Position numbers and translations under genes: made by a program. Positions 1-40,732 of a stretch of DNA of 40,732 nucleotides are shown piece by piece; position 1 is the first letter of the stretch, and every line of letters starts with the position of its first letter. The notes under the pieces are model-generated. The model was given only the letters and a program-made list of their open reading frames with translations, had not been told where the DNA came from and made no database searches. The stretch comes from a virus. Where the stretch lies: the UHGV virus genome UHGV-0045958; one strand, written 5' to 3'.

Positions 1-49
1 TACAACACTTTTTTCCTGAGATGGTGACGGATATTCCATATGGTGTTTG

Positions 50-1168
50 TCAAATAACCAACTTAACCCATTCCTGACCTCGAGTATCGTTATAGCGATC
101 GGTGGTTGCCTGGACTTTATGTCCTAGTAATGTTTTTGTATCGATACCCTGTGCACGGTACAGCCGTTCTGATAGAGAGCGTTGTTCATGAAATGTTGGC
201 GGAGTTTTTCCTGCTGGTGGAATTATCCCAGCCAGATCCCGTGCTTTGGCAAAGTAGTCGCTCAGGTTGTCTTTACTCATCGGCTTCGGTTGTTTCTGGT
301 GCCGACTATGGATTAGATATGGACTTAATATTCTGTCTCGGCACCCATCAATAACTTCTTTTAACGTTATCCCAATGGCATCACAGCGTAGTGTAAGCGG
401 TAACGCCAGACGCATTCCGGTTTTTCCCTGGGTGATATGCAAGTGTTCGTTCCACACATCTGAAAAACGCATGTGGCAAATGTCATCACGGCGCTGACCA
501 GTAACAATCGCAAGAAGCATTGCGTTACGGATAAAGTGTTTTTCAGGCGTTGCATTGTAAATTTTTTGCCAGTCTTCCATGGTGAGCCTGGCTCTGGTTA
601 CTTTAGGGATCGGTTTACGGGTAGCCTCCGGAGGATTCCATCCAGGAGGAACTTCCCCTGCATGCTGTGCTTCTTTATAAATATCAACCCATAATCCACG
701 ATTTACTCTCGCTGTGCTGACCATGTCTTTATCCAGCCACTCATCCAGTATTAATGCAAAGTCTCTTACTTCCAGTTCTTTCAATGGGTGGTTTCCCAGA
801 CGGGAAACCAGGTATGCAGCCATTCGAGTTTTTTCTTTGTGAGTTGTAGCTGCAATATCTCCATTTTTCAGTCGCGTGTCCTGTATTTTCAGATATCGAT
901 CAACCCATGCCTTTAATCTGATACCCCGACGTTTTGTTGCTGACAGACTTTCATCAATTTTGCGCATGAAATATTCAGCTTCTGCTGCAGCTATTCGCTG
1001 ATTGGCTGTGGAAGCGATTTTTTCTGCCTTACCTTTGTCTGTTCCGAGTCCGTGAAATTTTCCAGTCACAGGATTTTTATACTGGTAGTAAACTCTGCCA
1101 GTTCTGCGATCAAACTTTTCGTAAAGACCGGCTACGTCAGTGCTGTTTTTTCGTGGCCTCGGTGACAT
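50..1168 (-). CDS. int: phage integrase (tyrosine recombinase)
   Basis: 372-aa ORF at the prophage left end; C-terminal region looks like a tyrosine recombinase catalytic domain (HxxR...Y context, ...LGHKVQATTDRYND); start overlaps the xis candidate upstream. Confidence 0.88.
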   Translation of the reverse strand: MSPRPRKNSTDVAGLYEKFDRRTGRVYYQYKNPVTGKFHGLGTDKGKAEKIASTANQRIAAAEAEYFMRKIDESLSATKRRGIRLKAWVDRYLKIQDTRLKNGDIAATTHKEKTRMAAYLVSRLGNHPLKELEVRDFALILDEWLDKDMVSTARVNRGLWVDIYKEAQHAGEVPPGWNPPEATRKPIPKVTRARLTMEDWQKIYNATPEKHFIRNAMLLAIVTGQRRDDICHMRFSDVWNEHLHITQGKTGMRLALPLTLRCDAIGITLKEVIDGCRDRILSPYLIHSRHQKQPKPMSKDNLSDYFAKARDLAGIIPPAGKTPPTFHEQRSLSERLYRAQGIDTKTLLGHKVQATTDRYNDTRGQEWVKLVI

Positions 1169-1406
1169 GAGTTAAAATCTCCTTCAGTGCATCATCATCG
1201 CCAGTATGAATTTCCGGCGCAATTCCCGTTTCACCAGGCCCAACAAATACTGCTCGGCGATCTATCAGCCAACGCCCACGAATTTTTTGTGGCCTTGGAA
1301 CGATGTATCCTAGTTTTCCGTATTTCACCAGGGTAGTGTTTGTTATTGGGAGACTGAACCGTTTTGGTTTCCACTCGTCGAGCGTTATCAGGTACTGTTC
1401 GCTCAT
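1137..1406 (-). CDS. xis: excisionase-like protein
   Basis: Small ORF directly upstream of and overlapping int, in the canonical xis position; ATG at 1406 has a GGAG about 9 nt upstream, and GTG at 1415 is an alternative start. Identity is by position and size only. Confidence 0.6.
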   Translation of the reverse strand: MSEQYLITLDEWKPKRFSLPITNTTLVKYGKLGYIVPRPQKIRGRWLIDRRAVFVGPGETGIAPEIHTGDDDALKEILTHVTEATKKQH

Positions 1407-1467
1407 GGCTATCACTCCGGAACGCGCCAGTTGCAGAATATCAACGACAACTGGCGACGGTTGAACA

Positions 1468-3909
1468 TTAAAAATCAGCCTGACTCGGGATCAGTTTTTG
1501 CCAGATAACTGAAACGTATTTTGCCTGGTAACGGGCGTCATCAAGTGCATTATGGCGCTCACCTTCGAATGGAATAGCCGTTCTGGCATCGAAGTCTATG
1601 GCTTTCCCCAGCTCAACGATTGTGCGTACATCGCGATCGTTGTAGTAACGCCACGGGCAGGGGATCCCCTGCCGTTCGTATGAACGGCGCAAAATCGTGT
1701 TGTCGAAGTTGGCTCCATTTCCCCAGACCTGAACAAAAAATTCACCGGAGTTTTCGTCGATAAATTCCCGCAATTGTAACAGTGCATCATCTAACGGGAT
1801 TTCATCGGTCATAATGGCAGATTGCGCTTCGCGTGATTGCTTAAGCCACCATTTAATGGTGTCCCGATCAATGACTCCGCCAGCAGTTTCCAGATCGATA
1901 GTCTTACTAAATTCCGGTCCCATATCTCCGGTTTGCGGATCGAAAAATATTGCACCTATTGAGATGATCGGGGCATCAGGATTTTTTCCCATGGTTTCAA
2001 GGTCGATCATTAGATGGTCACACGTCCTGCTGGTGGATGTGATTTCTTGATGACCGTTCACCTTAATTGAGTGATCTGCCGTCTCGCCAGTTTCATTATC
2101 GCTATCGTGATGCTGATTGCCGCCAGTGTTCTCCTTGTGTGGATGTTCAGCGCCTTCCATTTCCTCCGGATCATCTTCCTGAACTTCAACCTGATACTCT
2201 TCATCGAATGTTTCCTGGTATGTTGCGTCGCCCATCACCGCGCCACAATCAGGGCAGTTGCCGCCGCCGGTCTGACCGCAGGCGGTGCAGACTTTTTCCA
2301 CTTCCTGTTGCGCCACTGGTTCGGATTGTTTCGTTTCTGGCTCGTTTTGTAACGCATTTGGGCTGTTTTGTTCCGCTTTTTGGTCGTTCCGTTCCGATTC
2401 ATGCTGGTTCTGGTTCACAGAATCGCGAGTCTGGATCCCTTTGACCCATTTCGGATCATTAGGGTCGCTAATCCCCTCAACAAATTCACCACGCGATACA
2501 GCAAGTAACTTATCGGCGTCAGGCTGGCTGATATTGGCTGCCTGCATAATTTTGTTTACTTCGTCAGCGGTGACTTTTACTTGGTTAGCGGAACTCACCT
2601 GCGACTGAGCATCCAGCGACTGCGCGTTCTGGCCATGTTCAGTTGTATCCGGTTCCATTGTTTCAGTTGTTGCCTGTTCACCTGCCATTGCGTCAGATGG
2701 TTGTGGTTTTTCTTCTTCTGTTTCACGCTCAGTAACCACCTCGCGGTTAATTTCTTCCAGGATATCTTTTTCCGGCGTATGCCGGGCAGCTGTGAGAGTT
2801 TCCTTGCTGGGGTTCTCGTGATCAGTTTCCGTCAAATAGGCGTTGATATACCCCTGAAGGCGTCCCGGGTAGTGATAAAATTCAGGGTGTGCGCTTCGGA
2901 TAAGTGCAAAAATAGCGGCGCGGGAATAGTCCAGAATACCCGGGGTTGCACGAAGTGCTGCGGACCATTCTTTGAACGGACTTTCTTTGTTCAGGACTAC
3001 TTCTTTTGCGCGACGATAAACGCTGCCCGGAATTTCATAAATATTAAAATCCATCGGAAGTGTGGCTGCTGCAATCTCCACATCCAGTGTGTCGAGGGTG
3101 TGTACTAAATTCGGATTGCGATCGGTTTTGTTCCCACCGCCAGCATTAGCACCGGAAGCCGTGCGGGTGATGCGTGAAACACGATTTCCTTTCATCCACT
3201 CTTTTGTCAGCAGACCCCGATCAGTGTAGTCAGCGTCTAGGTATGCTTCGAAAAAAGCAGTTATTAGTCCCAGGTCTGAATTACCAGGATTAGGGAAAAC
3301 TTTGTCAGTGTCACGAACCAGTTTGTGGAGGTCGCGAATCTCCAGCGAGTCGAGCAGACTGGTTTTATGCGAAATAGCCAGGGCAGTAACAGCCGGTAGT
3401 TCTTCAGCCCGTGCAATGTGTAATGCCTGGAGTTCGTCGCGTGAAACGTGCGTTACTGGTTTTTCGCTGCCGTGTTGAGCAAGCCAACGAATGGGCAGTT
3501 CCTGACCGGAGACAGGCAGAAGCATGCTCTCCTCAATCTCAGTCATGGCTTCGCCGTTGATGTTGGTATTGTCAGTGCTGGCTGGTTTGTCCTGAACAGA
3601 GGGGGAAGGGCCGATAAATGTCATTGTGATGCCATCTTTCCCGCCTTTTTCATAGCGGTTGCAGAATTCAGTATCAAACACGCCTTCTGGCGGAAGGTCG
3701 TCAACAACGGGCAAATTGACGCGGACGGGTTTTTTAAAGTCGTCTTCATCATAATCGTTGTCATCCATTGCGGTAATGCAGCGGGAGATTGCAACAGATA
3801 ATTTTTTTGCTGTAGTCCAGTAAAAACCACCTTTAATTCCTAGGCGTTTTCTTACTTTGTCATTTTTTGCTTCGCAATATAGTGCAAATTCTTCTTTATC
3901 AGTGCTCAT
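1468..3909 (-). CDS. large exonuclease-family protein with C-terminal DnaQ-like (DEDDh) 3'-5' exonuclease domain
   Basis: 813-aa ORF; C-terminal ~180 aa carries DEDDh-type motifs ([11 protein letters not shown] ... [11 protein letters not shown]); central Glu/Gln/Ser-rich low-complexity linker with a CxxC-x9-CxxC zinc ribbon ([16 protein letters not shown]). Confidence 0.8.
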
Positions 3910-4002
3910 TATTGGTAAACCTCATCACAGATTTAAGGGTGAACAAATCTCTGCCATTGCTGACATATAAGAATGAAACTGGATATTTATTACGGTGCTG
4001 TT

Positions 4003-4194
4003 TTAAAATCCTGCCGGGATTTCGTTATTATCCTGGTGAATAACTTTATCGACCGGATAACAGTTGCCTGGAATTTTCTGTTCGGTTGCTGCTGCCATAC
4101 ATTCCTGCATTGTTCTGTGAACACTGACTGCAATATCAACTGGCTCTCCGGAAACAAGAAAAACCGTCAGAATAAGTGCAAATACTGGATTCAT
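4003..4194 (-). CDS. ydfD: YdfD-like small membrane (lysis) protein
   Basis: 63-aa product from the internal Met (MNPVFALILTVFLVSGEPVD...) with a hydrophobic N-terminus; its start overlaps the dicB stop (ATGA), as in the Qin dicB-ydfD arrangement. Confidence 0.6.
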   Translation of the reverse strand: MNPVFALILTVFLVSGEPVDIAVSVHRTMQECMAAATEQKIPGNCYPVDKVIHQDNNEIPAGF

Positions 4195-4379
4195 TGTGCA
4201 CATCCTTTTGGCATCAGACGTAAACGGGCCAGCATTGAAACAATGCATACTTTATTTAATAACTCCCGTTCGTGTTTTCTTTTGTTAATGGCATCTTCAG
4301 TAAATACAGGATTACTGATAGTGACACCAATTTCAAAACAACCTTCAGACGTATTAACGTTTGGTAATAACGTTTTCAT
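4191..4379 (-). CDS. dicB: DicB-like cell division inhibitor
   Basis: 62-aa product MKTLLPNVNTSEGCFEIGVTISNPVFTEDAINKRKHERELLNKVCIVSMLARLRLMPKGCAQ closely matches recalled Qin DicB; start taken at the internal Met of the 97-aa track ORF. Confidence 0.8.
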   Translation of the reverse strand: MKTLLPNVNTSEGCFEIGVTISNPVFTEDAINKRKHERELLNKVCIVSMLARLRLMPKGCAQ

Positions 4380-4548
4380 TATCGCGCCCTCAACAATGAG
4401 TTTTGTGATGCGGTGCCTGGTGCCTCCAGGTGACGTTAACCAGTTAACAATTAACGCCGGATACAGAGAATCCACCCATAACACTGTTTTTGGTTTTAAC
4501 TGTTCCGCGTGCGCTTAGCCGCATTCACCGCATCACAAAATTCACTTT

Positions 4549-4606
4549 AAAAAGGGCGGCAGAGCAGTCACGGAGTAAAACTGATACCGCCAAACGTCAC
4601 CAGAAA
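4549..4606 (-). ncRNA. dicF: DicF small RNA (ftsZ-targeting sRNA) with intrinsic terminator
   Basis: Minus-strand sequence 5'-TTTCTGGTGACGTTTGGCGGTATCAGTTTTACTCCGTGACTGCTCTGCCGCCCTTTTT-3' matches the recalled DicF sequence, ends in a GC stem plus U-tract, and lies immediately upstream of dicB. Confidence 0.8.
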
Positions 4607-4947
4607 ATTGATAACAGAGGGCGTTGCAGTGGGGTTGTCACTTAAGCGTATGGTCAACCTGACAACCCGGTGTCCTCAACGGGGGAAGGAATAACCCCGC
4701 CATACTTACCGCCGCGCCATTTCGCGGATTGCCACAACCGGAAGCGCACGGTCGACGAAAATTTAACGACAGGCTATCTATGAACCAGCTACCTCGCCGT
4801 GCGCTTTCGCGTTATGGTCTGACTTTTCAGGGAAATATCCTTTCAGTAAACTGTCAGTGCCGGATGCTCACCCGTGTCCGGCGCACGCACTCCACCTCAC
4901 CCGTGGAGAACTCCTTAATTACCAACCTTAGCTTCGTTGGTTATCTA

Positions 4948-5166
4948 TTAACGCGGGTATGTAATCATTCTGGCAATGCTTAATGCCGCTGCTTTTTCCA
5001 GCCTGGTGATATCCTGCTCCAGAGCGGACAGATTTTCAGCCTGCTTAGCCCTGGCTTCATTGGCCCATTTCAAATCCTGCGCTGCATTAATTTTCTGGCG
5101 CATCCACTCATAAAGTTCATCATCGGTATAGTCTGGCGCGATGATGACGGGTTCTCGTTTCTGCAT
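4948..5166 (-). CDS. YdfC-like hypothetical protein
   Basis: 72-aa ORF with a strong RBS (AAGGAG about 6 nt upstream of ATG at 5166), in the position of Qin ydfC upstream of dicF. Confidence 0.55.
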   Translation of the reverse strand: MQKREPVIIAPDYTDDELYEWMRQKINAAQDLKWANEARAKQAENLSALEQDITRLEKAAALSIARMITYPR

Positions 5167-5258
5167 GTCGGCTCCTTGTGGTTAGCGTTGCCTGCTTTTA
5201 ACCACGTCAGGCGAGGTGGTATCCTCTGAGGGGTCTGTTACTCGAGAGGAAATTGGTT

Positions 5259-5459
5259 ATGAATACAATCAAGTTTTCTTGCCCAGAATGTGGTGGCGAA
5301 GTCTTTGACACATCCTTTAAACCGCAGGGCTCTGACAGTTTCGCGGGAGCCATCTGCAAAAATTGTGGTCACCTTGTAACTGAAGATGAGTCCTCGCAGT
5401 TTGATGACGAAATCGTTGACAATATCTTCGGTGCACTCACCAGAGACTTTCTGAAGTAA
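5259..5459 (+). CDS. small zinc-ribbon protein (hypothetical)
   Basis: 66 aa with paired CPECGG ... CKNCGH motifs and an acidic C-terminus; GAGAGGA RBS about 9 nt upstream of ATG 5259. It lies antisense to an overlapping 118-aa minus-strand ORF (5238..5594), so the strand assignment is uncertain. Confidence 0.35.
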   Translation: MNTIKFSCPECGGEVFDTSFKPQGSDSFAGAICKNCGHLVTEDESSQFDDEIVDNIFGALTRDFLK

Positions 5460-5890
5460 AGGCGCATACCGCTTAGTTACCGCTCTGATAATTCTTACCT
5501 GTCCGGCAATGGCGCTGATATCAATATAAAGCGCCATCGCTGTTTCTTTGCTGATCCCTGGACGCCTTCCATTCTGATGTTTGACTTCGCCCACTGAGAA
5601 ATCCTCTGTTTCCCCTTAACGCCGGGGTAGCGGAACAAAAACCTGCTGCATAGTTATTAAAGTTGAACCCTGCCGTCATGTTCTTACGCCTCGGGCTGGC
5701 TACTTAACCCCTGACCACTGCCTGGTAACTCGAAGTATTGCCCTGCATTCTGTAGGATGGGGTGAGGGAATGAATGAAGTTTAGAAAAACGAACTTTTCA
5801 GGTCAATGTTTTTTTATCAAAACATTTTAAGCAGGCAGCTGTTAAGCCATCACCACGATGGCATACAGTTAATCAAATAGATGAGGTTGG

Positions 5891-6529
5891 TTAAATATCT
5901 TGTTGAATTTTAAAGCATACGCCCAATATGCAAGATAGATCATCCAGCATAATTGAAGGGTAGCGAGGATTCGTGGGGACTAAAAGAATATCCGGCCCTT
6001 CTATCTCCAGTTTACGAATGACAGGTGTTGTGGTCCCTTTGGGTAAGGCAAGGACAATATTTCCTGGTTGTACGGTTCGATCGGGATCAACAAAAACTGT
6101 TGAACCATTTGGGATGGAAACTCCCCCACCAGATGTTGACATACTGTCACTCTCTAGAACAACTGCAAAGGTATTGACCGGGATTTCTCCGACAAGCTGC
6201 ACACAAGAGGTTATTGAGGAATTTTTCATATAATCACTCCAGCTTGCTGCCTGCTGAAGTGATAGTAGCGGAACCGTTTTTATCGGCGGTAAAGATAGAT
6301 CAAGCGAATCACCTGTATTTAACTCTCCTCCATTAAGAAGCCAATTTTCGTTTACTTTCAATATTTTTGCCAGTGAACTTATGTAACGCGAGGACGGCGC
6401 TCCTCCACCGTTCATCCATTGACTTACGGAGCCTTTTGATGCGCCAGTGCCATTGACAAGGTCTTTGCCTTTCAGGTTTAGCGCATGCATACGTTGGGTT
6501 ATGCGTTCAGATATAGTTTGCTTGCTCAT
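5891..6529 (-). CDS. cI: CI-like repressor (HTH XRE domain + S24 LexA-like peptidase domain)
   Basis: 212 aa; N-terminal HTH and C-terminal S24-like autocleavage domain architecture; divergent from the cro-like gene across a 91-bp intergenic region. Confidence 0.85.
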   Translation of the reverse strand: MSKQTISERITQRMHALNLKGKDLVNGTGASKGSVSQWMNGGGAPSSRYISSLAKILKVNENWLLNGGELNTGDSLDLSLPPIKTVPLLSLQQAASWSDYMKNSSITSCVQLVGEIPVNTFAVVLESDSMSTSGGGVSIPNGSTVFVDPDRTVQPGNIVLALPKGTTTPVIRKLEIEGPDILLVPTNPRYPSIMLDDLSCILGVCFKIQQDI

Positions 6530-6620
6530 GTTTTGATTTTAAAACACAGATGGTTTTGTTTCTTGACTTTCTTTGGTTTTGATTATTAAACTTTTGACGT
6601 TCAGTTTTATGGAGCGACTC
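6530..6620. promoter_or_regulatory. divergent immunity-region promoter/operator region (candidate pRM/pR with repeated TTTTGA(T/C) motifs)
   Basis: 91-bp AT-rich spacer between the cI and cro-like starts; TTGACT -35-like hexamer at 6563-6568; about four spaced copies of GTTTTGAT-like motifs that could be operators. Confidence 0.45.
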
Positions 6621-6863
6621 ATGAAAAAATCAGAAGTATTAGGCTATTTTGGCGGAGTTGTTAAAACAGCCGCAGCTCTAGGAACGTCAAAAACCACAGT
6701 CAGCATGTGGGGGGAAGAGGTTCCGTGGAAATGGGCGTTGCTAATTCAGGCAGTCACTGCCGGGGCGCTCAAATATGAGTTACACATACCGACGGTTGTC
6801 ATTCCCGGTTCTGATCATAATCCGCCTTCTAACCAAGGGGGGATTCATGAAAATCAAGCATGA
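6621..6863 (+). CDS. Cro/YdaS-like HTH regulator
   Basis: ATG 6621 preceded by GGAG; product MKKSEVLGYFGGVVKTAAALGTSKTTVSMWGEEV... is HTH-like and sits divergent to the repressor. Confidence 0.7.
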   Translation: MKKSEVLGYFGGVVKTAAALGTSKTTVSMWGEEVPWKWALLIQAVTAGALKYELHIPTVVIPGSDHNPPSNQGGIHENQA

Positions 6864-7272
6864 ACACATCCGCATGGCGATGAATGCCTGGGCGCATCCG
6901 GACGGCGAAAAAGTACCGGCTGCGAAAATTACCAAAGCGTATTTCGAGCTGGGAATGACGTTCCCGGAACTGTATGACGACAGCCATCCGGAAGCCCTGG
7001 CTCGCAATACCCAGAAAATTTTCCGCTGGGTGGAGAAAGACACCCCTGATGCAGTTGAAAAAATTCAGGCGTTGTTACCAGCGATCGAAAAGGCAATGCC
7101 ACCTTTGCTGGTGGCCAGAATGCGCAGCCACAGTTCAGCTTATTTTCGGGAGTTGGTGGAGACGCGGGAGCGACTGGTGAGAGACGCTGATGATTTTGTC
7201 GCAGTGGCAATCGCCGGTTTCAATCAGATGAACCGTGGTGGCCCGGCAGGAAATGCTGTGGCAGTACATTGA
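6847..7272 (+). CDS. YdaT-like protein (CII-position gene)
   Basis: Starts MKIKHEHI..., as recalled for Rac YdaT; G-rich RBS (AAGGGGGG) upstream of ATG 6847; overlaps the end of the cro-like gene. Confidence 0.7.
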   Translation: MKIKHEHIRMAMNAWAHPDGEKVPAAKITKAYFELGMTFPELYDDSHPEALARNTQKIFRWVEKDTPDAVEKIQALLPAIEKAMPPLLVARMRSHSSAYFRELVETRERLVRDADDFVAVAIAGFNQMNRGGPAGNAVAVH

Positions 7273-7343
7273 CTGACAATAGTCATATCGAATCGCTTCC
7301 GGCAACTCGTGAGTAAAAAGATTCGGTATCAGAAGAGGTGAGT

Positions 7344-8414
7344 ATGGCTAACGCCTGGCTCAGATTATGGCATGACATGCCAAATGACCCTAAGTGGCGA
7401 ACAATTGCCAGGGTGTCAGGGCAGCCAATTGCAACAGTGATGGCAGTGTATATCCACCTCCTGGTGAGCGCGTCACGAAATGTCACGCGAGGTCACATTG
7501 ATGTCACGACAGAAGATTTGGCAAGTGCGCTCGACGTGACAGAAGAGGTAATTGATTCAATTTTGCAGACGATGCAGGGGCGGGTACTTGATGGTGATTT
7601 AATCACTGGATGGGAAAAACGCCAGGTGCTGAAAGAGGACAACGGCAATATTTCGCAAACCGCAAAATCTCCGGCAGAGCGCAAGAGGGCGCAGCGAGAG
7701 AGGGAAAGAAAGCGGGAACAAAATGGCGATTGTCACGGCGAGTCACGAAATGTCACGCACATGTCACGACGAGTCACGACAGATAAAGATACAGATAAAG
7801 ATACAGATCAAGAAGATCAAAACACTATGGTCCATGGCGTAAAAAACGCCACGAACCAGGCAGGGGATGTTCAGACCGTCACTCCTGGCCAGCCCGCAGG
7901 CACGACACCGGAAGCCGATTCAGCGTATGCGCTGAAAGCCGATTCGGGCGCTGTGCAGCAGGTGATGACCGCAAGGCAGGAGCAATCACACCAACTTCAG
8001 CAGCCTGAAGCCGATTCCGCCATTCAGCGGGAAGCCGATCGGGTAGTCCCGGAAAACACCGGGCAGCCTGTGGGACGAGTGGATTATCCTGATGTGTTCG
8101 AACAGGTCTGGCGGGAATACCCGTTGCGTGCCGGGGCAAACCCGAAGAAATCCGCTTTCAGTGCCTGGAAAGCCAGATTACGCGAGGGGGTGCCACCAGA
8201 GGCCATGCTGGATGGCGTGAGGCGTTACGCAAGATACCTTGCGGCTACCGGGAAAACGGGAACGGAATTTGTTCAGCGAGCGACGACGTTTTTTGGACCG
8301 GACCGGAATTTTGAAAACCCCTGGCTGCTCCCGGTAAGCGGCACGAACAACCAGCGTTGTGTGAATCATATTTCTGAACCGGATAACGAAATTCCGCCGG
8401 GCTTCAGGGGGTAA
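7344..8414 (+). CDS. replication initiation protein, O-like
   Basis: O-like N-terminus (WLRLWHDMPNDPKWRTIARVSGQ); the coding sequence carries GTCACG iteron arrays followed by an AT-rich tract, as lambda ori lies inside O. Start taken at ATG 7344 (track start GTG 7338). Confidence 0.8.
   Translation: MANAWLRLWHDMPNDPKWRTIARVSGQPIATVMAVYIHLLVSASRNVTRGHIDVTTEDLASALDVTEEVIDSILQTMQGRVLDGDLITGWEKRQVLKEDNGNISQTAKSPAERKRAQRERERKREQNGDCHGESRNVTHMSRRVTTDKDTDKDTDQEDQNTMVHGVKNATNQAGDVQTVTPGQPAGTTPEADSAYALKADSGAVQQVMTARQEQSHQLQQPEADSAIQREADRVVPENTGQPVGRVDYPDVFEQVWREYPLRAGANPKKSAFSAWKARLREGVPPEAMLDGVRRYARYLAATGKTGTEFVQRATTFFGPDRNFENPWLLPVSGTNNQRCVNHISEPDNEIPPGFRG
7471..7512. repeat. iteron cluster 1 (four GTCAC(G/A) repeats at about 10-bp phasing)
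   Basis: cGTCACGaaatGTCACGcgagGTCACAttgatGTCACGac read directly from the sequence. Confidence 0.55.
7731..7830. repeat. candidate origin of replication: five GTCACG iterons at 10-bp spacing plus AT-rich repeats
   Basis: tGTCACGgcgaGTCACGaaatGTCACGcacatGTCACGacgaGTCACGacag followed by gataaagatacagataaagatacagatcaagaagatcaaaac (GATAAAGATACA x2). Confidence 0.6.
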
Positions 8415-8454
8415 GTGTTAATTTCTGGTCATGAGGTAATTTTCAGGAGGGCTT

Positions 8455-8877
8455 GTGGCAAAAGTTTTTACACAAGAAGAGCGGGAAAAAATTAAAGGAC
8501 AGGTTCTTGAACTCGTACGCCAGAGTGGGCGCGAGACGTTACGACAACTGGAAGCTAAAACTGGGGCAACAAGATATCTGATGAGCGTTCTGGCCAGAGA
8601 GCTGGTTGCCAGTGGCGATGTATACAATTCTGGCTACGGGTTATTCCCGTCTGAACAGGCTCGTAAAGACTGGCAAAATGCCCGCAAAAAATTATCGAGG
8701 GCAAAGCTGAAGAAACCGGTTGTGGTTGATCCGGACCTTATCTGGTCGTTACCTGACGGAGAAATACGTCGCTACGACAGTCGCCTAAACATAATCTGTC
8801 GCGAGTGCCGGAAGAGTGAAGCTATGCAGCGTGTACTGGCTTTCTATCAGGGTAATTTTCAGGAGGCGGTACTGTGA
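8455..8877 (+). CDS. hypothetical protein (possible wHTH regulator or replication accessory)
   Basis: 140-aa ORF with GTG start and AGGAGG 4 nt upstream; basic, helix-rich; no family recognised. Confidence 0.5.
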   Translation: MAKVFTQEEREKIKGQVLELVRQSGRETLRQLEAKTGATRYLMSVLARELVASGDVYNSGYGLFPSEQARKDWQNARKKLSRAKLKKPVVVDPDLIWSLPDGEIRRYDSRLNIICRECRKSEAMQRVLAFYQGNFQEAVL

Positions 8878-8934
8878 GTGAAATTAGCTATCAGGCTTCA
8901 ATTACCGCTGGCATTCGCATCAAAGGAGAGGAGC

Positions 8935-9291
8935 ATGGAAATAAAACCAGAGGATGAGTTAAGCAATATCGTTTTATTTCCGGTAAAAGAGGATGACCCT
9001 CGTAATCAGGTTAATTTTCTTTATGAGCCATCGGAAAGACCATATTGTCATCACGCCTCTGTCCGGGTTGACGAAAAAGAGCGTCAGGTCCGCTGTAAAA
9101 TCTGCGGTGCAGTTGTGGAGCCATTTGACTGGATGCTCTCTGTGGCGAAAAGAGAAACCAGACTGGCAGATGATGTAAGGCTCTTGCGTCAGGAGGAGCG
9201 GGAAAGGCGAAAAAATATAGAAAAGCTAATTCAGATTGAGCGTAACGCGAAAGCGCGGATACGCAGGGCGACAAAATCCAGAACTGAATAA
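8935..9291 (+). CDS. hypothetical zinc-ribbon / coiled-coil protein
   Basis: ATG 8935 with strong RBS (AAAGGAGAGGAG); CHH...CKICG motif and Arg/Glu-rich C-terminus; GTG 8878 is an alternative start. Confidence 0.45.
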   Translation: MEIKPEDELSNIVLFPVKEDDPRNQVNFLYEPSERPYCHHASVRVDEKERQVRCKICGAVVEPFDWMLSVAKRETRLADDVRLLRQEERERRKNIEKLIQIERNAKARIRRATKSRTE

Positions 9292-9383
9292 TTAAATTTA
9301 GCTCTGTTAAAAATTTAATCCTTAACCGGAGGGATTTCTGCACCCTCAGAACATCAGGAGGCCCCCCCCCAAGGGGGGGGGGG

Positions 9384-9448
9384 NNNNNNNNNNNNNNNNN
9401 NNNNNNNNNNNNNNNNNNNNNNNNNNNNNNNNNNNNNNNNNNNNNNNN
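9384..9448. other. assembly gap (65 N) flanked by C/G homopolymer hairpin sequence
   Basis: N-run; flanks gccccccccc aagggggggggggg / gggagggggggg. Confidence 0.95.
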
Positions 9449-9467
9449 GGGAGGGGGGGGTAGTTAA

Positions 9468-9650
9468 ATGCGAAAGTTTAAAATAATTATTGAAACGGGA
9501 ATAGCCGGTGGAGATTTCGAGGATGAATTCGAAGTGGATGATGATGCGACGCCTGATGAAATACATGACGAAGCAAAAGATATTTTCTTTAACTACTGCA
9601 ATTACTCATATCACGAAATAAAAGACGAAGAGGAAGAACAAAATGGCTGA
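9468..9650 (+). CDS. hypothetical small acidic protein
   Basis: 60-aa ORF; G-rich sequence upstream of ATG; its stop overlaps the next ATG (ATGGCTGA). Confidence 0.4.
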   Translation: MRKFKIIIETGIAGGDFEDEFEVDDDATPDEIHDEAKDIFFNYCNYSYHEIKDEEEEQNG

Positions 9651-9819
9651 TTTTGGTTCAACTAAATACAACGTCAGTTTTGAAGAATGGCATGAACTGT
9701 TAATGGACTATGCAGAGTTACGTGGTGGCAGTGCTGCTGATGCTGAAGCATGGCGTGATGATTATGAAGCAGGAAAAACTCCGGTCGAAGCATATTGTGA
9801 TGAGTGGGGCGATGAATGA
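9643..9819 (+). CDS. hypothetical small acidic protein (58 aa)
   Basis: ORF MADFGSTKYNVSFEEWHELLMDYAELRGGSAADAEAWRDDYEAGKTPVEAYCDEWGDE translated by hand; absent from the track (under 60 aa); overlapping start/stop with neighbours suggests translational coupling. Confidence 0.35.
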   Translation: MADFGSTKYNVSFEEWHELLMDYAELRGGSAADAEAWRDDYEAGKTPVEAYCDEWGDE

Positions 9820-10073
9820 GCGAGGTTAATTATCAGGAAGGGCATGAAACGGCGGGGCAAGCAAAAACAGTGGCATGGCGATATCGCTACGTGAAAAAAA
9901 AGGCGTTACGGACTTTCAGGAGAAGTAGTGGTCTGGTGACTGGAAATATGTACCGAAAAAAGAGGATTGTAACGACAGGCCGAACTATGAAATTCAGGCC
10001 TTATTCACTGCCCCGCCAGTCCCGGTTACATCAGAAGAACTGGTTAAAGCTGTGCACTTTTATGAACAACTAA
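9816..10073 (+). CDS. hypothetical basic ORF, possibly frameshifted (alternative -1 product would end at 10132)
   Basis: ATGA overlap with the upstream ORF; contains two in-frame A_AAA_AAG heptamers (9896-9902, 9956-9962); the -1 frame downstream encodes a more protein-like peptide with no start codon of its own. Confidence 0.25.
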   Translation: MSEVNYQEGHETAGQAKTVAWRYRYVKKKALRTFRRSSGLVTGNMYRKKRIVTTGRTMKFRPYSLPRQSRLHQKNWLKLCTFMNN

Positions 10074-10302
10074 AACGCGAAAATCCACCAGCATCCGGAA
10101 ACCTGATTACAGATTCCCAGATAAGGCAATGAGCTACCTGGCGCAGAACGGGCTGATAAGTATGGGGAATGTTTTACGATGAATATTTAGACTAAAGAGT
10201 TTGTAACGCTATGTAAGTGATTTTTTCTGGTTTAGATATTTATATGTTCGGCCAAATTGAGGTGTGTTTAAATGTAATTGCACATTGATTGTAGGAGGAA
10301 TA

Positions 10303-10482
10303 ATGAAAAACGCATTGCAGTTTTTGTTTGTTGCGTTCTGGTTGTTCGTATCATGTATGCCCATCATCTTCACAGCAAGGTATATGGAAAAAGTTGATGT
10401 TTTGATATTAATATTTGGATATATAAATGCCCTTTTTTTAGGGGTGTTCATGGCGGTCATGTGCATTGAATACTGGCGGTAA
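10303..10482 (+). CDS. small hydrophobic membrane protein (59 aa, two predicted TM segments)
   Basis: Strong RBS (GTAGGAGGAATAATG); product MKNALQFLFVAFWLFVSCMPIIFTARYMEKVDVLILIFGYINALFLGVFMAVMCIEYWR; lies in an AT-rich island. Confidence 0.45.
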   Translation: MKNALQFLFVAFWLFVSCMPIIFTARYMEKVDVLILIFGYINALFLGVFMAVMCIEYWR

Positions 10483-10559
10483 ATACAGCGAACGCCATTG
10501 GTTTAGTTGGATATTTACTGTGCCGGACAAAAACGGTTTGCGGGGAAATCTTAGTTAAG

Positions 10560-10741
10560 TAGAATGACTGCGGGTGCTTGAGGCTATCTGTCTCAGGCAT
10601 GAACACCAAAAGGCAGATAGAGAAAAGCCCCAGTTAACATTACGCGTCCTGCAAGACGCTTAACATTAATCTGAGGCTCAATCTATGAACGGCAAATCTA
10701 GGTTAGCCTCTTACGTGCCGAAAGGCAAGGAGAAGCAGGCT
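10560..10741. promoter_or_regulatory. hok mRNA leader with in-frame mok-like upstream start (ATG 10685); expected location of an antisense Sok-like RNA
   Basis: Inferred from hok-family type I toxin-antitoxin organisation; the ORF from 10685 extends hok by 19 codons in frame; no Sok sequence was verified. Confidence 0.3.
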
Positions 10742-10897
10742 ATGAAGCAGCAAAAGGCGATGTTAATCGCCCTGATCGTCATCTGTTTAACCGTCATTGT
10801 GACGGCACTGGTAACGAGGAAAGACCTCTGCGAGGTACGAATCCGAACCGGCCAGACGGAGGTCGCTGTCTTCACAGCTTACGAACCTGAGGAGTAA
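10742..10897 (+). CDS. hokD: Hok/Gef-family type I toxin (HokD/RelF-like)
   Basis: 51-aa product MKQQKAMLIALIVICLTVIVTALVTRKDLCEVRIRTGQTEVAVFTAYEPEE matches recalled HokD (RelF); AAGGAG RBS upstream. Confidence 0.8.
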   Translation: MKQQKAMLIALIVICLTVIVTALVTRKDLCEVRIRTGQTEVAVFTAYEPEE

Positions 10898-10967
10898 GAG
10901 ACCTGGCGGGGGAGAAATCCCTCGCCACCTCTGATGTGTCAGGCATCCTCAACGCACCCGCACGTAA

Positions 10968-10992
10968 CCCGCTTCGGCGGGTTTTGTTTTTT
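10968..10992 (+). terminator. intrinsic terminator downstream of hok
   Basis: CCCGC-ttcg-GCGGG stem-loop followed by ttttgtttttt. Confidence 0.6.
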
Positions 10993-11064
10993 CCTGGCAT
11001 TCTGGTTTACAATTCGCACGCCAGCCTGAACAACTGGCACCTGCTGCGCCAGCAGAGACAACCG

Positions 11065-11343
11065 ATGGCGCACGATACCAAATTACACAATTCTAATGAT
11101 TCTGCCGTCTTTGCCAGTAGGTGCGGACGGCGTTTTCACGCATTCAAATCAGACTGGTTCCAGCATCCTCCATGCACTGAAGAGCAGGCGGAATGGATAA
11201 TTCAGTGTTACCGCAGGCGCGGATACGAGGTTAAGAAAGCTCTTAGCCTCGACTACCGTCACTGGATAATCTCAGTCAGACTCCCTTACTCCGAACGCCC
11301 ACCGCGTTCATCCCGCACATACCAGCAACGGATCTGGAGGTAA
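11065..11343 (+). CDS. hypothetical protein (Rem-position gene)
   Basis: Track ORF 10936..11343 trimmed to the first ATG downstream of the hok terminator; weak RBS; sits in the position of Qin rem between hokD and ydfU. Confidence 0.4.
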   Translation: MAHDTKLHNSNDSAVFASRCGRRFHAFKSDWFQHPPCTEEQAEWIIQCYRRRGYEVKKALSLDYRHWIISVRLPYSERPPRSSRTYQQRIWR

Positions 11344-11344
11344 C

Positions 11345-12403
11345 GTGCGGATATTACTTCGACCTGTTCTGGTACCGGAACTCGGGCTGGTGGTCCTTAG
11401 GCCGGGCCGTGAATCCATGCAAGTATTTCATAACCCTCGAGTGCTGGTGGAGCCTGAACCGAAAAGCATGCGCGGTCTGCCGTCCGGAGTCGTCCCTGCC
11501 GTTCGCCAGCCGCTGGCGGAGGATAAATCATTACTGCCATTTTTCAGCGATGATCGGGTGATTCGTGCTGCTGGCGGCGCTGGGGCACTGTCTGACTGGC
11601 TGTTGCGTCATGTCAAATCCTGCCAGTGGCCTCATGGTGACTATCATCACAGTGAAACCGTCATTCACCGTTACGGTACCGGCGCGATGGTGTTGTGCTG
11701 GCACTGTGACAACCAGTTGCGGGACCAGACATCAGAATCACTCGGGCAACTTGCTCATCAAAACTTGTCAGCATGGATGATTGACGTCATCCGTCACGCA
11801 ATCAGCGGTACGCAGGAGAGGGAGTTATCGCTGGCCGAATTATCCTGGTGGGCGGTCTGCAATCAGGTGGCTGATGCGCTTCCGGAGTCTGTATTGTGTC
11901 GTTCACTGGGATTACCGGTGGAAAAAATCCGCTCCGTATACCGTGAGAGTGACATCGTACCGGGAGAACAGACTGCCACCAGCATACTGAAGCAGCGCAC
12001 AAAAAATATTGCGCTGCCACTTCACGTCCACCAGCAACAGCCCCCACTCCAGGAAAAGACGTTAGTAAGCATCGCCGTTGATCCGGAGTCTCCGGTTCAG
12101 TATCTCCAGCGCCAGAAACCACAACGGGAAGAGATGCCTGTATACACGCGCTGGGTAAAAACGCAGAAATGCATGACGTGCGGTAATCAGGCAGATGATC
12201 CGCATCACATCATTGGTCATGGCCTGGGAGGTATGGGAACAAAGGCTGATGATTTGTTTGTTATTCCGCTGTGCCGTAAATGTCATAACGAACTGCACGC
12301 CGGGGTAAAAGATTTTGAAGAAAAACACGGCAGCCAGCTGTTGTTGCTGATTCGTTTTTTAATGCACGCGAGAAATTCGGGTGTCCTGAAGTGGAAAGCA
12401 TGA
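11345..12403 (+). CDS. DUF968-family protein (YdfU-like)
   Basis: 352 aa with GGAGG RBS before a GTG start; C-terminal Cys/His-rich region (CMTCGNQADDPHHIIGHG...CRKCHNELH); size and position match Qin YdfU. Confidence 0.65.
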   Translation: MRILLRPVLVPELGLVVLRPGRESMQVFHNPRVLVEPEPKSMRGLPSGVVPAVRQPLAEDKSLLPFFSDDRVIRAAGGAGALSDWLLRHVKSCQWPHGDYHHSETVIHRYGTGAMVLCWHCDNQLRDQTSESLGQLAHQNLSAWMIDVIRHAISGTQERELSLAELSWWAVCNQVADALPESVLCRSLGLPVEKIRSVYRESDIVPGEQTATSILKQRTKNIALPLHVHQQQPPLQEKTLVSIAVDPESPVQYLQRQKPQREEMPVYTRWVKTQKCMTCGNQADDPHHIIGHGLGGMGTKADDLFVIPLCRKCHNELHAGVKDFEEKHGSQLLLLIRFLMHARNSGVLKWKA

Positions 12404-12784
12404 ATGACTGAACGCATAGAATTTGTTTTGCCTTACCCGCCGACGGTGAATACCTACTGGCGACGTCATGGCAATACGTATTTCATCTCGGAGGCCGGAA
12501 AGCGTTATCGCCGTGATGTGGCGCTAATTGTTCGCCAGCAGCGGCTGAAATTAAACCTGTCCGGAAGGCTGGCGATAAAGGTGATTGCAGAGCCACCGGA
12601 TAAGCGTCGTCGCGACCTGGACAATATCCTGAAAGCACCGCTGGATGCGCTGACGCATGCGGGAGTGTTAATGGACGATGAGCAGTTTGATGAAATCAAT
12701 ATCGTTCGTGGTCAGCCAGTATCTGGTGGACGTCTGGGGGTGAAGATTTACCCCATAATGCATGAAGAGCAGGTCAAAAAATGA
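12404..12784 (+). CDS. rusA: RusA Holliday junction resolvase
   Basis: 126 aa with RusA-like motifs (YPPTVNTYWR ... DKRRRDLDNILKAPLDALTHAGVLMDDEQ). Confidence 0.85.
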   Translation: MTERIEFVLPYPPTVNTYWRRHGNTYFISEAGKRYRRDVALIVRQQRLKLNLSGRLAIKVIAEPPDKRRRDLDNILKAPLDALTHAGVLMDDEQFDEINIVRGQPVSGGRLGVKIYPIMHEEQVKK

Positions 12785-13602
12785 AACTGGAAGATTTACC
12801 GAAATACTACTCCCCAAAATCCCCTGGCCTGACCGATGCATCGGCCTCAACGTCAAAAGATGCGCTGAGTATCACTGATGTGATGGCCGCGCAGGGCATG
12901 ACACAGAATCGGGCTGAGATGGGGTTTTCTGCGTTCCTGGGGAAAATGGGCATCAGTATGAATGACAGGGCGCGGGCAACAGAATTACTGGCAGATTATG
13001 CACTCAGTCGGTGCGATCGTGTTGCGGCGTTGAGAAAACTTCCGGCAGAAATAAAACCGTTAGTGATGCGCATTATGGCTTCGTACGCTTTTGAGGATTA
13101 TGCCCGCAGCGCAGCGAGTAAAAAGCAGTGCCCTTGTTGCTATGGGGAAAAATTTATTGAAAGCGTAGTTTTTACAAACAAGGTCCAGTATCCGGATGGT
13201 AAGCCGCCGGTATGGGCAAAGTGTACGAAAGGTGTGTATTCGTCTTACTGGGAAGAATGGAAAAAAGTCAGGGAGGTGGTAAAAGTTGCCTGTCCGGAGT
13301 GTGGCGGAAAGGGTGAGGTTTCCACCGCCTGTAAGGATTGCCGTGGGCGTGGTGTCGCCATTCATCGTGAAGAGTCGGTAAAACGTGGTATGCCTGTTAT
13401 CAGAGACTGCCAGCGTTGTGGTGGTCGTGGCTATGAAAGACTACCATCAACGGAGACATTTAATGCTATATGCGAGGTGACAAACCAGATAACACGCGCG
13501 TCATGGGAAAAAACAGTTAAGAAATTCTATGATGCGCTGGTGACCCGGTTTGATATTGAAGAAGCATGGGCTGAGCGGCAGTTAAAAAAGGTAACTAGGT
13601 AA
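12781..13602 (+). CDS. late-gene antiterminator Q-like protein (QuuQ-type, Cys-rich)
   Basis: 273 aa with several CxxC pairs (CPCCYGEK, CPECGGKGE, CKDCRGRG, CQRCGGRG); immediately upstream of a pR'-like promoter and tR'. Confidence 0.7.
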   Translation: MKLEDLPKYYSPKSPGLTDASASTSKDALSITDVMAAQGMTQNRAEMGFSAFLGKMGISMNDRARATELLADYALSRCDRVAALRKLPAEIKPLVMRIMASYAFEDYARSAASKKQCPCCYGEKFIESVVFTNKVQYPDGKPPVWAKCTKGVYSSYWEEWKKVREVVKVACPECGGKGEVSTACKDCRGRGVAIHREESVKRGMPVIRDCQRCGGRGYERLPSTETFNAICEVTNQITRASWEKTVKKFYDALVTRFDIEEAWAERQLKKVTR

Positions 13603-13607
13603 CAAGG

Positions 13608-13635
13608 TTGATTTTTCCGGAATCTGTGGTAAATT
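13608..13635 (+). promoter_or_regulatory. late promoter pR'-like (TTGATT-N16-TAAATT)
   Basis: -35 TTGATT at 13608-13613 and -10 TAAATT at 13630-13635, directly after the Q stop; resembles lambda pR' (TTGACT/TAAATT). Confidence 0.55.
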
Positions 13636-13684
13636 CGTCATAATAATGGGCTTTTTATGCCTGACGTTAGAAGAGTTTCTACAA

Positions 13685-13706
13685 CCCGCCGCCGAGCGGG
13701 TTTTTT
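13685..13706 (+). terminator. tR'-like intrinsic terminator (end of a short 6S-like late leader RNA)
   Basis: CCCGC-cgccga-GCGGG followed by TTTTTT, about 45 nt downstream of the predicted pR' start. Confidence 0.55.
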
Positions 13707-13745
13707 ATTGCGGAATTAATTACGGACCGTTATTATTCTACTCCC

Positions 13746-13821
13746 GGCCCTTTAGCTCAGTGGTGAGAGCGAGCGACTCATAATCGCCAGGTCGCTGGTT
13801 CAAATCCAGCAAGGGCCACCA
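13746..13821 (+). tRNA. ileZ: tRNA-Ile2 (CAU anticodon; ileX/ileZ-like), possibly tRNA-Met
   Basis: 76-nt cloverleaf GGCCCUU..AGCUCAGUGGUGAGAGC..CUCAUAA..GGUCGCUGGUUCAAAUCCAGCAAGGGCCACCA with encoded CCA; very similar to recalled E. coli ileX. Confidence 0.8.
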
Positions 13822-13919
13822 TCACAAACCGCCATTAGCTTATCAGGAAGAGCAGACGACACGATAACAGGGTTGTTGGTGCGGGGGCGGGTCCCCGATG
13901 GCGGTCCATTATCGGTATT

Positions 13920-13995
13920 CAGCGTTGTTAGCTCAGCCGGGCAGAGCAATTGCCTTCTAAGCAGCTGTGGTTGCACTCCTGTTGTTTCTGGTGGT
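13920..13995 (+). pseudogene. degenerate tRNA-Arg(UCU)-like remnant
   Basis: The 5' half resembles argU (UUAGCUCAG D-arm, anticodon loop CUUCUAA), but the T-arm and 3' acceptor strand do not form. Confidence 0.3.
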
Positions 13996-14163
13996 GATGG
14001 TGGACTTCAGCAGCCGGATAATGTCGGTGCTGTCTGATGGTGTTTTGGTGGCGGGTGTGTGGTTGTTGCTTTCCCGTTGCTGAAAAAGAAAGCATCAGGC
14101 GATTAGCAGGGTATCAGTTACCCGTTGAAATTTTTAAATACCTCACAATTCCACAGCTTGATG

Positions 14164-14364
14164 ATTGTCTGGCTGCCGGAGAATTTGTTAAAAATTACAT
14201 CGCATGGTGAATCCCCCTCAGCGGCGGGGCATCTGGCAAAGTGTATGATCCAGAGAACATGCAAATTCAGTAGACAGGCTGAATTTACCGGGAGGCCCCT
14301 GGCACCATGCGACAGACAGAAATTAGGCTATACTTCAGCCCCTCTCCGGAGGGGCTTTTCTGTG
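14164..14364 (+). repeat. structured terminator-capped element, copy A (candidate sRNA or late-leader element)
   Basis: Shares with copy B a promoter-like 5' block, the gcatggtg/caccatgc long-range complement, a ccgggaggc block and an identical AGCCCCTC-tccg-GAGGGGCT terminator followed by a T-tract. Confidence 0.5.
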
Positions 14365-14632
14365 CAGGATGTGTCACAGTTTCCTGAATTCTGAGTACTG
14401 TCCTGTTACTCAGGGTGCTATATTTTCTGACGTGATGAAAGTCTGCCGGAAGGCGGAACGTATCGGAAATGACCCAGTAGAGAAAACGTTGACTCAGATA
14501 CCGATGCTGAGTTACCGGGAAACCGGCATCACATGACCGCTATCCTTCCAGGCTCGCTCCGGCGGGCCTTTTTACTGCAGAAAACAGTTTTCCCGTAAAA
14601 TGCCACGTTGCTCATAATTCAGGCTGGCGATT

Positions 14633-14830
14633 ATTGTCTGGCCGGCGGGAAGTTTGTTAAAAAATTTCGCATGGTGAATCCCCCTGTGCGGAGGGGTAAT
14701 CAGCGAGTAGGTATATGGGATAATCGCGGATTCAGGTGCTGGTACTGAATTCACCGGGAGGCACCCGGCACCATGCAATGGCACATAGCGCCACTCTCCA
14801 GCCCCTCTCCGGAGGGGCTGTTTATATTGA
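14633..14830 (+). repeat. structured terminator-capped element, copy B
   Basis: Imperfect duplicate of copy A with the same terminal hairpin (14800-14819). Confidence 0.5.
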
Positions 14831-14854
14831 TTTTGTCAGATGTGAGTAAACTCC

Positions 14855-15190
14855 TTATGGACTTTGTTGTTTTAGTCCATAAGGACATATTTGCAGAATG
14901 CAACGGTTATTAAAGCATTCATTCAATACGTTATCTGTATTTGTAGGGCATTCCTGGCTGTTTTTGATTAAATTCCAGAATGTTTTATTGAATGGTACTA
15001 CGTTGTAAATGGTTACAGGTAGCACTTTGTTATTGAGCATGATACCTGTGTGAGTCAGTGTAAATATACTTTCAGGAGGTAAGAAAGCATCCGATTGATA
15101 CCAGATTATTAATTTTACTTTACTCCATATGACTGAAAAAGATATTCCGCATGATGGCTGGATAACTGTATCAATTACAATCCACTTCAT
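14855..15190 (-). CDS. hypothetical protein (AT-rich moron, 111 aa)
   Basis: Reverse-strand ORF in a markedly AT-rich island; AAGGAAG RBS 5 nt upstream of ATG; 11-bp inverted repeat ccttatggact/agtccataagg (14853-14884) at its 3' end. Confidence 0.5.
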
Positions 15191-15450
15191 TTAGCTTCCT
15201 TGTTTATGCCTTGCTGGTGATGTTCTGAAAAGTATAAATGATATTTTTGAATATAAACCATAGAGCAGAATTATTTTTCTGATGTTGTTTATTGTTTATT
15301 TAAATGCAGGGTGGTTTATATCTCGTCTTGTAGTTTATCCATGCATATCTGCTTGATGATCAGGTTTCTATTTAAGGTATGGTTTTGTGTTTTTTCTGTG
15401 TTACATGTCTGGTATTTTAAAGAATTATTTTTCAGATGGTGGAAAGAACC

Positions 15451-15639
15451 ATGGCATTTAAACACTATGATGTTGTCAGGGCGGCGCCGCCGTCAGATCT
15501 TGCGGAAAAGCTGACACATAAACTGAAAGAGGGCTGGCAGCCGTTTGGTAGTCCGGTGGCCATAACCCCTTATACCCTGATGCAGGCGATTGCAGCAGAA
15601 GGTGATGTGGTGGTCAGTGGTGCAACTGAGCCGGAGTGA
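15451..15639 (+). CDS. small hypothetical protein upstream of the holin
   Basis: 62-aa product MAFKHYDVVRAAPPSDLAEKL...; GGAAAG RBS-like sequence 7 nt upstream of ATG 15451; track ORF starts at 15436. Confidence 0.5.
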   Translation: MAFKHYDVVRAAPPSDLAEKLTHKLKEGWQPFGSPVAITPYTLMQAIAAEGDVVVSGATEPE

Positions 15640-15946
15640 TACTACGTCATCGTACTGGCCCGGCATTCCAGACCATAAAAGACGGTCTGGCAGTGGGACT
15701 AAATGCACTGACGCTGACGGATATTACCAAAAATGCAACGTATGGCGTTGAGATAGAAAGTCTGGTGCTGGAGATAAATACACCGGCATCATCATAAAAA
15801 GTGAGCCAGTCAAATGGAAGGTATCGTTAAACTCACCGGTAGTGTCAGTGGATCGTCTGAGACGCTTGCATGAGTTATCAGAGCCATCAGTAGTTAACTG
15901 GTGGCTTTTTTATTGTTGTCAGCTTCCGGATAACGGGAGACGGGGT

Positions 15947-16162
15947 ATGGACCAGATGGAAAAAATCACAACAGGTGTGTCATACACCACGTCAGCGGTG
16001 GGAACGGGCTACTGGTTCCTGCAGTTGCTGGACAGGGTTTCCCCGTCTCAGTGGGCGGCAATAGGCGTGCTGGGGAGTCTGCTGTTTGGGCTGCTGACAT
16101 ATCTGACTAACCTGTATTTCAAAATCAGAGAGGACCGTCGTAAGGCGGCACGGGGAGAGTAA
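15947..16162 (+). CDS. holin, phage 21 S-like (pinholin) with dual-start motif
   Basis: [71 protein letters not shown] resembles recalled S21; two in-frame ATGs (15947, 15956). Confidence 0.8.
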
Positions 16163-16166
16163 TTCA

Positions 16167-16517
16167 ATGACTCAAAACTATGAACTGATTGTGAAAGGGA
16201 TCCGCAATTTTGAGAATAAAGTTACGGTAACTTTAGCGTTACGGGACAAAAAACGCTTTGACGGTGAAATTTTTGACCTGGACATCTCGCTGGACCGTGT
16301 TGAAGGTGCCGCGCTGGAGTTTTATGAGGCAGCAGCCAGAATGAGTATCAGACAGGTCTTCCTGGATGTTGCTGCCGGGTTATGTGAAGGGGATGAGCAG
16401 TCGCCGGAAAAGCGCCCCGTAATTTTAGAGGCGCAGAATGTATGGATAACCTACAAAGGAAAGCTACCGGGAAGAATTACTGGTTCTCTGAAGACTCCTC
16501 CGGAATCACAACCTTAA
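16167..16517 (+). CDS. hypothetical protein between holin and endolysin (YdfR-position)
   Basis: 116-aa acidic protein with an RBS; the same position as ydfR in the Qin lysis cassette. Confidence 0.5.
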   Translation: MTQNYELIVKGIRNFENKVTVTLALRDKKRFDGEIFDLDISLDRVEGAALEFYEAAARMSIRQVFLDVAAGLCEGDEQSPEKRPVILEAQNVWITYKGKLPGRITGSLKTPPESQP

Positions 16518-16580
16518 GTCACTGACCGGAACAGATAAACCTGTCCGTGGGCAGAAACCGATAAATCCTGATAAATATCC

Positions 16581-17114
16581 ATGAACGCAAAAATCAGATA
16601 CGGCCTGTCGGCTGCCGTTCTGGCACTGATTGCCGTCGGTGCGCCCGCGCCTGATATTCTCGACCAGTTTCTGGATGAAAAAGAAGGTAACCACACAACG
16701 GCATACCGCGATGGGTCCGGCATCTGGACCATCTGTCGGGGTGCCACGATGGTGGATGGAAAACCCGTTTTTCCCGGTATGAAACTGTCGAAGGAAAAAT
16801 GCGACCAGGTCAACGCCATTGAGCGTGATAAGGCGCTGGCATGGGTGGAGCGCAATATTAAAGTACTACTGACCGAACCACAAAAAGCGGGTATAGCGTC
16901 ATTCTGTCCCTATAACATTGGCCCCGGTAAGTGTTTCCCGTCGACGTTTTATAAGCGGCTGAATGCCGGTGATCGTAAGGGCGCATGCGAGGCGATTCGC
17001 TGGTGGATAAAAGATGGTGGGCGCGATTGCCGCATACGTTCAAATAACTGCTATGGACAGGTTATTCGTCGTGACCAGGAAAGCGCATTAGCCTGTTGGG
17101 GGATAGAGCAGTGA
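16581..17114 (+). CDS. SAR endolysin (T4-lysozyme-like muramidase, R21/P1 Lyz type)
   Basis: N-terminal weakly hydrophobic signal-anchor-release segment ([18 protein letters not shown]) followed by a lysozyme-like domain ([14 protein letters not shown]...). Confidence 0.85.
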
Positions 17115-17572
17115 GCAGAGTCGCCGCGATTATTTATGCTTTGGTTATCTGCATCATCGTCTGCCTGTCGTGGGCGGTCAATCATTACCGTGATAACGCC
17201 ATCGCCTACAAAGAACAGCGTGATAAAAAAGTCAGTGAGCTGAAGCAGGCGATCGCCACTATCGCTGACATGCAGCAGCGTCAGCGTGATGTTGCTGCAC
17301 TCGATGCAAAGTACTCGAGAGAATTAGCCAATGCGAAAGCTGAAAATGAAACTCTGCGCGCTGATGTTGCCGCTGGTCGTCGTCGGTTGCACATCAAAGC
17401 AGTCTGTCAGTCAGTGCGTGAAGCCACCACCGCCTCCGGCGTGGATAATGCAACCAGCCCCCGACTGGCAGACACCGCTGAACGGGATTATTTCACCCTC
17501 AGAGAGAGGCTGATCACAATGCAAAAACAACTGGAAGGAACCCAGAAGTATATTAATGAGCAGTGCAGATAG
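17111..17572 (+). CDS. Rz i-spanin
   Basis: N-terminal TM segment then coiled-coil; highly similar to recalled lambda Rz; GTG start with GGGGGA RBS. Confidence 0.8.
17331..17513 (+). CDS. Rz1 o-spanin lipoprotein (embedded in Rz, +1 frame)
   Basis: Lipobox LPLVVVGC followed by a Pro-rich segment; entirely nested within Rz. Confidence 0.75.
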
Positions 17573-17603
17573 AGCTGCCCATATCGATGGGCAACTCATG
17601 CAA

Positions 17604-17897
17604 TTATTGTGAGCAATACACACGCGCTTCCAGTGGAGTATAAATGCCTAAAGTAATAAAACCGAGAAATCCATTTACGAATGTTTGCTGGGTTTCTGTT
17701 TTAACAACATTTTCTGCGCCGCCACAAATTTTGGCTGCATCAACAGTTTTCTCCTGTCCAATTCCCGAAACGAAGAAATGATGGGTGATGGTTTCCTTTG
17801 GTGTTACTGCTGTCGGTTTGTTTCCAACAGTAAACGTCTGTTGAGCACATCCTGTAATAAGCATTGCCAGAGCGGCAGAAAACAACATTTTTTTCAT
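17604..17897 (-). CDS. bor: Bor lipoprotein (serum resistance)
   Basis: MKKMLFSAALAMLITGCAQQTFTV...EARVYCSQ is near-identical to recalled lambda Bor; 97 aa from the internal Met of the track ORF. Confidence 0.85.
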   Translation of the reverse strand: MKKMLFSAALAMLITGCAQQTFTVGNKPTAVTPKETITHHFFVSGIGQEKTVDAAKICGGAENVVKTETQQTFVNGFLGFITLGIYTPLEARVYCSQ

Positions 17898-18422
17898 CTT
17901 ATTATCCTGCATTGTTAAAAACGGCAGAATCCTATGTGACAACAATTAAACGATAGTTAAATGGATTGATGAAAATTAAAACTATATAGGTGGATGCTCA
18001 GCCTATTGGAGGTAGTCAGGATTTGAATGTCAGTCTGTTGTCGGCATTCTGGCAATGCAATTTGGATAAAGCGGGGATTAAAAAGATAGAGGCGAGCCGG
18101 TCAGGTAGAAATGAATCAGGCTCAAAGTGAAGCGGAAAAGGTCTGTGGCACAAGCTGATGCAGCCATAATTACAGCCTGATGATTTGTGGAATGAAACAT
18201 GTTGAACCTCCTTAATTGATGTTATTCGAGTGATGAAGGCATTCTGTCCTTCTATAGTGTCCAGTAAATCAAACAGGAAACTTGTCCAACGTGTTGGACA
18301 AGCCTCTCCATTAGTGAGTTGTATTGATCACAACTCTACAAAGAATTCATTACTGGGTAGATGAAAATAGTTTCACTATGAATGGAGGAGGCTATGTCGG
18401 TGGCTTCTTCATTGGAGTACAT

Positions 18423-18773
18423 ATGCCCCCACGAATCCCACGCGCCTGCCGTAAGCGTGGATGTGCAGGTACAACCACAGACAGTTCTGGTTACTGCGAT
18501 AAACATCGTGGCGAAGGATGGGTACAGCATCAACGCGGACTGAGCCGCCACCAGCGTGGCTATGGCTCGAAATGGGATGCCATACGTGCGCGCATACTGA
18601 AGCGTGATAATCATCTGTGTCAGAACTGCCTGCGCAATGGGAGAGCCGTTGAAGCCAGAACTGTGGACCACATCATTCCGAAAGCTCATGGTGGCACGGA
18701 TGCAGACAGTAACCTGCAGAGTCTGTGCTGGCCCTGTCATAAAGCAAAAACAGCGCGCGAACGCCTCAATTGA
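18423..18773 (+). CDS. HNH endonuclease (terminase-associated)
   Basis: HNH motifs (CQNCLRNG...VDHIIPKAHGG...NLQSLCWPCH); immediately upstream of terS, as in HK97-like packaging modules. Confidence 0.8.
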   Translation: MPPRIPRACRKRGCAGTTTDSSGYCDKHRGEGWVQHQRGLSRHQRGYGSKWDAIRARILKRDNHLCQNCLRNGRAVEARTVDHIIPKAHGGTDADSNLQSLCWPCHKAKTARERLN

Positions 18774-18920
18774 TAACAGTTCCCATCTGTAGGGGAGGGG
18801 CAGGTCAAATCTCTGCAACCCTGGCTGCTCAGTACCGCCGCCTGACCTTTCCTCGCATCGCCGCAGGTTCGAAAACTTTTTTTTGGAATGTGATTAAATG
18901 ATTGATAGGTAAAATCGATT

Positions 18921-19403
18921 ATGTCTGGACCCCCGAAAACCCCGCCACGCCTGCATTTGATACGAGGTAACCCCTCAAAGCGGCCAGTTAAAGACTCCAA
19001 AAAAACCGCTAAAAAGGATGAAAAAGGTCTCCCTAAAATTCCGCAACATTTAGGGGCGCAGGGGAAGTACTGGTTCAGGCGAATGGCGGAAGAGCTGAAT
19101 GCGGAAGGGATCATTTCTCAGCTCGATGCACGTGCGCTCGAGTTACTGGTGGAAGCCTACACCGAATACCGGCATCACTGCGAAATACTCGATGTTGAGG
19201 GTTATACCTACCGCACGGAAACGCAGAATGGCGATGTGCTGATCAAGGCACACCCGGCTGCTGCGATGAAGGCTGATGCCTGGAAGCGGATTCGGGCGAT
19301 GCTTGCAGAGTTTGGTATGTCACCGGCAAGCCGGGCGAAAGTAAATACCGCCGGACCGGATGATGTTGATCCGCTGGCAGAGCTTTTAAAAGCGAGAGAC
19401 TGA
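18921..19403 (+). CDS. terminase small subunit (P27 family)
   Basis: 160 aa; position between the HNH gene and the large terminase; sequence typical of the family. Confidence 0.8.
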   Translation: MSGPPKTPPRLHLIRGNPSKRPVKDSKKTAKKDEKGLPKIPQHLGAQGKYWFRRMAEELNAEGIISQLDARALELLVEAYTEYRHHCEILDVEGYTYRTETQNGDVLIKAHPAAAMKADAWKRIRAMLAEFGMSPASRAKVNTAGPDDVDPLAELLKARD

Positions 19404-21160
19404 TGGCAAAAGTGGCTGACGGGATCCGCTACGCCGAACGTGTTGTTGCAGGAGAAATTGTTGCTGGCGAATTTGTCCGTCTGGCCTGCCAGCGTTTTCT
19501 TGATGATCTGAAGTACGGCGAAGAGCGGGGGATTTATTTCAGTGAACCCCGTGCACAGCACATCCTTAATTTCTACAAATTTGTACCCCATGTGAAAGGG
19601 GCGCTGGCAGGTCAGCCCATTGAGTTGATGGACTGGCATGTGTTTATCCTCATTAATATTTTTGGTTTTGTCATTCCGCTGGTGAATGAAGAAACCGGGG
19701 AAGTTGTCATGCGCAGCGATGGCAGTGGACGCCCGGTGATGGTGCGCCGGTTCCGGACAGCATACAACGAAGTTGCCCGTAAAAACGCAAAATCAACCCT
19801 GTCATCGGGTATCGGTCTGTATATGACGGGGGCAGATGGTGAAGGCGGGGCTGAGGTGTATTCAGCCGCAACCACGCGTGACCAGGCCAGAATTGTGTTT
19901 GAAGACGCCAAAAATATGGTCAGAAAAGCCCGGTCGACACTCGGGCGGTTGTTTGATTTCAACAAGCTGGCGATTTACCAGGAGCAGAGCGCATCAAAAT
20001 TTGAACCGCTTTCCTCGGATGCAAACAACCTGGACGGTCTGAACATCCACTGCGCCATTATTGATGAGCTGCATGCTCATAAAACCCGTGACGTGTGGGA
20101 CGTTCTGGAAACGGCAACCGGTGCCCGTCTGCAGTCTCTGTTATTTGGCATCACCACGGCTGGCTTTAACAAGGAAGGGATTTGCTACGAGCAGCGCGAT
20201 TACGCCATTAAGGTATTGCGAGGCTATAACAGCGACGTGGAGGGCGCGGTAAAAGACGACTCCTACTTTGCGATCATTTACACGCTCGATGAGGGAGATG
20301 ATCCGTTTGATGAAACGGTCTGGCAGAAAGCGAATCCTGGCCTGGGCATCTGTAAACGCTGGGATGATCTGCGTCGTCTGGCGAAAAAAGCGAAGGAGCA
20401 GGTCTCTGCGCGGGTGAATTTTTTTACCAAACACATGAATGTGTGGGTCACTGCCGAATCTGCCTGGATGGATATGATTAAGTGGGAGAAGTGCGAATAC
20501 ATTGCTCCACAACATGAGCTGAAAACATATCCCATGTGGGTCGGCGTCGACCTTGCTCATAAGATTGATATCTGTGCGGCGGCAAAACTCTGGCGAACCG
20601 ATAACGGACATGTTCATGCTGATTTTAAATTCTGGCTTCCGGAAGGACGGCTGGAGCGATGCTCGCGGCAGCAGGCAGAACTTTACCGGAAGTGGGCGGA
20701 GATGGATAAGCTCATCCTGACGGATGGTGATGTTATCGATCATGCTCAGATAAAAAGTGACTTACTGGAATGGATTGGCGGTGAAAACCTCAGGGAACTG
20801 GGATTTGACCCGTGGAGCGCAATGCAGTTCAGCCTGGCACTGGCTGAAGAAGGGATACCGCTGGTGGAGGTTCCGCAGACGGTCCGCAATCTGTCAGAGG
20901 CCATGAAGGAAACGGAATCACTGGTTTATGCCGGGCGTTTCCATCACAGCAATCATCCGGTCATGAACTGGATGATGTCTAACGTTACGGTAAAACCGGA
21001 CAAAAACGACAACATCTTCCCGAATAAATCCACGCCTGAAGCCAAAATCGACGGCCCTGTTGCGCTTTTTACGGCCATGAGCCGCTTTCTGGTAAATGGC
21101 GGGGGCGTGAATGACTTTCTGTCCACGCTTGATCCTGATGAGGACCTGTTAATTCTGTGA
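19403..21160 (+). CDS. terminase large subunit
   Basis: 585 aa; N-terminal ATPase and C-terminal nuclease architecture; start overlaps the terS stop. Confidence 0.9.
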   Translation: MAKVADGIRYAERVVAGEIVAGEFVRLACQRFLDDLKYGEERGIYFSEPRAQHILNFYKFVPHVKGALAGQPIELMDWHVFILINIFGFVIPLVNEETGEVVMRSDGSGRPVMVRRFRTAYNEVARKNAKSTLSSGIGLYMTGADGEGGAEVYSAATTRDQARIVFEDAKNMVRKARSTLGRLFDFNKLAIYQEQSASKFEPLSSDANNLDGLNIHCAIIDELHAHKTRDVWDVLETATGARLQSLLFGITTAGFNKEGICYEQRDYAIKVLRGYNSDVEGAVKDDSYFAIIYTLDEGDDPFDETVWQKANPGLGICKRWDDLRRLAKKAKEQVSARVNFFTKHMNVWVTAESAWMDMIKWEKCEYIAPQHELKTYPMWVGVDLAHKIDICAAAKLWRTDNGHVHADFKFWLPEGRLERCSRQQAELYRKWAEMDKLILTDGDVIDHAQIKSDLLEWIGGENLRELGFDPWSAMQFSLALAEEGIPLVEVPQTVRNLSEAMKETESLVYAGRFHHSNHPVMNWMMSNVTVKPDKNDNIFPNKSTPEAKIDGPVALFTAMSRFLVNGGGVNDFLSTLDPDEDLLIL

Positions 21161-21177
21161 AACAGCTTATTACTGAT

Positions 21178-21315
21178 ATGACCGGGCTGATCGGTTTCGG
21201 TTTGCTCACTGCTGGCGTTTATCTGTATGCAGGTCTGCCAGCGTCTCTGATGCTGTCGGGCTGTTTGTTGCTGCTTTATGCACTGGTAGTGTCCATGAGG
21301 AGAAAACATGCTTCT
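21178..21315 (+). CDS. small hydrophobic ORF between terminase and portal (45 aa)
   Basis: Hand-translated MTGLIGFGLLTAGVYLYAGLPASLMLSGCLLLLYALVVSMRRKHAS; overlaps the portal start. Confidence 0.3.
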
Positions 21316-22534
21316 TGATGCTCTGTTTCGCAGTGAGTCTCTGGAAAATCCCTCGGTTCCGGTAACCGGAGAGGCCGCTGAGACGGATAATATTTTTGCC
21401 CGGGATGTGTATGTCAGTCCGGAAACATCCATGAAGCTGGCTGCTGTCTATGCCTGTATTTATGTTATTTCATCCAGTGTGGCTCAGATGCCCCTGCATG
21501 TGATGCGAAAAACGAATGAGCATGTTCAGCCTGCACGCGATCATCCGTTGTTCTGGCTCGTTCATGATGAACCTAATGCCTGGCAGACCAGCTATAAGTG
21601 GCGGGAACTGAAGCAGCGTCATGTGCTGGGGTGGGGCAATGGTTATACGTGGGTAAAACGTAATCGTCGTGGAGAGGTTACCAGCCTTGAATGCTGTATG
21701 CCATGGGAAACCACGTTACTTAACACCGGTGGGCGTCATACTTACGGGGTGTATAACGAAGAGGGTGCATTTGCGGTAAGTCCGGACGACATGATCCATA
21801 TCAGGGCGCTGGGAAACAATCAGAAAATGGGACTGAGCCCGATCATGCAGCATGCTGAAACCATTGGTATGGGAATGAGTGGCCAGCAGTATACCAGCGC
21901 CTTTTTTAACGGTAATGCCCGTCCTGCCGGTATTATTTCTGTGAAAAATGAACTGAACGAACAGAGCTGGGGCAGGCTTAAAAATATGTGGCAGCGGGCG
22001 GTGACAGCGCTTCGCAGCCAGGAAAATAAAACCATGCTGTTGCCTGCGCAACTGGATTACCGCGCTCTGACAGTTTCTCCGGTGGATGCTCAGATCATTG
22101 ATATGACCAAGCTGAACAGGTCGATGATTGCAGGGATTTTTAATGTCCCGGCGCACATGATTAATGACCTGGAAAAAGCCACATTTTCGAATATTACGCA
22201 GCAGGCGATTCAGTTTGTTCGCTACACGATGATGCCCTGGGTTGCGAACTGGGAGCAGGAGCTTAACCGTCGCCTGTTTACCCGTACAGAACGGGCTGCC
22301 GGGTATTACGTTCGTTTTAACCTCACGGGGTTGCTCCGTGGGACCCCACAGGAGCGTGCGCAGTTCTATCACTTTGCCATTACAGATGGCTGGATGAGTC
22401 GGAATGAAGCCAGGGCATTTGAGGATATGAACCCGGTTGACGGTCTGGATGAAATGCTGGTCAGCGTAAATGCAGCAAATCCGTTGAATAACTTTAAAGA
22501 TACGAAAGGCAAAGAGGAAAAGAACGATGAATGA
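21308..22534 (+). CDS. portal protein (HK97 family)
   Basis: 408 aa; GAGGAG RBS; position after the terminase. Confidence 0.9.
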   Translation: MLLDALFRSESLENPSVPVTGEAAETDNIFARDVYVSPETSMKLAAVYACIYVISSSVAQMPLHVMRKTNEHVQPARDHPLFWLVHDEPNAWQTSYKWRELKQRHVLGWGNGYTWVKRNRRGEVTSLECCMPWETTLLNTGGRHTYGVYNEEGAFAVSPDDMIHIRALGNNQKMGLSPIMQHAETIGMGMSGQQYTSAFFNGNARPAGIISVKNELNEQSWGRLKNMWQRAVTALRSQENKTMLLPAQLDYRALTVSPVDAQIIDMTKLNRSMIAGIFNVPAHMINDLEKATFSNITQQAIQFVRYTMMPWVANWEQELNRRLFTRTERAAGYYVRFNLTGLLRGTPQERAQFYHFAITDGWMSRNEARAFEDMNPVDGLDEMLVSVNAANPLNNFKDTKGKEEKNDE

Positions 22535-23126
22535 CCGTGAAACGCGCTGTTACAGCGGGGAGGTGCGGGCGGAACAATATGATAATGCCCCGACCCACAT
22601 TCTGGGGTATGGCTCGGTATTTAACAGTCGTTCAGAACCTCTGTGGGGATTTCGTGAAATCATCAAGCCGGGGGCTTTTGATGATGTACTGAATGATGAT
22701 GTACGTGGCTTGTTTAATCATGATCCTAATTTCATTCTCGGACGAAGTTCTGCCGGCACATTGTCATTGTCGGTGGATGAACGCGGTTTACGTTATGACA
22801 TTGTTGCACCGGATACTCCGACTATTTGTGACCTGGTGCTGTCTCCAATGTTGCGTGGTGACATTAACCAGTCCTCGTTCGCGTTTCGTGTCGCCCGTGA
22901 CGGAGAGAGCTGGTATGAAGACGACGAGGGGATTGTTATCCGGGAAATCACGCGCATTTCTCGTCTGTATGACGTCAGCCCGGTGACATATCCGGCCTAT
23001 CAGGACGCAGACTCCGGTGTCCGCTCAATGAAAGCCTGGCAGGAAGCGCGGGCGAGTGGTGCGCTGAAGAAAGCTGTTAATGAACGAATGGCGCGTGAGC
23101 GCCTTTTGACCCTTCTTAATGCATAA
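22527..23126 (+). CDS. prohead protease (HK97 family)
   Basis: 199 aa; start overlaps the portal stop. Confidence 0.85.
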   Translation: MNDRETRCYSGEVRAEQYDNAPTHILGYGSVFNSRSEPLWGFREIIKPGAFDDVLNDDVRGLFNHDPNFILGRSSAGTLSLSVDERGLRYDIVAPDTPTICDLVLSPMLRGDINQSSFAFRVARDGESWYEDDEGIVIREITRISRLYDVSPVTYPAYQDADSGVRSMKAWQEARASGALKKAVNERMARERLLTLLNA

Positions 23127-23140
23127 GGATACTACTGACG

Positions 23141-24358
23141 ATGAAACTTCATGAGATGAAGCAAAAACGAAACACCATTGCAAAGGATATGCGTGCACTG
23201 CATGAAAAAATTGGTGATAACGCATGGACTGATGAGCAACGGGCAGAGTGGAACAGGGCGAAAGCTGAGCTGGATGCGCTGGATGAGCAAATCGCCCGTG
23301 AAGAAGAGTTGCGCCGTCAGGATCAGGCATATGTGGATGAGTCCGGGCCGGAAGAGCGCCAGAATAATGAGGCGGAGAACGGGAAAAAGGCGGTGGAAGA
23401 GAAGCGTGCTGCGGCATTTAACCGTTTTCTGCGTGCCGGATTTGCAGAACTGAATGCTGAAGAGCGTAATCTGATGCGTGAACTGCGGGCTCAGAGTGTA
23501 ACAACGGATTCTCAGGGCGGATATACGGTGCCCACGCAGATGCGTAACAAAATCATTGACACCATGAAGGCTTATGGCGGGATTGCCAGTGTGGCGCAAC
23601 TTCTGACCACATCAACCGGGCAGGATATCACCTGGTCAACGTCTGATGGCACGACTGAAGAGGGCGAACTGCTGGCGGAAAATACAGCCGCAACGGAACA
23701 GGATGTGACGTTCGGGACCGCTATTCTGGGGGCTAAAAAGCTGTCATCAAAAATAATTCGTGTGTCCAATGAGCTGCTCCAGGACAGTGGGGTGGATATT
23801 GAATCTTATCTGGCAAACCGTATTGCCCAGCGTATTGGTCGTGGAGAGGCAAAATATCTGGTTCAGGGGACCGGAACGGGATCACCGTTACAGCCAAAAG
23901 GGCTGGCAGCGTCGGTGACGGGAACCATCCAGACTGCAGCCTCTGCCGCTTTCACCTGGAAAGAAATGAATGCCCTGAAACATGCCATTGATCCGGCATA
24001 TCGTGGTGGGCCGAAATACCGCTGGGCATTCAATGATGCCACATTGCAGACTATTGAAGAGATGGAGGATGGACAGAAACGCCCGTTATGGCTGCCGGAT
24101 ATTGCAGGCGGTACGCCGGCTACTGTGCTGGGGATCCCTTATGTTATTGATCAGGCTATTGACGGGATTGGTACTGGAAAAAAATTCATTTTCCTGGGGG
24201 ATTTCAACCGCTTTATCATTCGCCGCGTTACTTATATGGAACTGAAACGTCTGGTTGAGCGTTATGCTGAGTTTGATCAGGTGGCATTTCTGGCTTTCCA
24301 TCGTTTTGACTGTGTGCTGGAAGATGTGGCAGCCATCAAGGCGCTCACTGGCAAATAA
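23141..24358 (+). CDS. major capsid protein (HK97 fold) with N-terminal coiled-coil delta domain
   Basis: 405 aa; N-terminal ~100 aa are Glu/Arg-rich coiled-coil. Confidence 0.9.
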   Translation: MKLHEMKQKRNTIAKDMRALHEKIGDNAWTDEQRAEWNRAKAELDALDEQIAREEELRRQDQAYVDESGPEERQNNEAENGKKAVEEKRAAAFNRFLRAGFAELNAEERNLMRELRAQSVTTDSQGGYTVPTQMRNKIIDTMKAYGGIASVAQLLTTSTGQDITWSTSDGTTEEGELLAENTAATEQDVTFGTAILGAKKLSSKIIRVSNELLQDSGVDIESYLANRIAQRIGRGEAKYLVQGTGTGSPLQPKGLAASVTGTIQTAASAAFTWKEMNALKHAIDPAYRGGPKYRWAFNDATLQTIEEMEDGQKRPLWLPDIAGGTPATVLGIPYVIDQAIDGIGTGKKFIFLGDFNRFIIRRVTYMELKRLVERYAEFDQVAFLAFHRFDCVLEDVAAIKALTGK

Positions 24359-24380
24359 CCACTCGTTGTTCAGTTACAGA

Positions 24381-24401
24381 CCGCGCCGACGCGGTTTTTT
24401 T
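24381..24401 (+). terminator. intrinsic terminator after the capsid gene
   Basis: CCGCG-ccga-CGCGG followed by TTTTTTT. Confidence 0.6.
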
Positions 24402-24434
24402 ATGCCCGCACAGTGTTGCGGGCAGGAGTTTCTG

Positions 24435-24752
24435 ATGGCAGCAATAGTGGAAAAACTCAGGGCGCAGTGCCGTATTGATACAGATGATGCAACTGATGAT
24501 GAGTTACTGATGCTGTATTTCCGGGCTGCCTGCCGCAAGGCAGAAAATTTTATCAACCGTAAGCTTTATGAGGAGACGGTGCCGGAAGGTGATCCTGAAG
24601 GGGTGCTTATAGCTGATGATGTTTTGCTGGCGCTCATGTTGCTGGTCGGGCACTGGTGCGAAAACCGGGAAAATTCCTCAGATGTCAGTAAGGCACCAGT
24701 CCCGTTTGGTTTTTCTTCTCTGCTGGAGCCTTATCGTTTTATTCCTTTGTAG
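24435..24752 (+). CDS. head-tail connector protein (gp6-like)
   Basis: Track ORF 24255..24752 trimmed to ATG 24435 downstream of the terminator, with GGAG RBS. Confidence 0.7.
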   Translation: MAAIVEKLRAQCRIDTDDATDDELLMLYFRAACRKAENFINRKLYEETVPEGDPEGVLIADDVLLALMLLVGHWCENRENSSDVSKAPVPFGFSSLLEPYRFIPL

Positions 24753-24760
24753 GAGGAGAC

Positions 24761-25099
24761 ATGCAGGCGGGCAGATTACGTGATCGCGTAATTATTCTGA
24801 ATGTCACCACCGCCCGCTCTCCGTCAGGGCATCCGGTGGAGACGGTGACGGAGGGAGCTACCGTATGGGCAGAAGTTAAGGGTATCAGCGGGAGGGAGAT
24901 AATCTCAGGCGGAGCAGAAACCGCTCAGGCTACGGTCAGAGTCTGGATGAGATTCCGGCGCGATGTGACAGCGACTTCACGTCTGAAAGTGCTGACCGGT
25001 GCATTTAAAGGGGCCATTCTGGGTATAGAAGGTCCACCAATACCGGATGCACGCGCTACCCGGCTTGAAATACTCTGCAGCCTGAAGGGGAATGTGTGA
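24761..25099 (+). CDS. head closure / head-tail adaptor protein
   Basis: 112 aa in conserved order; GGAGGAG RBS. Confidence 0.7.
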   Translation: MQAGRLRDRVIILNVTTARSPSGHPVETVTEGATVWAEVKGISGREIISGGAETAQATVRVWMRFRRDVTATSRLKVLTGAFKGAILGIEGPPIPDARATRLEILCSLKGNV

Positions 25100-25545
25100 T
25101 GGATTTCAGTCTTGATTTTTCCGGCCTGGCGGATATTGCACGGGATTTGGAGACGCTCAGCAGGGCAGAAAACAATAAGGTTCTGCGCGATGCCACCCGT
25201 GCCGGTGCTGAAGTTATGCGGGATGCAGTTGTTGAACGTGCGCCGGAGCGAACCGGGAAACTGAAGAAAAATGTGGTTGTTCTCACTCAGCGTTCAAAGC
25301 GTCGGGGGGAAATTATCTCGGGTGTCCACATTCGCGGACGGAACCTGCGAACCGGAAACAGTGATAACAGCATGAAAGCCAGCGATCCCCGAAATGCATT
25401 TTACTGGCGCTTTGTGGAGCTGGGAACGATAAACATGCCCGCGCATCCATTCATTCGCCCGGCTTTCGATACGACAGAGGAGCTGGCGGCGCAGGTTGCC
25501 ATACAGCGAATGAATCAGGCTATTGATGAGGTCTTAAGTAAATGA
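25096..25545 (+). CDS. HK97 gp10-family tail component
   Basis: 149 aa in conserved order; overlapping starts and stops. Confidence 0.7.
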   Translation: MMDFSLDFSGLADIARDLETLSRAENNKVLRDATRAGAEVMRDAVVERAPERTGKLKKNVVVLTQRSKRRGEIISGVHIRGRNLRTGNSDNSMKASDPRNAFYWRFVELGTINMPAHPFIRPAFDTTEELAAQVAIQRMNQAIDEVLSK

Positions 25546-25886
25546 GGGAGGGCACACTGTATTCCCTGTTGTCTCAGCTGGCCGGAGGACAGGTTTATCC
25601 TTATGTGGTCCCGCTGACGGAGGGAAAGCCTGCAGTATCTCCGCCGTGGCTGGTGTTTTCTGTGGTGTCTGACACGGTATCTGATGTGCTTGATGGGCAG
25701 GCTGAATCCAGAATTACCGTGCAGATCGATGTCTGGGCGACAGTACCTGATGACGCAGATAATATTCGTGAGCAGGCGCTTGATGCGGTAAGAAAACTGG
25801 CACCCTCCGTTATTTCTAAAACGCAGGGTTATGATCCTGACTCCCGTCTGAGCAGAGCCACGCTTGAATTCCAGGTAATAGCCTGA
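25542..25886 (+). CDS. tail completion protein (DUF3168-like)
   Basis: 114 aa in conserved order. Confidence 0.65.
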   Translation: MREGTLYSLLSQLAGGQVYPYVVPLTEGKPAVSPPWLVFSVVSDTVSDVLDGQAESRITVQIDVWATVPDDADNIREQALDAVRKLAPSVISKTQGYDPDSRLSRATLEFQVIA

Positions 25887-25937
25887 GGTCATTAATGATT
25901 TTACCCACCCCCCGCCGGGGGGGGGTTTTTTTTTTTT

Positions 25938-25959
25938 NNNNNNNNNNNNNNNNNNNNNN
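25938..25959. other. assembly gap (22 N) inside a C/G/T homopolymer hairpin region
   Basis: N-run; flanks ccccgccggggggggg ttttttttttt / cccccccccc ggggggggggg ttttttttt. Confidence 0.95.
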
Positions 25960-26006
25960 CCCCCCCCCCGGGGGGGGGGGTTTTTTTTTATTTTCAGGAG
26001 ACGAGT

Positions 26007-26711
26007 ATGTCCTCTAATTTTGAGCGTTCGCAACTGACGAAAATTATGATTTCGTCTGCACCGGTAACAGCAGAAACCCTGGATTCTGCCAGCTATCTTG
26101 GCCTGAGCTGTACAATCAAAGAGGTGCAGTTTACCGCAGGACAAAAGCAGGATATTGATGTCACCACGCTGTATTCTGTTGAGCAGGAAAATATTAACGG
26201 TCTTGGGGCTGCTTCAGAGATTTCCATGTCAGGCAACTTTTATCTGAATGCTGCCCAGAACGCGTTGCGCAGTGCCTATGACAATGACACCACGTATGGC
26301 TTTAAAGTTATTTTTCCGTCAGGCAACGGATTTACCTTTATGGCAGAGGTGCGTCAGCATACCTGGTCTGCAGGAACCAATGGTGTTGTGGCTGCAACGT
26401 TTTCTCTGCGCCTGAAAGGTAAGCCTGTGCTGACGACAGAGCAGCTGAAAGTGAAGGTCGATTTAAAAAGCACGCTGCGGGTTGCTTCCGGAGCGAAACT
26501 TGAAATGGCGGTTGAGGGTGTGGGTGGTGTGCCGCCTTATTCTTATGCCTGGAAAAAAGGTGGTTCTCCTGTTTCCGGACAGACGGCGGCAACGTTCAGT
26601 AAGGCATCAGCAGCATCCGGTGATGCCGGTGCGTATACCTGCGAGATTTCTGATTCAGCGAGCCCGGTTAACAAAGTGACCTCCACTTCCTGCACTGTAA
26701 CCGTCAGTTAA
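26007..26711 (+). CDS. major tail protein with C-terminal Ig-like domain
   Basis: 234 aa; lambda V-like; the C-terminal ~90 aa look like a Big_2-type domain. Confidence 0.85.
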   Translation: MSSNFERSQLTKIMISSAPVTAETLDSASYLGLSCTIKEVQFTAGQKQDIDVTTLYSVEQENINGLGAASEISMSGNFYLNAAQNALRSAYDNDTTYGFKVIFPSGNGFTFMAEVRQHTWSAGTNGVVAATFSLRLKGKPVLTTEQLKVKVDLKSTLRVASGAKLEMAVEGVGGVPPYSYAWKKGGSPVSGQTAATFSKASAASGDAGAYTCEISDSASPVNKVTSTSCTVTVS

Positions 26712-27097
26712 TGAGGATGGATGTGATGACTAAAAATATCCGTAATCTGGCACTGGCAACGATGTCGGGGTTTCGCCATAAAACCGTTGATGTGCCTGAA
26801 TGGGAGGGAGCAACGGTTGTGTTACGGGAACCTTCTGCAGAAGCCTGGTTGCGCTGGCAGGAGATCGTTAAAGCAAAAGATGATGAGACACCGTTATCCG
26901 TTGCGGAGCGCGCCCGCCGAAATCTGGAGGCAGATGTTGAACTGTTCATTGATGTTCTGTGTGATACCGGACTGCAACCCGTATTTTCAGAGGATGATCG
27001 TGAACAGGTGATTGCCGTGTATGGCCCGGTGCATGCGCGGCTTCTTCGGCAGTCTCTGGAACTGATCAGTGATGCCGGCGAGGTTAAAAAAAAGTAG
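26711..27097 (+). CDS. tail assembly chaperone (G-like)
   Basis: 128 aa ending at the slippery A_AAA_AAG heptamer (27088-27094) directly before its stop. Confidence 0.7.
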   Translation: MRMDVMTKNIRNLALATMSGFRHKTVDVPEWEGATVVLREPSAEAWLRWQEIVKAKDDETPLSVAERARRNLEADVELFIDVLCDTGLQPVFSEDDREQVIAVYGPVHARLLRQSLELISDAGEVKKK

Positions 27098-27399
27098 CGC
27101 TTCCGGGGATGCGTTTTCTGATGATGCTGGCGCTCAGGATGGGGCGCACATTGTCAGAGTTACGCCGGGAAATGTCCGCATCAGAAATCATGATGTGGGC
27201 AGAATTTGACAGGTTCAGCCCGCTGGGGGACGAACGGGCTGATTTCCGGGCTGCCCAGATTGTTTCAGCTATTTACGGTGCGCAGGGGGTCAAAGTGTCA
27301 CTGAATGATGCGCTTCTTCAGTGGGAGAAGGAGCAGACAGAAGGCGCTTCAGATCCATTTGCCGGACTGGAAAACGCGCTTTTAATAGTGTCTCAGTGA
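26711..27399 (+). CDS. tail assembly chaperone G-T fusion made by programmed -1 frameshift
   Basis: The downstream ORF (27109..27399) is in the -1 frame relative to G; slipping at A_AAA_AAG reads through into the T-like frame. Confidence 0.6.
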
Positions 27400-27407
27400 G
27401 TCAACAT

Positions 27408-27429
27408 AACCGCTTCGGCGGTTTTTTTT
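27408..27429 (+). terminator. terminator-like hairpin upstream of the tape measure gene
   Basis: CCGC-ttcg-GCGG followed by TTTTTTTT. Confidence 0.5.
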
Positions 27430-27439
27430 CGTCCGGAGA

Positions 27440-30400
27440 ATGAGTGTGGCGACATTACGTGAACTGATTATTAAAATCTCGGCAAACTCCCGGTCATTCC
27501 AGTCAGAGATCTCCCGGGCTTCGCGTATGGGGCAGGATTACTACCGCACCATGCAGAACGGAGGCCAACAGTCTGCTGCTGCCTCCCGTGAAATGCGGCG
27601 TGCACTGGCAGAAGTGACGGATCAGATAAATACAGCTAAATCTTCGGCACTGAATATGGCGGGGGCATTTGCCGGGGCTTTTGCTACCGGTCATCTTATT
27701 TCTCTCGCCGATGAGTGGAATTCAGTAAATGCCCGTCTGAAGCAGGCCTCACAGTCCAGTGATGATTTTCAGGCATCACAGCGTGAATTAATGGCGATCA
27801 GCCAGAGAACGGGGACGGCGTTTTCTGATAACGCCAGCCTTTTTGCCCGTTCTGCAGCTTCCATGCGGGAGTATGGTTACAGTTCTGAGGAGGTACTGAA
27901 AGTCACCGAGGCGATCTCCACGGGCCTGAAATTATCCGGTGCCAGTACAGCAGAAGCCAGTTCGGTGATCATGCAGTTCAGTCAGGCACTGGCGCAGGGA
28001 GTGCTGCGCGGTGAAGAGTTTAACTCGGTGAATGAGAACGGCGATCGTGTTATTCGTGCGCTGGCTGCGGGAATGGGGGTTGCCCGTAAGGATCTGAAGG
28101 CCATGGCGGATAACGGAAAACTGACCGCCGATAAGGTTGTTCCTGCACTGATTAGTCAGCTTGGGGCGTTGCGTGATGAATATGCAGCAATGCCTGATAC
28201 TGTTTCATCCTCTGCAACCAAAGTTGAAAACGCCTTTATGGCCTGGGTTGGTGGTGCGAACGAGGCAAGCGGAGTGACAAAGACACTCTCCGGTGTGCTG
28301 AATGGTGTTGCAGACAATATTGATACCGTGGCTGCTGCAGCTGGCGCACTGGTTGCCGTCGGGGTAGCCCGATATTTTGGCAATATGGCGTCGTCTGCTG
28401 GATCTGCAACTGCCGGATTAATTACTGCAGCCAGAAACGAAGTGGCTCTTGCTGAAGCGCAACTTCGGGGGACACAGATAGCAACCGCCAGAGCGCGTGC
28501 GGCGGTTTATCGTGCGCAACAGGCGGTTGTTGCTGCTCGCGGTACCGAAAGGCAGGCCGCAGCAGAAGCGAAGCTGACAGCTGCTCAGGCGTCACTTACC
28601 CGTAATATTGCGGCCAGAACAGCGGCGCAGACAACGCTGAATACTGTCACGTCAGTGGGGAGTCGTCTGTTAAGTGGTGCGCTGGGGCTGGTTGGTGGTG
28701 TGCCGGGACTCGTCATGCTGGGGGCGACGGCCTGGTACACGATGTATCAGAATCAGGAGCAGGCCAGAGAATCTGCACGCCAGTATGCCGCAACAATCGA
28801 CGAAATTCGCCAGAAAACGTCGGCAATGTCGCTTCCTGAAGCGTCAGATAATGAGGAAAAGACGCGGCAGGCACTTGATGAGCAAAACAGGTTAATTGAC
28901 GAGCAGAAAAGTAAGATTAAATCCTTACAGGAAAAAATTGCTGGCTATCAGTATGTGCTGGCAAACCCGGGCTGGACAACCGATAACGGTTTTATGATTA
29001 ACCACATGACGTCGGTAAAAACAGTCACAGAAGGGCTTGCAGAAGCAACAAATCAACTGGCAGTTGAACAGTCCCGTCTCACACAAATGCAGGGCAAAGC
29101 GCAATCCATTCAGGATGTGCTTGCCGGGCTGGAGGAGCGGCGGGTTGCGTTGATCCGTCAACAGGCGGCGGAACAAAACAAAGCGTATCAGTCCCTGTTG
29201 ATCATGAATGGGCAGCATACCGAGTTTAATCGCCTTCTTGGGCTTGGTAATGAATTACTTCAGCAGCGACAGGGGTTGGTGAATGTACCGTTACGGCTAC
29301 CACAGGCAACCCTGGATGATAAACAGCAGACCGCACTGAATAACAGCAAGCGCGAACTGGCTCTGTCCCGCCTTAAGGGGGAAGCGCGTGAGCGTGCTCG
29401 ACTGGGCTATGCTGCGGATGATCTTGGCTTTGTGGGAGAGGCGTATCAGACAGCCAGACAGAATTATATCAATAACTCACTGGATGCCTGGCGAAATAAC
29501 CAGGCAAATAAACCCAAAGCGCATAAAAAGACCGAAGCGGAAAAAACAGAAGATATTTATAAACGGCTGATTAAACAGCAAAAAGAACAGATAGCACTGG
29601 CAGGGCAGAATACTGAACTGGCTAAGATGAAATATCAGGTCAGTCAGGGCGAATTATCAACCCTGTCAGAAGCGCAGAAAAAAACGCTTTTGCAGAATGC
29701 AGCACTCATCGACCAGAAAAAGATTCGTGAGCAGCTTGCTGCGTATGAAAGCAGCCTGGCGGACAGTAATGCCAGTACCCGGGCGTCTAACGACGCGCAG
29801 TTACTGGGATATGGTGAAGGCTCACGGATGCGTGAACGACTCCAGGAAATGTGGAGTATCCGGCATGAGTTTGAGCAGAAAAATAACGAGCTGCTGAGAC
29901 AGTATCAGGCCGGAGAAATTGAAGAAGCCCTGTGGAAACAGGAGAAAGAACTGAATAAAAAATATCTGGAAGAGCGTCTCAGCGATCAGCAGGATTATTA
30001 TGCAAAGGCCGATGCTTTACGTAATAACTGGAATGCAGGACTCCAGGAGGGGCTGACCAACTGGGCAGACAGTGCCACCGATTATGCTTCGCAGGCGGCA
30101 GATGCTGTCGTTTCCACTATGGACGGGCTGGTATCAAATATTTCCGATGCACTGGCCGGAAATGTTGTGGACTGGAGGAACTGGGGGAGTTCAGTTCTCC
30201 GGGAAGTTTCAAAAATTCTGATGAATGCAGCCATTGTTAACGGACTGAAATCACTCTCCGGTGCCGGAGGGTGGCTTGGTACGGTCGGCGGATGGATTTC
30301 GGGGGCAGTGGCAAACGCAAAAGGTGGTGTTTACACATCGGCAAATCTGAGTGCTTACAGTAACACTATTGTGGATACACCGACGTATTTTGCTTTTGCG

Positions 30401-30673
30401 AAGGGGGCCGGGTTGATGGGCGAGGCCGGGCCTGAAGCAATCATGCCACTGACACGGGCAGCGGACGGCTCTCTTGGGGTCAGGGCCATTGGAGATGTGA
30501 ATGGTGGCGGTGGATTTGTTTATTCTCCCGTGTATCACATCAGCATTCAGAATCAAGGGAGCAATGGCGAGATAGATGCGCGCTCAGCCAGGGGACTGGT
30601 GGATCTGATCGACAGCAGGGTTGTGTCAATTATGCAGTCATCGCGTCGGGATGGAGGATTGTACAGTGCCTGA
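27440..30673 (+). CDS. tail tape measure protein
   Basis: 1077 aa, Ala/Gln-rich and helical; lambda H-like position. Confidence 0.9.
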   Translation: MSVATLRELIIKISANSRSFQSEISRASRMGQDYYRTMQNGGQQSAAASREMRRALAEVTDQINTAKSSALNMAGAFAGAFATGHLISLADEWNSVNARLKQASQSSDDFQASQRELMAISQRTGTAFSDNASLFARSAASMREYGYSSEEVLKVTEAISTGLKLSGASTAEASSVIMQFSQALAQGVLRGEEFNSVNENGDRVIRALAAGMGVARKDLKAMADNGKLTADKVVPALISQLGALRDEYAAMPDTVSSSATKVENAFMAWVGGANEASGVTKTLSGVLNGVADNIDTVAAAAGALVAVGVARYFGNMASSAGSATAGLITAARNEVALAEAQLRGTQIATARARAAVYRAQQAVVAARGTERQAAAEAKLTAAQASLTRNIAARTAAQTTLNTVTSVGSRLLSGALGLVGGVPGLVMLGATAWYTMYQNQEQARESARQYAATIDEIRQKTSAMSLPEASDNEEKTRQALDEQNRLIDEQKSKIKSLQEKIAGYQYVLANPGWTTDNGFMINHMTSVKTVTEGLAEATNQLAVEQSRLTQMQGKAQSIQDVLAGLEERRVALIRQQAAEQNKAYQSLLIMNGQHTEFNRLLGLGNELLQQRQGLVNVPLRLPQATLDDKQQTALNNSKRELALSRLKGEARERARLGYAADDLGFVGEAYQTARQNYINNSLDAWRNNQANKPKAHKKTEAEKTEDIYKRLIKQQKEQIALAGQNTELAKMKYQVSQGELSTLSEAQKKTLLQNAALIDQKKIREQLAAYESSLADSNASTRASNDAQLLGYGEGSRMRERLQEMWSIRHEFEQKNNELLRQYQAGEIEEALWKQEKELNKKYLEERLSDQQDYYAKADALRNNWNAGLQEGLTNWADSATDYASQAADAVVSTMDGLVSNISDALAGNVVDWRNWGSSVLREVSKILMNAAIVNGLKSLSGAGGWLGTVGGWISGAVANAKGGVYTSANLSAYSNTIVDTPTYFAFAKGAGLMGEAGPEAIMPLTRAADGSLGVRAIGDVNGGGGFVYSPVYHISIQNQGSNGEIDARSARGLVDLIDSRVVSIMQSSRRDGGLYSA

Positions 30674-31007
30674 GCCTGAAGTTTTTAACTGGATCCCCCG
30701 TGAGGGGATGGAGACGACACGAAAGCCATCAGTTATTACGGTAAAGTTTGGTGACGGATATGAACAGCGACGGGCTGGTGGTCTGAATGCGGATCTGAAA
30801 ACGTTTAAACCGGTATTTCGTGTCACAGATGAATATTCCCGTGCCGCGCTGGACAGTTTTTTATCCCGTCATGCCGGGATTCGTGCTTTTTTGTGGCGTC
30901 CGCCAAAACACAACAGGACTGTCCGGGTTGTCTGCAGGGAGTGGAGCATTTCGGATAATGCCATGTATACCGATTTTAACTGTACCTTTGAAGAGGTCAC
31001 TCACTGA
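30666..31007 (+). CDS. minor tail protein M
   Basis: Similar to lambda M (VKFGDGYEQR ... FLWRPP); GTG start with GGAGGA RBS. Confidence 0.8.
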   Translation: MPEPEVFNWIPREGMETTRKPSVITVKFGDGYEQRRAGGLNADLKTFKPVFRVTDEYSRAALDSFLSRHAGIRAFLWRPPKHNRTVRVVCREWSISDNAMYTDFNCTFEEVTH

Positions 31008-31705
31008 TGCAGGATATACAGCAGGAAACACTCAATGAGTGCACTAAAACGGAGCAATCCGCGCTGGTCGTGCTCTGGGAAATTGATCTGACAGAGGTCG
31101 GCGGAGATCGTTATTTCTTCTGTAATGAGCAGAACGAAAAAGGTGAACCAGTCACCTGGCAGGGGCGGCAGTATCAGGCTTATCCCATTCAGGGAAGCGG
31201 ATTTGAGATGAACGGCAAAGGAGCCAGTGCAAGGCCAACGCTTAAAGTCTCTAATCTGTACGGCATGGTCACCGGGATGGCGGAAGATATGCAGAGTCTG
31301 GTCGGCGGAACGGTGGTCCGGCGTAAGGTTTACGCCCGTTTTCTGGATGCGGTGAACTTCGTCAACGGAAACAGTTACGCCGATCCGGAGCAGGAGGTGA
31401 TCAGCCGCTGGCGCATTGAGCAGTGCAGCGAACTGAGCGCGGTGAGTGCCTCCTTTGTACTGTCCACGCCGACGGAAACGGATGGCGCTGTTTTTCCGGG
31501 ACGTATCATGCTGGCCAACACCTGCACCTGGACCTATCGCGGTGACGAGTGCGGTTATAGCGGTCCGGCTGTCGCGGATGAATATGACCAGCCAACGTCC
31601 GATATCACGAAGGATAAATGCAGCAAATGCCTGAGCGGTTGTAAGTTCCGCAATAACGTCGGCAACTTTGGCGGCTTCCTTTCCATTAACAAACTTTCGC
31701 AGTAA
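31007..31705 (+). CDS. minor tail protein L
   Basis: 232 aa; lambda L-like, with a C-terminal Cys cluster. Confidence 0.85.
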   Translation: MQDIQQETLNECTKTEQSALVVLWEIDLTEVGGDRYFFCNEQNEKGEPVTWQGRQYQAYPIQGSGFEMNGKGASARPTLKVSNLYGMVTGMAEDMQSLVGGTVVRRKVYARFLDAVNFVNGNSYADPEQEVISRWRIEQCSELSAVSASFVLSTPTETDGAVFPGRIMLANTCTWTYRGDECGYSGPAVADEYDQPTSDITKDKCSKCLSGCKFRNNVGNFGGFLSINKLSQ

Positions 31706-31710
31706 ATCCC

Positions 31711-32454
31711 ATGACACAGACAGAATCAGCGATTCTGGCGCACGCCCGGCGATGTGCGCCAGCGGAGTCGTGCGGCTTCGTGGTAAGCACGCCGGAGGGG
31801 GAAAGATATTTTCCCTGCGTGAATATCTCCGGTGAGCCGGAGGCGTATTTCCGTATGTCGCCGGAAGACTGGCTGCAGGCAGAAATGCAGGGTGAGATTG
31901 TGGCGCTGGTCCACAGCCACCCCGGTGGTCTGCCCTGGCTGAGTGAGGCCGACCGGCGGCTGCAGGTGCAGAGTGATTTGCCGTGGTGGCTGGTCTGCCG
32001 GGGGGCGATTCACAAGTTCCGCTGTGTGCCGCATCTTACCGGGCGGCGCTTTGAGCACGGGGTGACGGACTGTTACACGCTGCTCCGGGATGCTTACCAT
32101 CTGGCGGGAATTGAGATGCCTGATTTTCATCGTGAGGATGACTGGTGGCGTAACGGCCAGAATCTCTATCTGGATAATCTGGAGGCGACGGGGCTGTATC
32201 AGGTGCCGTTGTCAGCGGCACAGCCGGGCGATGTGCTGCTGTGCTGTTTTGGTTCATCGGTGCCGAATCACGCCGCAATTTACTGCGGCGACGGCGAGCT
32301 GCTGCACCATATTCCTGAACAACTGAGCAAACGAGAGAGGTACACCGACAAATGGCAGCGACGCACACACTCCCTCTGGCGTCACCGGGCATGGCACGTA
32401 TCTGCCTTTACGGGGATTTGCAACGATTTGGCCGCCGCATCGACCTTCGTGTGA
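31711..32454 (+). CDS. tail assembly protein K (JAB/MPN + NlpC/P60 domains)
   Basis: 247 aa; HSHP metalloprotease motif and NlpC/P60-like region. Confidence 0.85.
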   Translation: MTQTESAILAHARRCAPAESCGFVVSTPEGERYFPCVNISGEPEAYFRMSPEDWLQAEMQGEIVALVHSHPGGLPWLSEADRRLQVQSDLPWWLVCRGAIHKFRCVPHLTGRRFEHGVTDCYTLLRDAYHLAGIEMPDFHREDDWWRNGQNLYLDNLEATGLYQVPLSAAQPGDVLLCCFGSSVPNHAAIYCGDGELLHHIPEQLSKRERYTDKWQRRTHSLWRHRAWHVSAFTGICNDLAAASTFV

Positions 32455-32999
32455 AAACGGGGGCCGAAGCCATCCGGGCGCTGGCCATGCAGATCCCGGC
32501 GTTTCGTCAGAAACTGAGCGATGGCTGGTATCAGGTGCGCATTGCCGGGCGTGATGCAGGCGAAAACGAATTATCAGCCCGTCTTAATGAGCCGCTGAAA
32601 AATGGTGCCGTGATCCACATCGTTCCGCGTCTTGCGGGAGCAAAAAGTGGCGGTGTGTTTCAGGCGGTGCTGGGTGCGGCGCTGATTGCAGTGGCGTGGT
32701 GGAACCCTGTGGGCTGGCTGGGAGCTGCGGCTGTATCGGGCATGTATGCTGCGGGGGCCAGTATGATCCTTGGCGGTGTGGCGCAGATGCTGGCACCGAA
32801 AGCCAGAACTCCCCGTACACAGACAACGGATAACGGTAAGCAGAACACCTATTTCTCCTCACTGGATAACATGGTTGCCCAGGGCAATGTTCTGCCCGTT
32901 CTGTACGGTGAAATGCGCGTGGGGTCGCGGGTGGCTTCTCAGGAGATCAGCACGGCAGACGAAGGGGACGGTGGTCAGGTTGTGGTGATTGGTCGCTGA
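32352..32999 (+). CDS. tail assembly protein I
   Basis: N- and C-terminal regions near-identical to recalled lambda I; start overlaps the end of K. Confidence 0.85.
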   Translation: MAATHTLPLASPGMARICLYGDLQRFGRRIDLRVKTGAEAIRALAMQIPAFRQKLSDGWYQVRIAGRDAGENELSARLNEPLKNGAVIHIVPRLAGAKSGGVFQAVLGAALIAVAWWNPVGWLGAAAVSGMYAAGASMILGGVAQMLAPKARTPRTQTTDNGKQNTYFSSLDNMVAQGNVLPVLYGEMRVGSRVASQEISTADEGDGGQVVVIGR

Positions 33000-33020
33000 T
33001 GCAAAACGTTTTATGTGAAA

Positions 33021-33040
33021 CCGCCTCAGGGCGGTTTTGT
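33021..33040 (+). terminator. hairpin with U-tract between I and J (candidate attenuator)
   Basis: CCGCC-tcag-GGCGG followed by TTTTgTcgTTT. Confidence 0.4.
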
Positions 33041-33059
33041 CGTTTCTGGAGCGTGAGGA

Positions 33060-36000
33060 ATGGGTAAAGGCAGCAGTAAGGGGCATACCCCGCGCGAAGC
33101 GAAGGACAACCTGAAATCATCCCAGATGCTGAGCGTGATAGACGCCATCAGTGAAGGGCCGGTTGAAGGTCCGGTGGATGGATTAAAAAGCGTGCTGCTG
33201 AACAGTACGCCGGTGCTGGACACTGAGGGGAATACCAACATCTCCGGTGTCACGGTGGTGTTCCGTGCCGGTGAGCAGGAGCAGACACCGCCGGAGGGGT
33301 TTGAATCCTCCGGCTCCGAGACGGTGCTGGGTACGGAAGTGAAATATGACACGCCGATCACCCGCACCATCACGTCTGCAAACATCGACCGTCTGCGCTT
33401 TACCTTCGGTGTGCAGGCACTGGTGGAAACCACCTCAAAGGGGGACCGGAATCCGTCGGAAGTTCGCCTGCTGGTTCAGATACAGCGTAATGGTGGCTGG
33501 GTGACGGAAAAAGACATCACCATTAAGGGCAAAACCACCTCGCAGTATCTGGCCTCGGTGGTGGTGGATAACCTGCCGCCGCGCCCGTTTAATATCCGGA
33601 TGCGCAGGATGACGCCGGACAGCACCACAGACCAGCTGCAGAACAAAACGCTCTGGTCGTCATACACCGAAATCATCGATGTGAAACAGTGCTACCCGAA
33701 CACGGCACTGGTCGGCGTACAGGTGGATTCGGAGCAGTTCGGCAGCCAGCAGGTGAGCCGTAATTATCATCTGCGCGGGCGCATTCTGCAGGTGCCGTCG
33801 AACTATAACCCGCAGACGCGGCAATACAGCGGTATCTGGGACGGAACGTTTAAACCGGCATACAGCAACAACATGGCCTGGTGTCTGTGGGATATGCTGA
33901 CCCATCCGCGCTACGGCATGGGGAAACGTCTTGGTGCGGCGGATGTGGATAAATGGGCGCTGTATGTCATCGGCCAGTACTGCGACCAGTCGGTGCCGGA
34001 CGGCTTTGGCGGCACGGAGCCGCGCATCACCTGTAATGCGTACCTGACCACACAGCGCAAGGCGTGGGATGTGCTCAGTGATTTCTGCTCGGCGATGCGC
34101 TGTATGCCGGTATGGAACGGGCAGACGCTGACGTTCGTGCAGGACCGACCATCAGATAAGGTGTGGACCTATAACCGCAGTAATGTGGTGATGCCGGATG
34201 ATGGCGCGCCGTTCCGCTACAGCTTCAGCGCCCTGAAAGACCGCCATAATGCCGTTGAGGTGAACTGGATTGACCCGGACAACGGCTGGGAGACGGCGAC
34301 AGAGCTTGTTGAAGATACGCAGGCCATTGCCCGTTACGGTCGTAACGTCACGAAGATGGATGCCTTTGGCTGTACCAGCCGGGGGCAGGCGCACCGCGCC
34401 GGGCTGTGGCTGATTAAAACGGAACTGCTGGAAACGCAGACCGTGGACTTCAGCGTGGGTGCGGAAGGGCTTCGCCATGTACCGGGGGATGTCATTGAAA
34501 TCTGCGATGATGACTATGCGGGTATCAGCACCGGCGGGCGCGTGCTGGCGGTGAACAGCCAGACCCGGACGCTGACGCTCGACCGTGAAATCACGCTGCC
34601 ATCCTCCGGTACCACGCTGATAAGCCTGGTTGACGGTCAGGGTAATCCGGTCAGCGTGGAGGTCCAGTCCGTCACCGACGGCGTGAAGGTGAAAGTGAGC
34701 CGGGTTCCTGATGGTGTTGCAGAATACAGCGTGTGGGGGCTGAAGTTGCCGACGCTGCGCCAGCGCCTGTTCCGCTGTGTGAGTATCCGTGAGAACGATG
34801 ACGGCACGTATGCCATCACCGCCGTGCAGCATGTACCGGAAAAAGAAGCCATCGTGGATAACGGGGCGCACTTTGACGGCGACCAGAGCGGCACGGTGAA
34901 TGGTGTCACGCCGCCAGCGGTGCAGCACCTGACTGCCGAAGTCACCGCAGACAGCGGGGAATATCAGGTGCTGGCGCGCTGGGACACGCCGAAGGTGGTG
35001 AAGGGCGTGAGCTTCCTGCTCCGTCTGACCGTAACAGCGGATGACGGCAGTGAGTGGCTGGTCAGCACGGCCCGGACGACGGAAACCACTTACCGCTTCA
35101 CACAACTGGCGCTGGGGAACTACAGGCTGACAGTCCGGGCAGTAAATGCGTGGGGGCAGCAGGGCGATCCGGCGTCGGTATCGTTCCGGATTGCCGCACC
35201 GGCAGCGCCGTCGCGGATTGAGCTGACGCCGGGCTATTTTCAGATAACCGCCACGCCGCATCTTGCGGTTTATGATCCGACGGTACAGTTTGAGTTCTGG
35301 TTCTCGGAAAAGCGGATTACCGATATCAGGCAGGTTGAAACCACAGCACGCTATCTTGGCACGGCGCTGTACTGGATAGCCGCCAGTATCAATATCAAAC
35401 CGGGCCATGATTATTACTTTTATATCCGCAGTGTGAACACCGTTGGCAAATCGGCATTCGTGGAGGCTGTTGGTCAGCCGAGTGATGATGCATCCGGTTA
35501 TCTGGATTTTTTCAAAGGCGAGATAGGGAAAACCCATCTGGCTCAGGAGCTGTGGACGCAGATTGATAACGGTCAGCTTGCGCCTGACCTGGCTGAAATC
35601 AGGACGTCCATTACGGATGTCAGCAATGAAATCACGCAGACCGTCAATAAGAAACTGGAAGACCAGAGTGCGGCAATTCAGCAGATACAGAAGGTTCAGG
35701 TTGATACAAATAATAACCTGAACAGCATGTGGGCTGTGAAGCTGCAGCAGATGCAGGACGGACGCCTTTATATCGCGGGTATTGGTGCCGGTATTGAGAA
35801 CACCCCTGACGGCATGCAGAGTCAGGTGCTGCTGGCGGCAGACAGGATTGCGATGATTAATCCTGCGAATGGCAACACAAAGCCGATGTTTGTTGGGCAG
35901 GGCGATCAGATATTCATGAACGAAGTGTTCCTGAAACGCCTGACGGCTCCCACCATTACCAGCGGCGGTAATCCTCCGGTATTTTCCCTGACACCGGACG

Positions 36001-36539
36001 GGCGGCTGACGGCGAAAAATGCCGATATCAGCGGTAACGTGAATGCGAACGCCGGGACGCTCAACAACGTCACGATTAACGAGAACTGTCGGGTTCTGGG
36101 AAAACTGTCCGCCAACCAGATTGAAGGCGATCTCGTTAAAACAGTGGGCAAAGCTTTCCCCCGGGACTCCCGTGCACCGGAACGGTGGCCATCAGGGACC
36201 ATCACCGTCAGGGTTTATGACGATCAGCCGTTTGACCGGCAGATTGTTATTCCGGCGGTGGCATTCAGCGGCGCTAAACATGAGCGGGAGAATAACGATA
36301 TTTATTCGTCATGCCGCCTGATAGTACGGAAAAACGGTGCTGAAATTTATAACCGTACCGCGCTGGATAATACGCTGATTTACAGTGGTGTTATTGATAT
36401 GCCTGCCGGTCACGGTCACATGACACTGGAGTTTTCGGTGTCAGCATGGCTGGTAAATAACTGGTATCCCACAGCCAGTATCAGCGATTTGCTGGTTGTG
36501 GTGATGAAGAAAGCCACTGCAGGCATCACGATTAGCTGA
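33060..36539 (+). CDS. host specificity protein J (central tail fibre)
   Basis: 1159 aa; lambda J-like size and position. Confidence 0.9.
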
Positions 36540-36571
36540 ATTTTATAACCCAGATACGGGCGCCAGAAATG

Positions 36572-36627
36572 NNNNNNNNNNNNNNNNNNNNNNNNNNNNN
36601 NNNNNNNNNNNNNNNNNNNNNNNNNNN
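36572..36627. other. assembly gap (56 N) splitting a terminator hairpin (duplicated flank cagaaatg)
   Basis: Flanks ggcgccagaaatg / cagaaatggcgcctttttt; collapsing the duplication restores GGCGCC-agaaat-GGCGCC plus a T-tract. Confidence 0.95.
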
Positions 36628-36670
36628 CAGAAATGGCGCCTTTTTTATTGCAGAAAAGCGAGAGGTAATT

Positions 36671-37270
36671 ATGCGTAAAGTTTATGCAGCTATTTTGTCC
36701 GCAGCCATCTGTCTGGCCGTATCAGGTACGCCTGCATGGGCGTCTGAACACCAGTCCACACTGAGCGCAGGGTATCTTCATGCCCGTACGAACGTCCCCG
36801 GCAGCGATAATCTGAACGGGATTAACGTGAAATACCGTTATGAATTTACGGACACGCTGGGGCTGGTGACGTCATTCAGTTATGCCAATGCCAAAGATGA
36901 GCAAAAAACGCATTACAGCGATACCCGCTGGCATGAAGATTCCGTGCGTAACCGCTGGTTCAGCGTGATGGCGGGGCCGTCTGTGCGCGTGAATGAATGG
37001 TTCAGCGCGTATGCGATGGCGGGTATGGCTTACAGCCGTGTGTCGACTTTCTCCGGGGATTATCTCCGCGTAACTGACAACAAGGGGAAAACGCACGACG
37101 TGCTGACCGGAAGTGATGACGGTCGCCACAGCAACACGTCTCTGGCGTGGGGGGCTGGCGTGCAGTTTAACCCGACCGAATCCGTGGCCGTTGATGTCGC
37201 TTATGAAGGTTCCGGCAGTGGCGACTGGCGCACTGACGGTTTCATCGTGGGTGTCGGTTATAAATTCTGA
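36671..37270 (+). CDS. lom: Lom outer membrane protein (Ail/Lom family)
   Basis: Signal peptide (MRKVYAAILSAAICLAVSGTPAWA) and beta-barrel-like sequence ending in F; lambda lom position after J. Confidence 0.85.
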   Translation: MRKVYAAILSAAICLAVSGTPAWASEHQSTLSAGYLHARTNVPGSDNLNGINVKYRYEFTDTLGLVTSFSYANAKDEQKTHYSDTRWHEDSVRNRWFSVMAGPSVRVNEWFSAYAMAGMAYSRVSTFSGDYLRVTDNKGKTHDVLTGSDDGRHSNTSLAWGAGVQFNPTESVAVDVAYEGSGSGDWRTDGFIVGVGYKF

Positions 37271-37314
37271 TTAGCCAGGTAACACAGTGTTATGACAGCC
37301 CGCCGGTTCAGGCG

Positions 37315-37386
37315 NNNNNNNNNNNNNNNNNNNNNNNNNNNNNNNNNNNNNNNNNNNNNNNNNNNNNNNNNNNNNNNNNNNNNNNN
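37315..37386. other. assembly gap (72 N) splitting a terminator hairpin (duplicated flank ccggttcaggcg)
   Basis: Flanks gcccgccggttcaggcg / ccggttcaggcgggctttttt; collapsing the duplication restores GCCCGCC-ggttca-GGCGGGC plus a T-tract. Confidence 0.95.
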
Positions 37387-37418
37387 CCGGTTCAGGCGGG
37401 CTTTTTTGTGGGGTGAAT

Positions 37419-40400
37419 ATGGCAGTAAAGATTTCAGGTGTACTGAAAGACGGCACAGGAAAACCGGTACAGAACTGCACAATCCAGCTGAAAGCAAAAC
37501 GTAACAGTACCACGGTGGTGGTGAACACGCTGGCCTCAGAAAATCCGGATGAAGCCGGGCGTTACAGCATGGACGTTGAGTACGGTCAGTACAGCGTTAT
37601 TCTGTTGGTGGAAGGATTCCCGCCGTCACATGCCGGGACCATCACCGTGTATGAAGATTCCCGACCCGGTACGCTGAATGATTTTCTCGGTGCCATGACG
37701 GAGGATGATGCCCGTCCTGAGGCACTGCGCCGTTTTGAACTGATGGTGGAAGAGGTGGCGCGTAACGCGTCCGCGGTGGCACAGAACACGGCAGCCGCGA
37801 AGAAGTCAGCCAGCGATGCCAGCACATCAGCCCGTGAGGCGGCAACCCGTGCGACTGATGCTGCAGGCTCAGCACGTGCAGCCAGCACGTCAGCCGGACA
37901 GGCCGCGTCGTCGGCTCAGTCAGCGTCTTCCAGCGCAGGAACGGCATCAACAAAGGCCACTGAAGCATCAAAAAGTGCTGCCGCCGCAGAGTCTTCAAAA
38001 AGCGCGGCAGCCACCAGTGCCGGTGCAGCGAAAACGTCGGAAATGAATGCCGCAGCATCACAAAAATCTGCGGCCACATCTGCATCCACCGCGACCACGA
38101 AAGCGTCAGAAGCTGCCACCTCAGCCCGGGATGCGTCGGCTTCAAAAGTGGCGGCAAAATCATCAGAAACGAGCGCTGCCTCGAGCGCCGGCAGTGCAGC
38201 TTCCTCGGCAACGGCAGCAGGAAATTCCGCGAAGGCCGCAAAAACGTCTGAGACGAATGCGGATAACAGCGCACAGGCGGCAGCAGACTCACAAACTGCA
38301 TCGGCAAACTCCGCGACAGCAGCCAAAAAATCAGAAACCAACGCGAAAAATAGTGAGGCAGCAGCAAAGGTCAGCGAAACCAACGCTAAAGCGTCAGAGA
38401 ACAAGGCGAAAGAATATCTCGACAAGGTCGGGGGACTCGTCAGCCCGATGACGCAATACGATTGGCCCGTTGTTACTGGTAATGAGTCTTTTTACATAAA
38501 GATCGCGAAACTTTCCGATCCCGGAAGCGGCAATTGCCATGTAACGCTAATGGTTACTAATGCCGGTAACTACGGCTCCCCTTACGGAAACATTGACTTT
38601 ATCGAGATCTCGGCGCGCGGTCTGCCTTCTTTGCTTAGTGCGGATAATGTTTCTCGTCATCTGAGTATACGCCGCTTAGGGTCAACCGGGCTGACCGATA
38701 ACAACCAGATGCGTTACGGCCTGGTTAAAGGTGACGGCTTTATTGAGGTTTGGGCCTTCCAGCGCGCATTTATCAACGGCGCAAAGGTTGCGGTGCTGGC
38801 GCAGACGGCACGCCCGGAATTATACATTCCAGACGGATTTGTTAAGCAAACCGCCGCGCCTTCTGGATATGTTGAAAGCCCCGTTGTAAGGATTTACGAC
38901 CAGTTAAACAAGCCGACTAAAGCAGATTTGGGTCTTTCTAATGCTATGCTTACAGGCGCTTTCGGTCTTGGCGGTAGCGGGATATCAACAAACGGCAAGA
39001 TGAGCGATGTAGAGATCTTAAAAGCTCTGCGTGACAAAGGTGGTCATTTCTGGCGCGGTGATAAGCCGACCGGAAGCACGGCGACCATTTATAGCCACGG
39101 TTCTGGTATATTCTCGCGGTGCGGCGATACGTGGTCAGCGATCAATATCGACTACTCAACCGCGAAGATTAAGATCTATGCCGGCAACGATGCCCGGCTT
39201 AACAACGGGACTTTTAGCATCAATGAGCTATACGGCTCGGCAAACAAGCCGTCGAAATCGGATGTTGGACTTGGCAACGTAACTAACGATGCGCAGGTGA
39301 AAAAATCCGGCGATGTTATGTCTGGTGATCTTGATATATTGAAAGAAACGCCATCTATCAGGCTAAAATCAGCAAAAGGAACCGCTCATCTGTGGTTCAT
39401 GAACAACGACGGAAGCGAGCGCGGCGTTGTTTGGTCGCCTGAAAACAACGAATCACTTGGCGAAATCCACATCAGGGCGAAAAACACAAAAGGTGAATCA
39501 AGTGGTGATTTTATTGTTCGCCACGACGGGAGGGTTGAGGCCCGCAATCTAAAAATAACTTACAAAATCAGCGCAGCCACCGCAGAATTTGCAAACACAA
39601 GCACCAGTTCCGATAACACTACGGTAAGCATCAAAGGATCTCAGCATACGCCTTTGGTTTTAACGAGCAACAACACAATTAAAAACTTGTCCATTGGGTT
39701 TAAGGTTGATGATGTTGATCAAAAATACCTGGGTATAGCTGGTGACGGTGATTTGTATTTTGGTAGTTATTCTGACCACACAAAAAACAGCAAAGTAATC
39801 ACACAAGCAAAACTCGATAGCGGGGTGACGGTAGGCGGTAAAACAACCTTTTCTGACTTTGCCACATTTAACGCAGGTATGGCGGGATCTATCGAGCCGG
39901 AAACCATTGACAACAAGACTATTGATTTAAACGACTTGATCATTGCTAATACAGTGGCTGGATCTGTTAAATACTATCAATGCAAAACTGTTGCAGGTGG
40001 TGCATATATTACCAATAAGCCTGACGGCGTAAGCGGTAACTTTTTGCTACGTGTAGAATCTACTCGTAAAACTACGGGTTCAGATTATGCGATCATGCAA
40101 ACGCTGATTGGCAGCGACACAAAACGCATATACGTTCGCTTTGTTGTCAATGGAAACTGGACGGAGTGGAGTCAGGTAGTTGTTTCAGGATGGAATCAGG
40201 ATGTAACCGTCAGGTCGTTAACCTCGACGACTCCATCAAAATTAGGCGGCGGGCGTGTTGATGTGCTGGGGAGTACGTCAGATTACAGTAGTATGAATTG
40301 TGCTGTGCGCGGTGTTGATAGCACTGGAACCAATTCGGCGTGGTCGGTAGGCACATCAGAAAGCACAGGCAAAATGTTGTTCCTGAAAAACCACAGAAGC

Positions 40401-40732
40401 AGCGCTCAAGTGCTGTTAAATGGCGATGATGGAGCGGTTCAACTACTAAGTGGCACTGTTAACGGTGCTACAGCGCAGGCGCTAACCATCAACAAAGATG
40501 AGGTTAACTCAACTGCCGATTTAGTAATTAGAAAACAAACAGGGACTGGCAATCGTTTTGCTTTACTTAATTCAGGTAATTCAGAACTACCAGTTAGTAT
40601 CAGGGTGTGGGGTTCCAGTACTCGACAAAACGTTTTTGAGGTTGGAACGTCTGCTGCGTATCTGTTTTATGCGCAAAAAACAACAGACGGGCAAAACCTT
40701 ACTGAACCGCCCCGGGTTTCCTGGAGAGTGTT
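37419..40732 (+). CDS. stf: side tail fibre protein Stf (3' end runs off the window)
   Basis: Hand translation from ATG 37419 gives MAVKISGVLKDGTGKPVQNCTIQLKAKRNSTTVVVNT..., near-identical to the recalled lambda Stf N-terminus, followed by an Ala/Ser/Thr-rich repetitive region. Missing from the ORF track because no stop occurs before the window end. Confidence 0.85.
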   Translation, partial: MAVKISGVLKDGTGKPVQNCTIQLKAKRNSTTVVVNTLASENPDEAGRYSMDVEYGQYSVILLVEGFPPSHAGTITVYEDSRPGTLNDFLGAMTEDDARPEALRRFELMVEEVARNASAVAQNTAAAKKSASDASTSAREAATRATDAAGSARAASTSAGQAASSAQSASSSAGTASTKATEASKSAAAAESSKSAAATSAGAAKTSEMNAAASQKSAATSASTATTKASEAATSARDASASKVAAKSSETSAASSAGSAASSATAAGNSAKAAKTSETNADNSAQAAADSQTASANSATAAKKSETNAKNSEAAAKVSETNAKASENKAKEYLDKVGGLVSPMTQYDWPVVTGNESFYIKIAKLSDPGSGNCHVTLMVTNAGNYGSPYGNIDFIEISARGLPSLLSADNVSRHLSIRRLGSTGLTDNNQMRYGLVKGDGFIEVWAFQRAFINGAKVAVLAQTARPELYIPDGFVKQTAAPSGYVESPVVRIYDQLNKPTKADLGLSNAMLTGAFGLGGSGISTNGKMSDVEILKALRDKGGHFWRGDKPTGSTATIYSHGSGIFSRCGDTWSAINIDYSTAKIKIYAGNDARLNNGTFSINELYGSANKPSKSDVGLGNVTNDAQVKKSGDVMSGDLDILKETPSIRLKSAKGTAHLWFMNNDGSERGVVWSPENNESLGEIHIRAKNTKGESSGDFIVRHDGRVEARNLKITYKISAATAEFANTSTSSDNTTVSIKGSQHTPLVLTSNNTIKNLSIGFKVDDVDQKYLGIAGDGDLYFGSYSDHTKNSKVITQAKLDSGVTVGGKTTFSDFATFNAGMAGSIEPETIDNKTIDLNDLIIANTVAGSVKYYQCKTVAGGAYITNKPDGVSGNFLLRVESTRKTTGSDYAIMQTLIGSDTKRIYVRFVVNGNWTEWSQVVVSGWNQDVTVRSLTSTTPSKLGGGRVDVLGSTSDYSSMNCAVRGVDSTGTNSAWSVGTSESTGKMLFLKNHRSSAQVLLNGDDGAVQLLSGTVNGATAQALTINKDEVNSTADLVIRKQTGTGNRFALLNSGNSELPVSIRVWGSSTRQNVFEVGTSAAYLFYAQKTTDGQNLTEPPRVSWRV

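Follow-up and report, generated by a model that had tools for sequence, protein, structure and literature searches.

The locus considered here raises the question of which gene occupies a short AT-rich island between Q and the lysis genes of a lambdoid prophage, how this gene is expressed and what its product does. The window, i.e. the whole stretch of DNA that was analysed, comprises 40,732 nt (UHGV virus genome UHGV-0045958). Between positions 14855 and 15440 the GC content is 0.323 as opposed to 0.503 across the whole window, only 0.02% of the 586-bp windows are equally low in GC, and the GC minimum of the whole window begins at 14847. An earlier note on this DNA, made from the sequence alone, had described the island as AT-rich relative to its flanks, and it is indeed the lowest-GC stretch present. 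The features that define the island and its left and right borders are:

14172-14365, plus strand: first copy of the STnc100 sRNA (Rfam RF02076, 138 bits)
14641..14829, plus strand: second copy of the STnc100 sRNA, left border of the island (Rfam RF02076, 132.5 bits; terminator scan; fold)
14855..15190, minus strand: coding sequence read here as iraL, 111 amino acids and stop codon (ORF list, NF007393, 8TWD, identity to CFT073 iraL, WP_001333560.1)
15436..15797, plus strand: internally deleted nanS-p (sialate O-acetylesterase), right border of the island (Pfam DUF1737, E 4e-17; PGAP 'incomplete')

According to the ORF list, the reading frame at 14855..15190 is the only one of at least 100 amino acids that overlaps the island, which confirms its description as the island's one convincing ORF. 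It starts with ATG, has a GC content of 0.339 compared with 0.298 in the upstream region 15191-15435, and encodes 111 amino acids including five cysteines (residues 14, 81, 92, 97 and 102), where several had been noted before. As also recognised earlier, it runs counter to late transcription, its strand being opposite to that of the RusA, Q, holin, lysozyme, Rz and terminase genes.

Judged from sequence comparison, this ORF is in all likelihood iraL, a prophage-encoded paralogue of IraM whose product would serve as an anti-adaptor for RssB, stabilise RpoS and be expressed from the lysogen. The protein scored 162 bits against the NCBIfam model NF007393 'anti-adapter protein IraM' (cutoff 121), with residues 1-110 covering profile positions 1-113 of 114, and phmmer aligned its residues 1-78 with chain A of PDB 8TWD, which is IraM 1-78 bound to RssB (E 8.7e-32). 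In uropathogenic E. coli CFT073, the product of locus c1429, to which Hryckowian et al. (2014, mBio; PMC4045071) gave the new name IraL, is identical at 109 of 111 residues (98%), the differences being V25I and I99T. At the nucleotide level, 332 of 336 coding positions (98.8%) and 129 of 133 positions of the promoter segment from -100 to +33 (15191-15323; 97.0%) are shared with CFT073. Both values exceed the thresholds by which iraL was assigned in that study, namely at least 95% identity to CFT073 in the coding region and at least 96% in the promoter/upstream regulatory region (PMC4045071). In addition, CFT073-like flanking genes and the collinearity with the prophage of strain M217 described below place the gene in a lambdoid prophage at the potB island and not beside e14; the attachment site itself falls just outside the window. 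The view that the protein belongs to no recognisable family and is of unknown function is therefore no longer tenable, since clear homology to a characterised family, named beforehand in the earlier note as incompatible with it, was found.

The gene is no novelty, and many genomes already carry an annotation for it: it was characterised in 2014, and the exact protein has the RefSeq/PGAP entry WP_001333560.1, 'anti-adapter protein IraM', in a locus that is 100% identical. A stretch of 1,101 bp is identical in many complete E. coli genomes, and at least 80% of this stretch is present in 1,362 of 5,426 of them. Other family resources are less consistent. A Pfam-A hmmscan of the ORF, of K-12 IraM and of two homologues returned no family, even at E<=10, in contrast to precomputed tables in which nearly every homologue carries the label PF11183 (PmrD); this discrepancy probably reflects differing model versions or thresholds. 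Among the PHROGs, only phrog_4407, labelled 'unknown function', was matched.

The product name in RefSeq/PGAP and the name of the NCBIfam subfamily could also be taken to mean that the gene is an orthologue of K-12 IraM proper (YcgW/ElbA), the RssB anti-adaptor induced by Mg2+ starvation through PhoP/PhoQ (structure 8TWD, PMC10844676), with binding mainly to RssB's C-terminal domain. We consider this very improbable. NF007393 is a subfamily model and not an equivalog, and the identity to K-12 IraM is 63% overall (51 of 78 residues over the 8TWD domain) as opposed to 98% to IraL; CFT073 iraL and K-12 iraM are themselves reported to share 67% nucleotide identity (PMC4045071). The two proteins agree in family, fold, the receiver-domain contact residues discussed below, P66 and four C-terminal cysteines, but K-12 IraM has 107 amino acids and lacks the C-terminal QQSP extension. 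Furthermore, the upstream regions of the two genes are not alignable and the genomic context differs; because the promoters are unrelated, the window gene is not a PhoP-regulated iraM of the K-12 type. With 1211412 as the annotated right end of e14, the K-12 gene (MG1655 1211413-1213107 locus) sits just beyond that cryptic prophage. Its neighbour ycgX encodes a DUF1398 protein, as does ydfO in the late region of the CFT073 prophage, which suggests a separate lambdoid remnant at K-12 iraM. The icdC pseudogene follows the end of e14, and the literature places K-12 iraM 'on e14'.

The contact residues known from the crystal structure allow a closer comparison of the two proteins. In the IraM-RssB complex, a PmrD-like beta-barrel is docked on the alpha4-beta5-alpha5 face of the receiver domain, on the linker and on the C-terminal domain, and this docking excludes sigma-S (PMC10844676). 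In the window protein, the five cluster I residues in contact with the receiver domain of RssB (I4, I6, W22, K26 and I42) are all identical to those of IraM. Clusters II and III, through which IraM touches RssB's linker and C-terminal domain (PMC10844676), are substituted: three of five residues are identical in cluster II, in addition to T13S and L75I, and two of four in cluster III, in addition to H63N and I64V, with P66 identical. These substitutions, which also argue against K-12-type IraM, together with the intact cluster I would fit the report that CFT073 IraL, unlike K-12 IraM with its contacts to both domains, binds only RssB's N-terminal domain (PMC4045071).

The AF2 model of the protein, built from an alignment of 15 sequences, is of low confidence (pLDDT 52.8; residues 76-111, which include the Cys-rich tail, below 50) and contains seven strands and a helix at 69-77. 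A Foldseek search with this low-confidence model gave 8twd_A as the best match (E 5.8e-7, TMt 0.73), followed by PmrD 4hn7, with no other significant match. The PmrD-like fold, the PF11183 label on the homologues and the position typical of a moron within a prophage could point to a target other than RssB, i.e. to a connector for another phosphorylated response regulator or to a superinfection-exclusion or defence factor. Of the readings considered here, this one is the hardest to credit. Binding to RssB was demonstrated for the 98%-identical CFT073 protein by bacterial two-hybrid assay and copurification (PMC4045071), and the receiver-domain contact residues are fully conserved. There was also no match to a PADLOC defence model, and a defence or exclusion role is therefore unsupported. 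PmrD itself, a PhoP-activated connector that protects phospho-PmrA, resembles the window protein in its unusual beta-barrel fold and in being a small protein that binds a response-regulator receiver domain; it differs in its target PmrA and has no Cys-rich C-terminal tail, and the window protein, at 14% identity, does not belong to PmrD.

For the gene read as iraL, the following course of events can be proposed. In the lysogen, iraL would be transcribed from its own sigma-70 promoter within the AT-rich island, and the N-terminal PmrD-like beta-barrel of the product would bind the response-regulator-type adaptor RssB and sequester or lock it. RssB bound in this way would no longer deliver RpoS, the sigma factor of the general stress response, to the protease ClpXP, and the stabilised RpoS would pre-arm the general stress regulon, in CFT073 already during exponential growth. 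In CFT073, IraL raised both the level and the stability of RpoS in unstressed log-phase cells (PMC4045071). The elements on which expression would depend are:

15195..15201, minus strand: Shine-Dalgarno sequence AAGGAAG, 4 nt 5' of the ATG (read from the sequence)
15191..15223, minus strand: putative 5' UTR of 33 nt (homology to the CFT073 5'-RACE end)
15231..15257, minus strand: putative sigma-70-type promoter with a 15-nt spacer (sequence; hexamers assigned in this analysis)
15258..15435, no strand: AT-rich upstream regulatory region (GC about 0.30) between iraL and the nanS-p remnant (composition, repeat scans)

The strong ribosome-binding site AAGGAAG proposed before is present at 15201..15195, 4 nt before the ATG. 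The CFT073 counterpart reads AAGGAAA (difference at 15195), and its spacer reads CCAA where the window has CTAA (difference at 15193). The 5' end of the CFT073 iraL mRNA was determined by 5' RACE on lysogens in log phase (ACATCACCAGCAAGGCATAAACAAGGAA..., PMC4045071), and the -10 and -35 elements in that strain resemble the sigma-70 consensus (PMC4045071). By homology to this end, the window allele would start at 15223, and a start at this position would therefore leave a leader of 33 nt behind a -10 element TATACT at 15236..15231. The corresponding -35 element is TTTATA at 15257..15252. With a promoter of its own on the strand opposite the late operon, the gene would thus be a moron, a lysogenic-conversion gene that the lysogen expresses. 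The earlier proposal of an independently expressed moron is right in this sense, i.e. as an independently transcribed, AT-rich accessory gene on the opposite strand in the interval between Q and lysis; it draws on CFT073, where 5' RACE mapped the start site of transcription from the 97%-identical promoter region and the product is functional. That the window allele itself is expressed and active is what we infer by analogy.

Two differences from CFT073 within this promoter bear on that expectation. The -35 element carries a C-to-T change at 15253 (TTTATA instead of TTTACA, which leaves four of six consensus positions), and position -1 (15224) is T instead of C. They could mark a weakened or silent allele similar to 'iraL2', in which the coding sequence is intact, a -35 mutation and H-NS-type silencing reduce expression, and the lysogen gains little from the gene. 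The iraL2 copy of JJ1886 likewise has a point mutation in the -35 element, the consequence of which was flagged as uncertain by its authors, who do not know whether that copy is expressed (PMC4045071). The upstream GC content of about 0.30 would be typical of horizontally acquired DNA that is silenced, and iraL mRNA or protein of CFT073 is thermoregulated, being higher at 37 °C than at 23 °C (PMC12890032). On balance we regard a silent allele as unlikely, though as a more serious alternative than the two weighed above. The ORF is intact with only two amino acid changes, the -10 element TATACT and the Shine-Dalgarno sequence are retained, and TTTATA with its four of six matches is common: in a seed-restricted megablast of 5,426 complete E. 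coli genomes, the TTTATA allele was found in 284 and the CFT073 allele with TTTACA in 308, so that TTTATA makes up about half of the iraL-type promoters in these genomes. An active iraL allele remains the preferred reading.

Further control of the promoter is suggested by the rise of iraL mRNA or protein in a fur mutant (PMC7157518) and by the rise at 37 °C, both of which point to additional regulation of the AT-rich promoter; the window promoter may be subject to silencing or thermoregulation. Compared by eye, the promoter region matches the Fur-box consensus at about 10 of 19 positions, in AT-rich DNA. Farther upstream, a direct repeat resembling a PhoP box with one mismatch (TGTTTATTGTTTATTTA, 15286-15302) is located 63-79 nt upstream of the inferred start site and is the one upstream element that would favour a K-12 IraM orthologue. 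However, matches of this kind occur at chance level, with 0.43 expected per window and at least one in 35 of 100 shuffles. The 89%-identical allele retains the -10 element, a TTTACA -35 element and the start-site motif, but lacks about 45 nt farther upstream, among them the PhoP-like repeat and the outer arm of an inverted repeat. The latter, a perfect 10-bp repeat (ATATAAACCA / TGGTTTATAT, 15251-15260 / 15312-15321), surrounds the region upstream of the -35 element, with the PhoP-box-like repeat between its arms; it is not above chance in AT-rich DNA and is not conserved.

At the other end of the gene, an inverted repeat had been noticed, which is present in a somewhat different form:

14852..14885, minus strand: perfect 12-bp hairpin covering iraL's final 10 codons together with its stop codon (repeat scan, fold)

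The repeat comprises 12 bp instead of the 11 bp given before, and it encloses the stop codon. Its arms at 14852-14863 and 14874-14885 are separated by a loop of 10 nt, and the RNA folds with a dG of -17.5 kcal/mol (z = -4.6 compared with shuffles). A terminator scan of the minus strand found nothing, and because no U-tract follows 3' of it, the hairpin does not qualify as a canonical intrinsic terminator. It is degraded in the alleles with 89% and 76% identity, where no compensatory substitutions accompany the decay, and is probably no conserved functional element. Probably it either stabilises the 3' end or is incidental, and it is specific to the iraL clade. The intrinsic terminator of the second STnc100 copy (14799-14820 and T-run) lies 35 nt past the iraL stop codon in convergent orientation. 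A transcript reading through from iraL would overlap this sRNA's 3' end in antisense, and a partial 'hypothetical protein' called by PGAP overlies the same STnc100 copy (14641-14829).

The surrounding genes are arranged in the order RusA, Q, tRNA, DUF3927, two STnc100 copies, iraL (minus strand), deleted nanS-p, holin, DUF1327, lysozyme, Rz and iss/bor (minus strand). An equivalent local order is found in the potB-island prophage of CFT073, to which the left arm of the window is 99.8% identical, and strain M217 has a prophage abutting potC with which the window shows 99.9% collinearity and in which PGAP names the gene IraM. The nanS-p remnant at the right border consists of a DUF1737 N-terminus (15436-15639, 67 amino acids) and a C-terminal ORF of 53 amino acids (15636-15797), residues 19-49 of which align to amino acids 610-640 of the 645-amino-acid NanS-p of phage 1717. 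Besides its integration as a lambdoid prophage at potB/potC, the CFT073 prophage shares with the window the opposite orientation of iraL and a truncated nanS-p, and its IraL shares the length of 111 amino acids, the QQSP tail, the stop-codon hairpin, the -10 element and the start-site motif. The two differ after Q, where CFT073 has an IS200 and three tRNAs (Ile, Arg, Arg) and the window has one tRNA and no IS200, and in the head module, which is of the HK97 type in the window and of the lambda type in the CFT073 prophage.

Members of the IraM family also occur in Stx2a and Stx2c phages (phage 1717 gp43, phage 2851), with 72-76% amino acid identity to the window protein. Here too, the gene runs against late transcription and occupies the place directly upstream of nanS-p; it has a GC-rich hairpin on its downstream side, and its promoter is similar, with TATAAT as the -10 element. 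In contrast to the window, the gene is located immediately downstream of stxB, nanS-p is intact, and most copies lack the QQSP tail and the hairpin seen here. In the literature searched, no functional characterisation of these Stx-phage genes was found. The earlier placement of the island at a site equivalent to that of stx is only approximately right; the gene lies in the accessory interval between Q and lysis, in a slot that adjoins the stx slot and is not identical with it, because the family gene of the Stx phages coexists with stxAB and follows directly after stxB. At the five related loci compared, the IraM-family genes with 59-89% identity all occupy one slot, from Q, a methylase gene or stxAB to nanS-p, on the opposite strand.

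In all homologues of the IraM/IraL/RssC family, the C-terminal tail contains four invariant cysteines in the motif CP-x9-10-C-x4-C-x4-CP[YF]G, which corresponds to residues 81-105 of the window protein (14858-14950, minus strand) and is kept down to a Salmonella homologue with 35% identity. For the crystallisation of 8TWD this tail was removed, and it is described as flexible (PMC10844676). No role of the IraM tail involving zinc, another metal, redox chemistry or the cysteines was found in the literature searched. Conceivably it serves as a zinc- or redox-sensitive module governing the anti-adaptor's stability or activity. Similarly, the TTTATA allele may, for example, stay off in log phase and be switched on only by 37 °C, iron limitation or prophage induction. 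That both hold together, i.e. that the TTTATA/AAGGAAG allele is regulated differently from the CFT073 allele and that the tail is a zinc or redox module, is a speculative combination to which we give rather low odds.

As a discovery, the gene carries little weight, as it was named and characterised in 2014, the crystal structure of its paralogue is available and the exact protein is annotated in RefSeq. It is, however, a good textbook example: a moron carried by a prophage rewires a core circuit of the host, the proteolysis of RpoS. Of more general interest are the fixed slot of the IraM-family genes on the opposite strand between Q/stxAB and nanS-p across lambdoid and Stx phages, and the gradation among the homologues found. 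In 2014, iraL and iraM were reported as discrete classes without overlap (PMC4045071), whereas the identities to the window protein found here (99, 89, 76, 72-74, 71 ... 52%) form a gradation from 52% to 99% that fills the gap between these classes. Together with the two iraL promoter alleles, which are about equally common, the slot and the gradation could help to explain differences in RpoS between strains. If regulation is indeed specific to the allele, lineages would differ in their basal RpoS set-point according to the prophage allele they carry.

Several other small genes and RNAs were located in the window. The single tRNA after Q (13746-13821, plus strand) has a CAT anticodon and is assigned to Met by ARAGORN and to Ile, of the lysidine type, by PGAP. 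The serum-resistance lipoprotein gene iss/bor (17604-17945, minus strand) is likewise AT-rich and on the opposite strand, and follows Rz. The DicF sRNA (4554-4605, minus strand) adjoins dicB, and hokD has its sok antitoxin RNA at 10572-10747 on the plus strand.
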